Below are positions 1 to 64,000 of a stretch of 64,000 nucleotides of DNA, piece after piece (positions within the stretch are counted from its first letter, which is position 1; the number at the start of each line of letters is the position of its first letter). Made by a program: the position numbers and the translations under genes. The stretch spans positions 2,136 to 66,135 of the forward strand of contig JAHBAU020000005.1 in assembly GCA_018499905.2 (NCBI GenBank), read 5' to 3'. The notes beneath the pieces were generated by a model that was given only the letters and a program-made list of their open reading frames with translations, had not been told where the DNA came from and made no database searches. This DNA comes from Candidatus Saccharimonadota bacterium. Its GTDB lineage: Bacteria > Patescibacteriota > Saccharimonadia > Saccharimonadales > AQU-01.

Positions 1-286
1 AGGCGTGGTCGGCTTGGCCGTCGGTTTGGCTATAGGTACGCAAGTCGGTGAAATGGTCAAATCAATTGTCAATGGTTTGATCAACCCAATCGTTGGTATG
101 ATCGTTGGTAATCAAGACGGCTTACTGGCTGCAAAGTTTACACTGACAATTGGCGGACGAAGCGGTGACTTTATGTGGGGCTCGGTTTTCTCGGCACTCA
201 TTACGTTGCTTGCTGTGTCGGCGGTTATCTATTATGTTGTGCGCGGTCTCAAGCTCGACAAACTAGATAAGGCCAAGGCTAAATAA
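1..286 (+). CDS. mscL: Large-conductance mechanosensitive channel MscL, C-terminal part (5' end outside window)
   Basis: ORF open to the window edge. It has the TM1-loop-TM2 layout and the GLINPIVGMIVG motif typical of MscL, plus a charged KLDKLDKAKAK tail. Confidence 0.8.
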   Translation, partial: GVVGLAVGLAIGTQVGEMVKSIVNGLINPIVGMIVGNQDGLLAAKFTLTIGGRSGDFMWGSVFSALITLLAVSAVIYYVVRGLKLDKLDKAKAK

Positions 287-600
287 CTAGATCATCTGAA
301 AGTACGTTCAGGTTATTCTCAAGCATACAGACTACACTGCAAGTACTACCTTGGTAGTTTGCACACTAAGTTAAGCTAGAAAACATCATGCGAGCAGGCA
401 AGTAAGCCGCCGGATTGAATGCTTGATAACTTTCTTTAGTGGCAGTAGTCGCGTCAATACATGATTTTGTAGTAACCATTTGAACGCACATAGGGCATAG
501 CTATGTCCTGGTTTATTCAGTGCGCGGTTATTATTAAGCTCCTTGTTGGCGGGGTGGTCAGTCCGTTCACAAAATACAATAAGTAAGAAGGAGAATACCT

Positions 601-1106
601 TGAGTAAATTGACAAAAACATTATTGGTAACCGGTGGTGTACTGGCTGTTGGTGCCAGTAGTCTCATCGGAGTTGGTGCGGTAAGCGCCCAGACTTCATC
701 CGGCACAACCAGCGGCCCAACAGCGTTAATTCAAAAGATAGCACAAAAATTCAACCTCAATGAGGCCGAAGTTAAGGCTGTCTTTGACGAAGAGCATGAA
801 GCGCGCGAAGCCGAACGGCGACAAAATATGGAAGATAGACTAAGCCAGGCTGTTGCTGACGGCAAGATAACAGAAGAGCAGAAAACAACCGTTTTATCCA
901 AGATTGATGAGCTAGATACTTTTCGCGATAGCTTGTCTGATAAAACGGACGAAGAACGCCGAGAAGCCATGAAATCCAAGATGGATGAGCTGATGACTTG
1001 GGCTGATGAAAACGATATCCCTATCAGCTATTTGCGGATGGGTGGGCCACGAGGTGGGCACGGTGGCGGTATGGGTAATATGGCCCCGCCCGCTGACCAA
1101 GAGTAG
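601..1106 (+). CDS. Secreted hypothetical protein with Gly-rich C-terminus
   Basis: TTG start 7 nt after AAGGAG (589-594). Signal-peptide-like LLVTGGVLAVGASSLIGVGAVSAQ, charged helical middle, GGPRGGHGGGMGNM tail. Confidence 0.55.
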
Positions 1107-1244
1107 CCCCTAGTTGGTCGGCTTGGTCCGCACTGCCAGCCTCCTCAGTTAGCCACACGCATATCTGAACTTTCAGACGGCTGTGGCTAACTGCATTGCT
1201 ATGGCGAGAGTTGACGGCCTATACTTAGGCGAGAGCATTATATT

Positions 1245-3056
1245 ATGAAAGACCAGCAAGGCAATGAAATAGTCGTCACAGTTGGTACCGACCAGCCAAC
1301 TGCCGATGCAAATAACCTGATCGTACCCACCACCGCTGAGCGGGTAAGTCGCTTGGTAAAATTCAAAGCACTCTTGCATATTTTCTGGGTAAGAAAGAAG
1401 ATCTCTATTCCGGTGCTAATACTCGCTACGCTTCTCTTGCTTGCGACCGTACCATTCACGCGCTACCAGATCTTTGGATTATTTCTAAAACAAGATTATG
1501 CAGTGAAAGTAACTGACAGTATCACCGGCAAGCCAATCAGCAGCGCTAAGGTCACGCTTGGGTCGATGTCAGAAACGACAGATGCGAATGGCGAGACAAC
1601 ACTCAAAACCAAAGTGGGTAATCAAAAACTGACTATCGAAAAGAATTATTATGAAGCTAGTTCGCAGTCGGTGACAGTGCCACTAACCAAGAAGGCAGGC
1701 GTTTTCAGGCAAGTGTCACTCAAAGCAACCGGACGACAGGTACCTGTCAGTGTCAGTAATCGTCTGACAGGCCAGCCAATAAAGAATATAACTGTTAAAG
1801 CAGCCGATACCGAAGCAGTGAGTGGTGAGGACGGCATGGCTGTCGTAGTGCTACCAGCCGGGCAGGATAGCTTTGAGGCTGAATTATCTGGCGAGGGCAT
1901 CAACCCCATGAAAGTAAATATTGTTGTTAGTGAAGAGCTAAAGCCGGAGAATCAATTTTCGGTTACCCCAATTGGCAAAGTCTACTTCTTATCTAAACAA
2001 TCTGGCAAAATAGACGTCGTAAAAACCGATTTAGACGGGTCCAATCGGCAGACGGTGCTTGCGGGTACAGGCAAAGAGGACGAAAATGAAACCGTCTTGC
2101 TGGCGGCCCGTGATTGGAAATACTTAGCTCTTTACTCCAAGCGCGATGGCGGCAAGTACGCCAAACTCTTCCTAATTGATACGCAGAAAAATGACGAGCT
2201 AGTCGTTATTGATGAGGGTGAGGCGCAATTCACCCTCTATGGATGGGCCGACCACCATTTTGCCTACAAAGTTGAGCGCTACAATGTGCAAAGCTGGGTT
2301 ATTAAAAAACACGCGCTCAAAGCATACGACGCAGATGGTCGTAAAATCGTGTTACTGGATGAAACACAGGCATTTGGTGATGCCCAAAACTACATAGATG
2401 AACAATACCAATGGGCCCATCTGATGGGAAAACAGCTGGTGTTCTTCAGGGCTTGGACTAGTCATAAAAACTTTTACACTACAATTTTCCCTGAGCTATC
2501 AGTCAAGCAGTCGAAAGTTGTCAGTATTGATGTAGATGGCTCAAATCGTAGAGACCTAAAGACCTACGATATTGCAGAATCTATCAGTGGTGCCACTACG
2601 TACTATCAGCCATACAGTTCTTACCAAAGCGTGATATACGAGCCCGGTGAGCTATTCTTTTTGTTGAGTAGCAATAACGCTGACACGCGGTACTTTAAAG
2701 TTTTTGGCGGTAAGATTGAGGAAGATATGGAGGCCAAGGACTTCTTCCAAAGTGGCAAGGCCTATCCAACCTACCTGGCTTCGCCGGACGGTAGTAAAAC
2801 TTTTTGGGTGGAATCCAGGGATGGGAAAAATACTTTGTTTATCGGCGATGCGAATGGCGCAAATGAACGGGAGATTGCCAAACTAAGCGAACTTACACAG
2901 TACGGATGGTTTACCGAAGAGTATTTGTTAGTTTCTAAAAATAGCAGTGAACTTTTCATCCTACCTGTCGCGGGCGGCCAGCCAATAAAGGTGAGCGATT
3001 ATCACAAGCCTGCCTATAATTATTATGGTTATGGTGGTGGCTACGGTGGCATCTAA
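1245..3056 (+). CDS. Membrane-anchored surface protein, carboxypeptidase-regulatory-like Ig domains plus PD40/TolB-like beta-propeller repeats
   Basis: 603-aa ORF with one N-terminal TM helix. It has VKVTDSITGKPISSAKVTL-type CarboxypepD_reg repeats and the PD40-like SPDGSKTFWVESRDGKNTLF motif. Paralogue of 3461..5353. Confidence 0.6.
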   Translation: MKDQQGNEIVVTVGTDQPTADANNLIVPTTAERVSRLVKFKALLHIFWVRKKISIPVLILATLLLLATVPFTRYQIFGLFLKQDYAVKVTDSITGKPISSAKVTLGSMSETTDANGETTLKTKVGNQKLTIEKNYYEASSQSVTVPLTKKAGVFRQVSLKATGRQVPVSVSNRLTGQPIKNITVKAADTEAVSGEDGMAVVVLPAGQDSFEAELSGEGINPMKVNIVVSEELKPENQFSVTPIGKVYFLSKQSGKIDVVKTDLDGSNRQTVLAGTGKEDENETVLLAARDWKYLALYSKRDGGKYAKLFLIDTQKNDELVVIDEGEAQFTLYGWADHHFAYKVERYNVQSWVIKKHALKAYDADGRKIVLLDETQAFGDAQNYIDEQYQWAHLMGKQLVFFRAWTSHKNFYTTIFPELSVKQSKVVSIDVDGSNRRDLKTYDIAESISGATTYYQPYSSYQSVIYEPGELFFLLSSNNADTRYFKVFGGKIEEDMEAKDFFQSGKAYPTYLASPDGSKTFWVESRDGKNTLFIGDANGANEREIAKLSELTQYGWFTEEYLLVSKNSSELFILPVAGGQPIKVSDYHKPAYNYYGYGGGYGGI

Positions 3057-3097
3057 AGCGGTTCCAGCCTGAAAATGCTCATGTATACTAGAGGGGC

Positions 3098-3457
3098 ATG
3101 GATAACAAACCAGCCTCGACAGGCACACAACTTTCGAATACGGGCAATCCTCAGGACATTGGTGGCCAAAATATAACTGCACCCAAAACCGACCTGCAAA
3201 CGACGCTGACCCAGAGTAGTAACAGTACAAATTTCAATATCACGAGTGTTGGGGACAGTACTTTTAAGCCTTTTGAGGCATCCACAACTACGTCATCATC
3301 GTTAGGGGCAGAGCTTGACGGTACCGTACCAACGCCTGTTAAAGGGACAAATTTTATGCTGGTAGCCGGTGTTGCCATCATTGTCCTACTTCTTTGTGCC
3401 CTCACGACCTGGGTTTTGTATAAGGATTCCCAAAAAAGACTTATAAAGCGAGCTTAG
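3098..3457 (+). CDS. Small tail-anchored membrane protein, hypothetical
   Basis: 119-aa ORF between the two paralogues. Ser/Thr/Asn-rich N-terminal part with a single C-terminal TM (FMLVAGVAIIVLLLCALTTWVLY). AGAGGGG lies upstream of the ATG. Confidence 0.45.
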   Translation: MDNKPASTGTQLSNTGNPQDIGGQNITAPKTDLQTTLTQSSNSTNFNITSVGDSTFKPFEASTTTSSSLGAELDGTVPTPVKGTNFMLVAGVAIIVLLLCALTTWVLYKDSQKRLIKRA

Positions 3458-3460
3458 GCA

Positions 3461-5353
3461 ATGAAACGAAAACAGTCGATAGAGCAGTTACCAGACTCAC
3501 CAATTCAAGAGCAGCTTGAAGCAAAAGTGCGGGAAATGCTGGGCCCTGACTATACCAGTGCGCCACCGACTCTAGACAAGCCCGCTGAATTGCAGGCCGC
3601 GGAAGATGATCAGCAGGTAGTAGCGCCAGAGACCGACCAACCAGAAGACCGGATAGCTGAAGATATTGAAGAACCCGAAGACGCTGCGACACAGCGTGCA
3701 GTTCACGAAATTGAATTGAGCGAAAGCGATCGAATTCTGGAAGCTGAGGATAAAGAGATTGAAGCGGCATTTGAGCCAGAAAAATTGTCGTTTGGGAATC
3801 GAATAAAACAATTCTTTAGTCGATGGTGGCGCAGCCCGATAAAACGTAATACTACCCTCGCAGTAGTGCTGTTCGGTCTAGCTGCCGTTGCTGTAGTACC
3901 GGCCGGACGATATTTTGTATTAAATACCGTCGGTGTCCGCGCATCGTCGAGTATGACTGTTATTGATGCTGCTAGCCAGCAGCCTATCAAAAACGCCACA
4001 GTGGCAATTATGGGTGTTTCTGGCCAGACCGACAGCGAGGGCCGAGTAACGCTCAGTTCTTTGCGCTTAGGGCCGGCTGATCTGACGGTCAATAAGCGGG
4101 CCTACGCCCAGATCACTAAACGTATTACCGTCGGCTGGGGGAGTAACCCGCTCGACAGCCTGCAACTGGTGGCTTCTGGAGAACAGTTTACGTTTGTTGT
4201 CACCGACTATCTTTCCGGAAAGCCTGTCAGTGATGCCGAAGCTAGTGTTGGCGGCTCAGACGCTAGTGCTGATAACGAAGGACGAATTTTATTGGCTACC
4301 GAACCTGGTGATGATGCTTCAGAAGTGACAATCTCTGCCAAAAATTATCGCAGTGAAAAAGTGAAGCTAGGCGATGATATTAAGGCCGAAGTCTCAGTGA
4401 AGATGGTGCCGGCACGTAAAAGCGTGTTCGTGTCCAAGCGTAATGGCAAATATGATCTGTATAAAATCGATGTTGACGGCCAAAATGAAAAGCTGGTTTT
4501 GGCCGGTAGCGGGGTTGAGCGGTCCGACATGGCGCTCGTCAGCCATCCCACAGATGAAGTTGTCGCCTTTGTTTCCACGCGCGAAAACATCCGAAACTCT
4601 GACGGCTATCTCCTCAGCACGTTGACAGTTGTTGACCTGTCCAATGACTCAACCCAAAAAGCTGCCCAAGCCGAACGAATTGAAGTCTTGGGTTGGTCGG
4701 GATCAAAGCTCTACTATGTTCAAACTGTTGCTGGTGCCAGTGCCGGCAATCCAGAGCGACAAAAAATCGTTAGCTATGATTATAAAGACAGCAAATCGGC
4801 AACTATCACAACCGCAAATTACTTTAACGACCATGTGCTTGTCGGCGACAGTCTGTACTATGCGGCCTCGGCGGCATTTAATCCTGACAAAGCTGGTTTA
4901 TACAAGGTCGGTACATCCGGTTCTGCGCAACAGCTGCAGCCCAAAGAAGTATATGGGATTTACCGGATGGCCTATGACCGGCTATCGTTTGTAACCGATA
5001 ATAACGCGTGGTATGAAACCGTTCTTGGCCAGTCTTCGTCGTCCAAATTAACCGGGGTACCCGCCAATCCAGTTCTCAGAGTCTATACCGATAGTCCTGA
5101 TGGCTCAAAGAGCGTTTGGGTCGACCAACGAGACGGCAAGGGCGTGCTGCTTTCATATAACAAAGCATCCAAAGAGGACACGATTATTCAGAACCTTGGT
5201 GGCTTACGAGGCCCGGTTCGTTGGTTGAGTGACAAAGTACTGGTGTATAGAATTGCCGATGGGTCAGAGATTGCTGACTACGCTTTCAATATCGAAGGCG
5301 GTGAACCAAAGAAAATCCGTGACGTTACTTTGACAAACGGTGCGGGCGACTAG
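3461..5353 (+). CDS. Membrane-anchored surface protein, paralogue of 1245..3056 (CarboxypepD_reg-like plus PD40-like repeats)
   Basis: 630-aa ORF with an acidic N-terminus, then a TM helix, then IDAASQQPIKNATVAI-type repeats. SPDGSKSVWVDQRDGKGVLL is colinear with the upstream paralogue. Confidence 0.6.
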   Translation: MKRKQSIEQLPDSPIQEQLEAKVREMLGPDYTSAPPTLDKPAELQAAEDDQQVVAPETDQPEDRIAEDIEEPEDAATQRAVHEIELSESDRILEAEDKEIEAAFEPEKLSFGNRIKQFFSRWWRSPIKRNTTLAVVLFGLAAVAVVPAGRYFVLNTVGVRASSSMTVIDAASQQPIKNATVAIMGVSGQTDSEGRVTLSSLRLGPADLTVNKRAYAQITKRITVGWGSNPLDSLQLVASGEQFTFVVTDYLSGKPVSDAEASVGGSDASADNEGRILLATEPGDDASEVTISAKNYRSEKVKLGDDIKAEVSVKMVPARKSVFVSKRNGKYDLYKIDVDGQNEKLVLAGSGVERSDMALVSHPTDEVVAFVSTRENIRNSDGYLLSTLTVVDLSNDSTQKAAQAERIEVLGWSGSKLYYVQTVAGASAGNPERQKIVSYDYKDSKSATITTANYFNDHVLVGDSLYYAASAAFNPDKAGLYKVGTSGSAQQLQPKEVYGIYRMAYDRLSFVTDNNAWYETVLGQSSSSKLTGVPANPVLRVYTDSPDGSKSVWVDQRDGKGVLLSYNKASKEDTIIQNLGGLRGPVRWLSDKVLVYRIADGSEIADYAFNIEGGEPKKIRDVTLTNGAGD

Positions 5354-6218
5354 CAGATTTTTTTGCGTCTGCCATGTCGGGAGTAATCTCACAAATAGTA
5401 AGCTTGCCATCTGATTTTAATCGACCTCGAAACACGCGATTGCGAAGCCAATAAGGTTCGGTCGAGGCGTCAACTTGACGGACTTTTTGGACCAAGCCAG
5501 TCGCTTTCAACGACGAAGTAATAAGGTCGCGCTCCTTATCGGTATTTTCATGAATCATATGGGTCAACTGGGCGTTGTGTCGAATTATGCCAATGCCAAT
5601 GTCTAGTGATGCGGCTCCAACCCAAAGAACCCGACCATCGAGTAAGTTTGATCGTTGAAAATTATCCCAAAACGATAAATGATCAAGATGCCGCGGGTCA
5701 CCTGTATGGCTGGCAGCCCAGAAGCGAACATGGTGTCGATGCCGCGGGGAACCGCCCACCGGCATTTCAAAACCTATATCCTGGTTTCTGCCGAATAAAT
5801 ACAAATTGCTGAACGGCGCGTTGACGTAGGACTTATTCTGAATGAGTGCTACAAAAAGTTTTAAAATCGTCCGAGGTGTCCGCCGGTCGGCCACAAACCA
5901 ACCGGCTTTGCCCATGGCGACTATTAACTCTTCTCTGGTGGCATAGACGCCGATATTAACTGGGTCACTGGCAAACCCATCGGGGGTTGTGCAGTAGTAT
6001 GGCAGGTGTTTGGGAGGGGCTATGAGCCTAATAAAACGAATAACTGTGGGAATAAATATATAAGCAATCAAAATGTAGGTTGCAAAAATAGCCGCCGGTT
6101 CAAATGGCAGTAAATCGCTGACTTCAGGAAAAACGTTCTTGAGCGCCAGGTAGGTCACAATGACACCCGGCACCAGAACACTTACCCGCTTTAGTAGTCG
6201 GATGATGAAAGTTACCAT
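5325..6218 (-). CDS. LssY C-terminal domain-like membrane protein
   Basis: 297-aa ORF with two N-terminal TM helices. The motif LYLFGRNQDIGFEMPVGGSPRHRHHVRFW resembles the LssY_C family. Family assignment is from memory only. Confidence 0.5.
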   Translation of the reverse strand: MVTFIIRLLKRVSVLVPGVIVTYLALKNVFPEVSDLLPFEPAAIFATYILIAYIFIPTVIRFIRLIAPPKHLPYYCTTPDGFASDPVNIGVYATREELIVAMGKAGWFVADRRTPRTILKLFVALIQNKSYVNAPFSNLYLFGRNQDIGFEMPVGGSPRHRHHVRFWAASHTGDPRHLDHLSFWDNFQRSNLLDGRVLWVGAASLDIGIGIIRHNAQLTHMIHENTDKERDLITSSLKATGLVQKVRQVDASTEPYWLRNRVFRGRLKSDGKLTICEITPDMADAKKSASRPHRLSK

Positions 6219-6336
6219 AATTTCTCGCTATAAGCATACTCTGTAGCGCATCTTCTGAACAGTCGTGAACGCCAAGCCCTATAGAAGCTTATGGTAAAAT
6301 GAGCTTAGAAGTAGTTAAAAAGGATATGACACCGTC

Positions 6337-7014
6337 ATGAGAAAACGATTATCGCTCATCATATGCAGTATCTCTGTGCTTGCGACATTTGCTGCCGTGC
6401 CTGTAGTGGTTGCTGAAACCACAACCGAACAGAGTACTGACACGACGACCGCCACACAAAAAGAAGCTTTGCGCGAAAGGCTTGAAAAAAAGAAAGCCGA
6501 ACTGAGTATAAAATTAGGCGAGGCCGAAAAGCAGCGCATCACCAGTCGTTGCTCCTCGGCACAGGGTAAAGTGAAGTCACTCAGCGAGAACGTGAGCGGC
6601 AGGGGTACGGTACGACAACAAGCCTACGCTAAATTAGTTGAAAAACTTGAAGCGCTTGTGCCAAAACTACAAGCTAAAGGTGTTGATACCGCAACGCTAG
6701 AGACGCAAATAAGCAGTCTAAAAGAAAAGATTGCTAAATTTGATGCCGACCTGAGTCTGTACCGTGATAGCATCACCGATCTAAAAGAAGTTGACTGCAC
6801 GACTGACCCAGAAGCTTTCCAAGCAGCCCTACAGGCAGCCCGCACTTTACGTGATGCGCTTGTAGACGATGCGCTTGATATTCGAACCTATGTCAACAAC
6901 ACCATCAAAGAGACTATTAAATCAATTCGTCAGCAACTAAGCGCTCAAGAGTCGACGACCTCAGAGCCCACGACAGCACCTAATGCAACTAACCAAACTG
7001 AAGGGACAAACTAA
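6337..7014 (+). CDS. Secreted coiled-coil protein, hypothetical
   Basis: AAAGGA RBS, signal peptide LIICSISVLATFAAVPVVVA, and long heptad-like charged helices. Confidence 0.6.
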   Translation: MRKRLSLIICSISVLATFAAVPVVVAETTTEQSTDTTTATQKEALRERLEKKKAELSIKLGEAEKQRITSRCSSAQGKVKSLSENVSGRGTVRQQAYAKLVEKLEALVPKLQAKGVDTATLETQISSLKEKIAKFDADLSLYRDSITDLKEVDCTTDPEAFQAALQAARTLRDALVDDALDIRTYVNNTIKETIKSIRQQLSAQESTTSEPTTAPNATNQTEGTN

Positions 7015-7016
7015 TC

Positions 7017-7571
7017 ATGGAAGAGCCAAAGGCAACTGCAGATACAAATGGTGCATCCAGCACGACACAGCCAAGCATGAACGATGTCAAACCACCAGAA
7101 CCAAAATCGGTTCCTGAAGTACCTGATGCGGTCAAAGAGACGATGACATCATCAAATGAATCCGAGCCAGCAGTAGTCCCAGCCATGAGTGAACCACCTG
7201 CCGAAGAACCAAGTTCCGAGTCTGTCGATTCGTCTGCAAAACCGTCCTCACCCGTACCAGAAATCACCGAATCTGTACCGGCTGCTGTCAAACCGGCCAG
7301 GAAGTCCAGTAGCACGAGGATCATGGTGGCAGTAATTATCGCGGTTGTGCTTATTGCCGCTGCAGTATACGTTTATATGACTTCGAACTCAGCTGACACT
7401 GCGAAGACGACCAAAACAGATACAGATACGACTCAAACTGCTCAAACACAGCCTGCTAGTGTGAGTGACGTCGATCAAGCAGCTACGGAGGTTGACGAGG
7501 CTTTAACAGCTGCCGATGCAGCCCAAGACGTGAGTTCAGAAGATCTGAGCGATACAGCCTTAGGTCTATAG
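7017..7571 (+). CDS. Pro/Ser/Glu-rich single-pass membrane protein, hypothetical
   Basis: Starts 2 nt after the upstream stop. Central TM MVAVIIAVVLIAAAVYVYM flanked by low-complexity acidic regions. Confidence 0.55.
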   Translation: MEEPKATADTNGASSTTQPSMNDVKPPEPKSVPEVPDAVKETMTSSNESEPAVVPAMSEPPAEEPSSESVDSSAKPSSPVPEITESVPAAVKPARKSSSTRIMVAVIIAVVLIAAAVYVYMTSNSADTAKTTKTDTDTTQTAQTQPASVSDVDQAATEVDEALTAADAAQDVSSEDLSDTALGL

Positions 7572-8096
7572 CGAGCGTAAAGATTTTTTATAAAAATCTG
7601 CACATTTTTGTAACTCTAAAGCAAAGCTCGGGATAAAGTCTTGTGGCCGGTCTTTCGCCTCTGCTTCCAGCTCGTCAATTGGGAAAACTGCGACGCTCTC
7701 AACTTCATGATTATGTGCGGTATCAGGCTCAGCTACACCAATATACAGGTGCGAATATCGGCAACGAGTCAAACTACCGGTCTCATCGGGGAACGAGTTC
7801 ATGAACCGCTCGACAAAATGAAGCTGACACCGAATACCAATCTCTTCAAATAACTCGCGTTCAGCAGCCGCCAAAGCATCCTCACCGCTCGATAAGCCGC
7901 CACAGGCCGAGACATCCCAAAGTCCTGGATAATGTTTTTTTGTTTGAGCCCGTTTTTGAATAATGACTTTGTTGTCTGGGGTAAATACGAAAATTATGGC
8001 ATTTGGCGTAGTGTAGTTCTTGTCTTCGGCCTCCTCGCGAGTACATTGACCAATTATCTGGCCGTTCTGATCATAATAGTCGACTAGTTCATCCAT
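7566..8096 (-). CDS. NUDIX hydrolase (IPP-isomerase-like subgroup)
   Basis: NUDIX box GGLSSGEDALAAAERELFEEIGI. Confidence 0.8.
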   Translation of the reverse strand: MDELVDYYDQNGQIIGQCTREEAEDKNYTTPNAIIFVFTPDNKVIIQKRAQTKKHYPGLWDVSACGGLSSGEDALAAAERELFEEIGIRCQLHFVERFMNSFPDETGSLTRCRYSHLYIGVAEPDTAHNHEVESVAVFPIDELEAEAKDRPQDFIPSFALELQKCADFYKKSLRSL

Positions 8097-8102
8097 GATG
8101 GT

Positions 8103-9389
8103 TTAGTGCCTGTCCTCCGCGGTTTTGACGTGCTGTCTGGCCCATTCGTCCAAACTCCCGCCACCACCGGCGCTTATGAGTAACACGAGACTGCCGTTCT
8201 TGGCGGCCTGGGTAATATCGGCCCACAACGACTCATCCAGGACGGCCGCCTTGCCAGTAACCCCGGTACGTTCAATAAGCTGAGCAGGGGAAAGCAACTC
8301 TAGTTTTGGGTCTTCGCGGGCCAGGTAGCTTGGTACCCAAATCAGCTCACGAATGTTCGCGAACAAACCATCAAATTGGCCACGCTCTAGCATAAAGTGC
8401 TGACGGGTGTTATGCAGGCCTTCGTAAACTACCACAATGTTGTCACCGGCCACCTCATGCGCAGTTTGAAGGGCGCCACGGATCTTTTCCATGGTGTGAG
8501 CGTAGTCGGTATAGATGTTTTCGGCCAGCCTTTCAAAACGGCGAGACAGGCCAGGGAAGCGGTTCATGATCTCGACCAGCCTTAATTCATCATAATCGCT
8601 GAGCTGCTGAACGGCGCGAATAACTTGCCAGGCGTTCTGCCGGTTGACTAGCCCAATGAGCTTGAGCTGCGGCGCCACGTCATTTTCATGTAACAAAACT
8701 AGTTTTTGAGGCTTAGCGTCGAGACCATCTTCATCCCAAGCAACCGACACCTGACAGCTATGTATAAACTGCACAAAGGCAGCGGTGTAGTCCTCTTGAG
8801 TAGGGTAGACGTCCTGATGATCGTAACTAACGCCGGTAATAACGCCCATATATGGGGTAAAGCTCAAGAAATTTCGATCATACTCGTCGGCTTCATAAAC
8901 AAAATATTCAGCTGCAGGGTTAAACTCGCCCATTTCACCAAAAGGAAGCTTGGCGCCGACGGAGTAGCTTAAACTCAGCCCAAGCTCTTTGAGCAGCCAA
9001 ATCATCATCGCTGTGGTAGTAGATTTGCCATGTGTCCCGGCTATGGCAATAAGCTTTTGTCCAGTTTGTTCTAGCAGCTCATTTAAGAATTCATCGCGCT
9101 TGGTCGCCTTTATGCCTAATTCCTTGGCTTTGAGCAGTTCTGGGTGCTGTGGGTTTTCTTTTGGCAGGGCTGACGAATACACTAGCCAGTCGATCGGCTG
9201 CTTACGATGGGCCTCGGCAAGTTCTTCACCAGTCTGACCTATAGCAATGGTAATGCCAGCCTTTTTGTATAGGTACTCAGTATAGCTGCTGGATTGTTTG
9301 TCGGAGCCTGACACATCGAAGCCGGCTTGCTTGGCAATAAGTGCTAACGGCCCGGTTCCGGCGCCAATCCCGGCAAAATAAACATGCAT
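8103..9389 (-). CDS. Mur ligase family protein (MurC/Mpl-like UDP-N-acetylmuramate-amino acid ligase)
   Basis: N-terminal Rossmann MHVYFAGIGAGTGPLALIAKQAGFDVSGSD and ATP site AIAGTHGKSTTTAMM. Start chosen at the internal ATG (M20 of the track ORF). Confidence 0.75.
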   Translation of the reverse strand: MHVYFAGIGAGTGPLALIAKQAGFDVSGSDKQSSSYTEYLYKKAGITIAIGQTGEELAEAHRKQPIDWLVYSSALPKENPQHPELLKAKELGIKATKRDEFLNELLEQTGQKLIAIAGTHGKSTTTAMMIWLLKELGLSLSYSVGAKLPFGEMGEFNPAAEYFVYEADEYDRNFLSFTPYMGVITGVSYDHQDVYPTQEDYTAAFVQFIHSCQVSVAWDEDGLDAKPQKLVLLHENDVAPQLKLIGLVNRQNAWQVIRAVQQLSDYDELRLVEIMNRFPGLSRRFERLAENIYTDYAHTMEKIRGALQTAHEVAGDNIVVVYEGLHNTRQHFMLERGQFDGLFANIRELIWVPSYLAREDPKLELLSPAQLIERTGVTGKAAVLDESLWADITQAAKNGSLVLLISAGGGGSLDEWARQHVKTAEDRH

Positions 9390-9469
9390 AGAATATAGTG
9401 TACCGGTTTTTTTGAACAAACTGAAAAGATGGCTGCTGGCTGGCAAGTTGCTCTATAATCATAATCAAG

Positions 9470-10081
9470 ATGCAGCTGCTAACCACAAAAGAGGCAGGAT
9501 ACTACGAGCGACGGCTAAACAAAATTAATCCGTGGTATTTTTTGGCTGCAGCCGCCTGCTCAGCAGGGGTGTCTGTGTATGCCCTACGCCAAAATAACCT
9601 GACCATGCTCCGCCTGAAGGAGCAAGTAGCTATCGTCGATCAGCAAAACGGTGATATCGAGGGCGCGCTGCGTGACCTGCGCGAACACGTTTACGGCCAT
9701 ATGAACACAAACATATCGAGTGGGGCTAACCCCATAAAGCCGCCAATTCAGCTCAAATATGAGTACGAGCGGCTGGTGGCGTCCGAAAAAGAACGCGTCA
9801 GTACCGAAACCGCCAAAATTTACACCGAGGGGCAAGCAGTCTGCGAGGCACAGTATCCAAATAGTTTTTCTGGTGGCCCACGGGTTCCTTGTGTCGAGTC
9901 TTATGTCGGTAGCCGAAAAGTGACAGAGAAACCGATACCAGACAGTCTATACAAGTTTGACTTTGTTTCACCAGCCTGGACGCCAGACGTCGCTGGTATA
10001 AGCATGGTGCTTTCCGCCATTCTGTTATCACTGTTTGTGCTGCGCTTTGGCGCAGAGCGTTGGCTGAAGTCACAACTGTAG
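9470..10081 (+). CDS. Hypothetical membrane protein (N- and C-terminal TM helices)
   Basis: 203-aa ORF with TM helices near both ends. No recognisable catalytic motif. Confidence 0.5.
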   Translation: MQLLTTKEAGYYERRLNKINPWYFLAAAACSAGVSVYALRQNNLTMLRLKEQVAIVDQQNGDIEGALRDLREHVYGHMNTNISSGANPIKPPIQLKYEYERLVASEKERVSTETAKIYTEGQAVCEAQYPNSFSGGPRVPCVESYVGSRKVTEKPIPDSLYKFDFVSPAWTPDVAGISMVLSAILLSLFVLRFGAERWLKSQL

Positions 10082-10118
10082 TCCCTAATCATAAATCAAA
10101 AGTACTAGGCCCGAAATA

Positions 10119-10153
10119 TAAAGAAACCCCGTGGTTGCCCTGGGGGTTTCTTT
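10119..10153. terminator. Bidirectional intrinsic terminator between convergent genes
   Basis: AAAGAAACCCC...GGGGTTTCTTT: 10-bp GC-cored stem with A/T runs on both sides. Confidence 0.65.
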
Positions 10154-10171
10154 AGGTCTAACAGTAACGGT

Positions 10172-10750
10172 TTAGTTGCCGCTGTTGTTGCTGGTGCTTG
10201 GTGTCGTGCTGGTCTGACACTTTTGACCATCTGGGTTCTGCTTCTGGTACTCAGCCACAGCCTTTGCGACTTGGCCATCTTCTTTAAGATTTTCCCAGAA
10301 GATAACTTGCTCACGATTGATCAACATCTCGTCCTGTGGGCCATGAAGCTCACAACCGAGTTTGACGAGTGATACATCATTCTGTGTTGATTGGTTGCTC
10401 GTGTTTTGGTCAGGCTGAACGGTTTGGTTAACCCGCAAGTAGTAAATATCTTGCAGGCGCAGGTATGAGTTGTTCAATGATGTGATTTGGCCAAAATATA
10501 CCTGGCCACCGTTCAAAAAGACCGCTTGATATTTGCCTGTAGTAACGTATTTGGACTCGCCGGTTTCGTTTTTTGATGTCGCCATCATTAAGACGGAACC
10601 TGCAAGCACGACGGCTACCGAAACCAAAAGGGCAAATGAAACCCACTTTAGCCACTTTGGCCCATCGTTCTTCTTAGATCTATTGTTGACAGCAGCTGGG
10701 GCTGGGCTTGCTGCCTGGCCTTGATGTGCTGTACGTTGCGGAAACTCCAT
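10172..10750 (-). CDS. Membrane-anchored conserved hypothetical protein
   Basis: 192-aa ORF with an N-terminal TM and a beta-rich domain (VFLNGGQVYFGQITSL...LVKLGCELHGPQDEMLINREQVIFWENL). Confidence 0.55.
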   Translation of the reverse strand: MEFPQRTAHQGQAASPAPAAVNNRSKKNDGPKWLKWVSFALLVSVAVVLAGSVLMMATSKNETGESKYVTTGKYQAVFLNGGQVYFGQITSLNNSYLRLQDIYYLRVNQTVQPDQNTSNQSTQNDVSLVKLGCELHGPQDEMLINREQVIFWENLKEDGQVAKAVAEYQKQNPDGQKCQTSTTPSTSNNSGN

Positions 10751-11035
10751 GTTATTCCACCTCTTCCCTCTTTAGAATTTTGTAGTTACGCGTGTAAGTG
10801 TACCGCATAAGCGCAATGGTCTGCAACTGGTTTTGAACAAGATTATAGGTTGTTTGTCTGCTGTATCATCTTGAAAATTCACAGAGATACGGGGTTACAT
10901 CAATATTAACAGGGGTAATACTGTAGAAAAAGAAGATAATAGTATGATTTACTGGGGCGAACAGGGTTGACAAGCCAAAACCCTCCAGAGTATGTTAGGG
11001 ATACTACTAACTATAAGAGAGGGAGAATTGTAGCA

Positions 11036-11230
11036 ATGGCCTACAAGCACACTAATTCAAAAGGGGTGACTTACTACCTTAATTCTAAAGTTGTAACACT
11101 TCGTGGTGGCAAACAGCAGACTATCTATTACTTCAGCAAGGACGAGCGTCCTGAAGGTTGTGAGCTGCCAGCTGGTTTTTCAGTAAACGAAAACCCACGC
11201 AATGGTTTCTTGACCGTTAAGCGCGGTTAA
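11036..11230 (+). CDS. Small basic hypothetical protein (64 aa)
   Basis: ATG 8 nt after AGAGGGAG. The upstream part of the track ORF contains a TTGACA -35 box (10967-10972), so the short form is preferred. Confidence 0.5.
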   Translation: MAYKHTNSKGVTYYLNSKVVTLRGGKQQTIYYFSKDERPEGCELPAGFSVNENPRNGFLTVKRG

Positions 11231-11254
11231 TTTAGAAGCAAAAGTACACCAAAT

Positions 11255-11299
11255 CCGCCCGTAAGCCGAGTCTCTTCCATGAGCTCGCCGGGCGGTTTT
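11255..11299 (+). terminator. Putative terminator (long-loop hairpin plus T-run)
   Basis: CCGCCCG (11255-11261) pairs with CGGGCGG (11289-11295) and is followed by TTTT. The 27-nt loop is atypical. Confidence 0.4.
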
Positions 11300-11389
11300 G
11301 TATGTATTGGAATCCTATGTTAAAAGTGGTCATCACCCTGTAGTTTATGGGCTAAGGTTGCGATAATTAGGTATAATAGAGTGTAAGAT

Positions 11390-12148
11390 ATGAGCGAAAA
11401 TATATTAGAGGTGACTGGTCTGACCAAGCGCTATGGTGACAAAACGGCCGTAAAGGGCATTACTTTTAGCGTAAAAAAGGGTGAAATCTTTGGTATTTTG
11501 GGTCCAAACGGGGCCGGGAAGACCACGACGCTCGAAATGATTGAAGCTATGCGTCCCATTGACGGCGGTGAAGCTATCCTAAACGGTGTTGATGTCGCGA
11601 AGCATCCTGAAAAAATTAGGCGTTTTATTGGTGTTCAGCCACAATCACCAGCGTTTCAAGACAAAACAAAATTATCAGAACTCCTCGTGATGTTTGCCGC
11701 TGCTTATGGTGAGAAAGTTAATGCCAAGAAATTCTTAGAAGAGGTTCAGCTACTCGACAAAGCCAATAGCTATATTGAACAGCTGTCCGGTGGCCAAAAG
11801 CAACGGTTTAGTATTGCTGCGGCCCTCGTCCATAGCCCCAAAGTGTTTTTTATGGATGAGCCGACTACTGGCCTTGATCCGCAGGCGAGGCGTAATCTAT
11901 GGGATCTGGTGCAGGAGATTCGCCAAAAGGGTATCACTGTTATCTTGACGACGCATTATATGGAAGAGGCCGAGTTGTTATGCGATCGGGTGGCCATTAT
12001 GGATAAAGGCAAGATTATTGCTATTGATTCGCCTAAAAACCTGGTCAAGCAGCTGCTCGGACGTGGCTTTAAGAAGCAACAGCACGTTGAGCAGGCCAAT
12101 CTTGAAGATGTATTTATTGATTTAACTGGAAAGCAGTTGAGGGAGTAG
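11390..12148 (+). CDS. ABC transporter ATP-binding protein (ABC-2 exporter type)
   Basis: Walker A GPNGAGKTT, signature LSGGQKQR, Walker B FFMDEPTTGLD. Confidence 0.9.
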   Translation: MSENILEVTGLTKRYGDKTAVKGITFSVKKGEIFGILGPNGAGKTTTLEMIEAMRPIDGGEAILNGVDVAKHPEKIRRFIGVQPQSPAFQDKTKLSELLVMFAAAYGEKVNAKKFLEEVQLLDKANSYIEQLSGGQKQRFSIAAALVHSPKVFFMDEPTTGLDPQARRNLWDLVQEIRQKGITVILTTHYMEEAELLCDRVAIMDKGKIIAIDSPKNLVKQLLGRGFKKQQHVEQANLEDVFIDLTGKQLRE

Positions 12149-12151
12149 GTG

Positions 12152-13255
12152 ATGAGTAAGAAGGCCTGGTTTACCGTAATAACCTTTGCTCGACTGAATA
12201 CCAGACGGTTTTTTAGGGACAAGCTCGCACTATTCTTTACGGTCATTTTTCCACTCATCTTTTTGCTTATTTTTGGTGCAATGAGCCGCGGCGGCGATCT
12301 GTCATTCAAGATCGCGCTTATTAATCAATCTGATACCGAATTTGCTAGACAATACGTCGAAAACGCCAAAGGTGACAAACTCTTTAAAATAAACGATGAC
12401 GTCACCACGCTTGAGCAGGCGCAAGAGAAAATGAAGCGCAGTGAGATTGACGCAACTATTGTGCTGCCAAAAGAATTCGGACAAGTAAACGACAAGCAGC
12501 CAACCGGCCAGGCCAAAGTGATCTACACCGCCAATAACGAACAATCAGCACAAACACTACTTTCGGTTCTGGAGGCCCAATTTAAAGAGATTAACAATCA
12601 GCTGGTCCCCACCGCTGAACCGTTTACGGTGGCCGGTGAGCGTTCTAACGAAAGAAGCCTGTCGCGCTTTGACTACACATTTGCCGGGTTACTTGGCTTC
12701 TCTATCATTGGCTTAGGTATATTTGGCCCGGTTAACGTCTTTCCAGAGCTCAAGAAGCAGGGGATTTTGCGGCGCCTACACACTACGCCGCTCAAGGTCT
12801 GGCAGTATTTTGTATCAAATGTGATCGCCCAAGCGGTGGTGGGGCTCATAACGCTCAGCGTGTCGTTTATCGTGGCTATTTTGATCTTTGATCTTAAGGT
12901 TGTCGGCAGCTACTTAGATCTGGCAGCCTTCATTGTGCTGAGTATCATATCGATTTACGGCATTGGTCTAGCTATAGGTGGCTGGGCTAAGAACGAGCGC
13001 CAAGCGGCGCCGCTGTCTAATATTGTTGTGTTTCCAATGATGTTCCTTTCGGGCACCTTTTTCCCGCGATACGCCATGCCCCAGTGGCTGCAGGGTATCT
13101 CAGACTACCTGCCGCTCACTCCAGTGATTGACGGCATTCGACTAATTGCCACAGAAGGCAAAGGCCTGACAGATGTCACCTCACAGCTTGGCTTAATTGC
13201 TATCTGGACCGTCATCATTTACATTATCGCCTTCCGCACCTTCCGTTGGGAGTAA
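12152..13255 (+). CDS. ABC-2 type transporter permease
   Basis: Immediately follows the ATPase stop. One N-terminal TM, a large external loop and a C-terminal bundle of five TM helices. Confidence 0.85.
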   Translation: MSKKAWFTVITFARLNTRRFFRDKLALFFTVIFPLIFLLIFGAMSRGGDLSFKIALINQSDTEFARQYVENAKGDKLFKINDDVTTLEQAQEKMKRSEIDATIVLPKEFGQVNDKQPTGQAKVIYTANNEQSAQTLLSVLEAQFKEINNQLVPTAEPFTVAGERSNERSLSRFDYTFAGLLGFSIIGLGIFGPVNVFPELKKQGILRRLHTTPLKVWQYFVSNVIAQAVVGLITLSVSFIVAILIFDLKVVGSYLDLAAFIVLSIISIYGIGLAIGGWAKNERQAAPLSNIVVFPMMFLSGTFFPRYAMPQWLQGISDYLPLTPVIDGIRLIATEGKGLTDVTSQLGLIAIWTVIIYIIAFRTFRWE

Positions 13256-13363
13256 GACACACTAACTGCCGCACCAACCGGGTCGAGATCTAACACTTAT
13301 GCCGGCCAGTTTCGCGCTTACCCCCGCTTCTGATGTAGAACTATAGATGACACTTAGGGTTGG

Positions 13364-13420
13364 GCTGGCATGTGTATGTCGTAAATACGCTTGCGTATCT
13401 TACGACATACACATGCCAGC
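13364..13420. repeat. 57-nt near-perfect hairpin/palindrome (21-bp perfect stem plus inner 5-6 bp stem)
   Basis: GCTGGCATGTGTATGTCGTAA pairs base-for-base with TTACGACATACACATGCCAGC. The inner ATACGC/GCGTAT also pair. No flanking T-run. Confidence 0.85.
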
Positions 13421-13474
13421 GCGCGCATCAGTAGCAATCCAACGAGCGCGAAACAACACTAAACGTAAGTGGGG

Positions 13475-13503
13475 TGGACAAATAAGCATAAGTGTGGTAT
13501 AAT
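13475..13503 (+). promoter_or_regulatory. Sigma70-like promoter with extended -10
   Basis: TGGACA, 17 nt, then TGgTATAAT. It lies 10 nt upstream of the ATG at 13514. Confidence 0.5.
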
Positions 13504-13513
13504 CCGTACTGTT

Positions 13514-14011
13514 ATGGCATCCAAATCTCGTCCCAGTCCCGGTTTCGGCCAAAAATCCATATTTGACACTGGTGAAATAGACCCGACACCCTTTGAAGCT
13601 CAGCCAGATTCTCGCTACGCGTACCCGCCTGGAACCATCTATGAAGTTTCCGGTAGGGGTAAAGGGCGTCTTAGTGATCATAGTGGGCCAATTCCGCGAC
13701 CACAGATTTTAGCAGGAATGTCTGATGATGACATTAGGGTTCAGCACGCAATAAATACTGAAGGTGCGGCGATGGTGGCGGAGATAATGGGAAATTCACA
13801 GACTGTAATGCCTGCAGTTCATCCAGAATATATTGATCCAGAATCAGGTCATGCCATACTCGGGGCTGCAAAGGAGTATACGGATCCGCATGGTTTAGCC
13901 ATTAATCCTGCTGTAGCCGCAGCCCCTGAGGAACCAACATGGGCTCAGGCGTTTGTCGCGGAGCTTAAGGCCAGCATGCAGCATCCCCATTCAACACGAC
14001 GTCGTTGGTAA
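13514..14011 (+). CDS. Hypothetical protein, Pro/Gly-rich and probably disordered
   Basis: 165-aa ORF from the first ATG downstream of the promoter. No recognisable domain. Confidence 0.45.
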   Translation: MASKSRPSPGFGQKSIFDTGEIDPTPFEAQPDSRYAYPPGTIYEVSGRGKGRLSDHSGPIPRPQILAGMSDDDIRVQHAINTEGAAMVAEIMGNSQTVMPAVHPEYIDPESGHAILGAAKEYTDPHGLAINPAVAAAPEEPTWAQAFVAELKASMQHPHSTRRRW

Positions 14012-14080
14012 GTCGGGCTGACTGGCAAGTGAGGATTGTAAAACGAACCTTCATAAGGGATAGTAACTGCAGCATTTAGT

Positions 14081-15082
14081 ATGACCCACCAACAACCTTT
14101 ATTTATTTTGGCACCGATGGACGAAGTGACGGACACGGTTTTCCGGCAAATTATTGCTAGTACAGCCAAGCCGGATCTGTTTTTTACGGAATTTGTAAAT
14201 GTTGATGGTCTGAATAGTCCGGGCAGGGAAAAGCTGCTGCCAAAACTCCGGTTTACGGCCAGCGAACAACCGCTTATTGCCCAGGTTTGGGGCAAAAAAC
14301 CAGAGAATTTTTATCTATTTTGTCAGCAAGTCGCTGATGGCTCGCTCGCCAAGGAACTAGGGCTACCAGCGGGCGTGAACTTTGCCGGGGTAGACCTCAA
14401 TATGGGGTGCCCAGCCAAATCTGAAGTGCAAAACGGCACCTGCGCGGCGCTCATTAAGCCAGAAAACAGGGAACTGGCACTCGCCATAATCCGAGCCAGT
14501 AGGGAAGGCCTGGCAGCTTCCCCGACTCCCCTGCCCCTCAGCGTCAAGACAAGGCTGGGCTTTTCAGACGTAGATTTTACCTGGCACAAGGCCCTACTTT
14601 CAGAAAAGCTTAACATGTTAACCATTCATGGCAGAACGCGGAAGCAAATGAGCAAAGTCCCAGCCGACTGGAGTCTGATAGGTGAAGTAGTCAAGCTGCG
14701 CGACAGCCTTTCCCCTGCCACCAAAATAGTCGGTAACGGTGATGTAATGAGCAAAGATCAGGGCAGACAGCTCGCCGAGCAATATGGACTAGACGGTATT
14801 ATGATTGGTCGTGGCATCTTCTCTGACCCGTTTGTGTTTGCCGACGCTTCACCTTGGGAAGCAATGACGCGCCAGGAGCGCATCGCGCTGTACACAAGGC
14901 ACGTACAGCTATACCAACAGACATGGGGTGATAGCTATCGCCCGGTCCGGGTACTCAATAAGTTTTGCAAAGTGTACATTAATGGTTTTGACGGGGCCAA
15001 GGAGTTACGTGAGCAGCTGATGGCTGCTACCTCAACCGCACAGCTACTATCCTTACTGGATCAAACCAAACAAAGCGCCTAG
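14081..15082 (+). CDS. dus: tRNA-dihydrouridine synthase
   Basis: LAPMDEVTD and VDLNMGCP motifs, TIM-barrel length, catalytic Cys context. Confidence 0.85.
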   Translation: MTHQQPLFILAPMDEVTDTVFRQIIASTAKPDLFFTEFVNVDGLNSPGREKLLPKLRFTASEQPLIAQVWGKKPENFYLFCQQVADGSLAKELGLPAGVNFAGVDLNMGCPAKSEVQNGTCAALIKPENRELALAIIRASREGLAASPTPLPLSVKTRLGFSDVDFTWHKALLSEKLNMLTIHGRTRKQMSKVPADWSLIGEVVKLRDSLSPATKIVGNGDVMSKDQGRQLAEQYGLDGIMIGRGIFSDPFVFADASPWEAMTRQERIALYTRHVQLYQQTWGDSYRPVRVLNKFCKVYINGFDGAKELREQLMAATSTAQLLSLLDQTKQSA

Positions 15083-15125
15083 ACAAACGTGTCATAATAG
15101 AGGTATCAGTCGTAGCTTGATATCC

Positions 15126-15557
15126 ATGCAAACAAACAGAAACTACTACCAGCAAAAATCATCCAAAAAACGATGGTTTATTATTGCATTTATTGTCCTG
15201 TTGTTCGTGGCGATAATTATTTTCGTCGTGTGGTTGTTTTCTCGATACACTCGCTCGGATCCGCCAAGTATAACCAGCGTAAAAGGAGCGAGCACCCAGA
15301 TTGAAGTTAAAAAGAACACCGTCATTGAGACCGAGATGATTCCTTTTGGCGTGAAGACCGTAGATGATGCGACGAAGTATGTTGGCTCATCAACTGTTAT
15401 CACGCCCGGGGCTTACGGCGTTCGCACTATGACATACGAAGTAACCCCCGGCGCAGCCCCAGGCCAAGAAAAAAAGCTCATCAGCGATGAAGTAACCACC
15501 GCCCCAGTCGATAAAGTAGTCTCGATAGGCACAAAAAAATCCGGTGACCCGGAGTAA
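15126..15557 (+). CDS. Membrane-anchored G5 domain protein
   Basis: N-terminal TM followed by a G5-like segment (IPFGVKTVDDATKYVGSSTVITPGAYGVRTMTYEVT...VDKVVSIGTK). Confidence 0.6.
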   Translation: MQTNRNYYQQKSSKKRWFIIAFIVLLFVAIIIFVVWLFSRYTRSDPPSITSVKGASTQIEVKKNTVIETEMIPFGVKTVDDATKYVGSSTVITPGAYGVRTMTYEVTPGAAPGQEKKLISDEVTTAPVDKVVSIGTKKSGDPE

Positions 15558-15751
15558 ATTACATTTTAGGCAGAGGGGCAGGCTTTGGCGAGAAGCCTGT
15601 CTAAATGAGCCACATTACCTTCTTTGTGGGTTTGAGTAGTAACTTATGGAACCTGGTATACAAACTACTGAAGGGTTGGCATAAGGTGCTATCCGCTACT
15701 GAACTACCAATGTTGATATTCACTACTAATGTTGCGTAAAATCAAGCTCTA

Positions 15752-16429
15752 TCAGCGAGCTTTAATCAGTTTAAACACCGCGAAGTGTGGGTATTGAACT
15801 TTTTCTTCATGGTTGGTTGCTGGCTTTGGCTCTAGTAGTTTGGTAATAGCTAGCCCTGCTTTCGTAAATGCATCGACATAATCTTCAAACAGCCGGTAGT
15901 AGTTAAACCGTTTGATGCCTTGCCATGTTTCGTACTGCTTGCCTCTTAAAAAGTAATCTTTCTTGCTGTTGTACCTCATCATTTTAATTACGGGATGAGG
16001 GACAGCGATGATTATTTGTCCATTGTCTTTTAGGACACGCTTAAATCCCGCAAGAACTTCAACAATGTCCTGTACATACATTATGGCAAGAATTGAAATA
16101 ACATTGTCGAATTGCTCATCATCAAACGTTAGATTTTGAATATTCATGACTTGATGTATTGTGTTCTTGAGCCCGAGGGCTAGTGCCTTTTCGATATTCT
16201 TGGTACCAACATCAATGCCAGTGACTATTGCACCTAGGGAAGAGGCCTTTACGCACTCTTGGCCGTCACCACATCCTGCGAAAAGGACTGTGCTGCCACT
16301 ACTAATACTCGCCAGATTATATACGATGTCACGTAAGCCTTGGACGGCAGGATTTGCTGATTGCTTCTTTGCCCATTCGTCCGACTGCTCGTCATACAGT
16401 TTTTGCGCTTCGTCACCATCGTTGTTCAT
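15752..16429 (-). CDS. Class I SAM-dependent methyltransferase
   Basis: Motif I VLFAGCGDGQ and a Methyltransf_11-like layout. The start is set at MNNDGDE because the longer track ORF runs into the tRNA terminator. Confidence 0.8.
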   Translation of the reverse strand: MNNDGDEAQKLYDEQSDEWAKKQSANPAVQGLRDIVYNLASISSGSTVLFAGCGDGQECVKASSLGAIVTGIDVGTKNIEKALALGLKNTIHQVMNIQNLTFDDEQFDNVISILAIMYVQDIVEVLAGFKRVLKDNGQIIIAVPHPVIKMMRYNSKKDYFLRGKQYETWQGIKRFNYYRLFEDYVDAFTKAGLAITKLLEPKPATNHEEKVQYPHFAVFKLIKAR

Positions 16430-16440
16430 ACAGTAATGAT

Positions 16441-16469
16441 AACAAAAAAGCACTTCTCTAAAAGTGCTT
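16441..16469 (-). terminator. Intrinsic terminator downstream of tRNA-Met
   Basis: Minus strand reads AAGCACTT-TAGAGA-AGTGCTT followed by TTTTGTT. Confidence 0.65.
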
Positions 16470-16474
16470 ATGTG

Positions 16475-16550
16475 TGGTGGGGGTGGTTGGGTTCGAACCA
16501 ACGACCAAAGGATTATGAGTCCTCTGCTCTAACCACTGAGCTACACCCCC
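16475..16550 (-). tRNA. tRNA(CAU), elongator type (Met or lysidine-modified Ile2), CCA encoded
   Basis: Hand-folded cloverleaf: acceptor GGGGGTG/CACCCCC, D arm GCTC/GAGC, anticodon loop CTCATAA, T arm GTTGG-TTCGAAC-CCAAC, ACCA end. Confidence 0.9.
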
Positions 16551-16628
16551 AAGGCAGCGAACGGAACGGTGATTAACAGATGAAAGTATATCAGAATTAC
16601 TAGATGAGATATATAATTACACTGTAGA

Positions 16629-17090
16629 ATGCTCAATCAAATAAAAACCTATAAACAACGATACCTAGGCAGTCAGCTCAGCGACATACGCAATCTGGCT
16701 CTGATTGCCTTTGGCATAATTGTTATTCTGGTCAGCTGGAGTGGTGTTAAGGCCATTCAACGAAATTACGAACTGCAAAAACAAATAGCCAAATTAGAGC
16801 AGGAAACTGCAGTGCAGCGTCTGGAGAACGATAACCAGACACTGCGCAACCAATATTTAGAAACCAATCAATACCTGGAATTAGCCGCTAGGGGCCAATT
16901 TGGGCTGGCCGCACCTGGAGAGAATGTCGTGATTGTGCCAAAAGCTGTGGCTTTAGCTAAAGTAGCGGACGTGAAGATCGATACCGGTTTATCGGCCGAG
17001 CAGGTAACCGACACTAAGCCAGCCTACCAGCGGAACATCGAGGCCTGGTTAGACTTCTTTTTGGGGCGTGCGGATCAGCCACAGCGATAA
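16629..17090 (+). CDS. Septum formation initiator FtsB/DivIC-like protein
   Basis: N-terminal TM, then a leucine-zipper coiled coil (LQKQIAKLEQETAVQRLENDNQTLRNQYLE) and ELAARGQFGLAAPGE. Confidence 0.7.
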   Translation: MLNQIKTYKQRYLGSQLSDIRNLALIAFGIIVILVSWSGVKAIQRNYELQKQIAKLEQETAVQRLENDNQTLRNQYLETNQYLELAARGQFGLAAPGENVVIVPKAVALAKVADVKIDTGLSAEQVTDTKPAYQRNIEAWLDFFLGRADQPQR

Positions 17091-18389
17091 AAGGCCGGCT
17101 GCGAACGTCATAACAAAACAGAGCACGATGGTTGATTGGTAAAGTTTTGAGCTGTCAAACAAACCAAGTACTGCAACCGTTACTAAGCCGGCAACCCGTG
17201 ACACAGCATTATTAATGCCAGATGCGATGCCGGAATCTTCATCGGCCACTGCACCCATCACTGTAATTGTTAAGGGCGATACCGTGACTGCTAAGCCTGT
17301 CGCGAAGAGTAGTACGCCGGGCAATACGCTGGTTAGGTAACCAGCTCCTGACTCTAAGCCGTAGAGGTATAAGATGCCAATACTTGCAATGATTGGCCCG
17401 GCTGTCATGAATCGTCTGGGCCCGTATTGCCCGGCCAGCCGGCCAGCTCTGGCGGACAGTAGCAGTAACATGGCGGTTATGGGGATAAGGCTGAGTCCAG
17501 CTTTGGTGCCGGAATAGCCCAGGACTGTTTGAAGGTGTATGACGAGCGCAAATAAAAAGGCGCTCAGGGCTCCATACATGGTAAAAGTCATAAGGTTGGC
17601 GCCGCTAAAATTCCGCGAACCAAAAAGCTGCAATTTGACCATCGGATCGGCCGTCTGGCGCTCTCGCCAAAGAAAAGCCAAGATTGCCAGTACGCCAATA
17701 CCAATACTCAGTAGCGCCACTCCGTCCCATTGGCGATTCGGCCCCTCTATCAAGCCGTAGGTAAGGCCGGCCAAGCTGATGGCCGCAAAACCGGCGCCCG
17801 GTACGTCTATACGCCGAGCCTTCGCTGAACTGCGAGATTCCTTCATGCCCAGCACGGCTAGTATGCAGCAAACAATAACGAGCGGCACATTGATGATAAA
17901 TATCCAGCGCCATGACATGGTGTCGACAATGTAGCCACCAAGTGTTGGCCCGATTGCTGCTGACAATGCTGACCATGCCGTCCAGGTTCCAATCGCGCCG
18001 GCGCGGGCAGATTTTTCAAAATTGGCGGTAATGTTTGCCAGCCCGCCGGGAACAAGTAGTGCGCCGAATACCCCCTGAAGTGCCCGGGCAGCAACTAAAA
18101 ATGACGTACTTGGCGCCAGCCCGCACAATAATGAAGATAGCCCAAACCCAACCAGCCCAATCACATACATTTTTTTGCGGCCAAAAATATCACCTAGTGA
18201 ACCGCCAAGCAGCAAGAGGGCGGATAGCGTCAGCAAGTAGCCGTTTACTATCCATTGAAGGCCGCTAAATCCCGCTCCCAGATCACTTGAGATGTGCGGA
18301 AGGGCAATATTTACAACTGTCCCGTCCAAAATCACAATCCCGCTTCCAAGAATGGTCGCTGCCAGCGTCAATCTTTGTTTTGTTGTCAT
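17049..18389 (-). CDS. MFS transporter, DHA2 (EmrB/QacA-like, about 14 TM)
   Basis: 446-aa polytopic ORF with the MFS motif GGSLGDIFGRKKM. The 3' end overlaps the convergent ftsB-like gene by 42 nt. Confidence 0.85.
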   Translation of the reverse strand: MTTKQRLTLAATILGSGIVILDGTVVNIALPHISSDLGAGFSGLQWIVNGYLLTLSALLLLGGSLGDIFGRKKMYVIGLVGFGLSSLLCGLAPSTSFLVAARALQGVFGALLVPGGLANITANFEKSARAGAIGTWTAWSALSAAIGPTLGGYIVDTMSWRWIFIINVPLVIVCCILAVLGMKESRSSAKARRIDVPGAGFAAISLAGLTYGLIEGPNRQWDGVALLSIGIGVLAILAFLWRERQTADPMVKLQLFGSRNFSGANLMTFTMYGALSAFLFALVIHLQTVLGYSGTKAGLSLIPITAMLLLLSARAGRLAGQYGPRRFMTAGPIIASIGILYLYGLESGAGYLTSVLPGVLLFATGLAVTVSPLTITVMGAVADEDSGIASGINNAVSRVAGLVTVAVLGLFDSSKLYQSTIVLCFVMTFAAGLLSLWLIRTPQKEV

Positions 18390-18484
18390 TGGATTACTAA
18401 CTCGACACCGTGTTTATTTACCATGCGATGATTATACCGTCATAGGCCAAACTGCCCTATGAAATAGATGTTAAAATACAAGAC

Positions 18485-18973
18485 ATGAACCGAAAAATAC
18501 TGATCGGATTAGCAGCCTTTATTGCAACAGTTGCGGGCGGCATGTTTTATTTATCGCAATCTGAAACTGGTGGTCTTGATTCGATGGCCAGCACCTCTGC
18601 CTCACCCTCGCCAACTCCGACGCCACCTGGGGCCACCCCAGCACCCGAAACCAGCGAGTCCACGCCAAGCGGCTCGTACGTAAACTACACTGACGATGTC
18701 ATTGCCCAAACCAGTGGTACCAAGATTTTGTTTTTCCATGCGCCTTGGTGTCCGCAGTGCCGAGCTTTAGAAGCTGATATACAAGCAAAGGGCGTTCCGA
18801 GCGGCGTCACCATTATTAAAGTCGACTATGACAGCAATCAGAGCTTGCGGCAGAAGTATGGCGTTACCATCCAGACGTCATTGGTTAAAATAGATGACCA
18901 GGCAAATTTGGTTGAAAAGTATGTTGCGTATAACGATCCGAGTGTCGCCAGCATAATCGAAAATCTATTGTAA
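18485..18973 (+). CDS. Membrane-anchored thioredoxin-fold protein
   Basis: N-terminal TM, Pro/Ser/Thr linker, active site WCPQC. Confidence 0.8.
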   Translation: MNRKILIGLAAFIATVAGGMFYLSQSETGGLDSMASTSASPSPTPTPPGATPAPETSESTPSGSYVNYTDDVIAQTSGTKILFFHAPWCPQCRALEADIQAKGVPSGVTIIKVDYDSNQSLRQKYGVTIQTSLVKIDDQANLVEKYVAYNDPSVASIIENLL

Positions 18974-19713
18974 TGGCCCTCTTAGTACTGTCGTTTATTG
19001 CCGGTGTGCTGACGGTTGCCGCGCCGTGTATTTTGCCGCTGTTGCCGGTTATTGTTGGTGGCTCACTTTTGAATAGATCACAAGAAGCTCCCGAAAAGCG
19101 TTGGGTAAGGCCGGTGATTATTGCTGGTAGCCTGGCGGTTTCGGTTATGGTTTTTACGCTATTATTAAAGGCAACCACCTCGCTACTCGGCGTGCCGCAA
19201 TCGGCTTGGCAAATACTGTCGGGTATTATCGTGACTGGCCTGGGGCTGTACTACCTTTGGCCAAAAATCTGGGAAACGGTCTCGTTTAAGGGCGGCCTTA
19301 TGATCAAAAGTAATGCTGTGTTGGCTAGAGCCAACCGTGTTAATGGCTGGGCGGGCCCGGCGCTCATTGGTGCATCACTAGGGCCGGTATTCAATAGCTG
19401 TAGCCCGACGTACGCGCTGATTGTGGCGACAATTTTGCCAGTGTCATTTGCCTCCGGGCTCCTGTATCTTATGGCCTACGCGGTTGGCATGAGCCTGACT
19501 TTATTAACGGTCGCATATGCTGGACAGGCAGCGACTGCCAAGTTACGATTTGCGGCTAACCCGGTTGGCTGGTTTAGGCGCAGTATCGGACTCATCTTTA
19601 TTATTGTGGGCCTATCGGTCATCTTTGGATTAGACAAACAATTTCAGACGTATGTACTAGAGCGCGGTTGGTACGACCCAGTAAGCTCTATTGAGCGTCG
19701 CTTGGCAAAGTAG
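18973..19713 (+). CDS. ccdA: Cytochrome c biogenesis/thiol-disulfide transporter CcdA (DsbD TM domain)
   Basis: TAATG overlap with the thioredoxin gene. Conserved APCILPLLP and SCSPTY Cys motifs, six TM helices. Confidence 0.8.
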   Translation: MALLVLSFIAGVLTVAAPCILPLLPVIVGGSLLNRSQEAPEKRWVRPVIIAGSLAVSVMVFTLLLKATTSLLGVPQSAWQILSGIIVTGLGLYYLWPKIWETVSFKGGLMIKSNAVLARANRVNGWAGPALIGASLGPVFNSCSPTYALIVATILPVSFASGLLYLMAYAVGMSLTLLTVAYAGQAATAKLRFAANPVGWFRRSIGLIFIIVGLSVIFGLDKQFQTYVLERGWYDPVSSIERRLAK

Positions 19714-19717
19714 ACAT

Positions 19718-20452
19718 TTAGAAAAGAAGTAGTTTAATGCTCGCTGCAGTGATGACGCCAATCAAGACTATTTTTACCCAAGCAGTCCCCTTTTTTAAGG
19801 CTATTTTTGCGCCAATAGAGCCACCGATAGCCGCCCCGATTAACAACGGGATACCAATCGAAAAATCGACCGCTCCTTGGTTAATATAGGTGACGAGTGC
19901 GACGAGTGTTCCGGCGAGCCACATTACTGTTCCGGTGGCCGTCGCCTGCGTGACGTTTGTGCCAAAAAAGTACATGAGCGCGTATATCAAAAAAATGCCG
20001 CCGCCGGCACCAATCATGGTGCCATAAATCATAATGACAAATAACACGAATAGCCCGTGCAATTTTTTGCTGCGACTTTTTTGTCGGCTGACCAGCCCGA
20101 GCTTTTTGTCGTGGAGGAGTGTCGGAACGAGCAACAGTAAGATCAAACCGATCAACGGCTCCAAGGCCTGCTCATCGATCTTAAACAAAAGCTTCGGGCC
20201 AATCAGACCAGCCGCCAATGAAACAATAATCAGGTAAGGTGTATAACGCCAGATTATTTTATGCTTTTTGTAGTAACGATATGAAGATGTTAGGCCGCTG
20301 CTCAAAGCACTGAGCCTGGTCGTGGCAATCGCTGTGACTGGTGAGGAGCCCAGCAATATCAAGCCGGGCACCGAAATCAATCCGCCGCCGGTTGAAATAG
20401 CACTGACCATACCAGATGCCAGCCCCAGTAAAAATACAGCCACTATTTCCAT
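19718..20452 (-). CDS. Sulfite exporter TauE/SafE family membrane protein
   Basis: 244 aa, 7-8 TM, Gly-rich repeats typical of TauE (GGGLISVPGL, GAGGGIF). Confidence 0.75.
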   Translation of the reverse strand: MEIVAVFLLGLASGMVSAISTGGGLISVPGLILLGSSPVTAIATTRLSALSSGLTSSYRYYKKHKIIWRYTPYLIIVSLAAGLIGPKLLFKIDEQALEPLIGLILLLLVPTLLHDKKLGLVSRQKSRSKKLHGLFVLFVIMIYGTMIGAGGGIFLIYALMYFFGTNVTQATATGTVMWLAGTLVALVTYINQGAVDFSIGIPLLIGAAIGGSIGAKIALKKGTAWVKIVLIGVITAASIKLLLF

Positions 20453-20577
20453 GAAGCTTATGATAGCAGTTTACGGGGCAATAAACTGGACTTCGTTGGA
20501 ATAATCGACGCACGTGCCATCATCGTATTTGCAGACTCGGTCAAAGTTAAGTGTTAGCTAATGTTACTTCTGTAGTA

Positions 20578-21357
20578 TCAGCGGCCTTCAGCCTGTTCTG
20601 GCGTTAGTGTTGTTTGGTTCATGCAGCCTGCAGGCTTCTGCGCGTCTGCGTTGTAGAGTTCGAGTCCGGTTTCTGTTTCCCAATCGCTCATCATTTTTGC
20701 TAGCTCATTTAGCAAAGTGCTATCACCGGATTCAATGAGCGTGGCGGGGCATATATGAGTTGTTTTGCCATTTTCATCTTTGTTGACCTGGATTTCAAAG
20801 CGTATCAGGCCATTATTCTGCGTGGCCGGTTCGCCGAGCACATCGCCGGCCTTGACCGTGGCACCTTGGGCAACGGTGACATTGACCAAATGATCATAAC
20901 CAATCGTCCACTTGGAATTTTCTTTGGGCTGCAGAAAAACTTCGTAGTCTTTTGATTCCGGCTGCTCTTTGACAAACCCTATGACACCGTCAATGGCGGC
21001 TACCACCTTTGCGCCAGCTTTCAATGAGGCAAACTCAAAATTAGGATTAAGACGGCCGCCGCTTAAGGATTCGCCAAAAGCATAAAAGCCTTTCAGCCCT
21101 TTTGACTCATATTCACGGAGGGCTTGAGTGGTGATATCAACACTGGCTAGTGACGCAAGGCCAAAATTCTGGAGTACAACGTCAGCTTCCGGTGCCGTTG
21201 ATTGTTCAGATTTTCCGGTAGTTTGCTGAGTGGTTGGCTGTTTGTCTTCGGCCGACATCACCCGCCAGCCGACAATACCGATGACAGCTAGTACCACCAC
21301 ACCCAGTAGCAGCGCAAGGTGCAAGGAGCCTGTTTCTTGATGGTGCCCACGTTTCAT
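20578..21357 (-). CDS. Membrane-anchored hypothetical protein with degenerate M23/LytM-like barrel
   Basis: N-terminal TM. IGYDHLVNVTVAQGATVKAGDVLGEPA resembles the M23 core, but the metal ligands are not evident. Confidence 0.4.
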   Translation of the reverse strand: MKRGHHQETGSLHLALLLGVVVLAVIGIVGWRVMSAEDKQPTTQQTTGKSEQSTAPEADVVLQNFGLASLASVDITTQALREYESKGLKGFYAFGESLSGGRLNPNFEFASLKAGAKVVAAIDGVIGFVKEQPESKDYEVFLQPKENSKWTIGYDHLVNVTVAQGATVKAGDVLGEPATQNNGLIRFEIQVNKDENGKTTHICPATLIESGDSTLLNELAKMMSDWETETGLELYNADAQKPAGCMNQTTLTPEQAEGR

Positions 21358-21442
21358 ACGTGTAACTATAAGCACTTACCGCCCACTGCTCAATAGTAAC
21401 TTTCAGTATATTCTCAGAAATTTTCGTACAATAGGGGTAGTT

Positions 21443-22123
21443 ATGAGAATCCTGGTTGTCGAAGACGAGCACAAGATTGCCAATGCGATTAAGCGTGGCC
21501 TGGAGCAGCATGCCTATGCTGTCGATGCGGTGTATGACGGCGATGAAGGTTTGGCGATGGCTACGACCGAACCATATGACCTGATTATTCTCGATCGAAT
21601 GCTGCCAGGCAAAGTTGACGGCCTGGGGATTCTAAAGGAGCTGCGGACAGCGAAGATCCATACACCAGTACTACTCTTAACGGCCAAAGACCGCGTCCTA
21701 GACCGGACAGAAGGTCTAAACGCCGGAGCAGATGATTATCTGGGCAAGCCATTTGCCTTTATTGAACTATTAGCCAGGGTCCGGGCTTTGCTTCGCCGAA
21801 CGAATACGAAGACTGCCGTAACAGTTCTTGCCTATGAAGACCTTGAGCTCGATCCGCAAGCGATGACAGCCGCACGGGCAGGTAAGGATATCCGTTTAAC
21901 AGCCAAAGAGTTTGCATTGTTAGAGTATTTCATGCGACATGCCGAGCAAGTGCTCACCAAAGAAACCTTAATGCAGCACGTTTGGAATTACGATGCCGAT
22001 ATTTTACCCAACACTATTGAGGTATACGTGGGGTATTTACGCAACAAAGTTGATAAACCATTTACCGGACCCAATCTCATCCACAATCGTCGTGGTTTTG
22101 GGTATTATTTAGGAAAAGAATGA
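21443..22123 (+). CDS. OmpR-family response regulator
   Basis: Receiver domain (ILVVEDE, LIILDRMLPG, LTAK) plus a winged-helix output domain (VEVYVGYLRNKV). Confidence 0.9.
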   Translation: MRILVVEDEHKIANAIKRGLEQHAYAVDAVYDGDEGLAMATTEPYDLIILDRMLPGKVDGLGILKELRTAKIHTPVLLLTAKDRVLDRTEGLNAGADDYLGKPFAFIELLARVRALLRRTNTKTAVTVLAYEDLELDPQAMTAARAGKDIRLTAKEFALLEYFMRHAEQVLTKETLMQHVWNYDADILPNTIEVYVGYLRNKVDKPFTGPNLIHNRRGFGYYLGKE

Positions 22124-23148
22124 ACATAGTATTCCATAAAGAATCACTTAAACTGGCTGGTTTGTATCTGGCGATTGTCATGTCAATCAGCTTGTTCTTT
22201 AGCGGCATTGTCTACCAGCTGTCAGCACAAGAATTTAAGCGTGGCTTACTGCGGCCAGTGCAAGGCTATGAGCTGCAGCTTAATGATGGCATTATTGGAA
22301 ACTGGCGCGAGCAATTAATGGCCGAGCGGCAAGTGCAATATGATGCGGCTACCCATCGGATCATTCAAAGATTACTAATACTTAACTTGTTAATCTTTAT
22401 TGGCGGCGGTTTGCTTTGTTATTATTTGGCGGAGCGTACGCTGCGTCCCATTGAAGAAGCGCAGGAAACGCTTGAACGATTCACTGCTGACGCTAGTCAT
22501 GAATTGCGAACACCGCTAACGGTCATGAAAAGTGAGAATGAAGTGACGCTGATGGATCCAAAATTGACCATTGGTAAAGCCAAGGAACAGATCAAAAGCA
22601 ACATTGAAGAATTGGAAAAGCTGAGTGCATTGTCCGAAGGCTTACTCAAAATCGCTCGTTCAGGTTCGGATAACTTGGATATAAAAGCTGTTGATCCGGC
22701 GCAAGTTATGGCGATGGCACAAGATAGGGTATTGCCCTTGGCCGAGCAAAAGAAAGTTCTCATTAAAACTTCTGTGACAGGTTCACCAATGATCGCCGGC
22801 GACGAGGCCAGTCTGATTGAAGCACTGGTCATATTGCTCGATAACGCTATTAAATACAGCCCGCCTAGTAGCGAGATAACCGTCAGTGCTTTGCGACGCT
22901 CAAAAGAGGTAGTTGTAAGAGTGAGTGATGCAGGCATTGGCATACAAGCTGAAGATTTGCCGCATATTTTTGACCGCTTCTACCGCGCAGACGCCGCACG
23001 GAGCAAGCAAGACGCCGGTGGCTATGGCCTAGGCCTGGCTATCGCCAAAATGATCGTTGAAAAACACCATGGTTCGATTACTGTTGTTAGTAAACCAGGT
23101 AAAGGTGCTGTTTTTAGTATTACCCTTCCGGGCATTAATCAGAAATAG
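22120..23148 (+). CDS. Sensor histidine kinase (HisKA/HATPase_c)
   Basis: ATGA overlap with the regulator. H-box SHELRTPLT, N-box LDNAIKYS, G-boxes DAGIGI and GYGLGLAI. Confidence 0.9.
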   Translation: MNIVFHKESLKLAGLYLAIVMSISLFFSGIVYQLSAQEFKRGLLRPVQGYELQLNDGIIGNWREQLMAERQVQYDAATHRIIQRLLILNLLIFIGGGLLCYYLAERTLRPIEEAQETLERFTADASHELRTPLTVMKSENEVTLMDPKLTIGKAKEQIKSNIEELEKLSALSEGLLKIARSGSDNLDIKAVDPAQVMAMAQDRVLPLAEQKKVLIKTSVTGSPMIAGDEASLIEALVILLDNAIKYSPPSSEITVSALRRSKEVVVRVSDAGIGIQAEDLPHIFDRFYRADAARSKQDAGGYGLGLAIAKMIVEKHHGSITVVSKPGKGAVFSITLPGINQK

Positions 23149-23153
23149 CTGCA

Positions 23154-23175
23154 CCGACACGCATGTCGGCTTTTC
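23154..23175 (+). terminator. Intrinsic terminator after the two-component operon
   Basis: CCGACA-CGCA-TGTCGG followed by CTTTTCT. Confidence 0.55.
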
Positions 23176-23218
23176 TCGGACTCTTCAGCTACGCACGCCA
23201 TACAGATTAGGGCAGTTA

Positions 23219-24136
23219 CTAGCTAATAGTAGCTAACAATGCTCGGGCTGTTTCCCAATTGGATCTATCTTTGGAATCGTGGCCGGCAGCAGTCCATAAT
23301 AGGGTAGCGTTTGGTGCTTGCTGGGACAATCGATAGGCGTTGATGGGTGGACAGACCATGTCGTAGCGACCCTGGACGATATAGATTGGCATTGTCAGCT
23401 TATTGGCATTATCCAGAATATGATTGTCGGGCATGAAACAGCCATTTGCTAGGTAGTGACTTTCAATGATGTTTGGAAGTGGATCAAACTTTAGACTATC
23501 CACATCTGTTACTCGATCGTCAAGCCGCAGAACTGACAGCTCCAACTGGCTGTGAGCCATGGCCGATTCTTGGGCCGCAGTTACATCGTCACCAAACATG
23601 CGCTTGAAATGGTATTCACTTGGATTGTCTTGGTAGGATCTTGGTACAGTCGCAACGTATTGATCCCAGACCTCAGGGAAAAAGATTGCAAAGCGACCCT
23701 TTTCCATATGGTCAATTTCGGACTGGCTGCCGGTAAACACTCCGCCAATAATCATCTGTGTTACCCGCGTAGGATGTTTCAGAGCAAATGCGAGTGCGAG
23801 GCACGCTCCCCAGGAGCGACCAAATAAAACAAAAGTCTTGACGCCATATTCGTCAGCAATTGTCGCTAGGTCATTGATCAAATCATTGGTCGTGTTGTTC
23901 TTGATAGAACCATATGGTGTACTTTTGCCACAGCCGCGTTGATCAAAAAAGATGACGCGGTGTTTCTGCGGATCGAAAATAGTCTTGCTGCTATCGCTGC
24001 AACCAGACCCAGGTCCACCATGTAGGAATATGAATGTCTGCTTGGCATTGGGATTGCCCCATGCTTGAGTGTATAGTTCGTGTCCATCACCGACGGCAAC
24101 GGTTCGTTCTTCAATGGTATATTGGTCAGGTTTCAT
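23219..24136 (-). CDS. pip: Proline iminopeptidase (alpha/beta hydrolase, S33)
   Basis: HGGPG oxyanion motif and nucleophile elbow GRSWGA. Length and C-terminal His context fit Pip. Confidence 0.8.
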   Translation of the reverse strand: MKPDQYTIEERTVAVGDGHELYTQAWGNPNAKQTFIFLHGGPGSGCSDSSKTIFDPQKHRVIFFDQRGCGKSTPYGSIKNNTTNDLINDLATIADEYGVKTFVLFGRSWGACLALAFALKHPTRVTQMIIGGVFTGSQSEIDHMEKGRFAIFFPEVWDQYVATVPRSYQDNPSEYHFKRMFGDDVTAAQESAMAHSQLELSVLRLDDRVTDVDSLKFDPLPNIIESHYLANGCFMPDNHILDNANKLTMPIYIVQGRYDMVCPPINAYRLSQQAPNATLLWTAAGHDSKDRSNWETARALLATIS

Positions 24137-24843
24137 AGTGCTAGCTCCTTTTCGGCTTGTGTTATGTATTGTACGCAGGCATTAGCCAATATGGCTAGCG
24201 TATCAATCGCATGACTATCAAATGACACCAAGGCGTCTTGAATCAGCGGCAGCTCGGTGCAGCCAAGAATTGCCACGCAGTCACTATTTGAATCTAGAAA
24301 CGCGTGTACTTGTTTAGCAACAAGTCTTGCCCGGGTTAGCTCGCCCCGCTTAACCAGGCGAATTATCTCCATAACTTGCCGCTGCAAGTGTGGTTTTGGC
24401 AATAGACAATCAATGTCGTTATCGGCGCAGAGTTGCTGGTAGACATTGGCGCGCACAGTACCGATTGTTGCCAGCAGCACAACCTTTTTAATATTGTTTT
24501 GAACAAGATCACTGATGACAAGTTCTGGTAAGTTGAGGATGTTAGTCGTCGGTTCAGGGGCAAGTCGGCCCATTATTGCGGGCGCGCAGGCCGTATTGCA
24601 CGGCACGCAAATAACTTGCGCGCCAGCTTGTTCGAGTGTTTGCAGGTTTGCTTGCATACGCGGTAACGGATCTGGTCCGATGCCAAGTAAGAAATCGCTC
24701 CGATCGGGAATGCCGCCATCGTTCAAGCTAATGATTACCGGCAACTCCTGGTCGCTGCCCGGCAGTCTATCCAAGAGCAGCTGCTCGAACTGCACGGTGG
24801 CCCTAGGGCCCATACCACCTAAGATTCCAATTGTCGGTCTCAT
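24133..24843 (-). CDS. Aspartate/glutamate racemase family protein (Asp racemase-like)
   Basis: GILGGMGP, with two catalytic Cys contexts VPCNTA and LGCTELP. 4-nt overlaps with both neighbours. Confidence 0.8.
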   Translation of the reverse strand: MRPTIGILGGMGPRATVQFEQLLLDRLPGSDQELPVIISLNDGGIPDRSDFLLGIGPDPLPRMQANLQTLEQAGAQVICVPCNTACAPAIMGRLAPEPTTNILNLPELVISDLVQNNIKKVVLLATIGTVRANVYQQLCADNDIDCLLPKPHLQRQVMEIIRLVKRGELTRARLVAKQVHAFLDSNSDCVAILGCTELPLIQDALVSFDSHAIDTLAILANACVQYITQAEKELAL

Positions 24844-26030
24844 GGCGAATTACTCCGCGCACGACTAATCTGCCTATCCAAAATATTCAGTTGCGTCATA
24901 GTAAGTTGAAGATTGACATCAGGCACATATAACCCGCCTTCAGCTAGAACATCGTACTGAGTAACGTAGCCAGTACTGCCCTGTGCAGGCATTAGTTCTG
25001 GCAAATTATCCCTGGCGATTGCCAACTGCGCCTCGACAGCTGCTTCAGTCGCCTTAAATCCAGCAAGTGTTTGGGTCCGAGCTTCGGGATCTTGACTTGC
25101 GGGGCTAGAAAAAAATTCACGTCGTCGATCATGCGTTTCTGCAAGCATGGCCGTCTGTTCTTCTGCAGCCGCAAGTAACTGGTCGAGCACTGGCTGTTGT
25201 GCAGTCGTAGTTGCGAATTTTGCATGTGCACTTGGAACGAGCTGCACATCTAACTGCGGGGGCAGCCGACTCCCAAACGATGTTTCTGAGCGTATAGATG
25301 CGTAGAGAGCGTCAAGAGTATCAGTTAAGGTGCCGATGTAGCGCACCATGTCTGGGCCCGACAAATGGAAAATTGTCTCACGCTCAGTATCCAACGCCTC
25401 TATCACAAAGTTAATCGCGATATCTACAGCATTAGGCACTAAGGCTGCGGCTTCCGGCGAGCGTGGATCATCGAGCAGCTGCAGCACCCGGCCGCTCTGG
25501 GCCAACGCTCTGGCTTCGCTCGCACGATTTTGGGCTATACCGTCCGAATTGACGACGCGACGAAACAACTCAGGCTGCCGTTCGAGGGCTAGCTGAATGA
25601 TTTCTGCAGATATGGTCTCGTGTGTACGCAGGTATTCTGTATTACTAAACATTTTGGCGCCAGGGATCGCTGCTTCTACGGCGGCAATGTGAAGCTCATC
25701 GACGAACTGCACGGGTCTAGTGGCATCGTGTGTGACCGTTGTTTGTTGTGCTGCGGCACGGCTCACAATAACACCTAGTCCTGAAACTTGTTCGCTCTGG
25801 GATCTGTTCAGTACCAGTTCTGGAAAGTAGCTGGTGTCAACACCAGTGATAGTGTGATCAACTGCAAGTATAGGTATGCCGGCAGCAGCCAAAGTTAGAT
25901 TGTAGGGACGTAGGTTGCCGACGTGTGCCGAACGTACGACACTGTAGCCTTCGGCCATGCGTGCAGAGAGGTCCGCGATGCTGACATCGGGATTAATATT
26001 TATTACAATTCTGGGTTCGATTTCTGACAT
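24840..26030 (-). CDS. Hypothetical protein (396 aa), first gene of the racemase/iminopeptidase operon
   Basis: Long ORF with AAAGGA RBS, translationally coupled to the racemase gene. No domain recognised. Confidence 0.6.
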   Translation of the reverse strand: MSEIEPRIVININPDVSIADLSARMAEGYSVVRSAHVGNLRPYNLTLAAAGIPILAVDHTITGVDTSYFPELVLNRSQSEQVSGLGVIVSRAAAQQTTVTHDATRPVQFVDELHIAAVEAAIPGAKMFSNTEYLRTHETISAEIIQLALERQPELFRRVVNSDGIAQNRASEARALAQSGRVLQLLDDPRSPEAAALVPNAVDIAINFVIEALDTERETIFHLSGPDMVRYIGTLTDTLDALYASIRSETSFGSRLPPQLDVQLVPSAHAKFATTTAQQPVLDQLLAAAEEQTAMLAETHDRRREFFSSPASQDPEARTQTLAGFKATEAAVEAQLAIARDNLPELMPAQGSTGYVTQYDVLAEGGLYVPDVNLQLTMTQLNILDRQISRARSNSP

Positions 26031-26046
26031 GGGAATTTCCTTTCAC

Positions 26047-26075
26047 AAAAAAACCGCCTGGGTGTATCCAGGCGG
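26047..26075 (-). terminator. Intrinsic terminator/attenuator 16 nt upstream of the 26030 start codon
   Basis: Minus strand reads CCGCCTGG-ATACAC-CCAGGCGG followed by TTTTTTT, then GTGAAAGGAAATTCCC-ATG. Confidence 0.75.
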
Positions 26076-26229
26076 CCAAATGCTCTTTTGTAGTTACTTA
26101 GTGGTTAGGTCGTCAATTCATGACAATATGAGCAATGGCCGCGCTGATAGCGGGTAAACTTGTTCCAATGCTTATACTGACTTGATTGAACCATAAACGA
26201 GATTCTAACACGAAATTTTGTGAATGCAA
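26076..26229 (-). promoter_or_regulatory. Candidate leader region: promoter, 29-codon uORF and anti-terminator segment
   Basis: TTGCAT (26224-26229), 16 nt, TAGAAT (26202-26207), then ATG at 26194 seven nt later. The uORF runs to 26105. GCGGCCATTGCTC (26130-26142) can pair with GAGCATTTGGCCGC (26072-26085). Confidence 0.35.
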
Positions 26230-26233
26230 ATTT

Positions 26234-27007
26234 TTATTTTAGTTGCACGGTTTGATTTTCGGCGACTTCCAGGGCAATTGTGTCACCCTGGTCTAGGCTT
26301 TCCCAGGCTTCAGGTGAAAGTCTCAATGTTGTTCGCAGCACCTCACGAGGATTAGTTTCGTCATCGTAAAATGGATTCCTGACAGTGACCGACACTATGT
26401 ACCAGGCTGTTTGCTCGATTCGCTGCAGCTCACTTATGCCACCAATGCACTGCGCATTAATCGCAGGTTGCCGTGGCTTATCTATCGTAATTTCTACTGG
26501 AGCAGGGCAACTCTGAATCGTCGTTGTAACCAGCTGCTGGTAATCGTAACGATCCTCGTAAACAGCTTCACAATGGCTATAATCGTCTGAGTTGCACCAG
26601 AAGTCATCCCGACATTCTAAATCATCACTTTCGTCATAATCCCAAGAAAGCCCCCCAAAGCCATATTCAATGTCATAGTCCCATTCGTCGTCTGCAGACT
26701 CGTCTTCGTACCAGCCATCATATGTATCTACTGACGGCTCTTCATATACATCTTCGGGCTGAACACTATTGTCAACTTCTTCACAGCCAGTAAAATCAGT
26801 GTAGTGTCGTTTGTTGCGAATTTGACCGCCCCAAGGCATCGAAGATTCGCCAGTGTGCTGCACCCAATCATCCTGCAAAATTTTGGAATCAATGCCATAA
26901 GCAAAGCCGACAACACGTCCTTCTTGCTCTTGGACTTCAGGACCGCAGGCTACAGTCGCCCCGGCAAGTAGCCCTGCTGCACCAACCAAACCAGCCAACC
27001 TTCTCAT
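26234..27007 (-). CDS. Acidic, Cys/Trp/Tyr-rich putative lipoprotein
   Basis: Lipobox-like LLAGATVAC after MRRLAGLVGAAG. Has a DE/WY-rich core (WYEDESADDEWDYDIEYGFGGLSWDYDESDD) and 8 Cys in the mature part. Confidence 0.6.
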   Translation of the reverse strand: MRRLAGLVGAAGLLAGATVACGPEVQEQEGRVVGFAYGIDSKILQDDWVQHTGESSMPWGGQIRNKRHYTDFTGCEEVDNSVQPEDVYEEPSVDTYDGWYEDESADDEWDYDIEYGFGGLSWDYDESDDLECRDDFWCNSDDYSHCEAVYEDRYDYQQLVTTTIQSCPAPVEITIDKPRQPAINAQCIGGISELQRIEQTAWYIVSVTVRNPFYDDETNPREVLRTTLRLSPEAWESLDQGDTIALEVAENQTVQLK

Positions 27008-27042
27008 AGGTATATAATACAATAATCTACAAAATTAACAAG

Positions 27043-27405
27043 CTATACTTTGACGCGAACAAAGATCATTTCGTGTTCTTTGTCCGATGGATTATGAATT
27101 TTGTGCTTGGTGTTGGCCGGGAATACAATGACATCGCCAGGTTCATATGAATACGCACCATCGTCATCATGCACCTCGCCTTCGCCAGACAAAACCACCA
27201 TAATCTCTTCAATATTGGTATGGTCGTGCCAATCAAAGGTTCTGCCGGCAGGCAAAAAGCCGTGCGTCATCATCTCAAAATGCATGCTCTTCAGATGCTC
27301 TGGCGAGGCGTACACTTTGCGCGCTCCGCTGCCACCATGCGCTTCTTCCTTTTCAATACTATTAGCGGGCCGTTTGATGATTTTCATAGCTCTAGAGATT
27401 TTCAA
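27043..27405 (-). CDS. Cupin domain protein
   Basis: Cupin motifs HDHTNIEEIMVVLSGEG and GDVIVFPANTKHKIHN. Confidence 0.8.
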   Translation of the reverse strand: MKISRAMKIIKRPANSIEKEEAHGGSGARKVYASPEHLKSMHFEMMTHGFLPAGRTFDWHDHTNIEEIMVVLSGEGEVHDDDGAYSYEPGDVIVFPANTKHKIHNPSDKEHEMIFVRVKV

Positions 27406-27946
27406 TTACTTCAGGCAACTCCAAGCAGGAGCTTTCGCCATTGACTGCGCCTGACATGTGTCCGGCGGCGTGCTTGATGATGAGTTTGGCGCCCAATTCT
27501 TCTTCTAGGCGCGCACCATATTGTTCAGAAACAAAGGGATCATCGTCGGATTGTATGACTACAAATCCTTCTTTGGTTTTAGGCTTAATTTTTGCAAAAT
27601 CTAAACGAGTTTCAAAGTAGTTTTCCAGTTCTTTGAATCCCAATTGGTCGGTAAAAGCAGCGACCAAAATCGCTTTACGTATCTGTTTGCCCTCTGGCAG
27701 CGATTCGAGGTAGCGCATGATGGTTACTGTGCCTATACTGTGGCCAATCAACAGCAACTCGTCATCGGGCTCGCCAATAATTTCTGCTAAATGCGGCAAC
27801 CATGTTGCCAGCACCGGCGGATCTGGATCAGGCATGTTTGGCACTGTCACTTGATAGCCTAATTTCTCCAGCTCCGTTTTAACCCACGGGTACCAAGCAT
27901 AGTTCGAATTTCCGCCCCAACAATGTACAATAATCGCTCGTTTCAT
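27392..27946 (-). CDS. Alpha/beta hydrolase, YdeN/RBBP9-like serine hydrolase
   Basis: IVHCWGGNSNYAWYPW N-terminus, GHSIG nucleophile elbow, about 180 aa. Confidence 0.75.
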   Translation of the reverse strand: MKRAIIVHCWGGNSNYAWYPWVKTELEKLGYQVTVPNMPDPDPPVLATWLPHLAEIIGEPDDELLLIGHSIGTVTIMRYLESLPEGKQIRKAILVAAFTDQLGFKELENYFETRLDFAKIKPKTKEGFVVIQSDDDPFVSEQYGARLEEELGAKLIIKHAAGHMSGAVNGESSCLELPEVIENL

Positions 27947-27948
27947 TA

Positions 27949-28689
27949 TTAACCCAATACTTTCAGGCTCATGCCGCCGTCAATGACGAGGATCTCGCCG
28001 CAAACCGCGTCATTTTTAGCCAAGAACACTGCACCGTCGGCAATTTCATCTGCTTCAATCCAGCGGTTGATGAGATGTGCTTCAGCTCTTTCTTTCATAT
28101 AATTCTCACTCATCTCACCCCATTGAGGTGTATGCGTTTGACCAGGAGAAATTGTGTTTACCAGTATGTCCGGCGCTAATTCTTTCGCAAGTGTTTTCAT
28201 GTACTGATCTAATGCGATCTTCATAGAAGAATATGCGACAGTAGTTGGCTTGGCATGACCAAGCGTTCCATGCACAGACGAAATGAAAATAATTTTGCCT
28301 TGCTTCATCATTTTACGGGAATGATTTGTAACTCGAATTTGCGCAAGAAAGTTTGTCGCAAATATTTTCTCAAACACAGATAGATTTTCTGGGTTGTCAT
28401 CTTCATCAAAGATGCCGGCGTTGTTTATGAGCACATCAATCGACGAGAATGATTTACTGATCTCAGCAAACATTCGTTCGACTTCATCGCTCTTTGTAAT
28501 GTCTGCTTGTAAAGCAATTGCCTTGACGCCCAGTTTCTCGGCTTCTGCCACCACTGTTTTAGCAGCAGCTTCGTCGCGAGCATAGTTAGCAATCACATTG
28601 GCGCCTTCTGTGGCAAAGGCAAGCACACAAGCTCGTCCTATGCCTTTTGATCCGCCAGTGACTAGTACGGTTTTGTTAGCAAGTTTCAT
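27949..28689 (-). CDS. Short-chain dehydrogenase/reductase (FabG-like)
   Basis: TGGSKGIG cofactor motif, NNAG, catalytic YSSMK. Confidence 0.9.
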   Translation of the reverse strand: MKLANKTVLVTGGSKGIGRACVLAFATEGANVIANYARDEAAAKTVVAEAEKLGVKAIALQADITKSDEVERMFAEISKSFSSIDVLINNAGIFDEDDNPENLSVFEKIFATNFLAQIRVTNHSRKMMKQGKIIFISSVHGTLGHAKPTTVAYSSMKIALDQYMKTLAKELAPDILVNTISPGQTHTPQWGEMSENYMKERAEAHLINRWIEADEIADGAVFLAKNDAVCGEILVIDGGMSLKVLG

Positions 28690-29156
28690 TGCTGACCGCC
28701 GTTCCAGGCTAGTTCATGCTTTTGGCCGCTGTCACCGCCAAAACGTCCAAAGACGCACCAGTTTTTGACCGAGATTTTGTAGAATTTGTGGCCGTCTTCA
28801 TGCGTCGCTTCTTCGACTGCTTCTGCCGGCGCTTGTACACGCATATTCAAAACTTTGTAAGCAGCTGAATCAAGAGTCACGCCTTCAAGCATCTCCGCTG
28901 TCCCTTCAAAGTAGACGCCCACAACCGATTCATCAAGATTATGTTGCTTAACAACGTTACCGGCTACTTTTGGATTGTCTCGGATTTCCTGACTGTGGCG
29001 CCGGCTGGGCTTGGAGCGAAAATAAAGATTAAGATTGTCGTCAAAAGCAAAGTGCACTTCGCACACCCATGGCTGCCCATCGCGTGATGTCCCCAGCGAC
29101 ATGTGCACGGTTTTATCAATATATTCCCGAACCACCTGCTCAACATCAATAGCCAT
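28686..29156 (-). CDS. Pyridoxamine 5'-phosphate oxidase-family (flavin-binding split barrel) protein
   Basis: Size and the pattern MSLGTSRDGQPWVCEVHFAFD...LYFRS typical of PNPOx-like proteins. ATGA overlap with the SDR gene. Confidence 0.7.
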   Translation of the reverse strand: MAIDVEQVVREYIDKTVHMSLGTSRDGQPWVCEVHFAFDDNLNLYFRSKPSRRHSQEIRDNPKVAGNVVKQHNLDESVVGVYFEGTAEMLEGVTLDSAAYKVLNMRVQAPAEAVEEATHEDGHKFYKISVKNWCVFGRFGGDSGQKHELAWNGGQQ

Positions 29157-29204
29157 ACTTACTCCTTTGCTAACAGTATACAGACCAGAGTTTGCAAGAT
29201 AAAT

Positions 29205-29639
29205 CTATTTTGAGATGCCAGCATAGAAGATGCCGTCGAGCATACACTGTATAGCTAGGCGGCTAGCGTCAAAATGGGGTTGGGGTAGATCCCTGGGGTC
29301 GAACCAGCCAAGTTCGGCACATTTTTGCTTTTCTCTGATGTAAGGCTCGCCAGTAAAACCGCCAGCTTGGACTATAACTGATATAAAGTGCACACCTTCT
29401 GCTCGAAATGTTTCAAGATTGTTTGTCACAGCAATAACCCTAGGCTTAAGTATAGTAATGCCATGTTCTTCATATGTCTCGCGCAAGGCACACTCTTCAA
29501 ATGTTTCACCCAAATTCAGCTTACCACCAGGTATTGACCATTTTTGAGCGTGGCTACCAATTCGCCTGCCCAAAAGGACGCCACCTTGATCATTCTCAAT
29601 GATGACGCCGACACCAACACCCGGGACCATTTCTGCCAT
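29205..29639 (-). CDS. NUDIX hydrolase
   Basis: NUDIX box GGKLNLGETFEECALRETYEEHGI. Confidence 0.85.
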   Translation of the reverse strand: MAEMVPGVGVGVIIENDQGGVLLGRRIGSHAQKWSIPGGKLNLGETFEECALRETYEEHGITILKPRVIAVTNNLETFRAEGVHFISVIVQAGGFTGEPYIREKQKCAELGWFDPRDLPQPHFDASRLAIQCMLDGIFYAGISK

Positions 29640-29700
29640 ACATACAGTATTATCTGAGACAATTACCTATGCAATCATGAGCGTTTTAAATTCCAGAGTT

Positions 29701-30423
29701 TTAGTAATCGTTCACATTGAATGCATTTTCTGTGAAGGAAAATGATTCATTGTTTAACATGTTAAGTATTTCAAGACCTCCATGGATCGAGGAATTTGAT
29801 TCTTGAATCTGTTCGTAGGTGAGCCAGATATGCTTACCGTTCCGGCAGAGTTTTTTAAGTTGCCCTATGGGGTTTTGCGCGTGGCAAACAAAAAAATACT
29901 TATCTTGCATGAGCTGACCATTATGAATGTCTTGTGAGTGCTGTAGCCCAAGAACTTTGATATCGCAAGTAAGTCCTGTCTGCTCAAATACTGCTCGCTT
30001 CGCGGCCTCTAAAACTGTTTCACCGCGCATAATTTTATCACCTGGTGTTTCAAGCTGACCTTTGTAAGGCACCAGTTGCCGCTGGCGCATGAGGTAGTAG
30101 GTGACACCATCCTCTAGCTTTGTGAGCACTACCCGCACCGCCAAAAAGCCCTGGTCAATAAACCGATCGCTGCTTGGTGACAACAGAATTGATTGCTGCT
30201 TGCCAACTGGCGTTAAACGATACGAAAGATCCTCCGATTTCTCAATAAGTCCCAATTTTTGTAATTGGCGTAAATGATACGAAAACTGATCACTTGGTGT
30301 GTGAATGTCTTTAATCTCGGCAAAGCGGAGGCCGTCTTGAGTAAACAGTCGGCGCAGGATGTGAGCCTGGACGTTGTTAATGCTTTTTGCATCTGACATA
30401 AATATATTGTAAAACAGCTGCAT
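29701..30423 (-). CDS. Winged-helix (ArsR/MarR-like) DNA-binding domain fused to a C-terminal NUDIX domain
   Basis: N-terminus HILRRLFTQDGLRFAEIKD...FSYHLRQLQKLGLIEK. C-terminal NUDIX box PGDKIMRGETVLEAAKRAVFEQTGL. Confidence 0.7.
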   Translation of the reverse strand: MQLFYNIFMSDAKSINNVQAHILRRLFTQDGLRFAEIKDIHTPSDQFSYHLRQLQKLGLIEKSEDLSYRLTPVGKQQSILLSPSSDRFIDQGFLAVRVVLTKLEDGVTYYLMRQRQLVPYKGQLETPGDKIMRGETVLEAAKRAVFEQTGLTCDIKVLGLQHSQDIHNGQLMQDKYFFVCHAQNPIGQLKKLCRNGKHIWLTYEQIQESNSSIHGGLEILNMLNNESFSFTENAFNVNDY

Positions 30424-30435
30424 AAATTAGGATAG

Positions 30436-30466
30436 TGAAGAGTTCTTCAGTGATGAACCCATCACT
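30436..30466. promoter_or_regulatory. Two adjacent palindromes in the divergent NUDIX promoter region (candidate operator)
   Basis: TGAAGA-GT-TCTTCA (30436-30449) abuts AGTGATG-AACC-CATCACT (30449-30466). Confidence 0.4.
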
Positions 30467-30503
30467 AGATTTTTAATTTCGGCCTCTGTTAATCTCGACT
30501 CAC

Positions 30504-30935
30504 ATGAGTAGCCCAGCCGAGCATCAGCAGTACTATATTGGCGTCAAAGCAGTCATAGTTCAAGACGATGAGTTGCTTTTGATTCGGCGCAGTGACTACG
30601 GTTCGTGGGATGTTCCCGGAGGCCGGATCAATGTCGGTGAAACACCTGAAGCCACCCTGTACCGTGAGATTCCTGAAGAACTTCCAGGTGCAAGAGTGGT
30701 GAGTAATCCGCAACTACTACATGCTGAACAGCCGGATTTTACCCTGCCTGACGGCAACAGTTTGATGCTACTGTTTTATGCAGTCGAAGTTGAAGTGCCT
30801 ACTTATGCCATCACAAGTGACGAGCATATTGAAGTTATGTTTGCTACCAAAGAGTCATTCGGAGAAATCACGACACAGTCTCCAATTATGCAAGCTGCCA
30901 AAGGTGCGCTAACAAGGTATGGCTTCCTCGACTGA
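30504..30935 (+). CDS. NUDIX hydrolase
   Basis: NUDIX box PGGRINVGETPEATLYREIPEELPG. Confidence 0.85.
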   Translation: MSSPAEHQQYYIGVKAVIVQDDELLLIRRSDYGSWDVPGGRINVGETPEATLYREIPEELPGARVVSNPQLLHAEQPDFTLPDGNSLMLLFYAVEVEVPTYAITSDEHIEVMFATKESFGEITTQSPIMQAAKGALTRYGFLD

Positions 30936-30970
30936 CAGTTAAGAGCTAATCTGACATACTGTTAGTAATC

Positions 30971-32137
30971 ATGACCAGAATTCATAAGCTGTATATTAGC
31001 AACCTGCTGACGGGGTTAGTTTTTTGGTATGGCATCGAAAAATTGTTTATGCAGTCGATAGGGATCGATGCTTTTGGCGTGGGTATTGTCACTGCGGTAA
31101 TCCTGGTATTTACACTACTCTTCGATCTACCTATGGGTCTGGTTGCTGATAAATGGTCGCGTAAAGGGCAGTTGGTTATCTCGGCTGTCAGCCTGGGCGC
31201 TTGCTCATTTATTTTGGGTATGAGCAATAGTCTGACGGTGTATATCATTGGTGTGCTTTTTTACGGTCTATACCTGGTCAATACTTCTGGAACCTACCAA
31301 GCAATCACATATGACATTTTGCATGAAGAAGGCAGAGCAAAAGACTACACCCGAGAAATGGGACGGGCCTATGCGTTATTTTTGGTGGGTGCCGGCTTGG
31401 CAAACACTGCTAGTGGATTCATCGCCAACATAGACATCCGTCTGCCTTTCTGGCTGTCGTTAGTCCCACCAATCCTTAACAGCGTGATAGTGCTCAGCAT
31501 AAAGGAGCCAACTTTTCATAAAGAGCAGCAAGAGGCGCAATTTTTTCGACAGTTTGCAGTTGCGGTAAGGGAGGTATCCAAAGTTGCTGTTGTGCGCAGC
31601 TTGATTTTGGTATCTGTGGGATTTGGTATGATCGCAACTTTTACACTCGATTTGTCGCAGCTGTACATGCTGACATTTACAACAAGTCCCGTACAGCTTG
31701 GCTTGTTATGGGCAGTGTTTGCTTTTGCCCTAGCGGCGGGAAGTTATGCCGCTCATCATGTTAAAGCTCATCTTACACCTGTCATTATTGCGGCAATGTG
31801 TCTCATGATCAGCTTTTCACTTACCAGGCAGTCATGGGGTCTGATCGTCTTTATGATCTATGCAGTATGCAACACCGGTGCTGCCTTGCTTATAGAGACT
31901 CAAGTCCAACACAATACCGCATCAAGCATCAGGGCCTCAGTGTTGTCGCTGCTGTCGACCTTGTCACGCTTGGCCTCACTGCCAACGGCGCTTGTGCTGG
32001 GCTGGGTTGCCAGGAGATATGATATTTTTGCATCTATTAAACTGGTCTCTGCGGTAGCAAGTGCTGTACTTATTTATTGGGTTGCAGTCGGTTCGGGTCG
32101 TATGAAAAGTCATGAAAGGCTACTTGGTAAAGAGTAA
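30971..32137 (+). CDS. MFS transporter
   Basis: 388 aa, about 12 TM, with the MFS loop motif GLVADKWSRKG. Confidence 0.8.
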   Translation: MTRIHKLYISNLLTGLVFWYGIEKLFMQSIGIDAFGVGIVTAVILVFTLLFDLPMGLVADKWSRKGQLVISAVSLGACSFILGMSNSLTVYIIGVLFYGLYLVNTSGTYQAITYDILHEEGRAKDYTREMGRAYALFLVGAGLANTASGFIANIDIRLPFWLSLVPPILNSVIVLSIKEPTFHKEQQEAQFFRQFAVAVREVSKVAVVRSLILVSVGFGMIATFTLDLSQLYMLTFTTSPVQLGLLWAVFAFALAAGSYAAHHVKAHLTPVIIAAMCLMISFSLTRQSWGLIVFMIYAVCNTGAALLIETQVQHNTASSIRASVLSLLSTLSRLASLPTALVLGWVARRYDIFASIKLVSAVASAVLIYWVAVGSGRMKSHERLLGKE

Positions 32138-32141
32138 CTAT

Positions 32142-32510
32142 ATGAAACGACCAGGGATAAACAAATACGACGAAAAGCTTTTAACTGGCTTAGTGATAGT
32201 AAACGCTTTCTTTGTGCTTGGTGGATTATTAGCGTCACGTATTGGTAATGTCAGTTCAAGTTTTCCATTTACGCAAACCAAGGGTTGGCAGCGTTTTCAA
32301 ACGGTTAGCCTGACTCTGCTCATCTTGGGGTTATTTGGTGCGCTTATCTACCAAGGCGTACGTTCGGTTGGTTACGCCGAAGGGAAGGAGTCGTTTGCCT
32401 CCCAAGCTATTCTCGTATTTTGGCGTGTGTTCTTATACCTATTCCTACCCGCGGCGGTAATCACCCTTACTTTAGTTCTATATGCGCTGTATCGAAGATC
32501 GGTTCTCTGA
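32142..32510 (+). CDS. Hypothetical 4-TM membrane protein
   Basis: Start set at the ATG after the MFS stop. Hydrophobic segments throughout. Confidence 0.5.
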   Translation: MKRPGINKYDEKLLTGLVIVNAFFVLGGLLASRIGNVSSSFPFTQTKGWQRFQTVSLTLLILGLFGALIYQGVRSVGYAEGKESFASQAILVFWRVFLYLFLPAAVITLTLVLYALYRRSVL

Positions 32511-32603
32511 AACTGGCAAATAGTAAGGAAATGATCATTTTTTGCTTGGGCCAAATGCGGTATTATTAACATAAGCAAAAACGAACAGGTGAGGTGGTGT
32601 GTG

Positions 32604-34340
32604 GTGAAGAGACTGAGAGCGGGTCTTCGGGCATCGATGGCAATTGGTTTGTTGGCAGCAATGATCCCTACTTCAGGCGCATTGGCTTGGACTGGTAGCG
32701 GTACGCTATCTGATCCGTATTGGGTTAATGACTGTACCGAACTCCAAGCGGTCGGTACGAATCTTTCGGCACATTACCTCGTGACTCAAGATATCGACTG
32801 TTCGGGTGTTACATTTACGCCAATCGGCAACAGTAGTACGCCGTTTACCGGACATTTTGATGGTGATGGGTTTACCGTCAGTGATCTGACAATCAACCTA
32901 CCAACCACGGACTATATCGGTCTGTTCGGTGCCGCTGATGGAGCCACCATAAAAGATATTAATCTCTACGGCGCAAACATCACTGGCCAGGTCCGGGTAG
33001 GGGCTATCGTTGGGCATGCACTTAATACGACAGATATTTCCCATGTAACCATCAATGCCACAACCGTTATTGGCCAGCAGTATGTCGGCGGGCTCGTTGG
33101 TGCGCTTAATGATTCAATGCTTAATTATGGTCAAGCAGCGGTTGATCAGGTGAGCGGCTCGCGGGCAGGCCTATCGACTGCGGTAAAAATTGGTGGGGCT
33201 GTGGGGCTTACAGATAATTCGACCGTCAATAAATCTTTTGTAACTGGTACGGTGACGGGCAATAACCTCGGGTCGGCAAGCGACAGCGTAGGCGGGTTTG
33301 TTGGTGAAATGAATATGGGTTCAACTATCAATGACAGCTACACTACCGCTTCCGTGACGGCTCATGCAAAGTCTGGCGGGTTTGTTGGTAGTGCCGTCTC
33401 GTCGTCTACCAATCGAAGTTGGGCGAGCGGTGCAGTTGAGGGAACGACCGACGTGGGTGGATTTGTCGGTTACGAGGGACTAGGAATGCATACTGACTCC
33501 TTTGCGATGGGCAGTGTCACCGGGGTTACAAATGTTGGCGGATTCTTTGGGCACGTCTTGGCTGTTGGTGGCGATGCAAATAATTCTTATTTTGACGTCA
33601 CGCGCACTGGGCTTACCGATTGCGTAGGGCTCGATGAAGGCATCTCGTATTCCACGACTTGTACAGGAGTTAACGCCGCGAGTTCTGCGCCAAATTATTT
33701 CCATAACAATGCAACAAATGAGCCACTTGATGGTTGGAATTTTACGAGTGTGTGGCGTACTACTACAACGACACCGACTTTGGTATGGGTGCCAGAACGC
33801 CCGGACAATGTCCGCGTGGTACCGTCACCAACCAGCTTGACCTTTTCGTGGGAAGTGCCAGCCAATACGGGCGGGAGCGCTATTACTAGTTACGATATTC
33901 GTTATAAACCAAGCAGCTCAAAAGGCAGCTACAACTCATTTACCGGACTTTCTGCAGCAACCTTATCTCAAGTGTTGAACAATCTGATACCAAGTACAGA
34001 GTACACCATCTATCTGCGTGCCAATAACGCAATTGGTCATGGCACATGGACGGGGATAATTACCTATACCAGTGCGGCAAGCACAACCGTTACGACCGCA
34101 CCTAAAGTCAATACTGCTGCTGCAACTGTACCGACAGATGAACCGGCTGCTGTGCCGGCAGATGAAACAGCCTCAGCACCTCCACCTGTCACTGAGAATT
34201 CTGACGATGCCAATAGTAACGACGAGTCTGCAGGAACGGGGAGTTCTGCACTTTCCAAAGTTGTCTGGGGAGCAGTATCAGCTGTAGGGTTGGGCATAGC
34301 ATATATCGCCTCACTACAGTCAAAGAAAATTGCCAAGTAG
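32604..34340 (+). CDS. Cell-surface protein with GLUG-motif repeats, a fibronectin type III domain and a C-terminal TM anchor
   Basis: Signal peptide. Repeated VGGLVG, VGGFVG and SGGFVG units (GLUG), FN3-like PDNVRVVPSPTSLTFSWEVPANTGGSAITSYDIRY, a Pro/Ala/Thr stalk, then a TM. Confidence 0.65.
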   Translation: MKRLRAGLRASMAIGLLAAMIPTSGALAWTGSGTLSDPYWVNDCTELQAVGTNLSAHYLVTQDIDCSGVTFTPIGNSSTPFTGHFDGDGFTVSDLTINLPTTDYIGLFGAADGATIKDINLYGANITGQVRVGAIVGHALNTTDISHVTINATTVIGQQYVGGLVGALNDSMLNYGQAAVDQVSGSRAGLSTAVKIGGAVGLTDNSTVNKSFVTGTVTGNNLGSASDSVGGFVGEMNMGSTINDSYTTASVTAHAKSGGFVGSAVSSSTNRSWASGAVEGTTDVGGFVGYEGLGMHTDSFAMGSVTGVTNVGGFFGHVLAVGGDANNSYFDVTRTGLTDCVGLDEGISYSTTCTGVNAASSAPNYFHNNATNEPLDGWNFTSVWRTTTTTPTLVWVPERPDNVRVVPSPTSLTFSWEVPANTGGSAITSYDIRYKPSSSKGSYNSFTGLSAATLSQVLNNLIPSTEYTIYLRANNAIGHGTWTGIITYTSAASTTVTTAPKVNTAAATVPTDEPAAVPADETASAPPPVTENSDDANSNDESAGTGSSALSKVVWGAVSAVGLGIAYIASLQSKKIAK

Positions 34341-34395
34341 CACCTCTTAAGCAAGCTTTCAGCTTGTATTCAGCAAGAAATTGTACTTTAATAGC

Positions 34396-35298
34396 ATGTT
34401 TGTGAACAAGCGACCTTTTATTTTTGGAATAATTTTTGGGCTTTTGTTTGTAGTGGCAGTTGCGGGTGGTGTTTGGGATAATAGTCCAGTGCAGGATGCC
34501 ACTCCTGAAACAACTCAAGAGCCGACACAGGACGCAGTAGTAACTGACATTACTCTGGACGAAACAACGGCATTGTTTGACGAATCGATAACCACGAATC
34601 TCAACAATCTAATAGCTCAACAACCAGGGCTTGAGATTGCGGTAAGTGTGATTGATTTAGAAACCGGTGATCAATACAATGCCGGTCTGGCCGATACCAG
34701 TTTTAAAGCAGCCAGCACCGCCAAGCTCATGACGGCTGCAAGTTATTTGTATGAGGTGCAGGAGGGTAGGGCGAGTATTGATCAAACGATTGATGGTGTT
34801 AATGCAGTAAATCTTATCAAGCAAATGCTCGAGGTCAGCGACAATGCCGCATGGGATAGTTTGCGAAATTTTTTGGGGGATAAACAGCAATCGTTTGCCA
34901 GACTAGCAGGGATCGAAAGTTTTGTTGGCGGTGATACAAATACCCTAACTGCGGCAGACCAGGCAAAGTTTTTAGCCACGCTGTATGAAGGCGATATTTT
35001 AAATAGTACGCTGAGCGCAATTATTTTTGAGCATATGGCTCAGGCGGATGCCGAAGAACTCATCAAATCTGCCATGCCTGCTGAGACTGTAGTGCTGCAT
35101 AAGTACGGCACGCTTTGGGGCAATTTGCACGATACTGCACTTGTTAAGTATCGTGGACATAGTTTTGCGCTCGTTATTTTTACCAATGATCCGACTGGTT
35201 CTATTCAAGACTATGCTGTTCGAGCTTCGATAATCAGAGAGATAGCGCAAGTTGTTATGTTAAGTTTTCGTGAAACTACCCCCGTCAGCGATAGTTAA
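34396..35298 (+). CDS. Class A beta-lactamase-related serine hydrolase, membrane-anchored
   Basis: SxxK ASTAKL, SDN VSDNAA, and a KTG-equivalent HKYGT. Confidence 0.7.
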   Translation: MFVNKRPFIFGIIFGLLFVVAVAGGVWDNSPVQDATPETTQEPTQDAVVTDITLDETTALFDESITTNLNNLIAQQPGLEIAVSVIDLETGDQYNAGLADTSFKAASTAKLMTAASYLYEVQEGRASIDQTIDGVNAVNLIKQMLEVSDNAAWDSLRNFLGDKQQSFARLAGIESFVGGDTNTLTAADQAKFLATLYEGDILNSTLSAIIFEHMAQADAEELIKSAMPAETVVLHKYGTLWGNLHDTALVKYRGHSFALVIFTNDPTGSIQDYAVRASIIREIAQVVMLSFRETTPVSDS

Positions 35299-35299
35299 G

Positions 35300-35974
35300 T
35301 TACCCTTGTTTGCAGCCAACCATTGAGACAAAGCGCCAATCTCCATCTTCGTTGACTCTGTTGATTGTGTAGTTATAAGTACCGTAATCGCCATTGTACG
35401 CAATACTGCCGTGGACTGTTTTGCCATCATAATCATGAACCGTGACTTCGTAACCAGTGCCTGCCGGTACGTCCAAGATGCCACCACTCGCTTCTAGCTC
35501 AAATTTTGAAAACTCATGGGCATCATCCGCAAATCCGTCAGCATGTTTTACTGCGGCTTCTGCATCGCGATCGTTGGCCAGACAACTGATGGTCGTGTGC
35601 TTTGCCTGCGCACGGGCTTTTTTAAGCGTTGATAATGGCAAGATAGTTGACGAAACAGGCTGATTTAGTAGTGCAAATGCAGCCACCGCCAAGGCTCCTG
35701 TACCAATAACCCCGATACTAAATTTTGTTTTTGAACTTCGCATATGCATGGCCACCTCCCGTGAACGTTCTTTAATAATTTGTAACCCTGTTTCCAGGCA
35801 AGTCTTTAGCACAAACATTCGTAGGGATCCGTCCTTGTTTAGTTGTTCCTGGCACAAGTCGCCAAATGTTTGCAGCATTGGTTCCTTGAATGAATCTCTG
35901 AACTTTGCCGGATAAAGACCCAGTAGTTTTGCATATGCGGCTATGTAGCGGGTTGAAGAAGTTGTTTGTTTCAT
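35300..35974 (-). CDS. Hypothetical membrane-anchored protein co-transcribed with PadR
   Basis: 4-nt overlap with padR. The N-terminal helical part (permease-prefix-like), one TM and a C-terminal beta domain are a typical PadR partner architecture. Confidence 0.55.
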   Translation of the reverse strand: MKQTTSSTRYIAAYAKLLGLYPAKFRDSFKEPMLQTFGDLCQEQLNKDGSLRMFVLKTCLETGLQIIKERSREVAMHMRSSKTKFSIGVIGTGALAVAAFALLNQPVSSTILPLSTLKKARAQAKHTTISCLANDRDAEAAVKHADGFADDAHEFSKFELEASGGILDVPAGTGYEVTVHDYDGKTVHGSIAYNGDYGTYNYTINRVNEDGDWRFVSMVGCKQG

Positions 35975-36318
35975 AGAGCACAGCGGGCGACACGCTGGCC
36001 GGTGAGCTTTACGACTTGCTGATATCTTTCGAGCTCAGTCGCGAGGGCTTGCTTGCCGGCATCGGTAAGTTTGTAATAAATGCGTCGTTGATCATCAAGC
36101 TCCGGATCAACTTGCTTGCTGCTCTCGGCTACATAGCCAGTTTCCATCATTCGTTTCAGTGATCCATAAAGCGTGCCAGGCCCCATGCGAACTTTGCCTT
36201 CGGAGTCTTGCTCAACCTGTTTCATGATTCCGTATCCGTGTTTTTCTTCTATGGCAAGAGCCATAAGAATATAGAGTACCGCAGGTGTTAAAGGTGTGTA
36301 ATTTTGTTCCATGGCCAT
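35971..36318 (-). CDS. PadR family transcriptional regulator
   Basis: HGYGIMKQVEQDSEGKVRMGPGTLYGSLKRMMETGYV. Confidence 0.85.
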   Translation of the reverse strand: MAMEQNYTPLTPAVLYILMALAIEEKHGYGIMKQVEQDSEGKVRMGPGTLYGSLKRMMETGYVAESSKQVDPELDDQRRIYYKLTDAGKQALATELERYQQVVKLTGQRVARCAL

Positions 36319-36329
36319 ACTGCTATACT

Positions 36330-36346
36330 ATATCCGCCACGGATAT
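36330..36346. promoter_or_regulatory. Palindrome upstream of padR (candidate operator)
   Basis: ATATCCG-CCA-CGGATAT lies 12 nt upstream of the start codon, with ATGT-CA-ACAT next to it. Confidence 0.35.
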
Positions 36347-36368
36347 ATGTCAACATGCATTACTATGT

Positions 36369-36695
36369 TTAATAAGGCCAACAATCTATCTGTATTTCAG
36401 GAGGTTGGATTGCTTGATAGGTATAAGTTGCGTCGATTACTTGAGAATCGAGAACGATTCTTGAAGATGATGATGAATCCAAGCCTATAACCTGGCCAGC
36501 AGATGGCGATGAGTCTACTAAAGTAGGATAGTCAGGCTCAAGACCTACTCCCCAACGAGTAGTGTGCAGAACAGCGTTGCCACCAGGATACTCATCACAC
36601 TTACGACCATATAATGCCTCGACATCAATTGGTGGTGGACTGGAAGGCTGTGGATTGATTGTGCTCCATCTGCCATTGTAGTGGCGTATTCCCAT
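36369..36695 (-). CDS. Hypothetical protein (108 aa)
   Basis: ORF with GGGAG upstream of the ATG. No recognisable domain. Confidence 0.4.
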   Translation of the reverse strand: MGIRHYNGRWSTINPQPSSPPPIDVEALYGRKCDEYPGGNAVLHTTRWGVGLEPDYPTLVDSSPSAGQVIGLDSSSSSRIVLDSQVIDATYTYQAIQPPEIQIDCWPY

Positions 36696-36750
36696 ATTGC
36701 TCTAACTCCCTTCCTGCATACTTTCCTCGTACATATGCTTACAAAAAAAC

Positions 36751-37602
36751 CTATTCAGTAGGGAAAAGGTTGGCGCTTCGCAGTGACCAGCCGGCGTCTA
36801 CGTGGATAGTTTGACCGGTTGTCTGTGAGAACATCGGCTCAACCATAAATGCTGCCGCCATTTGCCCAGCTGCAATGCGCTGTGAGCTGGAATCTGTATC
36901 TGGTAACAGCGCCGTTTCTGCGAATTGATCCTCAACTACTCCAGGACGTACTTTCTGTGCCAGTGCTACGCCACGACCTGAATAAGTCGGAATATAGCCG
37001 GTGACAATTTCAGCCGTTCTGGCGCTTGGTTCGGCCTGTCCGAGTGACGCCGCTAACTCAACTGTGAGCTGTGAAAGACCGGCCTTTGCTGCAGACATTG
37101 CGCCTCCATAACCTTCGACTGTTGCGCCTGGGCGGCCAAACCCAAAGGTGACGACACCAGCATTGGGTACCAGTAAGTCCTGTACGGCTTGCACTCCTTG
37201 AACCAGGGAAACGGTGCTCACCCGAAATGCATCAACATAAACCGATGGATCAAGGGCGTGTGCGGGTTGAGTAAAGTTTGTTCGGTCAGCCGCTGCGACG
37301 GCGTGCACAAAGCCAGCAAATCGACGCTCATCTCCGTACGTATAGTGTAGTTGGTCACGGACGATCGTGTTGGCATCAGGTAGTGACCAATCGGCCTCAA
37401 CTTGATCAACTCGCCCACGGTGAAGCTCGCGCTGCTTATTAATAAATTCAATACCTGCATCACTTCGCGTTGATGCAACAACTTGGTGATCAGGGTTCAT
37501 ATTGAGCCAGGCTTGGGCAGCTGACCACCCTAAAGAGGCTTCGTTATGGACACCCGCGACGAATAAATATGGTGCGGTCTCTGGATCATGCAATCGTTTC
37601 AT
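36751..37602 (-). CDS. SDR-superfamily oxidoreductase, enoyl-ACP reductase (FabI)-like
   Basis: YLFVAGVHNEASLGW (FabI-like glycine-poor N-terminus) and YGGAMSAAKAGL. Start set at MKRLHD. The upstream track extension is hydrophobic read-through of the promoter region. Confidence 0.5.
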   Translation of the reverse strand: MKRLHDPETAPYLFVAGVHNEASLGWSAAQAWLNMNPDHQVVASTRSDAGIEFINKQRELHRGRVDQVEADWSLPDANTIVRDQLHYTYGDERRFAGFVHAVAAADRTNFTQPAHALDPSVYVDAFRVSTVSLVQGVQAVQDLLVPNAGVVTFGFGRPGATVEGYGGAMSAAKAGLSQLTVELAASLGQAEPSARTAEIVTGYIPTYSGRGVALAQKVRPGVVEDQFAETALLPDTDSSSQRIAAGQMAAAFMVEPMFSQTTGQTIHVDAGWSLRSANLFPTE

Positions 37603-37753
37603 ATGGAACTCCTTAGTACAGTTACGATAATGGGGTAACAGGAGAAATGCAAGCATAACGGTCGCTACTGCCCTTGAGCTACCGGCGCAAGCAGGTCTTG
37701 CGAGAACAGGCGGCCAACATGATAATAGCCAAATCAAGCTTCCCAAAAATAGA

Positions 37754-38371
37754 ATGGCAATAAACCTTAGCGTTTTAACTGATACAATTTTCTCAATGCA
37801 TAAACTAAAGCGTTATTTATTTTTGAGCCAGGCCCACTTGTTTGGATGGCTTATTATGTCCAGTATCTTTGCATCGAGCGTGGTGTTCACTAATGGCGGG
37901 GTGAGTAACTACGGCAATCATTACACGACGGTGCCGTTTTTTACTTTGGCCTTTATTCTGGGTGCGTCGTACCTGTACCTGGCCGCCGAAACGCTGGTGC
38001 AGCTGAGCAAGCGGTTCAGGTTTTTATCGAGATATTTGGTGGTATTGTGCGGCATCATGCTGCTGGTGTATATCACCACTTTTCCGCGTCGCTTTGGCGA
38101 TGTGTATTCGGACATACATGACAATGTCAGCAAGTTTTTATTTATCTACGAACTGTTTTTAGCCACTTGGTTGGTGGCCAAGCATCACACGCTGCAATCA
38201 TTTGTGTTTTTGTTTATCATGATCGGCGGTTCGTTCATCGGCTTACTATCATCGCTGCATGTATTGCATTTGATGTTCGTTGGCCAAATGATCGGAGCTC
38301 TTGGCTTTGGCCTACTACTAGTTTACATATTGCCAAAAGTCATCGAATCACAACTGAAGAAGCACAGATAG
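37754..38371 (+). CDS. Hypothetical polytopic membrane protein (about 6 TM)
   Basis: 205-aa hydrophobic ORF. The start is uncertain (ATG 37754 or 37796). Confidence 0.55.
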   Translation: MAINLSVLTDTIFSMHKLKRYLFLSQAHLFGWLIMSSIFASSVVFTNGGVSNYGNHYTTVPFFTLAFILGASYLYLAAETLVQLSKRFRFLSRYLVVLCGIMLLVYITTFPRRFGDVYSDIHDNVSKFLFIYELFLATWLVAKHHTLQSFVFLFIMIGGSFIGLLSSLHVLHLMFVGQMIGALGFGLLLVYILPKVIESQLKKHR

Positions 38372-38397
38372 CAGAGGCGATTGGTAAATGTAAGGGT

Positions 38398-38883
38398 CTA
38401 GCCGACACTGTCTGAGCCTTCGAGGGAGGCGATCCACTCTTCACGGTCAAGCAAACCTCTATCAGTCAAAAAGATGCTGCTGCAGCACGAGCCGCCATTC
38501 GCAGAAGCACGCAGGTCTTCGGGATCGGTTGACCATTTCTGATCAACATACGCAGTGTGTTCGGTCGTGGCACTGTGCACATCGGGTTGTTGCCCATCTG
38601 ATATCTCCATTTCAACGTCCATCAGAAAAATGTCATAGCTATTTCGCTTCTGAAACATGATGCCAAGAAATCTTGTTGCAGCGGCATCACAATTTAACTT
38701 TTCCATACAGATTCGTTTTGCTGCTTGTTCTGGCAACTCGCCATCTTTCATCGTTGCAGCCGGAAAGCCCCAATGCCCGCCAAGATCCAGATCATCGTCT
38801 GGCCGCCTGACCACCAAGAACTCATCAGGTTTTTGCTTGTTTTTAAGAATCACCGCCACCACGTATTTTATTGCTTTACTCAT
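38398..38883 (-). CDS. NUDIX-fold protein (degenerate NUDIX box)
   Basis: GHWGFPAATMKDGELPEQAAKRICMEKLN, in the position expected for the NUDIX box. Confidence 0.6.
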   Translation of the reverse strand: MSKAIKYVVAVILKNKQKPDEFLVVRRPDDDLDLGGHWGFPAATMKDGELPEQAAKRICMEKLNCDAAATRFLGIMFQKRNSYDIFLMDVEMEISDGQQPDVHSATTEHTAYVDQKWSTDPEDLRASANGGSCCSSIFLTDRGLLDREEWIASLEGSDSVG

Positions 38884-38941
38884 GGGTACATCATAGCAAA
38901 CAACAGTTGTGAGACTTGATTGTTACACTCGCCCATATTTA

Positions 38942-39601
38942 TTACTGTCGGGGCTGAACAATATAAGGCTCGCTGCCTACGACCTCTATTTTTTCGTCAT
39001 GTACGATGATAGCCGAGTCGTCCTTTAGCCCGTACACCGGAAAATCCAGACCTTGTGATGATTTGCGTAGTACATCCTCTCGGCGTTTTGGCTGGTCAGA
39101 TGAATCCATATGCGGACGAATAGCTAGATTCACGAGTTCCATATACTCATTTGTGCCAAAATCTTTTTCTTTGCCAAAAGCCTCCTGATAATCAATAGAA
39201 GCTGGACGCCTGCCCATAACGACCGAGCCGGCGCTGCTGCCAACATACACCTTTGTTTCTAATAACTTAATGAGCAACTTATCAAAACCGGTTTTCTTGT
39301 AGACGTGCATTAAATAGTCGGTATTCCCACCAACGACAAATATGACATCACACTTTGCTATGCGAGCCTCGACTTCTTCAATTGGCAGCGCTAGTAAATC
39401 GACAATATCAAAAGGGCCAGGGAAGTTATCCGCAGCACTGTTTAAATTATGCAATACCCAGCGTTTGTCGCCGTTCTCTGGTGCAAACGCTTCATTGATA
39501 ACGGCTATAGCAATTTCTTCTTTTGGCTTGCCAACTAAATCAACACAAGCCTGAACAGTATTGGGTGTATGAAAGCCCTCCGAACAAAGTAGTAGTTTCA
39601 T
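38942..39601 (-). CDS. Peptidase S51 (dipeptidase E-like) family protein
   Basis: MKLLLCSEGF, VGGNTDYLM, and nucleophile context VGSSAGSVVMG. Confidence 0.8.
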   Translation of the reverse strand: MKLLLCSEGFHTPNTVQACVDLVGKPKEEIAIAVINEAFAPENGDKRWVLHNLNSAADNFPGPFDIVDLLALPIEEVEARIAKCDVIFVVGGNTDYLMHVYKKTGFDKLLIKLLETKVYVGSSAGSVVMGRRPASIDYQEAFGKEKDFGTNEYMELVNLAIRPHMDSSDQPKRREDVLRKSSQGLDFPVYGLKDDSAIIVHDEKIEVVGSEPYIVQPRQ

Positions 39602-39690
39602 AACATCATCATAGCAAACTGCTCCAATAGGGGCTTCTTAGATTGCCAGAACAAGTAGTCTGGGCTTCAGGACTTACAATAGGCTGCTAA

Positions 39691-40209
39691 CTAGATCGCC
39701 GCGATTAGGGCCTTGGCAACTTGTTCAATCGGTCTGGTGGCGTCGATAGTGTGTGCGCCGATTTTCTTGTAGTAATCTTTTGAGGACCTTTGCCATTCCA
39801 TCAGTGTTTTTAGCTCATGCGGGCTCTGGCCGAAACCTTCAGAGCCTCTATTTTTTATGCGTTCAATAAGAGTATTTTCATCAATGACTAAAGCAAATAC
39901 TCTGTCAAAAACATCAATATACTCGTCTTCGTTTGAAGCTACACCGCACACAAAAATCGGTTTGCTTTGAGCTCTTTCTTTTAGCTCAAGCAACCCATCT
40001 CGTGACATTTTCCAAGTATGCTCCGAACGCCATTTGGGTGTGCGATCAGCAGCCAACAAAGGACGATTAACCTTTTTACCAGATACATTGTTATAAAAGG
40101 CACTGAGCGTATCATCGCCTTCGTGTGCTTCATGACCAAGCTCAAGAAGCGTTTTGCAGATAGCAGACTTGCCCGAACCCGCGACGCCAGTGATGTAGAT
40201 AAGCCCCAT
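39691..40209 (-). CDS. P-loop NTPase/small-molecule kinase-like protein
   Basis: Walker A GVAGSGKS directly after the start MGLIYIT. About 170 aa, AAA_18/AAA_33-like size. Confidence 0.7.
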   Translation of the reverse strand: MGLIYITGVAGSGKSAICKTLLELGHEAHEGDDTLSAFYNNVSGKKVNRPLLAADRTPKWRSEHTWKMSRDGLLELKERAQSKPIFVCGVASNEDEYIDVFDRVFALVIDENTLIERIKNRGSEGFGQSPHELKTLMEWQRSSKDYYKKIGAHTIDATRPIEQVAKALIAAI

Positions 40210-40271
40210 AAGCCTAATCTTAACAAACAATAAGAAATCTGTTGATTGAAGTGGCAACAAAACCGAAGTGA

Positions 40272-40814
40272 TTAGTTCAAAATCTCATGTAAAAGATCAG
40301 GAAATTCAGTCAGTGGCGAGCCGTTCTGTTGCCTAGTAAAGTGCCCACGATCATTATAAGTTAGAACTTTAGCATTCAGGCCTGCGGCATTTTCAAGGGC
40401 AGCTTGATACGGCACCCATTGATCATCCTCGGAGTGTAATAGTCTAAAATCTTGGCAATTAGAACGAATGGTATCAAAATCGAATGGCCCTGAATAAAAG
40501 TCTCCACCGGCATCATCGGCAATCAAAGCGCTGTTAGTGGCGACTAATATAGCTTTGGAAATAGCGCGCCCCGGTGTCTCCAGCCAACGTAAGATAGCCA
40601 TACCACCCCTGGAATGACCAACCAGAATCGTTTCTTTGTCAGGATGTAAGTTGTCGATAGCCTCTAGCCACTCACGAATTTTAGGAACCGTTTCGTGGTT
40701 TATATCTGGAATGATGCATCGAACCCCGCGTTTAGCCAACTCGGACGATATCCACGGATACCACAGATCACGAGAGGTACGGTCTTTGCCATGGATCAAT
40801 ACAACTTGCTTCAT
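40272..40814 (-). CDS. Alpha/beta hydrolase, YdeN/RBBP9-like (second copy)
   Basis: VLIHGKDRTSRDLWYPW and GHSRGG. Same architecture as 27392..27946. Confidence 0.7.
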   Translation of the reverse strand: MKQVVLIHGKDRTSRDLWYPWISSELAKRGVRCIIPDINHETVPKIREWLEAIDNLHPDKETILVGHSRGGMAILRWLETPGRAISKAILVATNSALIADDAGGDFYSGPFDFDTIRSNCQDFRLLHSEDDQWVPYQAALENAAGLNAKVLTYNDRGHFTRQQNGSPLTEFPDLLHEILN

Positions 40815-40896
40815 GCCAACATCATAGCAAATCAATATGGCTGGCTTGTCGCTTTCGAATTACCCTAAATACACTCGCGCAGAAGCGACGCAAACT

Positions 40897-41313
40897 TCAA
40901 TCGTAGTATCTACATGCTTCAGTTGCGCCAACAACAGCGCCGGCGCTGACTACAAAGGCCAGGGCCATCATAATATAATCGGCTGTCTCATTCGGATAAA
41001 AGATAACTTTGCCCTCTTCGCGCTCTTCTTCGATGTCTGCTCTTGTTGCGTCAAAATCCGGCAAGTAGTCACTGGTATGTGCCATCACGATCTCGCCGCA
41101 CTTTAGATCAATCGCGCCGTCTTCATGCACCGTTTTCTCTAGTATCGAGGGCTCGCGCTCACAGGCGGCGACCAGGCTCAGCTGGTCTGTAGCAACCAGG
41201 TCGGGGTTTTCGCGTGCATCAGTGGTTCTGGCCCAGCCGGTAAGCATTAGGCAGCCATAAGTCACAATAACGCCCGCTCCAGCCGCAAAGCCATATCCTT
41301 GTAGACGATTCAT
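40897..41313 (-). CDS. Hypothetical 2-TM membrane protein
   Basis: 138-aa ORF with TM helices at both ends and an acidic middle. Confidence 0.45.
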   Translation of the reverse strand: MNRLQGYGFAAGAGVIVTYGCLMLTGWARTTDARENPDLVATDQLSLVAACEREPSILEKTVHEDGAIDLKCGEIVMAHTSDYLPDFDATRADIEEEREEGKVIFYPNETADYIMMALAFVVSAGAVVGATEACRYYD

Positions 41314-41399
41314 GGGAAGCCAATGTAAAGATATATAGGCAACATGTCAACATAGTTACATAAATAGTTTGTTGGTCCTGTCGGTACTATCAAATCGTT

Positions 41400-41867
41400 T
41401 TACGAATCAATTTTACTGAGCTTTTCCATCACTCTAATGTATGTTTCTAGTTCTTCTTTTGTAATTTGTGAATATATTGAGTCGCGGAGCTTACTTCGTA
41501 ATACTTCTTCAATTTTCTTCACTTGTTTTTGATAGCTCGGATTAAGAGCCACAAAACTCGATCTTGCGTCTTCTGCGTTGGCTCGGCGGGTGATAATGCG
41601 TTTTGCTTCAAGCAGTTTTAAGGCTTTCGTTAAAAATCCTAACGTTGTACCTAAATTTTTAGCCAGGTCGGTGGTTCTAATACCGGTCTTGCCGGTATCG
41701 GCAACAATGCCAACAATGTACCATTCCATGCCAGTCAGGCCGTAAGCGCTTAGCTGCTTATCCTTATATTGGCGAAGGGCACGATGGGCAGCAGACTCTA
41801 GTGCACCAACTTGGTAGGTGGTGATATCAGCAAGTCCTTTACTTTTCGGAAAGATTTCATTTGACAT
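41400..41867 (-). CDS. MarR family transcriptional regulator
   Basis: GLTGMEWYIVGIVADTGKTGIRTTDLAKNLGTTLGFLTKALKLLEAKRIITRR. Confidence 0.85.
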   Translation of the reverse strand: MSNEIFPKSKGLADITTYQVGALESAAHRALRQYKDKQLSAYGLTGMEWYIVGIVADTGKTGIRTTDLAKNLGTTLGFLTKALKLLEAKRIITRRANAEDARSSFVALNPSYQKQVKKIEEVLRSKLRDSIYSQITKEELETYIRVMEKLSKIDS

Positions 41868-41898
41868 GGGTATTACAGGTATTATACTATCAATAATA

Positions 41899-41918
41899 GT
41901 TTACTAAGTCAAGTAAAC
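41899..41918. promoter_or_regulatory. Palindrome in the marR/fasciclin divergent region (candidate MarR operator)
   Basis: GTTTACT-AAGTCA-AGTAAAC. Confidence 0.4.
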
Positions 41919-41952
41919 ATAATAGGTACGCAAGGTAACTTGCAAGGAGGAA

Positions 41953-42591
41953 ATGATGGCAGAGACAAATAAAGTAGGCGCAGCCGTTATGACACTGGTC
42001 ATTGGGGCGCTTGTAGGCGGCGGGATAGGCTATGCAGCCGGAAATAGCAGTACGGATTCAACCAAATCATCAGAGACTTCAATGATGAATGAATCTTCGG
42101 GTAACTCAGATGGTGTGACAGTTGGCGGCGCCAAAATGGTCGCTAACCTAGACATTGTCGATAACGCAGCAAACGCTAAAAACGTATCGACGGTAGTTGG
42201 GCTCGTTCAGCAGGCAAATCTTGTTGACACACTAAAAGGCACTGGCCCGTTCACGGTGTTCGGTCCAAACAATGGAGCCTTTGATGCTGTCCCCAAGGAT
42301 ATTTTAGATAAAGTAGCCAGCAGCAATGATCTTTTGACGACTGTGCTTACCTATCATGTAGTACCGGGTACCTATACGAGTGCCGATCTTCGGGCAATGG
42401 CATCCAAGGGCGAGATGGTTAAAACCGTTCAAGGCGGTATGTTGAGCTTTAAGGTCATGGACAACAAAGTGTATGTTGTTGATGCCACGGGCCAACAAGT
42501 TGAAGTTGAGACAGCGGATGTTGTTTCAAGCAACGGTGTAACACATGTCATTAAGAATGTCTTACTACCCGTAGACCCTAGCACACTGTAA
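41953..42591 (+). CDS. Membrane-anchored fasciclin (FAS1) domain protein
   Basis: AGGAGG RBS, N-terminal TM, FAS1 motifs FTVFGPNNGAF and VLTYHVV. Confidence 0.8.
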   Translation: MMAETNKVGAAVMTLVIGALVGGGIGYAAGNSSTDSTKSSETSMMNESSGNSDGVTVGGAKMVANLDIVDNAANAKNVSTVVGLVQQANLVDTLKGTGPFTVFGPNNGAFDAVPKDILDKVASSNDLLTTVLTYHVVPGTYTSADLRAMASKGEMVKTVQGGMLSFKVMDNKVYVVDATGQQVEVETADVVSSNGVTHVIKNVLLPVDPSTL

Positions 42592-42605
42592 ATTCATTTC
42601 ATAAC

Positions 42606-42641
42606 GTCTGATCATGTAGTCGCAGGGCTGCATGATCAGAC
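42606..42641 (+). promoter_or_regulatory. 11-bp perfect hairpin between the fasciclin and dipZ-like genes
   Basis: GTCTGATCATG, 14-nt loop, CATGATCAGAC. No T-run. It ends 15 nt before the 42657 ATG. Confidence 0.6.
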
Positions 42642-42656
42642 ACAAAGAGGGGCACC

Positions 42657-44354
42657 ATGTTATTACTTTTAGGATCATTTATTGCTGGCATGCTCACTGT
42701 GCTTGCTCCTTGTGTGTTGGCCCTCTTACCAATCATTATTGGCGGTTCGGTGAGCGGCGACACAAAAGACAAAAAGCGGCCGCTTATTATTGCAGCTTCG
42801 TTAGCCGTGTCGTTACTAGTGTTTACACTCGCTTTAAAAGCGACTACATTGCTGATTGATATACCACCAACAACTTTTACGTATCTATCGGGCGCCATTA
42901 TTATCGGGCTAGGTTTATTGACTTTATTTCCTTCGGTTTACGCACGGCTGATTGCCAAGCTTGGTATTGAACAACGTGCCCAAACAACGCTGAGTAAAGG
43001 CTACCGTGACCAACGGAAATACCTTGGTCCAATTATTATTGGTGCTGCGCTCGGGCCGGTATTTTCTAGCTGCAGCCCGGTGTATGCATATATTATCGCA
43101 ACGGTATTACCAGTCAGTTTTGCAGAGGGCCTTTCACTTATTATCGCCTACATTCTGGGCTTAAGCCTCGTACTGCTACTCATTGGGTATTATGGACAGC
43201 GCTTTGTATCGAGGATTCGCTTTGCCAGTAATCCAAAAGGCTGGTTTCAGCGTAGCTTGGCAATTTTGTTTATCGTCGTTGGCTTACTCATACTTACCGG
43301 CTATGACAAGCGATTCCAAACATTTGTGTCAACGCACACGCCATTTAATTTTGACAGTCTAAGCAGCAAATTATTGCCGGATGGACGTGACAAAAAAGAC
43401 GGGGTGCTAAACGTTGAACCATACGCGGCGCCCGAGTTTGTTGGGCTGGATGATTGGATCAACAGTGAGCCTTTGACCAAAGAAGATTTGAAAGGCAAGG
43501 TGGTTTTGGTCGATTTTTGGACCTATAGCTGCATTAACTGTATCCGCAACAATCCGTACCTGATTGATTGGTATAACAAATATAAAGACAAAGGCTTTGT
43601 AGTTGTTGGCGTTCATGCGCCCGAGTTTGCGTTTGAAAAAATAAAAGCCAATGTGGAAAAAGCGGCTCGCGACCAAAAGCTGCCTTATCCGATTGCACTC
43701 GATAATAATTTTAAAACCTGGGCGGCATTCAAGAACCGATCATGGCCGGCTGGCTATCTACTCGACGCCGACGGCAACGTAAGGCGGGTGCATGAGGGAG
43801 AGGGAGAATACGAGGAAACCGAGCAAGCAATCCGCATGTTGCTAGAAGAAGCAGGAGCGGATCTTCGTGGCACAAAACAGAACGTTACGAGTTCCAATCT
43901 GCCTATATCGGCAGAGCAGACGCCAGAGACCTATCTTGGCGCTACGCGTGCAAGCAATTTTCAAAATGACAAAGGCTTGGCCGCTGCGCCCGTGCAAACC
44001 TTTACGCCAGCCAAAAACATTGGCAAGAATATGTGGACACTTGGTGGTACGTGGGAAGTAAAAGACAAAATGATTATAGCCCGCGGCAATAGTATTCTGC
44101 AGTTTCACATTGCTGCCAAAGAGGCTTACGTAGTTATGGGTTCATCAACACCCAAAGATGTGAGCATACTGGTCAATGGGCGGCCCGCCAGCATGCAAGG
44201 TGTGGCCGGAGCTGACGTCAATCAAAGCAAGGTACCCGTTGGTGAATACCGGCTGTATAAACTGATTGATTTTAAAACATTTCGAGACGATGCAGTCATT
44301 GAGCTGCAGGTACCCGACGGGGTAGAACTAAACGCATTTACATTTGGAAGTTAA
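42657..44354 (+). CDS. DipZ-like fusion: CcdA/DsbD transmembrane domain plus TlpA-like thioredoxin domain plus C-terminal beta domain
   Basis: N-terminus paralogous to 18973..19713 (LAPCVLALLP, SCSPVY). Thioredoxin site WTYSCINCIR. Confidence 0.8.
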   Translation: MLLLLGSFIAGMLTVLAPCVLALLPIIIGGSVSGDTKDKKRPLIIAASLAVSLLVFTLALKATTLLIDIPPTTFTYLSGAIIIGLGLLTLFPSVYARLIAKLGIEQRAQTTLSKGYRDQRKYLGPIIIGAALGPVFSSCSPVYAYIIATVLPVSFAEGLSLIIAYILGLSLVLLLIGYYGQRFVSRIRFASNPKGWFQRSLAILFIVVGLLILTGYDKRFQTFVSTHTPFNFDSLSSKLLPDGRDKKDGVLNVEPYAAPEFVGLDDWINSEPLTKEDLKGKVVLVDFWTYSCINCIRNNPYLIDWYNKYKDKGFVVVGVHAPEFAFEKIKANVEKAARDQKLPYPIALDNNFKTWAAFKNRSWPAGYLLDADGNVRRVHEGEGEYEETEQAIRMLLEEAGADLRGTKQNVTSSNLPISAEQTPETYLGATRASNFQNDKGLAAAPVQTFTPAKNIGKNMWTLGGTWEVKDKMIIARGNSILQFHIAAKEAYVVMGSSTPKDVSILVNGRPASMQGVAGADVNQSKVPVGEYRLYKLIDFKTFRDDAVIELQVPDGVELNAFTFGS

Positions 44355-44364
44355 AGGAGTCACT

Positions 44365-44613
44365 ATGAATATAACAATTTACTCAACATCAAGCTGCGCA
44401 ACCTGCCATGTGGTAACTGACTGGTTGGATAAGCACAAAATGGCATATACCAAAAAGAACACTGACGAAGATAGTGCTGCTATGATGGAGTTTATGAACG
44501 TCAATGATGGATTTGTAGGAGTGCCATTTACAGTCATTACGACAGACGACGGTCAAACGACAAAAATTCCCGGCTTTGATCAAAAGAAGCTAAAACAAGC
44601 ATTAGGAATATAA
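44365..44613 (+). CDS. Glutaredoxin-like protein (NrdH-type)
   Basis: AAAGGAG RBS. MNITIYSTSSCATCH with a CxxC redox site, about 82 aa. Confidence 0.75.
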   Translation: MNITIYSTSSCATCHVVTDWLDKHKMAYTKKNTDEDSAAMMEFMNVNDGFVGVPFTVITTDDGQTTKIPGFDQKKLKQALGI

Positions 44614-44638
44614 GCAAAGCAATCTTTATACTACCTCC

Positions 44639-45277
44639 ATGAGTTTTCGTATTGCTGGATCGCTACTTTGGGTAAGTTCTTTGCAGTACTTTGTGGTCCA
44701 GATAATTGCTGCTGCCGCATTTGAAGGTGGCTTTAGCATTGCATCAAACACCATTAGCGACCTGGGCAACTCGGTTTGCGGACTGTATGGGGATAGGTAT
44801 GTCTGCTCGCCGCTGCATCCGCTCATGAATGCTTCTTTTATATTGGTTGGCACCACGCAGTTACTTGGCGCGGCCTTGCTGTACAAATCCATGAAGAGTA
44901 GTCGGCTGAGGCTATTTGGCTTTGGCAGCATGGTTTTGGCGGGTGTGGGAACAATAGTGGTGGGTATATTTCCAGAAAATACTATTGGCACATTACACGT
45001 TATTGGCGCAGCATTGCCGTTTGTGTTTGGGAATCTGTCGATGATAGCACTTGGCAGCCAACTAAAGCTACCGCGCTGGCTTAAAACCTATAGCTATGTC
45101 AGCGGCATTCTTGGGCTGCTGGCTCTTGTGTTGTTTCTCTTGAAGATGTACCCGGGGATCGGGCAGGGCGGTATGGAGCGGATTGTCGCCTACCCTCAAA
45201 CAATGTGGATGGTAGTTGTCGGATTGAATTATCTTTATCATAAAAAGACCCGGGGAGCAGCAACAGGGCGTGGATAG
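44639..45277 (+). CDS. DUF998-like polytopic membrane protein
   Basis: 212 aa, 6 TM, with an ISDLG-type motif (NTISDLGNSVCG) typical of DUF998. Confidence 0.55.
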   Translation: MSFRIAGSLLWVSSLQYFVVQIIAAAAFEGGFSIASNTISDLGNSVCGLYGDRYVCSPLHPLMNASFILVGTTQLLGAALLYKSMKSSRLRLFGFGSMVLAGVGTIVVGIFPENTIGTLHVIGAALPFVFGNLSMIALGSQLKLPRWLKTYSYVSGILGLLALVLFLLKMYPGIGQGGMERIVAYPQTMWMVVVGLNYLYHKKTRGAATGRG

Positions 45278-45302
45278 GGCTCCGAAGAAGATTCGTCGGC
45301 AC

Positions 45303-45698
45303 TTACTGAATTAAGGGAAGCACGTCTTCTTCTGCAGCCTGCTCTAAAATAGCTTGGTCCTCTGCGCCAAAGGTGACGCTTGGGTCATCGGTGATGATCT
45401 CAATATTAGCGACTACCTTACCAGCCTTTTTGACCGGCACCACAATAATCGAAGATATGAGGTGTCCATGAAACTCCACATCCATATGGTTGGCTATCTC
45501 GGCAATTCCCGTAACAGCTACTCGGCCGTTTCTATTCTTGTCTGGCGTGTTTTCTAGTGGATTAACTAGGTCTATCCATACTTGCGGCATGTTATAACTT
45601 GCACTGCACCGCAAAACTTTATCCTTTTCGTCAACAACCATAATCGCGCCAGATGACGCACCGAGTTGTTTGACCAGTTTCATGATTAATTCTTCCAT
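45303..45698 (-). CDS. GAF domain-like small protein
   Basis: 131 aa. The pattern GAIMVVDEKDKVLRCSASYN...VVPVKKAGKVVANIEI fits a GAF fold. Confidence 0.5.
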   Translation of the reverse strand: MEELIMKLVKQLGASSGAIMVVDEKDKVLRCSASYNMPQVWIDLVNPLENTPDKNRNGRVAVTGIAEIANHMDVEFHGHLISSIIVVPVKKAGKVVANIEIITDDPSVTFGAEDQAILEQAAEEDVLPLIQ

Positions 45699-45776
45699 TG
45701 CCTTTTAGTGTAGCAAACAAATTTCCTTCCAGGATCTGAAACGTCTTTTAGCAGTACATAGCTTCGCAGCGGAACT

Positions 45777-46745
45777 CTAATGAGACAGGGTGTCTCTAAA
45801 CACCTGCATTTGATCTGCAGTACCTACACTTACTCGTACATAAGTCTTGTCCAAGCCACAGTTGCTCGCGCCATTTCCATGATTGACCCTAATGTCTGCC
45901 TGTTCTAATTTTTCGACAAAAGAAGTCGCACCAGACTCGTCGGCAAACCTTAGGAGTACGGCATTAATGTGGCATGGTATGACTTGATATCCGAGTTGGG
46001 CTAAATAACTTTCAGTTTTCTGCCGCTCACTGATTATCGACTCCCGCATTTTCATAAAATAATCTTCATGGTTAAGCGCCGTGACAGCGGCACCGACAGA
46101 AGTATAAGCAACATTGAACCAGGTAGACTCAAGTGTAATTTGCTCCAATACCTCAGGATGAGCAACAATGTACCCAATTCTGAATCCGGCAAGGGCATAG
46201 CCCTTTGAAAAACTCCGAAGAACAATCAAATTCTTATTATTGGCAACATCACCAATTACCGAGTCGTCAAAAAAGTCACCGTATGCCTCATCAATAACAA
46301 TCTTGGCGTTTGGATTATTGGCCACTAAATCCAAAATTGTTTCTCGTTTTGTCACGCCAGCTGGATTGTTAGGATTTGCAAGGAAAATCAGTGAGGCGCC
46401 ATCAATCTTAGATGTTGATATTGAGTATGTACTATCTTCTAATGACTGATGCTCAGTGAATTTACCCCCAAGTTTCTTGGCATCGGTATAGCAAATATAT
46501 GTTGGGGTAAAAACATGAGTATCACTACCGAAAGTGGCACAGAGCAGCGTAATGGCTTGATCTGCCCCCGCCGTCAAATACACGCTATCCATTGACACCC
46601 CGTGTTTGTCAGCAATCTTTTGTCGCAGCTCTTCTGGTTGGTGAAAGTAAGAATTACTAGCTGTTGCGTATGCAGCAAGACCGCCGGCAATAAAGTCAGG
46701 CAGTTTATCTTTAATAGTTGTGAAACTCAAATCAATTGCTGGCAT
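45777..46745 (-). CDS. Class I/II pyridoxal-phosphate aminotransferase (histidinol-phosphate aminotransferase-like)
   Basis: PLP-lysine context RSFSKGYALAGFRIGY and NPNNPAG. Confidence 0.8.
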   Translation of the reverse strand: MPAIDLSFTTIKDKLPDFIAGGLAAYATASNSYFHQPEELRQKIADKHGVSMDSVYLTAGADQAITLLCATFGSDTHVFTPTYICYTDAKKLGGKFTEHQSLEDSTYSISTSKIDGASLIFLANPNNPAGVTKRETILDLVANNPNAKIVIDEAYGDFFDDSVIGDVANNKNLIVLRSFSKGYALAGFRIGYIVAHPEVLEQITLESTWFNVAYTSVGAAVTALNHEDYFMKMRESIISERQKTESYLAQLGYQVIPCHINAVLLRFADESGATSFVEKLEQADIRVNHGNGASNCGLDKTYVRVSVGTADQMQVFRDTLSH

Positions 46746-46808
46746 GCAGTTATCATATCAAAGAATATGAAGGTGGCTTCTGGCTCAAGATGGTATTTTA
46801 TCTATGCT

Positions 46809-46827
46809 TGGTAGCCATCGATAGAAC
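46809..46827. repeat. Putative attL (core TGGTAGC plus element-side arm CAT-CGATAGAA)
   Basis: Read directly from the sequence. The arm is the exact inverse of 53252-53259. Confidence 0.65.
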
Positions 46828-47033
46828 GACTTGGAACTCAATCAAGGCAGAACTCATTATCATGTGGCAGATAGTATCTGATTATCAGAAGTTATACATC
46901 AAGTAGTCTTAAGCGGCTTTAACAGAACCAGAGGTAGTAACTATAGACATAAGATTGTATTACTGTAAATAATATTGCTTATGGTTTGAAGTACAGTTCT
47001 TTTGCAGTAGTATCAATACAGAGGTAAAAGTTT

Positions 47034-48887
47034 GTGAAACTGAAAGCGTTTAGAGTAAAGAATTTCAAGTCAATCATTGATTCTGGATTGACTCATCTTT
47101 CAGTGGACTACATTACTACGGTTATAGGTCAAAATGAGTCTGGCAAGTCAGCACTTATTGAAGCTCTCGATAGTTATTTTAAGGGAGTTATATTAGAAAA
47201 AGACATAAGACATGATGATGGAGATTTACCGTCTGTTGATTGTGTATATGCAACGAGTGAAGCAGAAATCAGAACGATACTTGATGAGTATCAATTACCA
47301 GAGGCAGTGGTGCAAGCATTACGTGCGAACTCATGGGAGTTTACCTTACAGCGAACATGGGTTACTGATTTAGCTAAAGGTGAACTGAGCCTCATTCTGC
47401 CATCACTAACAGATGATGATTTTACATACTCGGAAAGCGAATCCGAGCAGGAAAAAGAAACTCCAAGTCCTGAGGAACCAGACCTACCACCTGAGCCAAA
47501 GAAAAAACAGCTGACAGTAAAAGCCATGACTGATCTATTATTCGAGAACGTGCCCATCATAATATTTTTTGACAAACAAGAGCACATACTTCCAGCGACC
47601 ATTGACATTAAAAGTCTCAATACTTCAAAATCCGTTAAAGGAAAAGCAGCCGCACTAAACTTTTTAAAGCTTGTCGGTCTTGACGACTTAACTTACTTTA
47701 ACGATCGTAAAAATAGAGCCAAAATACAACACAAAATAGAGAAAGAAGCCATAAAGTTCACAAAAGACTTTCAAGTTTTCTGGCAACAGGAAATAGGTGC
47801 AAGCATCACAGGTTCTCAAAATGTTAAGGGAGAGAAAGTCGAGATAAAATTTGGCGTTGATGCCCATGATGGTGGCGAAGAAGCAGGAACAGGCTCCTAT
47901 CTTTATTTTATTGTAGGAGATGGCAAACAACTTTTGCATCCTGATCAGCGTAGTGATGGCATGCGATGGTACATCTCATTTTATCTACAGCTCAGAGCCT
48001 ATTCTCAAAATGGCGAGAGGCCACAAGTGATAGTCATGGATGAGCCTGGACAGTTCTTACATGCAAGTGCACAAGAGGACTTATTGAAGCTATTCGAAGC
48101 TGAAGCAAATGAAAACGTAAACATCATATACACCACCCACTCTCCGTTTATGGTTGGACAAGGAGATAAAATTAATAGAATCATTGCTGCTCAACGATCA
48201 CCACACAAAAAGAATGACGGATACAGTCATACGGAAATTATGAGTGGTTTTGAGCTCGGTGCTGCTTCAAGAAATACACTATTCCCATTAATGGCTCATA
48301 TGGGTATGAGATTGTCAGATCAGGAAGTTATAAAGCGAGAGAATAACTTAATTACTGAAGAAATATCAGCTACTTACTATATCAAGGCATTCCTACTACT
48401 GAATGGAAAAGACATAGATGTAAATATCATAGCTTCGACTGGTGCTGATAATGTGCCACAGTTATGTTATGAGTTTTTGGGTTGGGGGCTTAAATTCAGC
48501 GTACTACTAGACGGTGATAAAAAGGGAGAAAAAGTACGTAATAATTTAAAGCGCGATTTATTTTTAGATGATGACGAAATAGCCAACAAGAATGTTTATC
48601 GAATGCGTGGTCATAACGGCATCGAGGATATTTTTACCCAAAAGGATTTTAAGAAACATGTCTTAGGCGATGAATCGGTGTCATATACTGGCGATAATTC
48701 AAAATACGTAGATGAGCAAAAACTTCCCAAAGCTGTTCTTGCAGCAATATTCTTGCAGAAAGTTAAGGAAGGTCATATTGCAATCGAGGGAGATGACGGA
48801 CTCATGCCAACTACGAAAACAAATATACAAAAAGTAGTAAACGCTGTAGAAAAGTTAATTTCTAATCAGGCAAGTCGCTCTGAGTAG
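47034..48887 (+). CDS. OLD-family ATP-dependent nuclease (ABC/AAA_15-type ATPase plus C-terminal Toprim)
   Basis: GTG start after GAGGTAAAAG. FRVKNFKSI N-terminus, Walker A GQNESGKS, signature-like SDGMRWYISFYLQL, Walker B VIVMDEPGQFLH, THSPFM. Toprim-like ITEE...VLLDGDKKG...GIEDIF. Confidence 0.75.
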   Translation: MKLKAFRVKNFKSIIDSGLTHLSVDYITTVIGQNESGKSALIEALDSYFKGVILEKDIRHDDGDLPSVDCVYATSEAEIRTILDEYQLPEAVVQALRANSWEFTLQRTWVTDLAKGELSLILPSLTDDDFTYSESESEQEKETPSPEEPDLPPEPKKKQLTVKAMTDLLFENVPIIIFFDKQEHILPATIDIKSLNTSKSVKGKAAALNFLKLVGLDDLTYFNDRKNRAKIQHKIEKEAIKFTKDFQVFWQQEIGASITGSQNVKGEKVEIKFGVDAHDGGEEAGTGSYLYFIVGDGKQLLHPDQRSDGMRWYISFYLQLRAYSQNGERPQVIVMDEPGQFLHASAQEDLLKLFEAEANENVNIIYTTHSPFMVGQGDKINRIIAAQRSPHKKNDGYSHTEIMSGFELGAASRNTLFPLMAHMGMRLSDQEVIKRENNLITEEISATYYIKAFLLLNGKDIDVNIIASTGADNVPQLCYEFLGWGLKFSVLLDGDKKGEKVRNNLKRDLFLDDDEIANKNVYRMRGHNGIEDIFTQKDFKKHVLGDESVSYTGDNSKYVDEQKLPKAVLAAIFLQKVKEGHIAIEGDDGLMPTTKTNIQKVVNAVEKLISNQASRSE

Positions 48888-48965
48888 TTTCTTCTAAAGA
48901 TGACTCTATATCGATAAGTATTTTGAAAAACTCAACTAATGATTTTATATCTGAGTCCGATAAAC

Positions 48966-49391
48966 TCATTGGTTAAATTCCGGCACGATCAAAGTTGGTT
49001 CAGGCACTGGAGATAACTCTACTTGGTTATTCTCGCGCTCAATTCGCAAACGTCCTAATTCTGCTTCTGATAAGGCGAACCATGCCCCAAAGAACAATAA
49101 CCAAGCGATGATAAATAGAATAATTACTTTTAAGATTCGCCACCATAGCTTTTGCTTAGGCTTAGATTGTTTACGTCTTATGTAGTAGTTAGCTAATAAG
49201 ATAGTGATGATAAGTAAAAATAGTCTCGTATACGGAAAGATTGGGTAAAGAAATGTTTGTAGTTGATTCTCTAGAAGTGTAAGTATCGTTTCAAAAACAA
49301 AATTTCCAAAAATAAATAACAGAACCGCACTTGCATAGACTTTGATTTTATTGACTTTGTGTTGAGGCTTTTCTTCTTCTGGCATAGACAC
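48966..49391 (-). CDS. Small 3-TM membrane protein, hypothetical (island cargo)
   Basis: AAAGGAG RBS 7 nt upstream of the ATG. Three hydrophobic helices separated by basic loops (RRKQSKPKQKLWWR). Confidence 0.6.
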   Translation of the reverse strand: MSMPEEEKPQHKVNKIKVYASAVLLFIFGNFVFETILTLLENQLQTFLYPIFPYTRLFLLIITILLANYYIRRKQSKPKQKLWWRILKVIILFIIAWLLFFGAWFALSEAELGRLRIERENNQVELSPVPEPTLIVPEFNQ

Positions 49392-49413
49392 TCCTTTTTA
49401 TTTGGGGTGTCGT

Positions 49414-49443
49414 AAATAAAAAGGACAACCCCTCTAGGTTGTC
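49414..49443 (-). terminator. Terminator-like hairpin between the HEPN-motif gene and the 3-TM gene
   Basis: Minus strand reads GACAACC-TAGAGGG-GTTGTC followed by CTTTTTATTT. It ends about 22 nt upstream of the 49391 start codon. Confidence 0.5.
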
Positions 49444-49573
49444 TACACCAGCACAAGGTTGTACCCTTGCGTTTTTCGAGAGATTGCCCTTTTTGGGTAC
49501 AACCAATCGAAGATTGGCTTATTTACAAGCTTGTACTGATGTAGACCTCTTTATAATAACAGAGGTTGAACTG

Positions 49574-50734
49574 TTATTTAGAGTCTTTTGGACGTTTCTT
49601 CTCAAGCTCTTCTTTTATTTCTTCCATGAGGTCTTTAAGGCTAGGGTGATATCCATCCGGATACATATCGCTAAACATGGGTTCTCTTTCTGTAGTTCGA
49701 GGTATCAATGCCTTTGAGTCGATCTTACCTCCGACTGCCTTTATCATTTCTTTTCTAAATAAATGCTCTGGCAGATCAAGCTCTTCGGGCTTAATAAAAC
49801 CAACTCCTAGGCGAACCTGCTCTTGCTCTAAATCTTTGATAATTTCAAATAAAATATCAACTAAATCACGACACTTCTCTACAGCTTCCTTACTTTCACT
49901 ATACTGAAAGTTAGTTATTGCAAAGCGATGCACTGCGCGGTTTCTTACATCGTACAGTTCGTTTATCCGTTTGAAGAAAAGCACTTTATCGTAGTTAGGA
50001 AAGACAACTTCATCTTCGGCAAGCTTATATATACCACGCTCCGTTATGAATTTACCGCCTTCTTTTTGCTCAAATAATTCTCGGAAATCCGGATCAACTC
50101 TTTTTGTCTTTCTCACATTAATTCTTGTAAGCAATATCGAGTATCTTAACTGTGTGTCTAACAGTGCTACAAGTAGTATAAGTGCTTCCAGATAGTCACG
50201 AGTGTTATCAAGCTCGTCCATAGAGTCACGGAATAGTAGTGTAAGGGACATGAATGCACTCATGAAATTATCAAACGGGTACTGATCGAGGTGGTTCTTG
50301 TAGTCTGCCTGCTTAAAATCATTAAACTTACTTATATTATCTTCAATGAGCTTCTTGAGATATTCTGCATCCTTTTCGAGACCTTTTACAGTGCCTTTAT
50401 CCTTTAAGCCAAAAGAACCAACTGAAACTCTGTAATCTTTCCAGTCATATATACGAAGAAAACCGTTCTCAGACATTGCAAAGTATTCCCAAGTTGTCTT
50501 ATCGTCAACAAAGCGCATGCCGGCTGCTTCCATAATGTCAACGTATGCTACATCAAAAATGAATTCTAGAAAGTGGAAAGCGATTCTTGGATTAACATCA
50601 ACATGCAAAATTCCACTTCCGCCCCAAGGCTTAGGCAGGTCATCAGCTGTTTCCACGAAAGCAAAGCGATCCTGAAGTTGCTTTCGGATTGTCTTTAACT
50701 CTTTGAGTAGTTTTGAACTATCATTGTCACTCAC
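49574..50734 (-). CDS. Uncharacterised 386-aa protein with C-terminal HEPN-type RNxxxH motif (putative RNase effector)
   Basis: GTG start. LYDVRNRAVHRF (RNRAVH encoded at 49928-49945) sits in a helical C-terminal half. The N-terminal ~200 aa have no recognisable domain. Confidence 0.55.
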   Translation of the reverse strand: MSDNDSSKLLKELKTIRKQLQDRFAFVETADDLPKPWGGSGILHVDVNPRIAFHFLEFIFDVAYVDIMEAAGMRFVDDKTTWEYFAMSENGFLRIYDWKDYRVSVGSFGLKDKGTVKGLEKDAEYLKKLIEDNISKFNDFKQADYKNHLDQYPFDNFMSAFMSLTLLFRDSMDELDNTRDYLEALILLVALLDTQLRYSILLTRINVRKTKRVDPDFRELFEQKEGGKFITERGIYKLAEDEVVFPNYDKVLFFKRINELYDVRNRAVHRFAITNFQYSESKEAVEKCRDLVDILFEIIKDLEQEQVRLGVGFIKPEELDLPEHLFRKEMIKAVGGKIDSKALIPRTTEREPMFSDMYPDGYHPSLKDLMEEIKEELEKKRPKDSK

Positions 50735-51029
50735 TACATTAATTTAAACAGCTAACAGTAGTAAAAGTCCATATAACTGGCTTGCTCTCTGCATCGATGT
50801 CCTATAACACCCCCCTGTGTTTTCTGACAACTGTCGAGCGAAGCCGAAGAGCGTTGCACAATGTCGAATATTGTGCGATGACCCAGTTGCACTGTTCATG
50901 TCGCAAAAGAACTTTTGCGATCTTGAGCGCGCTTGCCGATGTGCCCCACCTTCTCTTTTGCTCTTCCGTTTTCTGTACCAAGTGCTCACACAAAATTTTT
51001 TCTAGAATCGAGTGTCTATAATAAAGAGT

Positions 51030-51491
51030 ATGGCAAAGAGTAATAACCGACAGCCAACCCATGAAGAGCTTCTAGCGATGACGTACAAGCAATTATTAGA
51101 GCTAAATCTTAAAGTAGATTTAATGGACAGGAAGCTAGAGAACCTTCAACATGATATTAGTCAGAGTACGTTCGTGCGTAGTGAACTTATTAAACTCAGG
51201 TTTGACCATAAAACAGACGAGCTTTATATCACTGAGTTTTTCAAAATACCATTTGAGGGTAACGAAGCGGTTTTGTTACGAGCAATGTTTAAGCTGTCTA
51301 ATGGTCTACCTAAGAAGTCGGTCAAGTTCTATACGGCTGAATTGGCAGGTTCTTTTAAGAAAGATACAGACGGGCTTAAAACAGCATCTTCAGTACATGG
51401 AACAATAAAAAGAATAGATGCAACCGTAAAGCACAGGACAATGGGCTTGGAAATCTTCAAAATCAAAACTAAAGTTTTCTTTTTTCTGTAA
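51030..51491 (+). CDS. Putative winged-helix DNA-binding protein (island regulator)
   Basis: The C-terminal half NEAVLLRAMFKLSNGLPKKSVKFYTAELAG...SSVHGTIKRIDATVKH resembles an OmpR/CadC-type wHTH. The N-terminus is coiled coil. Confidence 0.4.
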   Translation: MAKSNNRQPTHEELLAMTYKQLLELNLKVDLMDRKLENLQHDISQSTFVRSELIKLRFDHKTDELYITEFFKIPFEGNEAVLLRAMFKLSNGLPKKSVKFYTAELAGSFKKDTDGLKTASSVHGTIKRIDATVKHRTMGLEIFKIKTKVFFFL

Positions 51492-51549
51492 TTTACAGAT
51501 AAGAAATTCACGAAAATTCACATTGTGGCTGATTTGCTTTAATGAGCTA

Positions 51550-51732
51550 ATGAAGCTCCGAAGCGATACGGTCATCTCAATCGATCAAGCGAAAAAATTG
51601 CTTGGCGATGAAGCTTTGTCTATGACCGATGAAGAGATTCAAGATCTCATAGATGACTTTGATGTTATAGCTCAATACACTATCAAAATGGTTCAAGAGT
51701 TTGATAATAATGAAAGTAAACAGATGCAATAA
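51550..51732 (+). CDS. Small acidic protein (60 aa) immediately upstream of the recombinase
   Basis: ATG-initiated ORF (MKLRSDTVISIDQAKKLLGDEALSMTDEEIQDLIDDFD...). Its stop is 8 nt before the recombinase ORF. Confidence 0.4.
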   Translation: MKLRSDTVISIDQAKKLLGDEALSMTDEEIQDLIDDFDVIAQYTIKMVQEFDNNESKQMQ

Positions 51733-51740
51733 ATGATAAA

Positions 51741-53303
51741 ATGGTTCTAAGTATGCAATGTGTAGGTTATGTAAGGGTATCAACCGAAGAACAAGTGCAC
51801 GGCACTAGCCTAGACATGCAACAAAAGGCTTGCTTTGACTTTGCAAAGTCAAACGGCTGGGAACTACCAAAAGAAAATATCTTTCGTGATGAGGGACAAT
51901 CAGCAAAAGCAACCAATAGACCACAGTTACTGGCGATGCTCGAATTTTGTAGGAAGAATAAGGGCAAAATAGATAAGTGCATTGTTTGGAAGCTCGATAG
52001 ATTTGCGCGTAACTCAGATGATCATGTATTGATACGCACGGCTCTAAAAAAGAACGGCGTCAGTTTAGTTTCCGTAACTGAGCCTATTGATCAAAGCCCG
52101 ACTGGAAAGCTCATGGAAACGATGCTCTCAGGCTTCGCAGAGTTCGACAATGACATCAGAACGTTTAGAACTACTGAAGGTATGAAAAAACGCCTAGAGC
52201 AAGGTGGTTGGCCTCATGATGCGCCAATCGGCTATGTGAAGTCCAAGACCTCGCAAGGAATCACAAGTATTTCGCCAGACCCAGACATGGCACCTATTGT
52301 GAAGGAATTTTTAGAAACTTTTGCTACTGGTCAATATACAGTTAAGCAAGCAAAAGACTTAGCTTTTGAAATGGGATTAAAAGGTAAAAAGGGTAATAAG
52401 CGTACATGGCAGACTACAGAGAATATGCTGAAAAACCCAATATATGCCGGCTACATTCAATCTAAATATACAGATTACAAAAGGTTGGCAGGCTTACACC
52501 AAGCACTGATAGCACCAGATATTTTTGAAAAGAATCAGAGAATACTTTCTGGCAAAAACAGAATACAGTTCAAAAACGATGATTCAGAGTACCCACTGCG
52601 TAGAGATTTCTTAAAGTGTGGCTACTGTGAAAAGTTTGTAACAGGTAGTGCTCCTCGTGGAAACGGCGGAAGATACCCTCGCTATGGCTGTATGTACTGT
52701 AAATCATCAAAGATTGGTGGAAAGAAAGTTAGTAAAAGTAGCGAAGAGGTTCACAAGGAATTTAGATACATATTGTCGAGGATTCGATACAACGAAGGAA
52801 GACTAAAACTATTCAAACAAATTGTGCTAACTCGTTGGTGTGATGAGTATGATGACGCTTTAAAATCGGCTCATGAAATTAATCAAGACATCGACAAACT
52901 CAAAGCAGAACGTTCACGTACTATTCGTAAGTTTACTGCTGATCAAATCAGTTATCAGGAGAAAGAATCAGTAGTAAAAGATATAGATACTGAGATTGAG
53001 AACCTAGAGAACAAGAAGCTTGAAGCTGATATCTATGCTAATCAAAAAGAGAAGATCGTTGAAAATGCTATTTTGTTCATGGAAGACCCATCTGAGTTCT
53101 GGAACCGAGCACCTTTACAGATACAGAAACGTGTTCAACGCATCATTTTTCCAGAAGGTTTGAGCTATGACTTCGAAAATGGTTTTGGAACCGTAAAAGT
53201 CAACGAATCTTATCTGTTAATAAACAAAATAGCCGGCGAGCCGGCTATAAATTCTATCGTGGTAGCGGGGCCAGGACTCGAACCTGGGACCTCGTGGTTA
53301 TGA
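51741..53303 (+). CDS. Large serine recombinase/integrase
   Basis: Catalytic GYVRVSTEEQ, resolvase domain, recombinase domain, zinc ribbon CGYCEKFV...YGCMYC, and coiled coil. The last ~14 codons are the complement of the tRNA. Confidence 0.9.
   Translation: MVLSMQCVGYVRVSTEEQVHGTSLDMQQKACFDFAKSNGWELPKENIFRDEGQSAKATNRPQLLAMLEFCRKNKGKIDKCIVWKLDRFARNSDDHVLIRTALKKNGVSLVSVTEPIDQSPTGKLMETMLSGFAEFDNDIRTFRTTEGMKKRLEQGGWPHDAPIGYVKSKTSQGITSISPDPDMAPIVKEFLETFATGQYTVKQAKDLAFEMGLKGKKGNKRTWQTTENMLKNPIYAGYIQSKYTDYKRLAGLHQALIAPDIFEKNQRILSGKNRIQFKNDDSEYPLRRDFLKCGYCEKFVTGSAPRGNGGRYPRYGCMYCKSSKIGGKKVSKSSEEVHKEFRYILSRIRYNEGRLKLFKQIVLTRWCDEYDDALKSAHEINQDIDKLKAERSRTIRKFTADQISYQEKESVVKDIDTEIENLENKKLEADIYANQKEKIVENAILFMEDPSEFWNRAPLQIQKRVQRIIFPEGLSYDFENGFGTVKVNESYLLINKIAGEPAINSIVVAGPGLEPGTSWL
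53252..53266. repeat. Putative attR (element-side arm TTCTATCG plus core TGGTAGC)
   Basis: Read directly from the sequence. The core is the complement of the tRNA 3' terminus GCTACCA. Confidence 0.65.
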
Positions 53304-53334
53304 GCCACGCGAGCTGCCGCTGCTCCACCCCGCG
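53260..53334 (-). tRNA. tRNA(CAU), initiator (fMet)-like, CCA encoded
   Basis: 5' CGCGGGGTGGAGCAGCGGCAGCTCGCGTGGCTCATAACCACGAGGTCCCAGGTTCGAGTCCTGGCCCCGCTACCA. Close to the E. coli tRNA-fMet acceptor and D arm, with a C1/U72 mismatch and an A11:U24 pair. Confidence 0.9.
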
Positions 53335-53358
53335 ATATTCTTGTGTAGAGCGTTGCTA

Positions 53359-53387
53359 ATTTTAGCACCAAAGAAGTAAAAGAGCAA
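53359..53387 (-). promoter_or_regulatory. Sigma70-like promoter for the initiator tRNA
   Basis: Minus strand reads TTGCTC, 17 nt, TAAAAT. The -10 ends about 24 nt upstream of the tRNA 5' end. Confidence 0.45.
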
Positions 53388-53416
53388 CAGATGGAGCGGT
53401 ACTAGAAAACTTGCAG

Positions 53417-54157
53417 CTAACCTTTGTCGATAACCATCCCGGCAGAGGCTTGGGCGAGCGCCATGATTTCGATGTTGTCGATGTTGACGTGTGGCGGCTG
53501 GTCAATGACCCATTTGACGGTGTTGGCGATGTCCTCGGGTTTTAAGGGCTTCCAGCCAGCATAAAAGTCTTTGCCTTTTTGCTCATCTTTGAAGCGGACG
53601 CTGGCAAATTCGGTTTCGGCGGCGCCAGGTTCGATGTTCGTAACTTTGACTCCTGTGCCAAACAGGTCAGTGCGCAGTCCGCGCGAAAATTGCCAAACAA
53701 AGGCTTTGGTAGCACCATACACATTGCCGCCTTTGTACGGAACATGCCCGGCAACTGAACCAATGTTGATAATCTGCCCAGAACCACGGCTCACCATATC
53801 GCCGACCACCAGGCGTGTCATGCGGAGCAGGCCAGAGATGTTGGTATCGACCATCTGCTGCCAATTATCAAAATTCGCTTCTTGCGCCGGTTCCATGCCC
53901 AAGGCAAAACCGGCGTTATTGACTAGCACATCGATGTTCTTGAAATCAGCAGGCAGGGAATTGTAAAAATCCTTAACTTGTTGAGGATTGGTCACATCAA
54001 CCGCAGCCACGTAAACGTTATCGCCAAGTGATTTCTGTAACTCATCCAGTCTTTCTTGCCGCCGCGCCAGTAATATCAACTTATTATCATTTGCCAAAAG
54101 TTTGGCCGTCGCCAGACCAAAGCCAGCCGTCGCACCTGTGATTAGAATGGTTCTCAT
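53417..54157 (-). CDS. Short-chain dehydrogenase/reductase (YdfG-like NADP-dependent)
   Basis: TGATAGFG, NNAG, YGATK. Confidence 0.85.
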   Translation of the reverse strand: MRTILITGATAGFGLATAKLLANDNKLILLARRQERLDELQKSLGDNVYVAAVDVTNPQQVKDFYNSLPADFKNIDVLVNNAGFALGMEPAQEANFDNWQQMVDTNISGLLRMTRLVVGDMVSRGSGQIINIGSVAGHVPYKGGNVYGATKAFVWQFSRGLRTDLFGTGVKVTNIEPGAAETEFASVRFKDEQKGKDFYAGWKPLKPEDIANTVKWVIDQPPHVNIDNIEIMALAQASAGMVIDKG

Positions 54158-54216
54158 GTCATCAATCATGTACGAAATAGAGTTTTGAGGCAAGCGCGGT
54201 AGCGTAGAATAAGGGT

Positions 54217-54585
54217 ATGATTACCAAATTCTTACACACTGCGTTTACAGTTAACGACCTTGACGCGGCGATTGCGCAGTACGCATCACTGGGCTTTAAG
54301 TTACAAAAGCAATTTGAGAAGCCCGAGCCGCACGCTATGGTTGCACATGTCGCCAATGCAGAGGGTATAACGTTTGAAATCTGGCAATTTATTGATTCGC
54401 AGCACCCACAGGTTGAATTCATCAAACGACACATTGCTTTTGAATCTGATAATCTTGAGGTAGACCTTACAAAGTACAAAGAATTAGGGTTTGAAGAAGT
54501 AATTCCAATAACACAGGGCGTATCCATGAGATATGCATTCGTTCGTGATCAAAGTGGAAACTGCATAGAAATCGGCCAGCGTTAG
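54217..54585 (+). CDS. Glyoxalase/VOC family protein
   Basis: 122 aa. The HTAFTVNDLD...HIAFESDNLE...CIEI pattern fits paired beta-alpha-beta-beta-beta modules. Confidence 0.75.
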   Translation: MITKFLHTAFTVNDLDAAIAQYASLGFKLQKQFEKPEPHAMVAHVANAEGITFEIWQFIDSQHPQVEFIKRHIAFESDNLEVDLTKYKELGFEEVIPITQGVSMRYAFVRDQSGNCIEIGQR

Positions 54586-54716
54586 CGTTACGGATAGTTT
54601 AGCCGTTGTCTTGTGCCGCTTATCACACACAAAACCATGAATTGAGCAGATGATGTAGCTAGAAAACAAACATGGTGGCTTCAATATGTTCGGTAATTAC
54701 ATATTAAGGAGGTGCT

Positions 54717-55124
54717 ATGACTTACAAAATCAACAAAAGGGTACTGGCTGTTTTGTTAACAGTTTGCAGTGTGGTTGCAATGCCAGTAGGGATTGCTTCT
54801 GCTCGGCCGACCGACGGCTTGGGCTCGGCTTCTTGTGCAGGTAGGTGGACTTTGACTACCAAAACCCAGAACACGACCAGGTTAACAGTTTACATGTGTA
54901 CAAACGGCTATGCTTTTGCACACGTTTCTAGCACACGAAAGGGTGGCATAGGCGCGTATATTCAGCGGTCAAATCCTTACGGATTCCAGAGTACCTGGAA
55001 TAGCTCGTCATATGCTGCGACATCACCAATGCTCTATTTGTACAAAGGTAGTTGCTTTGCCGCCTATGGCAACTCAATTGACGCCTCTGGCAGCATTTTA
55101 AAGCACAATTTCTGCGTCTATTAG
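54717..55124 (+). CDS. Small secreted Cys-containing protein, hypothetical
   Basis: AGGAGG RBS and signal peptide LAVLLTVCSVVAMPVGIASA. The mature part is about 105 aa, beta-rich, with 4 Cys. Confidence 0.55.
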   Translation: MTYKINKRVLAVLLTVCSVVAMPVGIASARPTDGLGSASCAGRWTLTTKTQNTTRLTVYMCTNGYAFAHVSSTRKGGIGAYIQRSNPYGFQSTWNSSSYAATSPMLYLYKGSCFAAYGNSIDASGSILKHNFCVY

Positions 55125-55179
55125 ACAGTAGACGACTGCAGTAAAGTCGTCCAAGCACTAAAGCTGCTATGATACTGGC

Positions 55180-55707
55180 ATGGAACACAATCACCATGCC
55201 CACAACATGATTTCAGCCGAAAGTTCTGCAAAAGAATACGCTAAATTTGCGATCGTTGTAGCTGCGATTACCGTTTTGTCCTATGTTTTATTTTTACAGT
55301 TTGGCGAGGCGGGGTTGCAGGGCTATTTGCGATCGTTCATGGGTATCTTCTTTATTGTGTTTGCGACGTTTAAGTTTATTGGCTACGAAATGTTTGCCGT
55401 GATGTATGCCGGCTATGATATTGTTGCCAAACGCTTTCGGCCGTATGCCTACGCCTACCCATTTATTGAGCTGGGGCTTGGTCTGTTGTACGTGTTTGAT
55501 GTCATGCCGAACGGTCGTGATCTTTTGACACTTGTAATCATGGCCATAGGTTCAATTGGCGTTGCGCAAGAGATGAAAAAGCGCAGCGGCATTCATTGTG
55601 CTTGTCTCGGCAACGTCATCAAGCTGCCCTTAAGCACGGTGAGCTTAGTCGAAGATGTAGGCATGGGCCTAATGGCGGCAGTTATGCTAGCCTTGCGAGC
55701 GATGTAA
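55180..55707 (+). CDS. MauE/DoxX-like membrane protein
   Basis: His-rich N-terminus (MEHNHHAHN), 4-5 TM, and CACLG motif (IHCACLGNVIKLPLS) as in MauE-family proteins. Confidence 0.55.
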   Translation: MEHNHHAHNMISAESSAKEYAKFAIVVAAITVLSYVLFLQFGEAGLQGYLRSFMGIFFIVFATFKFIGYEMFAVMYAGYDIVAKRFRPYAYAYPFIELGLGLLYVFDVMPNGRDLLTLVIMAIGSIGVAQEMKKRSGIHCACLGNVIKLPLSTVSLVEDVGMGLMAAVMLALRAM

Positions 55708-55718
55708 GATGTATCTAC

Positions 55719-56438
55719 ATGATAGGCATCAAGACATTTGAAGTAGTACGTGAGCATTGCCCAGAAGGAGTACTGTTTCATTGGCGCTGCGAGCTGCGTG
55801 AAGCGACTGAACTTTTGTTTGTACCCGAGCCATGTTACGAGCTGATCGTCGCCGCCTCAGGCCAGCTAGTTCTACCCCAAGCACACCTCAGTATGCCGAG
55901 GTATGTGTATCGTAATCCTGGCAGCCAGACATTTCGGTTGCAGACCATGAGCCGGGTTGAACTATTCGGTACAAGATTTTCGATGGACTCGACATACGGT
56001 AGTCAGCTCATGAACCCAATCGCCATACTAGCTGAGCGCTTTGATGCGTATGCAAACTTTGAAGACTATGTACAACAAGTTAACAAACGCGTAATTGCAC
56101 ATGTGCCACGTACTGCTCCAGAATCTTTGGGCTTTTCAGACAGGACACTTCGTCGCAACTTTAAAAAACGTTATGGTATTTCGTCCCGCGCGCTAGCCCG
56201 TCTGCAAAAGATCAATGCGTACATGGCTAGTGAATGTCAGACGGTGACGCGCCCAATTATGAGCGGCTCCATTGATTACGCTCGTTATTATGATCAACCA
56301 CACTTTATACGGACGTTTCGGCAAGTAGTCGGTATGACACCAAAAGAATTCTTTGCCGTGTTTGATGGTTTGCCCGAGCAGCTGTTGGCCGCATCGTACA
56401 ATTATAATCATCACAGGATTGATACATTACAAAAGTAA
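55719..56438 (+). CDS. AraC-family transcriptional regulator
   Basis: C-terminal HTH_18: SDRTLRRNFKKRYGISSRALARLQKI...YYDQPHFIRTFRQVVGMTPKEF. Start set at MIGIKTF, after the upstream stop. Confidence 0.8.
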   Translation: MIGIKTFEVVREHCPEGVLFHWRCELREATELLFVPEPCYELIVAASGQLVLPQAHLSMPRYVYRNPGSQTFRLQTMSRVELFGTRFSMDSTYGSQLMNPIAILAERFDAYANFEDYVQQVNKRVIAHVPRTAPESLGFSDRTLRRNFKKRYGISSRALARLQKINAYMASECQTVTRPIMSGSIDYARYYDQPHFIRTFRQVVGMTPKEFFAVFDGLPEQLLAASYNYNHHRIDTLQK

Positions 56439-56448
56439 AGGAGAACTC

Positions 56449-56814
56449 ATGGCGCACACACAATCCAAAAACGATGTGGTGAACGAGTATATTAGCTCAC
56501 TCGATCCATCTGTTAAAGAATTGTTTTTATCAATCCGAGAGGTAGTTTTGGCAGTCTCGGGTGACCTGGAGGAAAGTATAAAATGGAAAAATTGCTTAGT
56601 GTATACAACTAGTCGTAATCTTATCCAAACGGTTGTCGGTAAAGGCAAAGTATCATTAATCTTCTTTGATGGTGCGGAAATTTCTGACAAATATCAACTG
56701 CTGGAAGGTGACGGAAAAAAGACCCGTACGATGCGATTAAACTCTGCAGAGTTTAATCAAGAAGCACTGAAAGATTATGTAAAGCAAGCGATAGTATTGG
56801 CAGGAGGCAAATAA
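56449..56814 (+). CDS. DUF1801 (YdhG-like) domain protein
   Basis: AAAGGAG RBS. VNEYISSLDPSVKELFLSIREVV...IKWKN pattern. Confidence 0.6.
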   Translation: MAHTQSKNDVVNEYISSLDPSVKELFLSIREVVLAVSGDLEESIKWKNCLVYTTSRNLIQTVVGKGKVSLIFFDGAEISDKYQLLEGDGKKTRTMRLNSAEFNQEALKDYVKQAIVLAGGK

Positions 56815-57119
56815 TGGGCAACTTTGTATCGATAATTACGCTTGAAACACCGACAGATGACATGACAGAGCTTCTAAAGCTTGTGCAAGAAACCCAACAC
56901 ATATTTGATAAGCAGCCTGGATTTAAAGGACGACGATTGCTGAAAAGCACGACACAGCACAAGCTTGTGCAAGTGGTCGAATGGGCCAGCGCAGAAGATA
57001 GTGCCGCTTGTATGATGTCGCCAGATTGGCAGGCCCAAGAAGGTGTGGCGTTTATGCAATTTGTGCAAGCCGGCAAAGCATCAATGCAACCAGAAGATTT
57101 TGTTGAGCAGACAAACTAA
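56814..57119 (+). CDS. Antibiotic-biosynthesis-monooxygenase (ABM)-like domain protein
   Basis: About 100 aa with ferredoxin-like fold signatures (FKGRRLLKSTTQHKLVQVVEWASAED). TAATG overlap with the upstream gene. Confidence 0.6.
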   Translation: MGNFVSIITLETPTDDMTELLKLVQETQHIFDKQPGFKGRRLLKSTTQHKLVQVVEWASAEDSAACMMSPDWQAQEGVAFMQFVQAGKASMQPEDFVEQTN

Positions 57120-57736
57120 CTGCTGAGGACCGGGCACTGTTTTATATAGCTTTGATCTGACAACACTTGCAAAATGGCCTGGGCGACTGAGGCGCGGCTA
57201 ATAAAGGTTTTGGCTGGGCCATGTTCGGTGAGGGTAAAGTTACCGGCTTTTTGATTAGTCAGTTTAAGCACCCGGATGACGGTCCAGTTCAGGGCGGATG
57301 ACTGTAATACTTTGATGTAATCAACGCCGTCCTGGATGCGTTTTGGATCAATCAGGCCAATGCTTGCGTTCATAACACGGTCAATAAGGGAAATGATGTC
57401 ATCGGGCTGGCGAGCGCCGCTGCCAGTTAGGCTGACCAGCCGTTTGACGCCAGCTTGTTCCATAACCTCTGCTAAGAGCTTCATGGCATCTGTTTGCATG
57501 TTGGCCGGTGTGCCGCGGACATGCCCAAGCAAGCTCACCACAGCATCCTGACCCATAACGGTTGCCGACAATTGATCTTTGATCGTTACGTCACAGGTGA
57601 CAACACGAAGGTTTGGCTGTTCTTTGAACGGATTTTGCCGCCGAACCCCTGCAGTCACCTCATGCCCGGCAGCCAGCGCAGCCGCCACAAAGGCCCGCCC
57701 ACTCTTGCCACTTGCACCAAGTACGGCAACCTTCAT
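57116..57736 (-). CDS. NAD(P)H-binding (NmrA/atypical SDR) protein
   Basis: MKVAVLGASGKSG Rossmann motif. Confidence 0.8.
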   Translation of the reverse strand: MKVAVLGASGKSGRAFVAAALAAGHEVTAGVRRQNPFKEQPNLRVVTCDVTIKDQLSATVMGQDAVVSLLGHVRGTPANMQTDAMKLLAEVMEQAGVKRLVSLTGSGARQPDDIISLIDRVMNASIGLIDPKRIQDGVDYIKVLQSSALNWTVIRVLKLTNQKAGNFTLTEHGPAKTFISRASVAQAILQVLSDQSYIKQCPVLSS

Positions 57737-57740
57737 TTGC

Positions 57741-58292
57741 TTATTTTGCCCGACGCGTTCGTGGTCGCTGTAGAACCAATACAATCAACATGGCTAATAA
57801 ACCGGTCGTGATGCCAAAAACAAGCTTTTTAGCATCAATGCCGACTGCAATAATTGCGCCGTAAACACCCGTAAATATACCTCCAAGAGCCAGGCCTTCG
57901 CCTATGACACCGTTCTTGCGAAGCACAAAAATACCGGCAGCGTATGAGACGACTCCACTGAATGCAGCAATCATTGTGGTTTTGTTCTTGAAATTTTTGT
58001 CTGCCTGGTTGTACGCATCTAATTTTGACTGGAACTCCTGTCCTTGCTTGGCGCTTTTTTCGTTGTACTCCTCGATTTCTTTTTCGTACGCCTTTTGCTT
58101 TTCGGCATAGGCATGCTGTTCTTCGTAGGTATATAGGTAGGCTTGATAAGCTGGTGCGGCTGGATACTGCAAGTAGTCGGGACTGTCTGGATATTTGGGA
58201 GCACTCAGAAATGACCACAGGCCAAAGCCTATAAAGCAAGCGACAGCTAGTCCAATAAGCACGGAATAAATAAATTCAATGAACGCTTTCAT
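57741..58292 (-). CDS. Hypothetical membrane protein (1 N-terminal and 3 C-terminal TM, charged coiled middle)
   Basis: 183-aa ORF. No recognised domain. Confidence 0.55.
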   Translation of the reverse strand: MKAFIEFIYSVLIGLAVACFIGFGLWSFLSAPKYPDSPDYLQYPAAPAYQAYLYTYEEQHAYAEKQKAYEKEIEEYNEKSAKQGQEFQSKLDAYNQADKNFKNKTTMIAAFSGVVSYAAGIFVLRKNGVIGEGLALGGIFTGVYGAIIAVGIDAKKLVFGITTGLLAMLIVLVLQRPRTRRAK

Positions 58293-58435
58293 AGTGCCTT
58301 TCTTTTACTACCTCTCACTTTACTGTCCGGGCGCATAGCGCACAAGCACCAACTATCATAATCTCAGCTTTATCTCAGACAACTAACTATAATTAGTGTA
58401 GTATTAAGAAGTTAATAAGCGAGGGCTCTAACAAA

Positions 58436-58993
58436 GTGCAACCAGAAAAATCTAATCGAAATCAGAAAATTATTGCGTCGTTAGCCATTTTTGCAGCAAT
58501 GGCCATCATCGTCTTTGGGGTCAGCGCCTTTTCGGGCGATTCAGGGTCTGATAGCTCGGTCGCAACAGCTACCGAAACCGAAACAACTTTGTCTGAACAG
58601 ACCAGCACTACACCCACAACGACCGAGGAAACAACTACCACGCCCGCTAATCCACCGGCAGCTTCTACCGTATCACCGCCTGCCGCTGCCACAACAAAGT
58701 ACAAAAACGGCACCTACACCGCCACCGGCAGCTATAGCACGCCGGAAAGCACCGAAACAATTAGTATCAGCCTGACCGTAGAAAACGATGTAGTGACGGC
58801 GACTTCTGCACAAAACACTGCCAAAGACCGCGAATCAAAAGAATATCAAGCAGATTTCATCAGCGGTTATAAAGCCCAGGTTATCGGCAAGGCGCTAGCC
58901 AGCCTTAATTTGGGAAATGTTTCCGGATCGTCACTAACTCCTATAGGATTTAATAATGCAGTCGCCAAAATCCGCACCCAGGCTCAGTCCTGA
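58436..58993 (+). CDS. Membrane-anchored FMN-binding domain protein (flavinylation substrate candidate)
   Basis: N-terminal TM, Thr/Pro linker, and NGTYTATGSYSTPES...ISISLTVENDVV. SG-x-[ST]-type site NVSGSSLT near the C-terminus. Confidence 0.6.
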   Translation: MQPEKSNRNQKIIASLAIFAAMAIIVFGVSAFSGDSGSDSSVATATETETTLSEQTSTTPTTTEETTTTPANPPAASTVSPPAAATTKYKNGTYTATGSYSTPESTETISISLTVENDVVTATSAQNTAKDRESKEYQADFISGYKAQVIGKALASLNLGNVSGSSLTPIGFNNAVAKIRTQAQS

Positions 58994-59855
58994 TCAATCA
59001 GTTTTAACGTTTGAAGCCATTGGTACACAGTGGAAGATTGAGTTGGATGCGCTTCCTAAAAAGGCTCTGAACAATCTATTCAAAGTTATCAAGGCCAGAA
59101 TTGCTGAGTTTGACAAAGTCTATTCCCGGTTTCGCAAAGATTCGCTTGTGGCTGACATGGCGCGCCGGGCGGGCGAATACGAATTGCCAGCAGACGCCGA
59201 GCCAATGATAAAGCTATATGACAAACTGTACGCAGTGACCGACGGGCGTATGACGCCAGCCATTGGTGATGTGTTGGAAGCGGCCGGGTACGATGCCGAC
59301 TATAGCCTGAAACCAGGCGAGGTTGAATCGCCACCAGCCTGGCCAGACGTGGCGACCTACAAACCGCCAATGCTAACACTAAACCAACCTGTTTGTTTAG
59401 ATTTCGGCGCCGCTGGTAAAGGCTATCTGGTGGATATTATTGCCGACTTACTTACAGATACTGAAGGCGTTGAGCAATTTTGCATCAATGCCGGCGGTGA
59501 CATTGTCTGCCGTGGCCCCGAACCAACCCGCATCGCCTTAGAGCATCCTGAGCATCCGGCACTGGGTATTGGCGTGGTGACCATAACCAACATGAGCCTG
59601 TGTGGCTCGGCGGGTAATCGGCGGCAGTGGAGCGGCTATCATCACGTGATTGACCCAATAAAACTTGTATCGCCCAACCATCGCAAAGCAGTCTGGGTTG
59701 TGGCCGAGAATGGTTTGTTGGCCGATGGTTTGAGTACGGCACTGTATTTTGTTGAACCGGCAGAACTAGCCAAGCATTTTACGTTTGAATACGCTATTGT
59801 TAATGAAGACATGTCACTCAACTATTCACCAAATTTTCCGGCGGAGTTTTTCTAA
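58956..59855 (+). CDS. apbE: FAD:protein FMN transferase ApbE
   Basis: FEAIGTQWKI and DFGAAGKGYLVD motifs. Start uncertain (38-nt overlap with the upstream gene). Confidence 0.85.
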   Translation: MQSPKSAPRLSPDQSVLTFEAIGTQWKIELDALPKKALNNLFKVIKARIAEFDKVYSRFRKDSLVADMARRAGEYELPADAEPMIKLYDKLYAVTDGRMTPAIGDVLEAAGYDADYSLKPGEVESPPAWPDVATYKPPMLTLNQPVCLDFGAAGKGYLVDIIADLLTDTEGVEQFCINAGGDIVCRGPEPTRIALEHPEHPALGIGVVTITNMSLCGSAGNRRQWSGYHHVIDPIKLVSPNHRKAVWVVAENGLLADGLSTALYFVEPAELAKHFTFEYAIVNEDMSLNYSPNFPAEFF

Positions 59856-61376
59856 ATGAACCCGCTGAAGGCCGTTGACGAACTGCTCAACAGCATCACA
59901 ATGTATCGATTATTGGTATATGCCCTGAGTAGCCTGGCGTTGATTGCAATTGTCTTTTCGTTTACCGGCGTGTTAACGCTGTCGGGCCCAGGTCTCAGCT
60001 TGTCATTGAGTACGCTGCTAGTTGTCTGCTTTGCGGTCAACTGGGCGCTTGCAAAGGTTTGGCGGGCGATGCCCTCAACCGAGTCATGGCTCATTACGGC
60101 ACTCATCTTGTTCTTTATATTACCGCCGACGAACACTGCTGCCCGTTTCTTAGGTTTAGTCGGTGTGGGCATACTGGCGATGGCTTCCAAGTATCTGTTA
60201 GCCTTCCGCCGAAAGCATATTTTTAATCCGGCAGCGATTGCGCTGGTTATTGGCAGTTTGCTGGAAATCAGCTCGGCTATCTGGTGGGTTGGTAATAAAA
60301 CAATGTTTCCGCTGCTAGCATTTGTCGGCATTTTAATCCTTAGAAAACTGCGCCATGTCACCCTGGCGTTGGTTTTCGTCGCTGCTACGCTCATTACGGT
60401 AGTTTTATTTAACTTAGACAGTGATTTAGGTCTTAGCTCCGTGCTGCAAACCGCAGTTATGTCGTCACCGCTCGTATTCTTGGGTGCAATCATGCTGACC
60501 GAACCGGCTACCATGCCGTCAACCAAAGGTTGGCGGCTTGTCTTTGCAGCGCTGGTCGGCGTGGTGTCAGTCGCCGAGGTGAGTATTTTAGACCGGTCAA
60601 TCACAGCAGAAATGGCACTTGTGGCAGGCAACGCGCTAGCCTTTATGGTCAGTCCGCGTTACAAAACGATTCTGGAGTTTGTGCGGCGTCAGCCAGTTGC
60701 ACCGGGCAGTACCGTGTACGACTACGTCTTTAAATCATCAGAAAAGCTGGCATTTCAACCAGGGCAATACATGGAGCTGACACTGCCACACACTAAGCCT
60801 GATACGCGTGGCAATCGCCGGGTCTTTACCATTGCCTCATCGCCAACAGAAAACGATGTCCATTTTGGCATCAAAATTAACGAGCAGACGAGCAGTTTTA
60901 AGCGTGCCTTGCAAACACTCGTGCCAGGACAGAAACTTATTGGCGGCCAAATTGCCGGTGGCTTTGTGCTGTCCAAGAAAACTGAGGAAAAGCTACTGAT
61001 GATCGCTGGTGGGATTGGTGTTACACCGTTTCGAAGTATGGCCAAACACCTGATTGATAGTAACGAGTCACGTGACGCGGTGCTGTTTTATATGATTGCT
61101 AGTCCAAGCGAGCTAGCCTTTAAAGATGTGTTTACCGAAGCTGGCAGCCATGGGCTTAAAACGATGCCGGTATTATCAGGTGAAGCCCCACAAGATTGGA
61201 AGGGCATGACCGGACCACTGTCTGCTGACGATTTTCAAAAAGTTGTGCCAGACCTCAAACATAGGCGCGTCTATATCTCCGGCCCGCCGGGAATGGTTGA
61301 TGCCTATAAGAAAATCCTGGTACGGGCAGGCGTGCCACGCACCAGGATTGTTACCGATCACTTTTCAGGCTACTAA
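59856..61376 (+). CDS. Fusion of an RnfD/NqrB-like membrane domain with an FNR-like FAD/NAD(P)H oxidoreductase domain
   Basis: HIFNPAA in a polytopic N-terminal half. RVFTIASSP (FAD) and MIAGGIGVTPF (NAD) in the C-terminal half. Confidence 0.75.
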   Translation: MNPLKAVDELLNSITMYRLLVYALSSLALIAIVFSFTGVLTLSGPGLSLSLSTLLVVCFAVNWALAKVWRAMPSTESWLITALILFFILPPTNTAARFLGLVGVGILAMASKYLLAFRRKHIFNPAAIALVIGSLLEISSAIWWVGNKTMFPLLAFVGILILRKLRHVTLALVFVAATLITVVLFNLDSDLGLSSVLQTAVMSSPLVFLGAIMLTEPATMPSTKGWRLVFAALVGVVSVAEVSILDRSITAEMALVAGNALAFMVSPRYKTILEFVRRQPVAPGSTVYDYVFKSSEKLAFQPGQYMELTLPHTKPDTRGNRRVFTIASSPTENDVHFGIKINEQTSSFKRALQTLVPGQKLIGGQIAGGFVLSKKTEEKLLMIAGGIGVTPFRSMAKHLIDSNESRDAVLFYMIASPSELAFKDVFTEAGSHGLKTMPVLSGEAPQDWKGMTGPLSADDFQKVVPDLKHRRVYISGPPGMVDAYKKILVRAGVPRTRIVTDHFSGY

Positions 61377-61378
61377 AT

Positions 61379-61502
61379 CAGACATCGCGCGTCCAGCACC
61401 TTTTCGGCGAAAAACTTCGGTTCGCTCTCACCGTACCGTAAAGTACGGCTCGATTACGATCCTCGCTTTTCATCCGAAAATGCACTAAACGCGCGATGTC
61501 TG
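61379..61502. repeat. 124-nt element bounded by a 14-bp perfect inverted repeat, with three internal hairpins
   Basis: CAGACATCGCGCGT (61379-61392) pairs with ACGCGCGATGTCTG (61489-61502). Inner stems are TTTTCG/CGAAAA, CCGTAC/GTACGG and TTTTC/GAAAA. Confidence 0.75.
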
Positions 61503-61514
61503 CGGTCTCTACTA

Positions 61515-62051
61515 TTACTTCGTAAACCGCATGTGGAACACGCCCATGATGACGAGTAGGGCCATCATGCTGGCGCCAGCTAGAGAAATCCAGGCGGCTG
61601 CATGGGCTAGCTCACCAAATGTCCAGAAGGCATAACCATCACCGAGCAAAAGTCCGCGCAGTGTCTCACCCTGGAACAGCAATTCCTTTTGCGTCTTCAG
61701 TGTCTGGTTGGTAGGGTCTTTTCGTGCTTCGGCACTGACCTCAGAGTATGTCTTGCCGCCAGCGATATCTTCTAGGTGTCGGCCGATATAACCATTGGCA
61801 TAAGCCTTGGCCTTAATGCCATCGTCAACCTGTTGTCCGGCGTATTTCTGAAGGTCCGGGTACTCATTAGGATCCAATTCAGACGGGAAATAAATTTTTT
61901 GGGCTGATAATTCATTACGTACGTTATCTTTGGCGAACTGTCCGCCCCACCAGGCAACTACGCCAACTGCTAGTAGCACCGCAGTCGACACTGTTCCTAG
62001 CAAAACTAATACGGCGTCGACAGTGCGACGATCTACTTTACTCTTTGCCAT
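61515..62051 (-). CDS. Hypothetical 2-TM membrane protein with periplasmic-type middle domain
   Basis: 178-aa ORF with TM helices at both ends. Confidence 0.55.
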   Translation of the reverse strand: MAKSKVDRRTVDAVLVLLGTVSTAVLLAVGVVAWWGGQFAKDNVRNELSAQKIYFPSELDPNEYPDLQKYAGQQVDDGIKAKAYANGYIGRHLEDIAGGKTYSEVSAEARKDPTNQTLKTQKELLFQGETLRGLLLGDGYAFWTFGELAHAAAWISLAGASMMALLVIMGVFHMRFTK

Positions 62052-62123
62052 ATCTATACCCTCTCTATTAAGGCTTATGCTTGTATGAACATCATTATAT
62101 GACTATTGGCAAGAATCATCCAC

Positions 62124-62155
62124 AAAAAAACAGCCCCTTCGGTAAGAAGGAGCTG
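62124..62155 (-). terminator. Intrinsic terminator of the RRM gene
   Basis: Minus strand reads CAGCTCCTTC-TTACC-GAAGGGGCTG followed by TTTTTTT. Confidence 0.8.
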
Positions 62156-62178
62156 CTTGAAGGTGCTTTAGCGGTAAA

Positions 62179-62475
62179 TTACCAGCTTCGGCCACCGCCG
62201 TTGCCACCAAAATCGCGGCGCGGACGGTCTTCACGGGGGCGAGCTTCGTTGACCGTAATGCTACGGCCACCCATGTCGCTACCGTTCAGAGCTTTTTCGG
62301 CAGCCTTGCCTTCGTCGTCGTTTTCAAACTCGACAAAGCCAAAACCTTTGCTGCGGCCGGTGTCGCGGTCTTTGACGACCACAGCGCTGGCAACAGTACC
62401 GTGCTGGCTGAATGCTTGAGCCAACTCTTCATCAGTGGTGCTAAAAGGCAATCCACCTACAAACAATTTGTACAT
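62179..62475 (-). CDS. RRM-type RNA-binding protein with Gly/Arg-rich tail
   Basis: RNP2 KLFVGGLPF, RNP1 KGFGFVEF, tail RRDFGGNGGGRSW. Confidence 0.85.
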   Translation of the reverse strand: MYKLFVGGLPFSTTDEELAQAFSQHGTVASAVVVKDRDTGRSKGFGFVEFENDDEGKAAEKALNGSDMGGRSITVNEARPREDRPRRDFGGNGGGRSW

Positions 62476-62694
62476 TTAATCTCTTCTTTCCATAATTTAT
62501 GGCGCAGTACGACCTTCCTTACTATCTCTGCCATAGATTGTGGATCGAACGTACATTCAGGGTTGACCGAGAACATACTTGTTTTGACACTTTCATACGC
62601 ACAAGAACAGATAAGACCTGCTTAAGCATCATTTAAACACATACTGAGTAAAATCACAAGTAACAGCGCTGTGTAAGGTAATTGCAAAATAATG

Positions 62695-62722
62695 TTGACA
62701 AAAAAGCATAAGCATGTATAAT
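62695..62722 (+). promoter_or_regulatory. Strong sigma70-like promoter
   Basis: TTGACA, 16 nt, TATAAT. The spacer shares AAGCATAAG with the promoter at 13475. Confidence 0.5.
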
Positions 62723-62780
62723 AATACGTGTTAGTGATCACAAACAAACAGCCAAAAATAAATCAAAAGGAAACAACACG

Positions 62781-62873
62781 ATGTCATTTTTAAAAAGCGG
62801 TTTAGCCTTCGAACTTATCCCAAGCAGCAATGCAACGATAGCCGAAATAGACACTTTGCTTGATCAGTTGTAA
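62781..62873 (+). CDS. Candidate 30-aa small protein
   Basis: AAAGGA RBS 9 nt upstream. MSFLKSGLAFELIPSSNATIAEIDTLLDQL. Bracketed by the promoter at 62695 and the terminator at 62899. Confidence 0.4.
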   Translation: MSFLKSGLAFELIPSSNATIAEIDTLLDQL

Positions 62874-62898
62874 TAACTACTCACTGCACTAACAGATG

Positions 62899-62931
62899 AA
62901 AGAGCCTGAATCTTACGAGCAGGCTCTTTTT
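62899..62931 (+). terminator. Intrinsic terminator after the small ORF
   Basis: AAAGAGCCTG, 11-nt loop, CAGGCTCTTT plus TT. Confidence 0.7.
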
Positions 62932-62966
62932 AGTCACGCGGATGTATCGTATAGTCTGGCATCAAG

Positions 62967-63560
62967 ATGAGACAGCCAATTCTACTAGAAGCGGGACTAG
63001 AGCTCAATATGGTATACAGACGAGCTGCACGTTTCTTTCCAGAGTATGTTCATGGCGCAACACTTGCGGTTCCTGTACTCCAAGTGGAGTTTATGAATCA
63101 TGTTGCAGCAGTTAATGATCGCCACGAGGGCTTGCCTATGGCTTTACGAGAAGCCGACAGGCTACAGCTATGTGAATCAGCTGCAGAGCTCGAAGCTGCA
63201 ATCAGAGGTGCAGATAGTCTAGGAATTGCCGTGAGGACTGATCAGAGTGGATACACTAACCACGATCGGCTAGTTGCCGAGTACGGTTCGCCAAGAGTCA
63301 CGGAAGATATTGATGTCTTACGATTTACTCAAGATGCAGTCACGGGCGCTATTGTCCAGCCGCGCCACACAGTACAAGATGATACGTATGACCCGCAAAT
63401 TAATTTACGAGTTATGTCTGATCACGACCCACTCCTGACAGCCCGAGGTGATGATGGTCAGTTTAGGCAGGTGCCCAGTCCTGGCAGGTGGTACAAGTTT
63501 CCGCTCGATGCAGTACTGGTTGCGGGTATAGGCTACCGTGAGACTGGTCAACAGATATAA
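62967..63560 (+). CDS. Hypothetical protein (197 aa)
   Basis: Uninterrupted ORF with typical codon composition. No recognised domain. Confidence 0.5.
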   Translation: MRQPILLEAGLELNMVYRRAARFFPEYVHGATLAVPVLQVEFMNHVAAVNDRHEGLPMALREADRLQLCESAAELEAAIRGADSLGIAVRTDQSGYTNHDRLVAEYGSPRVTEDIDVLRFTQDAVTGAIVQPRHTVQDDTYDPQINLRVMSDHDPLLTARGDDGQFRQVPSPGRWYKFPLDAVLVAGIGYRETGQQI

Positions 63561-63653
63561 ATCGTGGTATATTGAACCCCGTTATTAGCCCTTGAAGCAC
63601 ACAAAGGGAACAGAGTAACCGGAGCAAAACCGTAGGTTTGTCTCCAAAAAACT

Positions 63654-63730
63654 TGGCAGGGTAGCTCAGTTGGTTAGAGCACAGGACTCATAAGCCTGGG
63701 GTCGCGAGTTCAAATCTCGCCCCTGCTACC
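63654..63730 (+). tRNA. tRNA(CAU), elongator type (Met or Ile2), CCA encoded
   Basis: GGCAGGG-TA-GCTC-AGTTGGTTA-GAGC-A-CAGGA-CTCATAA-GCCTG-GGGTC-GCGAG-TTCAAAT-CTCGC-CCCTGCT-ACCA. The 31:39 position is an A/G mismatch. Confidence 0.85.
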
Positions 63731-63733
63731 AAA

Positions 63734-63762
63734 TAAAAAACCTTCCTTTCGGGAAGGTTTTT
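63734..63762 (+). terminator. Intrinsic terminator after the tRNA
   Basis: AAAAAACCTTCC-TTTCG-GGAAGGTTTTTT. Confidence 0.8.
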
Positions 63763-63850
63763 TATTTGGTCATCGGCTGATTGTGTTCGTGACCCCAGTG
63801 GCGGTCGCAGAATTTTGTCAAATCTATTGATTTGTACAAAATATAGCGAT

Positions 63851-63920
63851 GGCAGAACTAGTAGCGCAAGCGGATAGTTATGTCATCTAAGCGTTCGTTC
63901 AAATCTCGCCCCTGCTACCA
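63851..63920 (+). pseudogene. Degenerate tRNA copy sharing the 3' 24-26 nt of tRNA 63654..63730
   Basis: GGCAG...TCAT..AAGC...GTTCAAATCTCGCCCCTGCTACCA. The acceptor and T stems no longer pair and it is 7 nt shorter than the intact gene. Confidence 0.4.
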
Positions 63921-63927
63921 AACAAAG

Positions 63928-63953
63928 AACCTTCCTTTTGCGGAGGGTTTTTT
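63928..63953 (+). terminator. Second, diverged copy of the tRNA terminator
   Basis: CCTTCC-TTTTGC-GGAGGG followed by TTTTTTG. Colinear with 63734-63762. Confidence 0.55.
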
Positions 63954-64000
63954 GTTTGGTGAGAGTGATTGGTCGCGACCCCAGTGGCGCATGGCTCTGG

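Follow-up and report, generated by a model that had tools for sequence, protein, structure and literature searches.

Large serine recombinases (LSRs) like phiC31, Bxb1, A118/LI, TP901-1, SPbeta SprA and the CcrAB enzymes of SCCmec share a fold and a domain set made up of a resolvase catalytic domain, a recombinase domain and a zinc ribbon in which a coiled coil is embedded, and they act on short and simple att sites in which attP and attB have little identity. Characterized LSRs mostly target protein-coding genes. The word tRNA is absent from a large LSR survey (PMC10083194). Islands of the Islander class (PMC4383910), which use tyrosine integrases, insert at the 3' end of a tRNA gene that is regenerated in the process, have an integrase gene adjoining the tRNA and a displaced tRNA fragment at the far end, and are AT-rich with defence-like genes among their cargo; their repeats measure tens of bp. 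Recombinases disrupting the gene that encodes them are known only from archaea according to a review of the SSV-type "suicidal" integrases (PMC8371274), tyrosine recombinases whose gene contains the recombination site and is cut into two inactive halves upon integration. In the mycobacteriophages BPs, Brujita and Charlie (PMC3694055), which employ a tyrosine integrase, attP lies within an ORF whose C-terminus differs between states; the gene that is split is the repressor, the tail that is removed is a proteolysis tag, and integration itself is the sensor. In engineered integrase-RDF fusions (PMC5737554), the direction in which a serine integrase recombines can be set by an appendage on the enzyme, which is a synthetic precedent for control in cis.

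Here we describe an integrative element of 6,451 bp located at 46809-53266 of a 64,000-nt stretch of DNA (the window) from a Saccharimonadales-like (CPR) host. We consider it very probable that this is a non-conjugative, non-phage LSR element that adjoins an initiator-type tRNA-Met gene at its CCA end and has attP located in its own integrase ORF. The island itself is ordinary in kind while its architecture is new, and we found no published description of a serine integrase gene that spans its own attachment site at a tRNA. The anatomy of the element, its recurrence throughout the family and the existence of a contiguous integrase-plus-tail form are documented below at the level of sequence, with the features collected in Table 1.

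Table 1. Features of the integrative element and its tRNA target (window coordinates).
Feature	Coordinates	Strand	Remarks
attL core TGGTAGC	46809-46815	+	repeats complement of tRNA 3' end GCUACCA
Detached integrase 3' end (P' arm)	46816-46906	+	29 codons IDRTTWNSIKAELIIMWQIVSDYQKLYIK plus stop
CGATAGAA, 8-bp arm	46819-46826		reverse complement of TTCTATCG; inside P' arm
617-aa OLD/AriA/GajA-like ABC-type ATPase	47034-48887	+	Toprim-like C-terminal half; defence-like; Pfam, PADLOC
141-aa protein	48966-49391	-	cargo; hydrophobic/membrane-associated look (by eye)
386-aa cargo protein	49574-50734	-	sub-threshold HEPN (RiboL-PSP) match
159-aa ORF	51012-51491	+	no family match; regulator role a guess only
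Small ORF immediately upstream of integrase	51523-51732	+	conserved ~50-aa core
LSR, integrated form, 520 aa	51741-53303	+	element codons up to ~53266
Intrinsic-terminator-like hairpin	53219-53248	-	ATAGCCGGCTCGCCGGCTAT then TTTGTTTATT; predicted
TTCTATCG	53252-53259	+	P-arm half of 8-bp inverted repeat
attR core TGGTAGC	53260-53266	+	complement of tRNA positions 70-76 (GCUACCA)
Initiator-type tRNA-Met(CAT)	53260-53334	-	integration target (B' arm); ARAGORN and Rfam

Comparison with the described systems indicates that the island combines properties of several of them. It has the domain set and fold of characterized LSRs, its predicted att sites are short, with attP/attB identity limited to a 7-bp core, and the small ORF beside its integrase could act as a directionality factor. 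It differs from these LSRs in that its target is a tRNA gene, at the CCA end, and in having attP inside the integrase ORF, such that the C-terminus is altered by integration. Identity to phage integrases is ~31% at most and restricted to the N-terminal part (58% of the integrase in the top phage-collection match). Each of the Islander traits listed above, save the type of integrase and the length of the repeat, is found at this locus as well; in contrast to that class the enzyme is a serine recombinase, the repeat is just 7 bp, and the integrase ORF runs antisense into the tRNA. As in the SSV-type integrases the recombination site lies in the element's own recombinase gene and splits it on integration, but the island exchanges only the ~30 last codons, which leaves the catalytic and DNA-binding domains intact in one ORF. 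Like BPs, Brujita and Charlie, the island has attP in an ORF with C-termini that differ between states; unlike in those phages, it is the gene of the serine integrase that is split, and the tail carries a W-N helix motif that is conserved.

The recombinase of the island is a genuine LSR. Pfam analysis identifies a Resolvase domain (PF00239, 3.5e-36) at residues 8-157 and a Recombinase domain (PF07508, 7e-9). Across 37 family members, YxRVS with S14, R12 and further active-site residues shows no variation, and Cys296, Cys317 and Cys320 are likewise invariant. The AlphaFold model of a homolog, P0231, exhibits a long helical hairpin at 363-459 and matches the full-length SPbeta, Bxb1 and phiC31 integrases as well as the LI-DNA C-terminal complex (4kis), with E values from 1e-8 to 4.5e-17 overall and of 1e-13 or below for structures of the SPbeta, Bxb1, phiC31 and LI integrases. 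No island ORF matches Phage_integrase (tyrosine integrase), and the sole recombinase is of the serine type. An earlier note on this DNA had listed the enclosed genes as an LSR, two small regulator-like ORFs and defence-like cargo; this content stands as an LSR, two small ORFs and OLD/AriA-like ATPase cargo, but the recombinase ORF is not itself enclosed, as it crosses the right core at attR and stops at 53303 within the tRNA. Its final ~12-14 codons are antisense tRNA sequence (..VVAGPGLEPGTSWL), with the TGA stop at 53301-53303 overlapping the tRNA anticodon.

The tRNA-Met gene lies on the reverse strand, such that the right TGGTAGC is the complement of ...GCUACCA-3'. Its C1xU72 mismatch and A11:U24 pair are initiator-like, only two of the three usual G:C pairs are present in the anticodon stem, and the gene is intact after insertion. 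Both TGGTAGC copies, and the inner 8-mers that are exact inverses of each other, are located where the earlier note had placed them. The crossover occurs inside TGGTAG, so the tRNA remains whole, and a TGGTAG core is also found at the attL, junction or attR of the related elements L019, L020 and L044. Among random 20-mers from the window, 0.2% give an inverted match of at least 8 bp to the 20 nt that adjoin the right core on its left. The imperfect palindrome proposed for attP is clear in the window and in L020, where dyad symmetry around TGGTA/G scores 11/24 and 10/24, respectively, but it is not conserved among related attP sites, the dyad being weak in three others that were reconstructed. 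The predicted partner sites for the integrase are ...AATTCTATCGTGGTAGCCATCGATAGAACG... and ...TATCTATGCTTGGTAGCGGGGCCAGG.... The island has a GC content of 38.6% versus 47.4% for the remaining window (0.35-0.44 versus 0.41-0.53 for the flanks in 500-nt windows), a contrast that is real but weaker than the 33-40% versus 47-55% previously counted by hand. The decisive support for the island is comparative evidence and not the repeats.

The predicted terminator hairpin, which is the top terminator match of the region, begins 11 nt 3' of the tRNA end and is antisense to the integrase codons for NKIAGEPAI. The integrase coding sequence appears to supply an antisense terminator hairpin for the tRNA, with the hairpin and T-run, opposite the integrase codons that lead up to the core, probably substituting for the tRNA's own terminator. 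Most of the other integrase-into-tRNA loci that were folded show this same design of an antisense terminator in integrase codons.

An alternative C-terminal tail (IDRTTWNSIKAELIIMWQIV...) is encoded at the left end of the island directly after the 7-bp core and in frame. When the inner flanks are joined as the earlier note had proposed, the reconstituted attP brings this tail into frame with the integrase and creates a single uninterrupted ORF of 538 codons, whose alignment to P0229 and P0231, two homologs that carry the junction intact, has no gaps across it. P0229 is encoded on a contig of 4,444 bp with a 30-bp terminal overlap and an implied circle of 4,414 bp; the apparent circularity of L020 rests on a terminal overlap of the de Bruijn kind, and a tandem repeat could produce this as well. 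P0231 maps to the junction inside a tandem array whose end is marked by a tRNA-Met. L019, L044 and L013 have tail-coding segments at their left ends, at a constant spacing of 17 nt after a TGGTAG core, and L011 has one at the window-equivalent position upstream of the aminotransferase ortholog. The tail is conserved across divergent elements with coding-type periodicity (codon-position entropy of 0.72/0.44/1.16, with third positions the most variable). Since the integrase continues directly into the tail in the apparent circle and at the tandem junction, and the tail is conserved with this periodicity, the reconstruction places attP within the integrase gene, and the C-terminus of the enzyme would therefore change upon integration.

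Integrase ORFs that end in tRNA genes recur throughout the family. An antisense tRNA acceptor/T-arm peptide ends 107 of the 120 closest integrase homologs (~90%), with P0229 and P0231 being two among these 120 that have the tail in its place. At distant loci, with 25-45% identity, the integrase ORF also terminates inside an antisense tRNA in 34 cases out of 80, where the targets are tRNAs for Arg, Lys, Asn, His, Asp, Gln, Met, Leu, Phe and Pro. Among 135 full-length representatives of 50% clusters, 93 (~70%) have tRNA-like ends and 13 have a [WY]N.[ILFVM] tail, a motif with a background of 0.7% per 42-aa window.

Sister islands occupy other alleles of the same tRNA-fMet; one of these (L018) has 78-89% nucleotide identity to the window while another (L106) has the same backbone with different cargo. 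In two further relatives, L101 and L104, this tRNA is unoccupied and followed by its own terminator, with similarity to the window breaking exactly after CCA; the unoccupied tRNA of L101 is identical to the window tRNA-Met, and the outer flank of attL has CCA-AG and AGATAAAA in common with L104. The comparison with empty sites that the earlier note had called for was thus successful as regards an unoccupied tRNA, but not as regards an exact empty site: no conspecific example was found, the nearest relatives differing in synteny on the aminotransferase side, the exact attB pattern has no matches in JGI metagenomes, and the attP junction of the window element is missing from the viral contigs searched. 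Continuity of the ORF, the sister islands and the unoccupied tRNA in relatives together uphold the view that a serine recombinase placed this island at the tRNA.

In the arrangement that we favor, the circular form would encode a 538-aa integrase ending in a conserved tail of ~30 residues that is predicted to be helical (..TWNSIKAELIIMWQIV..). Integration would displace the tail-coding segment by 6.4 kb to attL, and the last ~30 residues would be exchanged for a peptide read from the opposite strand of the tRNA gene up to the TGA stop. We tentatively suggest, with somewhat less than even confidence, that the two isoforms are not alike in activity: the tailed form would integrate, and the tRNA-tailed form would be silent or prone to excision. 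Should this be the case, the element would have a built-in control of direction that depends on its integration state, and the small ORF may help as a directionality factor. The appendage of the integrase-RDF fusions (PMC5737554) is synthetic and the island tail natural, and a role of this tail like or against such a factor is conjecture.

A difference in activity has to be weighed against the plausible alternative, to which we likewise give a little under an even chance, that the island and att sites are real and the tail exchange has no regulatory meaning. Its position at the very 3' terminus of the integrase gene would then simply keep the attP site compactly placed, with the tail being a dispensable extension or conserved only as P' arm DNA bound by the integrase. 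Consistent with this, the catalytic and recombinase parts, the zinc ribbon and the coiled coil are all encoded ahead of the core, and the tail helix has low AlphaFold confidence (block-mean pLDDT of ~32-58) with no docking site on the protein body predicted in the model. The invariant W-N codons (TGGAAC) are ~18-24 bp from the presumed center, within a typical attP half-site and where the zinc-ribbon domain could contact the P' arm, and conservation of the tail may therefore be partly at the DNA level. However, tail conservation reaches ~65 nt from the core, which is past the normal attP half-site of LSRs, and it exhibits codon periodicity with synonymous Leu, Ile, Lys and Glu codons. The [WY]N.[ILFVM] tail also survives in cluster representatives that are only ~30-36% identical to P0231, and a mirror-image TGGAAC is absent from the P arm. 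No protease-tag motif was noticed by eye in the tail.

Two other explanations deny that the element is mobile or that it belongs to the tRNA. A decayed, immobile prophage or phage-satellite remnant with the repeats as relics would also be small, AT-rich and tRNA-adjoining with a phage-type integrase (the recombinase matches PHROG 95, "integrase"), and decayed tail remnants do occur elsewhere, three in L013 and one in L011. We nevertheless regard such a remnant as unlikely. Family and profile searches of the island ORFs gave no matches to replication, capsid or conjugation genes, just as the earlier note had maintained, nor to terminase or packaging genes; the resemblance to phage integrases is as distant as described above; neither half of the split ORF is disrupted or out of frame; and related elements are of similarly small size, at 4.4-6.7 kb, with one apparently circular and others tandem. 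The repeats could also be coincidental and the recombinase a resident invertase or resolvase that has nothing to do with the tRNA, given that the 7-mer TGGTAGC alone is not significant: the + strand of the 64-kb window holds six copies, which makes a copy within 6.5 kb unremarkable. This explanation is highly improbable and effectively refuted by the ORF that continues over the reconstructed junction, where it is homologous to P0229 and P0231, and by the family-wide recurrence of integrase ORFs ending in tRNA genes; the unoccupied tRNA in relatives and the full LSR architecture, unlike that of a small invertase, also argue against it.

The remaining genes differ in how widely they are retained. 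The 617-aa ATPase matches Pfam AAA_15 (4e-21) and the PADLOC profiles AriA (7e-22), Old (2e-17), ATPase-Toprim (4e-15) and GajA (3e-11), with its Toprim half visible only via the PADLOC profiles (ATPase-Toprim at 290-523 and GajA at 325-545). The gene is conserved in L018, and no AriB partner was identified. The 141-aa protein, for which all family matches are sub-threshold, is also present in L018, which has a 153-aa ORF at the position of the 159-aa ORF; L106 holds a DUF4238 gene at the position of the 386-aa protein. No repressor family was detected among the island ORFs. The small ORF upstream of the integrase, which has no database family match, is a candidate directionality factor or regulator. 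It is conserved beside the integrase in five elements (the window, L019A, L019B, L020 and L044) with the core motif ..T.S..EA[RK]K[IL]LG....[ST]D[EG][EQ][IL].., and L018 and L106 likewise have a small ORF at this upstream position. The conserved module consists of this ~50-aa small ORF and the integrase with its internal attP, with the remainder being exchangeable cargo.

The island is delimited by two copies of TGGTAGC, the right one of which is the complement of the 3' end (...GCUACCA) of a gene that both ARAGORN and Rfam call as tRNA-Met(CAT). The earlier note had read this gene as an initiator-type tRNA(CAU), and the call agrees; the target tRNA exhibits a C1xU72 mismatch and an A11:U24 pair, both typical of bacterial initiators, and has only two of the three usual G:C pairs in the anticodon stem. 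The paired repeats, the 8-bp inverted arms (TTCTATCG at the right end and its reverse complement CGATAGAA at the left) and the AT-richness that the note had described are likewise all present, with a GC content of 38.6% inside the island versus 47.4% elsewhere in the window. Short repeats alone carry little weight, and the plus strand of the window contains TGGTAGC six times, but the 8-bp inverted match is rarer, occurring in ~0.2% of random 20-mers. The further claim that the joined inner flanks form a palindromic attP, the recombination site of the circular form, holds only in part. The dyad is real here (11/24 around the point between TGGTA and G, 8 contiguous) and in the related contig L020, but the family does not conserve it, and when five reconstructed attP sites were scanned for dyad symmetry no consistent centre emerged. 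Thus, the palindrome is unusable for fixing the crossover dinucleotide. Comparison of attL, internal junction and attR in L019, a related locus with two elements in tandem, places the crossover core within TGGTAG, and the predicted junction sequences are AATTCTATCGTGGTAGCCATCGATAGAACG for attP and TATCTATGCTTGGTAGCGGGGCCAGG for attB, the empty target. As a whole, the interpretation of the region as an integrative island is supported.

By itself, the island is of an ordinary type and has defence-like cargo. For example, the C-terminal half of its ABC-type ATPase is covered by the ATPase-Toprim and GajA profiles of PADLOC. Family searches of the island ORFs matched zero replication, capsid or conjugation families, as the earlier note had proposed. 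The integrase has the canonical architecture of a large serine recombinase (LSR), and its best identity to phage integrases is ~31%, over the N-terminal part only. The left flank encodes an aminotransferase and a GAF protein and the right flank an SDR, and judged from these flanking genes the host would be a Saccharimonadales-like CPR bacterium.

Positions of the island features, and of a further tRNA gene with its repeats, in the window
Feature	Position	Strand	Size	Assignment
Aminotransferase gene	45777-46745			class I/II
Left TGGTAGC	46809-46815		7 bp	
Displaced tail	46816-46906		29 codons + stop	integrase frame
Left arm	46819-46826		8 bp	
ATPase	47034-48887	+	617 aa	ABC-type; AAA_15 4e-21; PADLOC AriA 7e-22, Old 2e-17
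ORF	48966-49391	-	141 aa	no confident assignment; hydrophobic-looking by eye
ORF	49574-50734	-	386 aa	HEPN match below threshold
ORF	51012-51491	+	159 aa	no family matched
ORF	51523-51732	+	69 aa	no family matched
LSR integrase	51741-53303	+	520 aa	Resolvase 3.5e-36; Recombinase 7e-9; PHROG 95 'integrase' 6.5e-82
Hairpin and T-run	53248-53219	-		terminator-like
Right arm	53252-53259		8 bp	
Right TGGTAGC	53260-53266		7 bp	
Target tRNA-Met(CAT)	53260-53334	-		initiator-type
Third tRNA-Met(CAT)	63655-63731	+		
Its last 24 nt	63708-63731		24 nt	
Exact repeat of these	63897-63920		24 nt	
Copies of GACCCCAGTGGCG	63791-63803, 63977-63989			

The integrase ORF crosses the right core and then continues for 12 codons of the antisense tRNA strand (...NSIVVAGPGLEPGTSWL) to a TGA at 53301-53303 that overlaps the anticodon (ATG at 53300-53302, plus strand). 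Among the 120 closest homologs in a collection of 5.8 billion proteins, 107 end in ..[VL]V[AP]xxG[LIF]EPxTxxL or a variant, a peptide that is the translated antisense of the tRNA acceptor stem and T-arm. An exhaustive HMMER search yielded 998 50%-identity clusters at E<=1e-30, and a tRNA-type ending is present in 93 of the 135 full-length representatives within the best 149 of these clusters. More distant metagenome loci, obtained by a family-alignment scan seeded on generic catalytic motifs and mostly representing relatives of 25-45% identity, exhibit an integrase ORF that stops within antisense tRNA in 34 of 80 cases, with tRNAs for Arg, Lys, Asn, His, Asp, Gln, Met, Leu, Phe and Pro being hit. 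Judged by these ORF ends, termination in antisense tRNA is a trait of the integrase family. Four homologs of 297-396 aa (P0159, P0160, P0161 and P0214) contain only the Recombinase domain, lack the N-terminal catalytic domain and yet retain the antisense-tRNA peptide at their ends, which could reflect either wrongly called start codons or truncation and inactivation of the copies. In L023, a distant family member, the integrase tail is cut by an IS21-like element (~11513 onward), and an IstB-like C-terminus is present on the opposite strand, directly past CTCAACCATTG. We had considered L023 as a shifted-crossover subfamily at a non-tRNA site, but dropped this because the IS21-like insertion interrupts the locus there.

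A second C-terminus for the integrase is encoded at the opposite end of the island. Immediately 3' of the left core, and in the integrase frame, lie 29 codons and a stop (IDRTTWNSIKAELIIMWQIVSDYQKLYIK). Joining 51741-53266 to this segment creates a 538-codon ORF that aligns gap-free across the junction with P0229 and P0231, two rare homologs that bear the tail. P0229 is encoded by L020, a Logan contig of 4,444 bp whose ends overlap by 30 bp, implying a circle of 4,414 bp; we take this overlap to be k-1, assuming that the Logan assembler used k = 31. P0231 lies at the internal junction of the L019 tandem array, which is composed of attL, element A, the junction, element B and tRNA-Met. The tail motif W-N-x-I-K/x-x-E-L recurs at a constant 17 nt past the TGGTAG core at the left ends of other elements, for example L044, L019 and the three decayed L013 copies, and in L011, a relative of the host, it lies 16 nt past a degenerate core, TGTAGT. 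In 11 copies of the tail, entropy by codon position amounts to 0.72/0.44/1.16 and the codons for Ile, Lys, Glu and Leu vary synonymously, a signature of constraint at the protein level. A [WY]N.[ILFVM] tail is found in 13 of 135 distant representatives versus a background of 0.7% per 42-residue window; this frequency was derived from a motif count with a background control, an iterated HMM of the short tail being too insensitive on the C-termini of the representatives. AlphaFold predicts a tail helix with low confidence. Given the in-frame left tail, the gap-free joined ORF and the recurrent motif, we conclude that attP is located within the integrase ORF, and that integration swaps a conserved tail for a peptide set by the tRNA gene.

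Tail remnants also occur apart from intact islands. In L011 a remnant (..NWNAIQEELTRWMQV..) is present at ~3134-3250 on the minus strand, upstream of an aminotransferase ortholog at 3348-4310. Its placement relative to this ortholog is that of attL in the window, so the site has apparently been used repeatedly. A 762-kb Saccharimonadia-like contig (L013; JGI 3300065078 Ga0558060_0000004) contains three remnants within ~4.3 kb on the minus strand (15133-15255, 17415-17567 and 19363-19473 of the reverse-complement string), two preceded by an intact TGGTAG core and one by a degenerate core. The called genes include no integrase that we noticed, and the three remnants probably represent decayed members of this family arranged as an array.

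Insertion regenerates the tRNA and splits the integrase ORF. The circular element would express a 538-aa tailed integrase that catalyzes attP x attB recombination, and once inserted only the 520-aa tRNA-tailed integrase could be made. That these two isoforms form a functional switch is a possibility that we place somewhat short of an even chance. The exchange of tails may equally be devoid of any regulatory role, which we also consider plausible without being probable, and what likelihood is left belongs to other functions of the tail. Extending a functional switch to the whole clade is more tentative still. Insertion would there serve as an inbuilt switch of directionality or commitment by toggling the integrase between two isoforms: a full-length form with the conserved W-N helix, which only the circle or tandem junctions could produce, and a form that takes its tail from the tRNA gene read antisense. 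The clade of LSRs that appear to target tRNA 3' ends is large and abundant in Saccharibacteria/CPR, with the same predicted arrangement in homologs down to ~25% identity. This architecture is common to a very large, mostly uncultivated clade.

Known systems share parts of this arrangement. Large serine integrases have the same fold and domains as the window integrase, but the characterized members differ in the tRNA 3'-end target and the internal attP, and the word tRNA is absent from a large LSR survey (PMC10083194). Classical tRNA islands have the same placement but a different enzyme family (PMC4383910). The Riemerella tRNA-Arg island has a tyrosine integrase. A minority of tycheposons carry LSRs, and the internal-attP architecture is not described for them. 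Archaeal SSV-type tyrosine integrases interrupt their own gene, a property said to be exclusive to archaea (PMC8371274). Own-gene interruption also occurs, in partial form, in the window integrase, and the element contradicts that generalization. The closest conceptual analogue for an integration-state-dependent C-terminus is integration-dependent immunity, in which the split gene is a repressor (PMC3694055) whereas here it is the integrase. The toggle, if real, would parallel both archaeal self-splitting integrases and integration-dependent immunity, but in bacteria and with a serine recombinase. A full-text literature search of incomplete coverage found no published description of a tRNA-targeting LSR with internal attP. 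What is new here is that three features come together: a tRNA-end-targeting LSR, an attP within the integrase ORF and the tail exchange that goes with it, and a terminator on the strand opposite the integrase gene.

Serine-integrase directionality is an active structural question, with cryo-EM structures having appeared in 2025-2026, and an integration-state-dependent C-terminus would provide a natural, directly testable variant of direction control. tRNA 3' ends occur universally and are conserved, and LSRs with such attB sites, along with the predicted attP sites, could serve genome engineering. Elements of 4-7 kb may also be a major entry route of defence genes into reduced CPR genomes. Additionally, there is an annotation artefact, as integrase ORFs in databases commonly close with an antisense-tRNA peptide while the native C-terminus lies kilobases away.

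A terminator-like site for the target tRNA lies inside the integrase gene. On the tRNA strand, 11 nt past the tRNA 3' end, a hairpin (ATAGCCGGCTCGCCGGCTAT) followed by TTTGTTTATT constitutes the strongest terminator-like match of the region, and it is encoded antisense to the integrase codons NKIAGEPAI. When the 45 nt downstream of the tRNA were folded in 33 loci where an integrase runs into a tRNA, most had a hairpin and T-run, with hairpin energies of ~ -16 to -27 kcal/mol. Native terminators occupy the same position after the unoccupied tRNAs of two related contigs, L101 and L104. Thus, the element appears to substitute for the terminator that it displaces. Integrase residues ~495-503 (KIAGEPAIN) form a variable linker before the core that is often A-x-E-x-A or similar in homologs (for example IAPEGAKN, IASEEAKN, IADESAKN and IAQKGDSN). 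By hand back-translation, peptides of this type are what the GC-rich hairpin encodes, as confirmed at the DNA level for the window, L018 and L044, so the antisense terminator may shape this variable, palindromically coded linker.

An exact empty site was not found among aminotransferase-side relatives, and the attB pattern had zero matches in JGI metagenome contigs. Species-representative genomes yielded only aminotransferase relatives of 26-30%, and homologs at 81, 75, 66 and 62% identity are found on contigs that differ in synteny and lack an upstream tRNA. The 75% relative is on L011, and its tail remnant at the equivalent position indicates that the site is occupied there too. In IMG/VR, the exact predicted attP pattern and a protein scan with P0231 gave no match. 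The left junction is identical in SRR14479782 (L001). On the other side, the target tRNA is unoccupied in L101 and L104 (SDR 86% identity), with that of L101 being identical to the window's, and similarity of both contigs to the window stops exactly past CCA. Read in the tRNA sense, the outer flank of attL is CCA-AGCATAGATAAAATACC and L104 has CCA-AGATAAAAGTC, with CCA-AG and AGATAAAA in common; L104 also retains the GAF gene downstream of the tRNA.

Sister islands occupy other tRNA-fMet alleles. L018 contains the same six genes at 78-89% nucleotide identity, while L106 shares the small ORF, the integrase and the regulatory segment but differs in cargo (DUF4238, MFS and hydrolases). All-against-all comparison of six elements indicates that the integrase is common to all six and the small upstream ORF to five (window, L019A, L019B, L020 and L044), which delimits a minimal mobility module with exchangeable cargo.

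Further repeats occur near tRNA genes. The third tRNA-Met(CAT) of the window also ends in GCUACCA, and its last 24 nt recur without change 189 bp downstream; a similar hairpin terminator and then GACCCCAGTGGCG follow both copies. The arrangement resembles a scar left by another integration or excision at a second tRNA, or else a small duplication there. In L101, a 17-nt stretch that imperfectly repeats the 3' end of the tRNA (CCTGGCCCCCACTACCA, 11042-11058) lies ~160 nt past the unoccupied tRNA-fMet and is followed by three unannotated ORFs; it may be an att scar or the boundary of a different island type at the same tRNA. In L104, a 25-nt GC-rich repeat (GCCGGGGGCATGTCGCAAGGCCGGA) is present at 5367-5391 and 5478-5502, 111 nt apart, just past the terminator of the unoccupied tRNA-fMet.

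Follow-up and report, generated by a model that had tools for sequence, protein, structure and literature searches.

A rare HEPN-domain protein carried as exchangeable cargo on serine-recombinase islands of Saccharibacteria, and a structured RNA leader in its neighbourhood

Introduction

Patescibacteria, Saccharibacteria among them, live on other bacteria and make do with tiny genomes; little is known, to our knowledge, about their phage resistance. Uncharacterised HEPN proteins are common in defence islands, and HepT-like HEPN proteins are the classical toxins of toxin–antitoxin modules, the Tyr of the HepT Rx4HxY motif being the site of AMPylation. The HEPN enzymes RNase L, PrrC, RloC, HepT, Csm6 and Cas13 have been reviewed together (PMC3710099). 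Here we describe a gene for a 386-residue protein with a predicted HEPN domain, found in a 64,000-nucleotide stretch of DNA (the window) from Candidatus Saccharimonadota bacterium (GCA_018499905.2, contig JAHBAU020000005.1, positions 2,136–66,135 of the forward strand).

MntA-HepT (MNT-HEPN, PF01934) shares with the 386-residue protein an Rx4H core in which the R is followed by N and which distant members of the family carry as RNRAVHRY, that is, in the Rx4HxY form; weak HepT-like matches are many, and one relative passes. The 386-residue protein is, however, about three times longer than HepT; its N-terminal domain is unrelated and its C-terminus is extended. Its family has no adjacent MNT antitoxin at any locus, and the Tyr position is Phe (HRF) in the protein itself and in the clade close to it, Tyr occurring only in more distant members. 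The RiboL-PSP-HEPN family (PF18735) provides the best Pfam match, with the catalytic motif inside the alignment, but the score lies below gathering, half of the model is matched and no endoribonuclease L-PSP neighbour was seen. ApeA, AbiD/AbiF ('Abi_2'), AbiJ, AbiU2 and PrrC/RloC resemble the logic that we propose below, in which a sensor part and a HEPN RNase lie on one polypeptide encoded in defence or mobile loci; in contrast to these proteins, the 386-residue protein has no PADLOC match (E up to 1) and no Pfam Abi match, and its N-terminal domain is different. The likeness to Cas13b with Csx27 or Csx28, a HEPN gene beside a small multi-TM gene, is superficial, since the HEPN/TM pairing is not conserved here and the TM gene appears to be a separately regulated backbone gene. 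Neither a CRISPR array nor cas genes were seen.

Results

A predicted HEPN domain with an invariant catalytic motif

The gene and the parts of its product that matter for the assignment are the following:

49574..50734, minus strand: gene of the 386-residue HEPN-family protein (open reading frame, 35 homologue clusters, AlphaFold2 model)
50405..50734, minus strand: N-terminal alpha/beta domain, residues ~1–110 (secondary structure of the model, invariant columns)
49808..50278, minus strand: predicted HEPN domain, residues ~153–309 (model topology, sub-threshold Pfam match, hhalign)
49928..49945, minus strand: putative Rx4H catalytic motif R264-N-R-A-V-H269 (invariance in relatives, position in the model)
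50144..50158, minus strand: D193-T-Q-L-R197, acidic-x3-basic, in helix 2 (invariant; counterpart of Ex3[KR], PMC3710099)

A preliminary description of the window had reported an RNxxxH motif at 49928–49945 and had read it as a HEPN catalytic signature in a helical C-terminal half. The motif is indeed there (LYDVRNRAVHRF, with R264 to H269 at 49945..49928), although the bare motif is not above chance, because RNxxxH occurs twice (the second time in the recombinase) and Rx4H 29 times in the open reading frames of at least 100 codons in the window. What lends it significance is that it does not vary among homologues. R264, N265 and H269 are invariant in an alignment of 27 family members and again, together with D193, R197 and E232, in 72 distant relatives with 17–33% identity, so that the conservation of RNRAVH, which had been proposed as a check, is borne out; D193 and R197 are invariant in both alignments. 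HEPN domains have N, D or H directly after the conserved R and an acidic residue in helix 2, typically as Ex3[KR] (PMC3710099). In the 386-residue protein the polar residue is the invariant N265, as expected of a HEPN domain, and the helix-2 pair has D where E is typical.

The AlphaFold2 model of the protein (pLDDT 87.2, pTM 0.78) begins with an alpha/beta domain, which a long helix joins to the HEPN domain, and ends in a C-terminal extension. In the model the HEPN helices are H1 (153–178), H2 (181–208), H3 (250–268), which follows an insert (209–249), and a kinked H4 (278–309); R264 and N265 are placed in the last turn of H3 and H269 is the first loop residue. This predicted topology agrees with the published description of the HEPN fold (PMC3710099). 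A structural check suggested in the preliminary description thus gave a divided answer: the model has the four-helix HEPN topology, but Foldseek found no match in the PDB at E ≤0.001, either with the full-length model or with a separate model of the HEPN domain (residues 141–336). Among the weak HEPN matches (1wwp_A, 8xdj_B, 3jyy and the Csm6 structures 6tug and 5fsh; TM 0.40–0.53, normalised to target length), the best entries, 8xdj_B (TM 0.47) and 1wwp_A (TM 0.40), have E values above 1. The fold is therefore not settled by Foldseek, and searches of PDB sequences with the protein and with two profiles returned nothing relevant.

Profile comparison links the protein to curated HEPN families through an intermediate. 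The best Pfam match, HEPN_RiboL-PSP (PF18735; E 4e-5), scores 24.1 bits against a gathering score of 28.4 and is partial, with residues 216–301 on model positions 97–191, the C-terminal half that includes the catalytic motif. The 386-residue protein lies under every Pfam gathering score and has no match to the HepT-like model itself; weak HepT-like matches are found in 28 of the 72 distant relatives and RiboL-PSP matches in 11. The family profile recovers roughly 200 members of the superfamily. One of these relatives, P0136 (E 3.7e-12), passes the Pfam HepT-like threshold (33.6 bits, gathering score 23.5), and hhalign aligns the family with P0136, motif on motif, at 96.3% probability. The link is thus transitive, through P0136. 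With the invariant residues and the model topology, it upholds the reading of the C-terminal half as a HEPN domain with an intact conserved catalytic motif, as judged from alignments and structure prediction, and suggests that the protein belongs to an undescribed and uncharacterised family within the HEPN ribonuclease superfamily, on its HepT-like branch. It is scarcely credible that the domain is instead a non-catalytic, ligand- or protein-binding helical module, as in nucleotidyltransferase-attached HEPN. The C-terminal domain of LinB (3jyy) is among the weak Foldseek matches and one or two relatives have weak NTase_sub_bind matches, as such a module might, but the R, N and H of the motif and the D..R of helix 2 are invariant across the 72 divergent relatives, and non-catalytic HEPN domains typically lack the Rx4-6H motif (PMC3710099).

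The N-terminal region was said in the preliminary description to span ~200 residues and to match nothing recognisable. It is shorter, ~1–150, the HEPN helices starting at ~153, but the absence of matches stands: the domain has none in Pfam, NCBIfam, PADLOC or PHROGs, nor in the PDB by sequence or by Foldseek. Against BFVD, Foldseek of the 386-residue protein gives a single weak match, to an uncharacterised 123-residue Tupanvirus protein (E 0.024; TM 0.52, normalised to target length). The conserved motifs of the N-terminal domain are FHFLEF, DDK..W and YDWK.Y.VS.G, and we regard the domain as a new candidate sensor.

The gene is exchangeable cargo of a small integrative island

The gene is rare and patchily distributed, being present in 2 of 185,579 species representatives; its 35 homologue clusters, all unannotated, were found among 5.8 billion proteins, and literature searches returned nothing specific to the family. 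No model of PADLOC-DB 2.0 matches it or the neighbouring 141-residue protein (E up to 1). Viral contigs hold no relative of the protein, so that nothing ties it to a particular phage. The surroundings in the window are as follows:

47034..48887, plus strand: OLD/Gabija/PARIS-like ABC-type ATPase, 617 residues (Pfam, PADLOC models)
51012..53303, plus strand: island backbone, overall (Pfam Resolvase and Recombinase; PHROG integrase)
51012–51491, plus strand: 159-residue backbone protein
51523–51732, plus strand: 69-residue backbone protein
51741–53303, plus strand: large serine recombinase, 520 residues (Pfam Resolvase and Recombinase; PHROG integrase)
53260..53334, minus strand: tRNA-Met at the island end (ARAGORN and Rfam)

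The preliminary description had placed the genes on a mobile island, convergent with an OLD nuclease, and the evidence agrees with it. GC content is 37–40% over ~46.5–53.3 kb against 45–48% in the flanks, and the open reading frame of the large serine recombinase overlaps the 3' part of tRNA-Met by 44 nt, which makes this tRNA gene the probable integration site. No direct repeats that would mark att sites were found, and none are expected of serine recombinases. A perfect 17-nt inverted repeat (48918–48934 and 51233–51249), which does not extend past 17 nt, is also present in this region. The 617-residue protein matches Pfam AAA_15 and AAA_21 and the PADLOC models for AriA, Old, ATPase-Toprim and GajA, and its C-terminal region is probably a Toprim domain; the gene, convergent with that of the 3-TM protein described below, is not present on the sister islands and is variable defence cargo.

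Related islands are found at L001, L009, L017, L019, L027 and L032, with recombinases 69–76% identical and the 69-residue protein common to all. The HEPN gene is on 6 of 7 sampled islands of this recombinase family, a sample biased towards the HEPN gene, and L032 has the same backbone with a MerR/oxidoreductase block in the HEPN slot and no HEPN gene. The HEPN gene is, thus, exchangeable cargo of small integrative serine-recombinase islands in Saccharibacteria.

Across the family, at least 12 of the 15 independent loci have a defence or mobile context, in line with what the preliminary description expected of homologues; the count is only qualitative, because the loci were collected through the protein itself. 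Serine recombinases lie near the gene in the window, L001, L005, L009, L017, L019 and L027, and OLD-like/AAA_15 ATPases in the window, L004 (also with RloB, GIY-YIG and PIF1), L005, L017 and L030. SMODS, a CBASS-type cyclase domain, occurs with or without AGS_C in L006 and L030, and restriction genes are represented by type I restriction-modification (L006), an MmeI-like enzyme (L009) and Mrr (L008); RVT_1 reverse transcriptases are found in L017 and L027 and DUF4238 in L030. At least one locus, L002, has no evident defence neighbours. There is no gene partner conserved across the family, and no MNT/NTP_transf-type nucleotidyltransferase neighbour in any of the ~15 independent loci.

These neighbourhoods bear on whether the protein serves the island, as an addiction or stabilisation toxin or as an RNA-processing factor, and is not anti-phage. 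Its presence on most of the sampled islands, biased as that sample is, and the classical role of HepT-like proteins as toxins would fit. We consider it unlikely, since no conserved antitoxin candidate or MNT nucleotidyltransferase is nearby, homologues of ≤50% identity are found outside recombinase islands, beside restriction-modification and SMODS genes, and the L032 island persists without the gene.

A probable transcription unit of its own for the 3-TM gene

Downstream of the HEPN gene, across a spacer, lies the gene of a small protein with three transmembrane segments (3-TM protein):

49553..49561, minus strand: extended -10 promoter-like element TGTTATTAT (TGnTAnnAT; six-locus conservation)
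49413..49547, minus strand: structured RNA leader (P1, P2, P3) with intrinsic terminator (fold z, terminator scan, covariation)
49424–49443 (stem) and 49414–49423 (T-run), minus strand: predicted intrinsic terminator (terminator scan)
48966..49385, minus strand: gene of the 3-TM protein, 139 residues (141 residues from the GTG start, open reading frame 48966..49391; TM segments, 35 homologue clusters)

As the preliminary description had it, the product has three hydrophobic segments (residues 16–34, 48–66 and 89–107) and a basic loop, RRKQSKPKQK. The likelier start is the ATG at 49385, 5 nt after AAGGAG, which gives 139 residues; a database copy, P0184, also has 139. PADLOC, NCBIfam and PHROGs gave nothing beyond noise either for this protein or for the HEPN protein, and Acyl_transf_3 and similar assignments were rejected as generic hydrophobic matches below threshold.

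The two genes had been described as one operon, the membrane protein being a small partner of the HEPN protein, so that the one as sensor-RNase and the other as effector or anchor would form one two-component system. In the window, L001 and L017 they share a strand, with 182–198 nt between them, and some read-through into the leader is possible, as the stretch from the HEPN stop codon to the spacer promoter has no terminator. However, the spacer itself contains a conserved -10 element and, right before the ribosome-binding site of the 3-TM gene, an intrinsic terminator. Moreover, the 3-TM gene follows the HEPN gene in only 3 of ~15 independent HEPN-family loci, all three on one closely related island backbone; it is found with its leader but without a HEPN gene in L032, and no HEPN homologue of ≤68% identity has a TM neighbour, nor is there one at L002, L004, L005, L006, L009, L022, L025 or L030. 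The adjacency is therefore better explained by island synteny than by a functional pair, and we judge a two-gene system very improbable; the notions of an operon and of a membrane partner, and with them the expected co-occurrence of the pair, did not hold up. Its position and its putative signals, a promoter and a structured leader of its own, make the 3-TM gene a probable transcription unit by itself. It belongs to the island backbone and is no dedicated partner of the HEPN gene, so that we have here a HEPN family of single genes and no new two-gene system.

A structured RNA leader before small membrane-protein genes

The spacer had been noted as rich in hairpins, and folding bears this out: its fold of -71.5 kcal/mol (z = -7.2) was not equalled in stability by any of 200 shuffles. 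TGTTATTAT lies 12 nt past the HEPN stop codon and 6–7 nt ahead of the first RNA helix; its T6, G7, T9, A10, A13 and T14 do not vary across six independent loci, and by comparison with the sigma-70 consensus it would be an extended -10 promoter. The leader that follows, ~125 nt long, has helices P1, P2 and P3 together with alternative, mutually exclusive pairings and conserved single-stranded stretches. It is present in the same six loci, all of one island family. Among these six sequences, 10 of 37 pairs changed on both sides, against 0–1 in slid controls, and 97.7% of cells are paired, a value reached by none of 500 shuffles. The sense strand is 6–12 kcal/mol more stable than the antisense strand in all six copies; these energies and conserved G-U pairs point to the sense strand, and an antisense small RNA was therefore rejected. 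A REP/MITE-like repeat was likewise rejected, because the hairpin occurs once in the window. L014, a weak covariance-model match (28.6 bits, 28% GC) with no membrane open reading frame downstream, was not accepted as a family member, and viral contigs contained no copy of the motif.

Across the six loci, the unit of promoter, RNA and terminator is followed by small membrane proteins of three unrelated kinds. In the window, L001 and L017 the order is HEPN gene, RNA, 3-TM gene; in L019 it is HEPN gene, RNA, 1-TM gene; in L027 the RNA is followed by DUF805 and then by the HEPN gene, and L032 has the RNA leader and the 3-TM gene without a HEPN gene. The spacer resembles riboswitch and attenuator leaders in that a promoter, a covarying RNA of several helices with alternative pairings, an intrinsic terminator, a ribosome-binding site and an open reading frame follow one another. 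It differs from them in that no family of Rfam 15 matches it, in that its six examples come from one island family and in that three unrelated membrane-protein genes lie downstream.

Less than 700 nt separate the HEPN gene from the RNA leader/membrane-gene unit in the close clade, where three arrangements of the two occur (window, L001 and L017; L019; L027); pure hitch-hiking does not fully explain this. The HEPN RNase might accordingly be tied in function to the adjacent RNA, as its antitoxin or substrate, or through a cleavage of the leader that releases a membrane effector; the adjoining of the two in all three arrangements within the clade of ≥70% identity, and the conserved single-stranded stretches and mutually exclusive helices of the RNA, would suit such a tie. 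We nonetheless hold it decidedly improbable: L032 has the RNA but no HEPN gene, at least eight loci have the HEPN gene but no RNA, the succession of RNA, terminator, ribosome-binding site and open reading frame is that of an ordinary cis-acting leader, and the loci with the RNA are all from a single island family with a common recombinase and 69-residue protein, so that co-location may be backbone synteny. A broader proposal, which we also think quite unlikely, is that the spacer represents a new class of regulatory RNA that gates three families of membrane proteins and to which the HEPN RNase is coupled in the close clade, for instance through cleavage or binding of the leader, which would release the membrane effector on infection. 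If true, this would be an RNA-linked, two-stage defence module.

Discussion

We favour, with moderate confidence, a stand-alone, autoinhibited HEPN RNase encoded by a single gene that travels as exchangeable island cargo and serves in defence of the abortive-infection type, the 3-TM gene being separate. By analogy with described HEPN enzymes, the 386-residue protein would be a metal-independent RNase whose active site forms on the pairing of two HEPN domains. The N-terminal domain would hold the RNase inactive until a signal derived from infection is sensed; the activated enzyme may then cut cellular and/or phage RNA, so that growth stops and the infection is aborted.

Our analysis yields a rare, unannotated HEPN family whose catalytic set appears to be complete and whose N-terminal domain is new and a candidate sensor, and a family of small tRNA-associated serine-recombinase islands through which defence cargo (OLD-like ATPases, an MmeI-like restriction-modification enzyme, reverse transcriptases and the HEPN gene) is swapped between these organisms. 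Since uncharacterised HEPN proteins are common in defence islands, a single-gene HEPN nuclease would not surprise a specialist. If shown to act alone, the protein would nevertheless add another single-gene abortive-infection nuclease and, with it, a new trigger-sensing domain. The more unusual by-product is the structured RNA leader, previously unreported, that stands before genes for small membrane proteins.

The HEPN domain of the 386-aa protein

Both ORFs and the RNxxxH peptide of the preliminary description are present in the window:

49574-50734, minus strand: HEPN gene, 386-aa ORF (ORF call)
49945-49928, minus strand: R264-H269 of the HEPN protein, peptide LYDVRNRAVHRF
48966-49391, minus strand: gene of the 3-TM protein, 141-aa ORF (ORF call)

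On its own the motif does not stand out from chance: the window's ORFs of 100 aa or more contain two copies of RNxxxH, one of them in the serine recombinase, and 29 of Rx4H. Its meaning must therefore rest on other evidence. Homologues of the HEPN protein in a set of 5.8 billion proteins fall into 35 clusters, all of them metagenomic and without annotation. In a close-family alignment of 27 homologues, with identity down to 42%, R264, N265, H269, D193, T194, R197, R204, N206, E232 and R233 are invariant, as are the N-terminal motifs FHFLEF, DDK..W and YDWK.Y.VS.G. When 1.84 billion representatives were searched exhaustively with the family profile, 211 relatives were recovered, 17 of them with E < 1e-30; many of the others are about 190 aa long and consist of the C-terminal domain alone. 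D193, R197, E232, R264, N265 and H269 are the sole invariant residues in 72 of these relatives, at 17-33% identity. Pfam gives weak HepT-like matches for 28 of the 72 and RiboL-PSP matches for 11. One relative, P0136, is recovered by the family profile (E 3.7e-12) and exceeds the HepT-like gathering score (33.6 bits vs 23.5); hhalign aligns it with the family at 96.3% probability, with D..LR, SER, RNR.VH and LE.EQ in register.

The AlphaFold2 model of the HEPN protein (pLDDT 87.2, pTM 0.78) predicts the following elements:

residues 1-110: alpha/beta domain
residues 116-151: long helix
residues 153-178 and 181-208: two helices, the second carrying D193x3R197
residues 209-249: insert
residues 250-268: helix with R264 and N265 in its last turn; H269 opens the loop
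residues 278-309: kinked helix

The topology predicted around RNRAVH is that of HEPN domains as described by Anantharaman et al. (PMC3710099): helix 2 bears an acidic Ex3[KR] motif, an insert separates it from helix 3, helix 3 ends with the Rx4-6H motif, in which a polar residue follows the R, and helix 4 is kinked. Foldseek searches of the PDB with the full-length model or a separately predicted domain model gave no significant match; the solved HEPN proteins 1wwp, 8xdj, 3jyy and Csm6 were weak matches, below significance. Sequence and predicted topology together establish HEPN membership, and the early reading of a HEPN domain with its catalytic motif in the C-terminal half is borne out. The catalytic set is intact, and we give hardly any credence to a non-catalytic HEPN domain. 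The N-terminal domain, unrecognised at first reading, has no match in Pfam, NCBIfam, PADLOC, PHROGs or the PDB either.

The protein is related to HepT-like toxins but is no member of the MNT-HEPN modules, because it lacks a nucleotidyltransferase neighbour and has Phe where MNT-HEPN toxins have an AMPylated Tyr. Nor does it belong to Pfam HEPN_RiboL-PSP, where its match is sub-threshold (E 4e-5, 24.1 bits vs a cut-off of 28.4), or to any PADLOC system.

A structured RNA between the two genes

The spacer between the HEPN and 3-TM genes (182 nt, fold -71.5 kcal/mol, z = -7.2) is indeed hairpin-rich, and its element was found again, giving six independent loci, among them five of the loci in other genomes (L001-L032) that were gathered mostly through HEPN homologues:

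49413-49566, minus strand: window, before the 3-TM gene
9171-9317: L001, before a 3-TM family gene
8171-8330: L017, before a 3-TM family gene
7815-7964: L032, before a 3-TM family gene
8171-8330: L019, before the gene of a 1-TM acidic protein
5595-5749: L027, before a DUF805 gene, the whole unit lying upstream of the HEPN gene

In all six, 25-35 nt separate the element from the ribosome-binding site of the small membrane-protein gene downstream. An invariant TGnTAnnAT at its 5' edge, an extended -10 element 6-7 nt before the first helix, is a putative promoter by its fit to the sigma-70 consensus. In the RNA of about 125 nt, a long P1 helix is combined with an inner P2/P3 hairpin, and the 3' end is formed by an intrinsic terminator (49443-49424) with its T-run. 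In the six-copy alignment 97.7% of cells are paired, and 10 of 37 pairs are changed on both sides (0-1 in slid controls, 0 of 500 shuffles); G-U pairs are kept and the sense strand is more stable by 6-12 kcal/mol in every copy. A second helix, GGTTGTACCC with GGGTACAACC, covaries by eye in the six sequences (GTAGCC/GGCTAC in L001, TGTGTC/GACACA in L019); it is mutually exclusive with P3, and a pseudoknot between it and P2 is conceivable. Rfam holds no family matching this RNA, a candidate for a new type of cis-regulatory leader, perhaps riboswitch-like, of which six copies are known.

A simple HEPN + 3-TM operon, as first proposed, is refuted by the conserved -10 element, the structured RNA and the intrinsic terminator, which give the spacer the look of a transcription unit of its own. 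The small protein does have three hydrophobic segments (residues 16-34, 48-66 and 89-107) and a basic loop, as first read, and its gene likelier starts at ATG 49385, 5 nt after AAGGAG (139 aa). Its role as membrane partner did not hold. Only the window, L001 and L017 have a 3-TM homologue downstream of the HEPN gene; L019 has the unrelated 1-TM protein there, L002 and L009 have nothing in that position, and no HEPN homologue at 68% identity or less has a TM neighbour. The 3-TM family forms 35 clusters of its own. The locus L032, from a complete 1.0-Mb genome, retains this backbone and the 3-TM gene, after which come the 423-aa and 307-aa genes also present in L001, and a MerR/oxidoreductase operon fills its HEPN slot. 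On gene content, therefore, the HEPN gene is cargo and the 3-TM gene island backbone. We consider a two-gene HEPN + 3-TM system very improbable. Functional coupling of the HEPN gene to the neighbouring RNA/membrane unit is improbable; what speaks for it is that the two adjoin in three different arrangements in the close clade.

Side by side with these genes, a 35-aa ORF (MSLSDSDIKSLVEFFKILIDIESSLEETTQSDLPD; 48862-48969, minus strand) has an ATG overlapping the 3-TM stop codon (ATGA), and its 3' end enters that of the convergent OLD-like gene by 26 nt. L017 has a similar 44-aa ORF (MKLTDEELQALVQYFELLIELD…) 3' of its 3-TM gene; the motif of these small ORFs is reminiscent of the 69-aa backbone protein in its C-terminal part.

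A Saccharibacteria island family with variable cargo

The MurC protein encoded in the window has its closest named homologues in Candidatus Saccharimonadales and Saccharibacteria. The mobile island with a convergent OLD-type gene, recognised at first reading, was confirmed: GC content falls to 37-40% at about 46.5-53.3 kb (45-48% in the flanks), an OLD-like ATPase is encoded, and the low-GC region ends at a tRNA gene overlapped by a recombinase ORF:

51741-53303, plus strand: large serine recombinase, 520 aa, its last 44 nt overlapping the 3' part of the tRNA-Met gene
53260-53334, minus strand: tRNA-Met, opposite strand to the recombinase, at the island end

The recombinase (69-76% identity) and an adjoining 69-aa protein are common to L001, L009, L017, L019, L027 and L032, and a 159-aa protein recurs in four of these. 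To judge from these proteins, the window and the six loci hold one family of small islands (about 6-10 kb; window copy about 46800-53334, next to the tRNA gene). Their backbone comprises the large serine recombinase, a protein of 52-69 aa and, usually, one of 153-159 aa. The cargo varies. The window carries an OLD-like ATPase beside the HEPN gene, L009 an MmeI-like restriction-modification enzyme and L019 PIF1 and HSDR_N_2 genes; a reverse transcriptase is present in L027 and, together with an AAA_15 ATPase, in L017, and L032 has the MerR/oxidoreductase block.

Several further features of the island were observed. Three tRNA-Met (CAT) genes lie within the 64 kb (16475-16550, 53260-53334 and 63655-63731), one of them at the island end, and the L001 recombinase has the same tRNA-like C-terminal ending as that of the window (…RGLEPLTPGL). 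The arms of a perfect 17-nt inverted repeat, GTATTTTGAAAAACTCA / TGAGTTTTTCAAAATAC (48918-48934 and 51233-51249), enclose the 3-TM and HEPN genes together with part of the 159-aa gene, one arm being inside the 159-aa coding sequence (…TEFFKI…); the match stops at 17 nt, and chance would give about 0.001 such matches in 6.9 kb. The L001/L007 record (GCA_035526505.1, DATLCF010000001.1) is titled 'Nevskiaceae bacterium' yet holds this Saccharibacteria-type island (recombinase 69%, HEPN protein 81% identical to the window), and this MAG may be taxonomically mislabelled.

Context and proposed function of the HEPN family

The expected linkage of homologues to mobile or defence contexts was found at at least 12 of about 15 independent HEPN-family loci, a qualitative count. 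The neighbours include serine recombinases, AAA_15/OLD-like ATPases, RloB, GIY-YIG, PIF1, SMODS (alone or together with AGS_C), restriction genes (type I, MmeI-like, Mrr), RVT_1 reverse transcriptases, DUF4238 and a Ymh HEPN protein. The family was found in 2 of 185,579 species-representative genomes, one copy being frameshifted, and no relative was found in viral contigs.

In L008 (8001-9129; 'uncultured Candidatus Saccharibacteria' MAG) the homologue aligns in two frames (8001-8747 and 8755-9078), which probably reflects either a frameshifted pseudogene or misassembly; it directly follows genes for an Mrr-type restriction endonuclease and an ABC-F-like ATPase. Such a double-ABC ATPase is found in two distant loci, directly downstream of the homologue in L004 (9200-10651) and two genes upstream in L008 (5262-6626), and at no other HEPN-family locus; it is a possible accessory.

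The HEPN protein thus combines an intact catalytic set with a conserved N-terminal domain, has no conserved partner and is carried as cargo in defence-rich mobile contexts. An island addiction or RNA-processing role is unlikely. By analogy with established HEPN enzymology (RNase L, PrrC, RloC, HepT, Csm6, Cas13; PMC3710099), we lean towards a single-gene, autoinhibited HEPN RNase acting in abortive infection, which would resemble single-gene HEPN Abi proteins in its way of working. The N-terminal domain would keep the protein inactive until an infection signal; it would then act, upon HEPN pairing, as a metal-independent RNase, and RNA cleavage would lead to growth arrest. The 386-aa protein represents a new family of a well-known kind, and the less expected results are the candidate structured leader and the Saccharibacteria island family, rather than the HEPN gene itself.

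Follow-up and report, generated by a model that had tools for sequence, protein, structure and literature searches.

Insertion of large DNA into genomes is done mainly with large serine integrases, whose one-way behavior and its reversal by a separate recombination directionality factor (RDF) are active structural questions. In the PhiC31, Bxb1, A118/LI and SPbeta SprA systems, attP lies outside int, a single protein is made in both states and a separate RDF sets directionality. The extreme C-terminus of PhiC31 integrase (D590-592) contacts the RDF, and that of SprA (F532) contacts an RDF helix and is implicated in directionality (PMC11722253, which cites Abe 2021). Known serine-integrase elements insert within protein-coding genes.

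Several other systems recombine inside a coding sequence. The attB sites of phage Mx8 are at tRNA-Asp genes. In the Mx8 intP/intX system, attP lies within int, so that an integrated phage carries a recombinant int whose 3' end is new and whose properties are altered, a 'reversible, covalent modification' (as summarized in PMC6070905, citing Tojo 1996 and Magrini 1999). Integration-dependent immunity systems and C-terminal tags are also on record. In the BPs/Brujita type, the effect of integration is reportedly the loss of a degradation tag from the repressor, as set out by Broussard et al. in 2013. Integration of the SSV1-type archaeal elements splits int into two non-functional parts. A minority of tycheposons (27 of 937) have a large serine recombinase, and the parts of that account available to us describe no int-attP overlap or tail swap for them. 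We found no description in the literature of an int/attP overlap with tail swap in serine integrases. The first-pass annotation of the present locus did not know the arrangement as a standard feature of these enzymes; we agree, the close precedent being the tyrosine integrase of Mx8.

The locus lies in a 64,000-nucleotide stretch of a Candidatus Saccharimonadota contig (the window, meaning this whole stretch; Table 1). The ORF 51741..53303 encodes a large serine recombinase (LSR) with predicted catalytic activity. Pfam assigns serine-recombinase domains only: Resolvase (PF00239, residues 8-157, E 3.5e-36) and Recombinase (PF07508, DBD1, residues 181-271, E 7e-9, above cut-off). R12, S14 and Q18 of the catalytic YxRVS motif are invariant (42 sequences). 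In the zinc ribbon (DBD2), C296, C317 and C320 are invariant and the window protein has C299 (CGYC...C..C). A PDB sequence search with a full-length relative matched resolvase/invertase catalytic domains only. The AF2 model of relative P0111 contains a long antiparallel helical pair (363-410 and 416-459), a coiled coil inserted in DBD2. A Foldseek fold search with this model matched the full-length LSR-DNA complexes 9dxd, 9iu2 and 9tep, and the model resembles the full-length SPbeta, Bxb1 and PhiC31 integrase-DNA structures (E 1e-17 to 1e-12).

Table 1. Features of the integrated element and its target in the window.
Feature	Position	Strand	Remarks
attL common core TGGTAGC	46809..46815	+	predicted central dinucleotide AG 46813-46814
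Detached int 3' end	46814..46906	+	30 codons: A509 + 29 residues AIDRTTWNSIKAELIIMWQIVSDYQKLYIK, stop TAG 46904-46906
Integrated element	46816..53259	.	6451 bp core to core
DNA block just past tail stop	46908..46929	+	CTTAAGCGGCTTTAACAGAACC; invariant TAAGCG...TA...GAAC in six elements
Cargo AAA_15/AAA_21 ATPase	47034..48887	+	617 aa; best defence-library matches AriA, Old, ATPase-Toprim
Putative membrane protein	48966..49391	-	141 aa; kept in most related elements
Cargo protein	49574..50734	-	386 aa; weak HEPN (RiboL-PSP) match under Pfam cut-off
orf159	51012..51491	+	first gene of conserved core module orf159-orf69-int
orf69, small acidic protein	51523..51732	+	immediately upstream of int
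LSR gene (int), integrated state	51741..53303	+	520 aa; stop TGA 53301-53303
Intrinsic-terminator-like hairpin + T-run	53219..53248	-	ATAGCCGG-CTCG-CCGGCTAT
attR common core TGGTAGC	53260..53266	+	complement of tRNA 3' end GCTACCA
tRNA-Met(CAT), initiator-like	53260..53334	-	ARAGORN; gene intact; 5' start CGCGGGGTGGAGCAG

The int frame runs without a stop into the tRNA gene, as the first-pass annotation had read it: its last ~14 codons (507-520) overlap the 3' half of the ARAGORN tRNA and are its complement. Residues 1-509 come from the element, and residues 510-520 with the stop are antisense tRNA. Read in antisense, the acceptor, T arm and anticodon stem encode this tail (...SIVVAGPGLEPGTSWL), and the TGA is the complement of C34, A35 and U33 at the anticodon. 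The tRNA has a C1 x U72 mismatch and an A11:U24 pair, which we take to be initiator features.

The region 46809..53266 appears to be a 6.45-kb integrative element, inserted by the LSR at the 3' end of the initiator tRNA gene, with boundaries that rest on the attL/attR comparison and on attP symmetry. Its G+C content is 0.36-0.42, against 0.44-0.51 in the flanks, and related elements measure 5.9-9.1 kb. In the core module, orf159 is 65-91% identical in L002, L004, L005, L006 and L014, and conservation of orf69 reaches relatives of 34-41% identity (L040, L007). Comparison of orf69 with Pfam and the defence library gave no family match; we regard it, as a conjecture, as a candidate RDF or regulator.

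At attL, the core has host sequence on its left and the element (P' arm) on its right, and the two core copies stand in the same codon phase. The first-pass annotation had proposed that in a circularized element the int frame would continue past TGGTAGC into 46816-46906, with 30 codons to a stop. This reading is confirmed with a small correction: A509 (GCx) is common to both forms, giving 509 + 11 = 520 aa in the integrated and 509 + 29 = 538 aa in the excised state. It is only through excision, in the circle, that the detached 3' end joins int codon 508 in frame.

The window contains 15 copies of TGGTAGC, compared to 7.3 expected, and therefore the 7-bp repeat is not significant alone. Direct repeats longer than 7 bp were not found between the island ends, as expected for a serine integrase. 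Open frames of 30 codons are not rare in AT-rich DNA. With repeat and open frame each weak alone, it is only the comparative evidence that shows the pairing of core and tail to be real.

The first-pass annotation had considered that homologues might end upstream of residue ~505. Instead, 111 of the 120 closest homologues (97 + 14) read into a tRNA gene and carry tRNA-derived tails. Uninterrupted homologues are few (P0109, P0111), with a tail homologous to the one predicted for the excised form. Searching with a profile of the C-terminal segment returned short proteins only, including attL-side tail ORFs and fragments, and hence gives no count of full-length uninterrupted integrases. At all of five related genomic loci, int ends within an antisense tRNA-Met. 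The excised tail (A-I-D-R-T-T-W-N-x-I-K-x-E-L...) follows the core in frame at attL of five related integrated elements as well as in the window; the core directly before it is TGGTAGC in L002-L005, and TGGTTGC at both ends in L006. The tail is also present in L040 (42% identity) and L027 (29%), with tRNA-Met and tRNA-His as targets. Aligning the homologues, as the first-pass annotation had suggested, showed that the excised tail is conserved and that the integrated tails are unconserved filler, which follows the host sequence. An int of 98% identity (P0001/L014) lies beside a different tRNA sequence and ends in AGAGLEPATLWL, compared to AGPGLEPGTSWL in the window. Near-identical elements are also present in SRR14479782 and GCA_034286235.

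Capture of such an element as a circle had also been envisaged. The 4444-bp contig L013 has a 30-bp terminal overlap and lacks a tRNA. Its int (542 aa) is uninterrupted and includes the tail, and a 528-aa ORF is continuous only across the contig junction. This 4.4-kb circular contig represents a 45%-identical relative and not the window element itself, and a tandem repeat would leave the same assembly signature. Tandem arrays do occur, and there the upstream int regains the helix encoded by the tail (L012); a full-length enzyme is thus possible in some integrated states. A single genome region may hold several elements and tail fossils.

We reconstructed six attP sites independently of one another. 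Their dyad center always falls between TGGTA and GC, inside the core (arms TTCTATCG/CGATAGAA), and from this symmetry we infer cleavage at the central AG. At attR, this dinucleotide (53264-53265) corresponds to tRNA nucleotides 71-72, and the last 4-5 nt of tRNA-fMet are element-supplied. The predicted attP junction reads ...TTCTATCGTGGTAGCCATCGATAGAA... and the predicted attB junction ...ATCTATGCTTGGTAGCGGGGCCAGG.... The sites are short, as in LSRs, with a 7-bp common core, a dyad-symmetric attP and a predicted 2-bp central crossover. All six dyad centers lie inside the int ORF and not, as the first-pass annotation had weighed, outside it. Together with the in-frame attL tails of five elements, the selection on the tail (see below) and the circular contig, they bear out its proposal that attP sits within int, apparently inside the 3' end of the gene's own coding sequence. 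Searches for exact matches to the proteins of the SDR and aminotransferase genes in the flanks, aimed at an empty attB in a relative, returned nothing or an occupied copy (L177), and exact and degenerate attP patterns had no match in IMG/VR. That repeat and open frame are coincidental and the true element end lies elsewhere, an annotation artefact, has the abundance of TGGTAGC in its favor but is refuted by the homologue tails, the in-frame attL tails, the attP symmetry and the circle; we give this possibility practically no credence.

The tail encodes a conserved terminal helix, W-N-x-I-x-x-E-L. In relatives of 28-79% identity, W and L are invariant and N, I and E nearly so. Its pN/pS is 0.10-0.56 (about 0.3; pS 0.30-0.81, pN 0.06-0.27), comparable to that of int codons 440-505, which points to purifying selection at the protein level. 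The int bodies of integrated copies are themselves under strong purifying selection (pN/pS 0.04-0.25). Could the attL sequence instead be kept as DNA, as the attP P' arm or another cis site, with the tail as a by-product? The first roughly 25 bp past the core must indeed be the P' half-site, and a further DNA block is conserved past the stop codon. However, conservation spans 26-30 codons, well past an LSR half-site, the differences are mostly synonymous, the motif is seen in the protein, not the DNA, of 28-45%-identical relatives, and the ORF is unbroken in the circle. We therefore consider a DNA site very improbable as the explanation of the tail. The block past the stop may be a candidate cargo promoter or another element signal. 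The tail was also considered as a displaced tRNA fragment; this was rejected, as it does not resemble a tRNA and ARAGORN gave no prediction at attL.

In the P0111 model, the linker 511-524 has a pLDDT below 50 and the terminal helix 526-544 of about 73. The modelled structure thus places the crossover in a disordered linker, with the zinc-ribbon domain before it and a conserved, amphipathic C-terminal helix after it. The same linker seems to serve the tRNA gene. The terminator-like hairpin begins 11 nt past the tRNA 3' end and is the antisense of int linker codons (NKIAGEPAIN). In an alignment, 86% of its cells are paired, compared to 33-48% when slid; there are compensatory changes at three pairs, and the score was reached in 0 of 500 shuffles. 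We interpret it as a putative element-encoded, covarying terminator for the tRNA. The tRNA gene is intact, with TGGTAGC (complement of GCTACCA-3') at both ends of the element, and likewise in L002-L007, L012 and L040.

These features bear on a neutral reading, in which genome compaction brought attP to the int end, the helix serves structure or stability in a general way and exchanging the tail has no regulatory effect. Small, tightly packed elements, filler as integrated tails and the frequent disorder of C-terminal LSR residues in solved structures are all in keeping with such a history. But the crossover stays in the linker just before the helix down to about 29% identity and across different tRNA targets, when drift of the overlap out of the ORF would be expected. 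The invariant residues and the pN/pS of the helix also speak against it, and the dual coding of linker and covarying terminator indicates a finely adapted junction. We judge neutrality improbable.

The explanation we favor, and consider likely as a whole, is an element with attP in int, a tail swap by integration and isoforms that differ in function. In the circular form, int would encode a 538-aa enzyme with the terminal helix. Integration would move the 29 helix codons 6.4 kb away, to attL, and fuse int to the antisense tRNA, yielding a 520-aa enzyme with 11 filler residues and a stop from the anticodon loop. The tRNA is left intact and would receive a replacement terminator from the element, encoded opposite the linker codons. 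The two states, integrated and excised, thus encode recombinases with different C-termini; int would be reversibly re-written by its own reaction and the form of the enzyme coupled to the integration state. That the two isoforms also differ in function is suggested by logic and conservation.

What the swap does can be approached from the mobility of the family. Only helix-less enzyme can be produced from a single integrated element, yet the circle, the tandem arrays and the 98%-identical int near a different tRNA sequence are signs of mobility; the truncated form must then still be capable of attL x attR excision, for which the conserved orf69 may be a cofactor. The helix, which is under purifying selection, can be made only once the element has been excised; its most likely role is in the integrative reaction, where it might stabilize an integration-competent state or block re-excision. 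The tail swap may be a built-in direction switch; the first-pass annotation had suggested a switch of directionality or expression. In its strong form, the helix would be a cis-acting directionality determinant, with full-length Int a committed integrase and helix-less Int competent for excision alone or with orf69; we put this forward tentatively, as a possibility short of even chances. orf69 could be an ordinary RDF, in which case a helix-based switch is unnecessary. An alternative that we hold much less likely than the favored explanation is a lock as in Mx8: helix loss would cripple the integrase and stabilize the island, with excision being rare or dependent on full-length enzyme in trans from tandem or co-resident copies. 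The new int 3' end and altered properties in Mx8, the upstream int of tandem arrays and the possible co-residence of elements and tail fossils fit a lock. Nevertheless, integrated copies mostly occur singly, mobility of the family is clear, and the purifying selection on integrated int bodies is hard to explain for a non-functional allele. Were the directionality reading of the helix correct, a recombinase would determine its directionality through recombination of the gene that encodes it, and such a topology-encoded switch would be common to hundreds of tRNA-targeting LSR lineages, replacing or complementing a separate RDF.

The arrangement extends well beyond the window. Among the fetched loci, 46 of 171 LSR ORFs end in or run through tRNA genes of 11 identities, nearly all antisense. 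T-arm-derived tails are present in at least 89 of 140 distant, full-length 50%-cluster representatives (frame-1 regex matches, hence a lower bound; the frame 2/3 classes contain GFRT-motif false positives), others having an intact W-N helix. Metagenome and IMG/VR scans with the Int alignment, using generic catalytic-motif patterns, recovered mostly distant LSRs and are informative on breadth. We conclude that the int/attP layout is ancestral to a very large LSR clade in which many tRNA genes are targeted. This bears on the target range of serine integrases: a large clade, mostly in CPR bacteria, uses tRNA genes, replacing only 4-5 tRNA bases and supplying a dual-coded terminator. The clade amounts to a natural experiment in which a single enzyme comes with or without one C-terminal helix according to its recombination state, and what the extreme C-terminus contributes to directionality can be tested directly. 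For its enzymes, the protein tail suffices to predict attP and attB. What gene callers report for most members is the chimeric protein of the integrated state, and databases are consequently full of integrases whose last 10-25 residues are antisense tRNA.

Compared with the known systems, the window integrase shares with PhiC31, Bxb1, A118/LI and SprA the resolvase and recombinase domains, the zinc ribbon with inserted coiled coil, the short core and the dyad attP. As in tyrosine-integrase tRNA islands and tycheposons, insertion is at the tRNA 3' end, the gene is restored, and there are defence-like cargo and tandem arrays; the tyrosine-type islands duplicate tens of tRNA bases, whereas only 7 bp are shared here. 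The SSV1-type integrases likewise have an int ORF across attP and a tRNA gene target. However, they are tyrosine recombinases, and here only the terminal helix is lost, leaving the catalytic and DNA-binding domains intact. In the mycobacteriophages BPs and Brujita, attP is also inside a phage gene and integration changes a protein's C-terminus and behavior, but it is the repressor that is remodelled and the integrase is a tyrosine recombinase; here it is the integrase itself. Mx8 is closest, with attP inside the int ORF and a C-terminus replaced by integration in both. In contrast to Mx8 Int, a tyrosine recombinase of unrelated fold and mechanism known from a single phage, the enzyme here is an LSR with a predicted 2-bp crossover and a short dyad-symmetric attP, and ~29 residues, one helix past a disordered linker, are exchanged clade-wide. 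Since the only domains present are those of serine recombinases, the resemblance to Mx8 is one of functional analogy, not of membership.

The product of int carries the Pfam domains Resolvase (residues 8-157) and Recombinase (residues 181-271), identifying the ORF as a large serine recombinase (LSR) gene. Its frame runs into a tRNA-Met(CAT) gene on the opposite strand, as the first-pass annotation had described. We take this tRNA to be an initiator, judging from its 5' end (CGCGGGGTGGAGCAG), the C1 x U72 mismatch and the A11:U24 pair. The overlap is 44 nt: residues 510-520 (GPGLEPGTSWL) are the acceptor stem, T arm and anticodon stem translated in antisense, and the stop codon TGA is the complement of anticodon nucleotides C34 and A35 plus U33. 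The tRNA 3' end, GCTACCA, is the complement of the core TGGTAGC, and a second TGGTAGC lies at 46809-46815 (attL) in the codon phase of the attR copy. Continuation of the frame beyond this attL core had likewise been described accurately; it reads AIDRTTWNSIKAELIIMWQIVSDYQKLYIK-stop. G+C content is lower between the two copies. Note that TGGTAGC occurs 15 times in the window; the 7-mer is not significant by itself, and the interpretation therefore required a comparative test.

Features of the integrated element and its target tRNA gene
Feature	Position	Strand	Remarks
617-aa AAA_15/AAA_21 ATPase	47034-48887		best matches: AriA (PARIS), Old and ATPase-Toprim models
386-aa protein	49574-50734		sub-threshold HEPN (RiboL-PSP) match
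small membrane protein	within element
orf159	51012-51491		small ORF upstream of int
orf69	51523-51732		small acidic ORF immediately upstream of int
int ORF	51741..53303	+	520 aa
tRNA-Met(CAT)	53260..53334	minus	ARAGORN

We reconstructed attP for six elements by joining the left side of attR to the right side of attL. The best dyad centre was identical in all six, between A and G (TGGTA/GC), the arms being TTCTATCG and CGATAGAA. This shared centre predicts a 2-bp crossover at 53264-53265 and 46813-46814, corresponding to tRNA nucleotides 71-72 and int codons 508/509. Residues 1-509 would therefore be common to a 520-residue integrated and a 538-residue excised form, and just the last 4-5 nucleotides of the tRNA would be exchanged, for identical bases. 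The earlier proposals that attP lies within int and that the two forms differ in their tails are thus borne out, the dyad centre falling inside the core, within the ORF, in every reconstruction.

A homologue database search returned 1231 proteins at E <= 1e-10, those with a named source being from Saccharibacteria. The C-termini of the best 120 (44-98% identical) were classified. The majority (97/120) end in ...(L/I/V)V-x-x-x-G(L/I/F)EP-x-T-x-x-L-stop, the antisense T arm followed by the CAT-anticodon stop. Another 14 have other tRNA-derived ends, two have a different, non-tRNA tail and seven are truncated or otherwise different. Within this set the tRNA-derived tails follow the sequence of the tRNA: P0001 (locus L014), although 98% identical, ends in AGAGLEPATLWL, compared with AGPGLEPGTSWL in the window, which makes the integrated tail filler determined by the host. 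At the junction, the conserved (L/M/V)-V dipeptide merely reflects the complement of ACCA-3'. Inspection of related loci showed int stopping inside an antisense tRNA-Met(CAT) in five of five (L002-L006), and also in L007, L012 and L040. When LSR ORFs were extended in all fetched loci and overlaid with aragorn predictions, 46 of 171 ended in or ran through a tRNA gene (Met, Ala, Arg, Lys, Asn, His, Asp, Gln, Pro, Leu or Phe), nearly all in antisense and almost all from metagenomic relatives at 25-42% identity. Phage-type LSRs from IMG/VR had ordinary C-termini, bar three ending at tRNA-His. The Saccharibacteria contig L004 encodes another LSR besides, very distant (24% identity), and its ORF ends inside a further antisense tRNA-Met(CAT) at about 3415-3490. 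Members of several lineages of the clade can thus occupy different CAT tRNAs together.

The two non-tRNA tails, ...LVGMPLTKWSQVKQELIQMWQITS... in P0111 and ...LVGASRTYWNQIKADLLSMYQITE... in P0109, are homologous to the excised tail predicted for the window element. With this predicted tail as tblastn query, every related integrated element proved to carry a homologous ORF at its far end, on the int strand and immediately 3' of the shared core. In L006 the core is TGGTTGC at both ends, in agreement with its tRNA. In the alignment (28-79% identity), W and L do not vary and N, I and E hardly do; their spacing is helical. Across the 26 alignable tail codons, pS was 0.30-0.81 and pN 0.06-0.27 (pN/pS 0.10-0.56), compared with pN/pS of 0.06-0.39 for int codons 440-505 and 0.04-0.25 for the int body. 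Conservation of the tail at the DNA level would be an alternative reading, but these ratios and the invariant W and L argue that it is conserved as protein and not just as a DNA site. As to which tail is conserved, a question raised by the first-pass annotation, the answer is the excised one. At the level of sequence, the comparisons show attP placed inside int, two encoded isoforms and a conserved helix. Just past the tail stop codon, six elements share a conserved DNA block (window 46908-46929, CTTAAGCGG..TA..GAACC); it is too distant from the crossover for a normal LSR attP and might serve a cargo promoter as a -35-like element.

The conserved terminal (W-N) helix extends beyond close relatives. 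Detached W-N tails lie at the far end of elements at tRNA-Met (L040) and tRNA-His (L027, 29% identity), and relatives without tRNA interruption keep the helix in place (L017 and L018, ...HWNQIITELKQWQ...; L009, Caulobacteraceae, ...SWNQIIDELRQF...; L010, ...FLNQITQEIQAF...). When 1.84 billion 50%-identity cluster representatives were searched exhaustively with HMMER, 998 matched at E <= 1e-30. Among the best 150 of these (28-60% identity), the tails of at least 89 of 140 full-length proteins derive from the T arm, read in the same frame, and a further set has an intact W-N helix. An AlphaFold2 model of P0111, built from a 46-sequence alignment (mean pLDDT 83), has LSR architecture, with Foldseek matches to full-length integrase-DNA complexes of SPbeta-type (9dxd), Bxb1 (9iu2) and PhiC31 (9tep) integrases. 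The crossover falls in a disordered linker (511-524, pLDDT below 50) separating the last zinc-ribbon-domain helix from the terminal helix (526-544, pLDDT about 73).

A search for elements captured as circles had been suggested. The contig encoding P0109 (L013; 4444 bp, 30-bp terminal direct overlap) carries no tRNA gene and contains an uninterrupted 542-residue int including the tail. When circularised to 4414 bp, it gains a 528-residue ORF on the other strand that is continuous only across the contig junction. We read this contig as a circle; it may instead be a tandem repeat. In L012 (4110-11431), two different family elements lie in tandem at one tRNA-Met, and the upstream int (P0111) runs into the downstream element's tail, regaining the full C-terminal helix. 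This arrangement implies that attP recombined with a hybrid site (attL or attR), a reaction that canonical serine integrases avoid.

Fossil tails and small ORFs on the attL side are frequent. The host base preceding TGGTAGC gives an ATG or TTG in frame with the tail (window 46808-46816; attL of L002, L004 and others), the tail starting ATG-GTA-GCC (M-V-A), and gene callers therefore predict free-standing tail peptides of 36-60 residues (P0146, P0148, P0151-P0153). In L006 (19029-19090, minus) an orphan W-N tail follows TGGTGG; a tRNA-Met ending CCACCA lies 3.5 kb away, and the stretch separating them holds no integrase. L002 (2014-2082) has a second tail, MVAIGRATWN..., 435 bp outside its functional attL. 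Both tails appear to be left over from earlier insertions. P0121 (L178, 119-442) is an internally deleted integrase, its N-terminal 33 residues joined to the last 74 with the tail intact. In P0150 (L179, 1455-1814), the C-terminus of a DUF5681-like protein is joined at ...NVV/AIDR... to a family tail, which suggests that the element inserted into or beside another mobile element. A second tRNA-Met(CAT) in the window (63655-63731, +) has no LSR element. The last 26 nt of this tRNA (GTTCAAATCTCGCCCCTGCTACCAAA) are repeated about 170 bp downstream (63897-63922), with a second copy of its terminator, and 63655-63922 resembles the scar left by a long-repeat (tyrosine-integrase) type of insertion that was small or has decayed.

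A terminator-like hairpin with a T-run (53219-53248, minus) lies antisense to the int linker codons, beginning 11 nt past the tRNA 3' end. It was found in 10 of 14 family elements with compensatory stem changes: 86% of alignment cells were paired, compared with 33-48% when the partner was slid, 14 cells had changes on both sides, and none of 500 shuffles reached the covariation score. The recurrent, variable linker peptide 'IA....A(I/K)' is explained by the hairpin DNA, ATAGC...GCTAT. The element would thus supply a new terminator to the tRNA and shield int from antisense transcription.

Related elements are 5.9-9.1 kb long and vary in cargo around a constant orf159-orf69-int; judged from the protein matches, the island's cargo looks defence-related. 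The acidic orf69 is kept in all close relatives and is detectable at 39-42% Int identity (L007, L040). Searched against known families, orf69 gave no match; its product may act as a directionality factor or as a regulator.

A single integrated copy would be a source of the helix-less enzyme only. As the family is mobile, we infer that this form must support excision, with the conserved orf69 product as a candidate cofactor. The helix, made only from the circle and under selection, would most likely serve integration or its irreversibility. Rival readings are a neutral overlap of attP with the end of int and a lock like that of phage Mx8. There is precedent for an LSR extreme C-terminus at the directionality machinery: PhiC31 C-terminal acidic residues touch gp3, and in SprA, F532 is in contact with an RDF helix packed between DBD2 and the coiled-coil hinge (PMC11722253).

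The searchable full-text literature, where absence proves nothing, yielded no account of an LSR gene that contains attP or of LSR tails that derive from a tRNA. The papers searched on serine integrases report insertions within protein-coding genes with cores of 2-8 bp; there, LSR-bearing tycheposons, a minority, are the only contrary hint. The nearest analogue is Mx8, where, according to a review, attP also lies within int and integration yields a new int 3' end (PMC6070905); its enzyme, however, is a tyrosine recombinase. In SSV-type integrases int also extends across attP, but these too are tyrosine recombinases. The principle is already known from one tyrosine integrase; the present case places it in a mechanistically unrelated enzyme family and at the scale of a clade, where the overlap of int with attP bears directly on LSR directionality.
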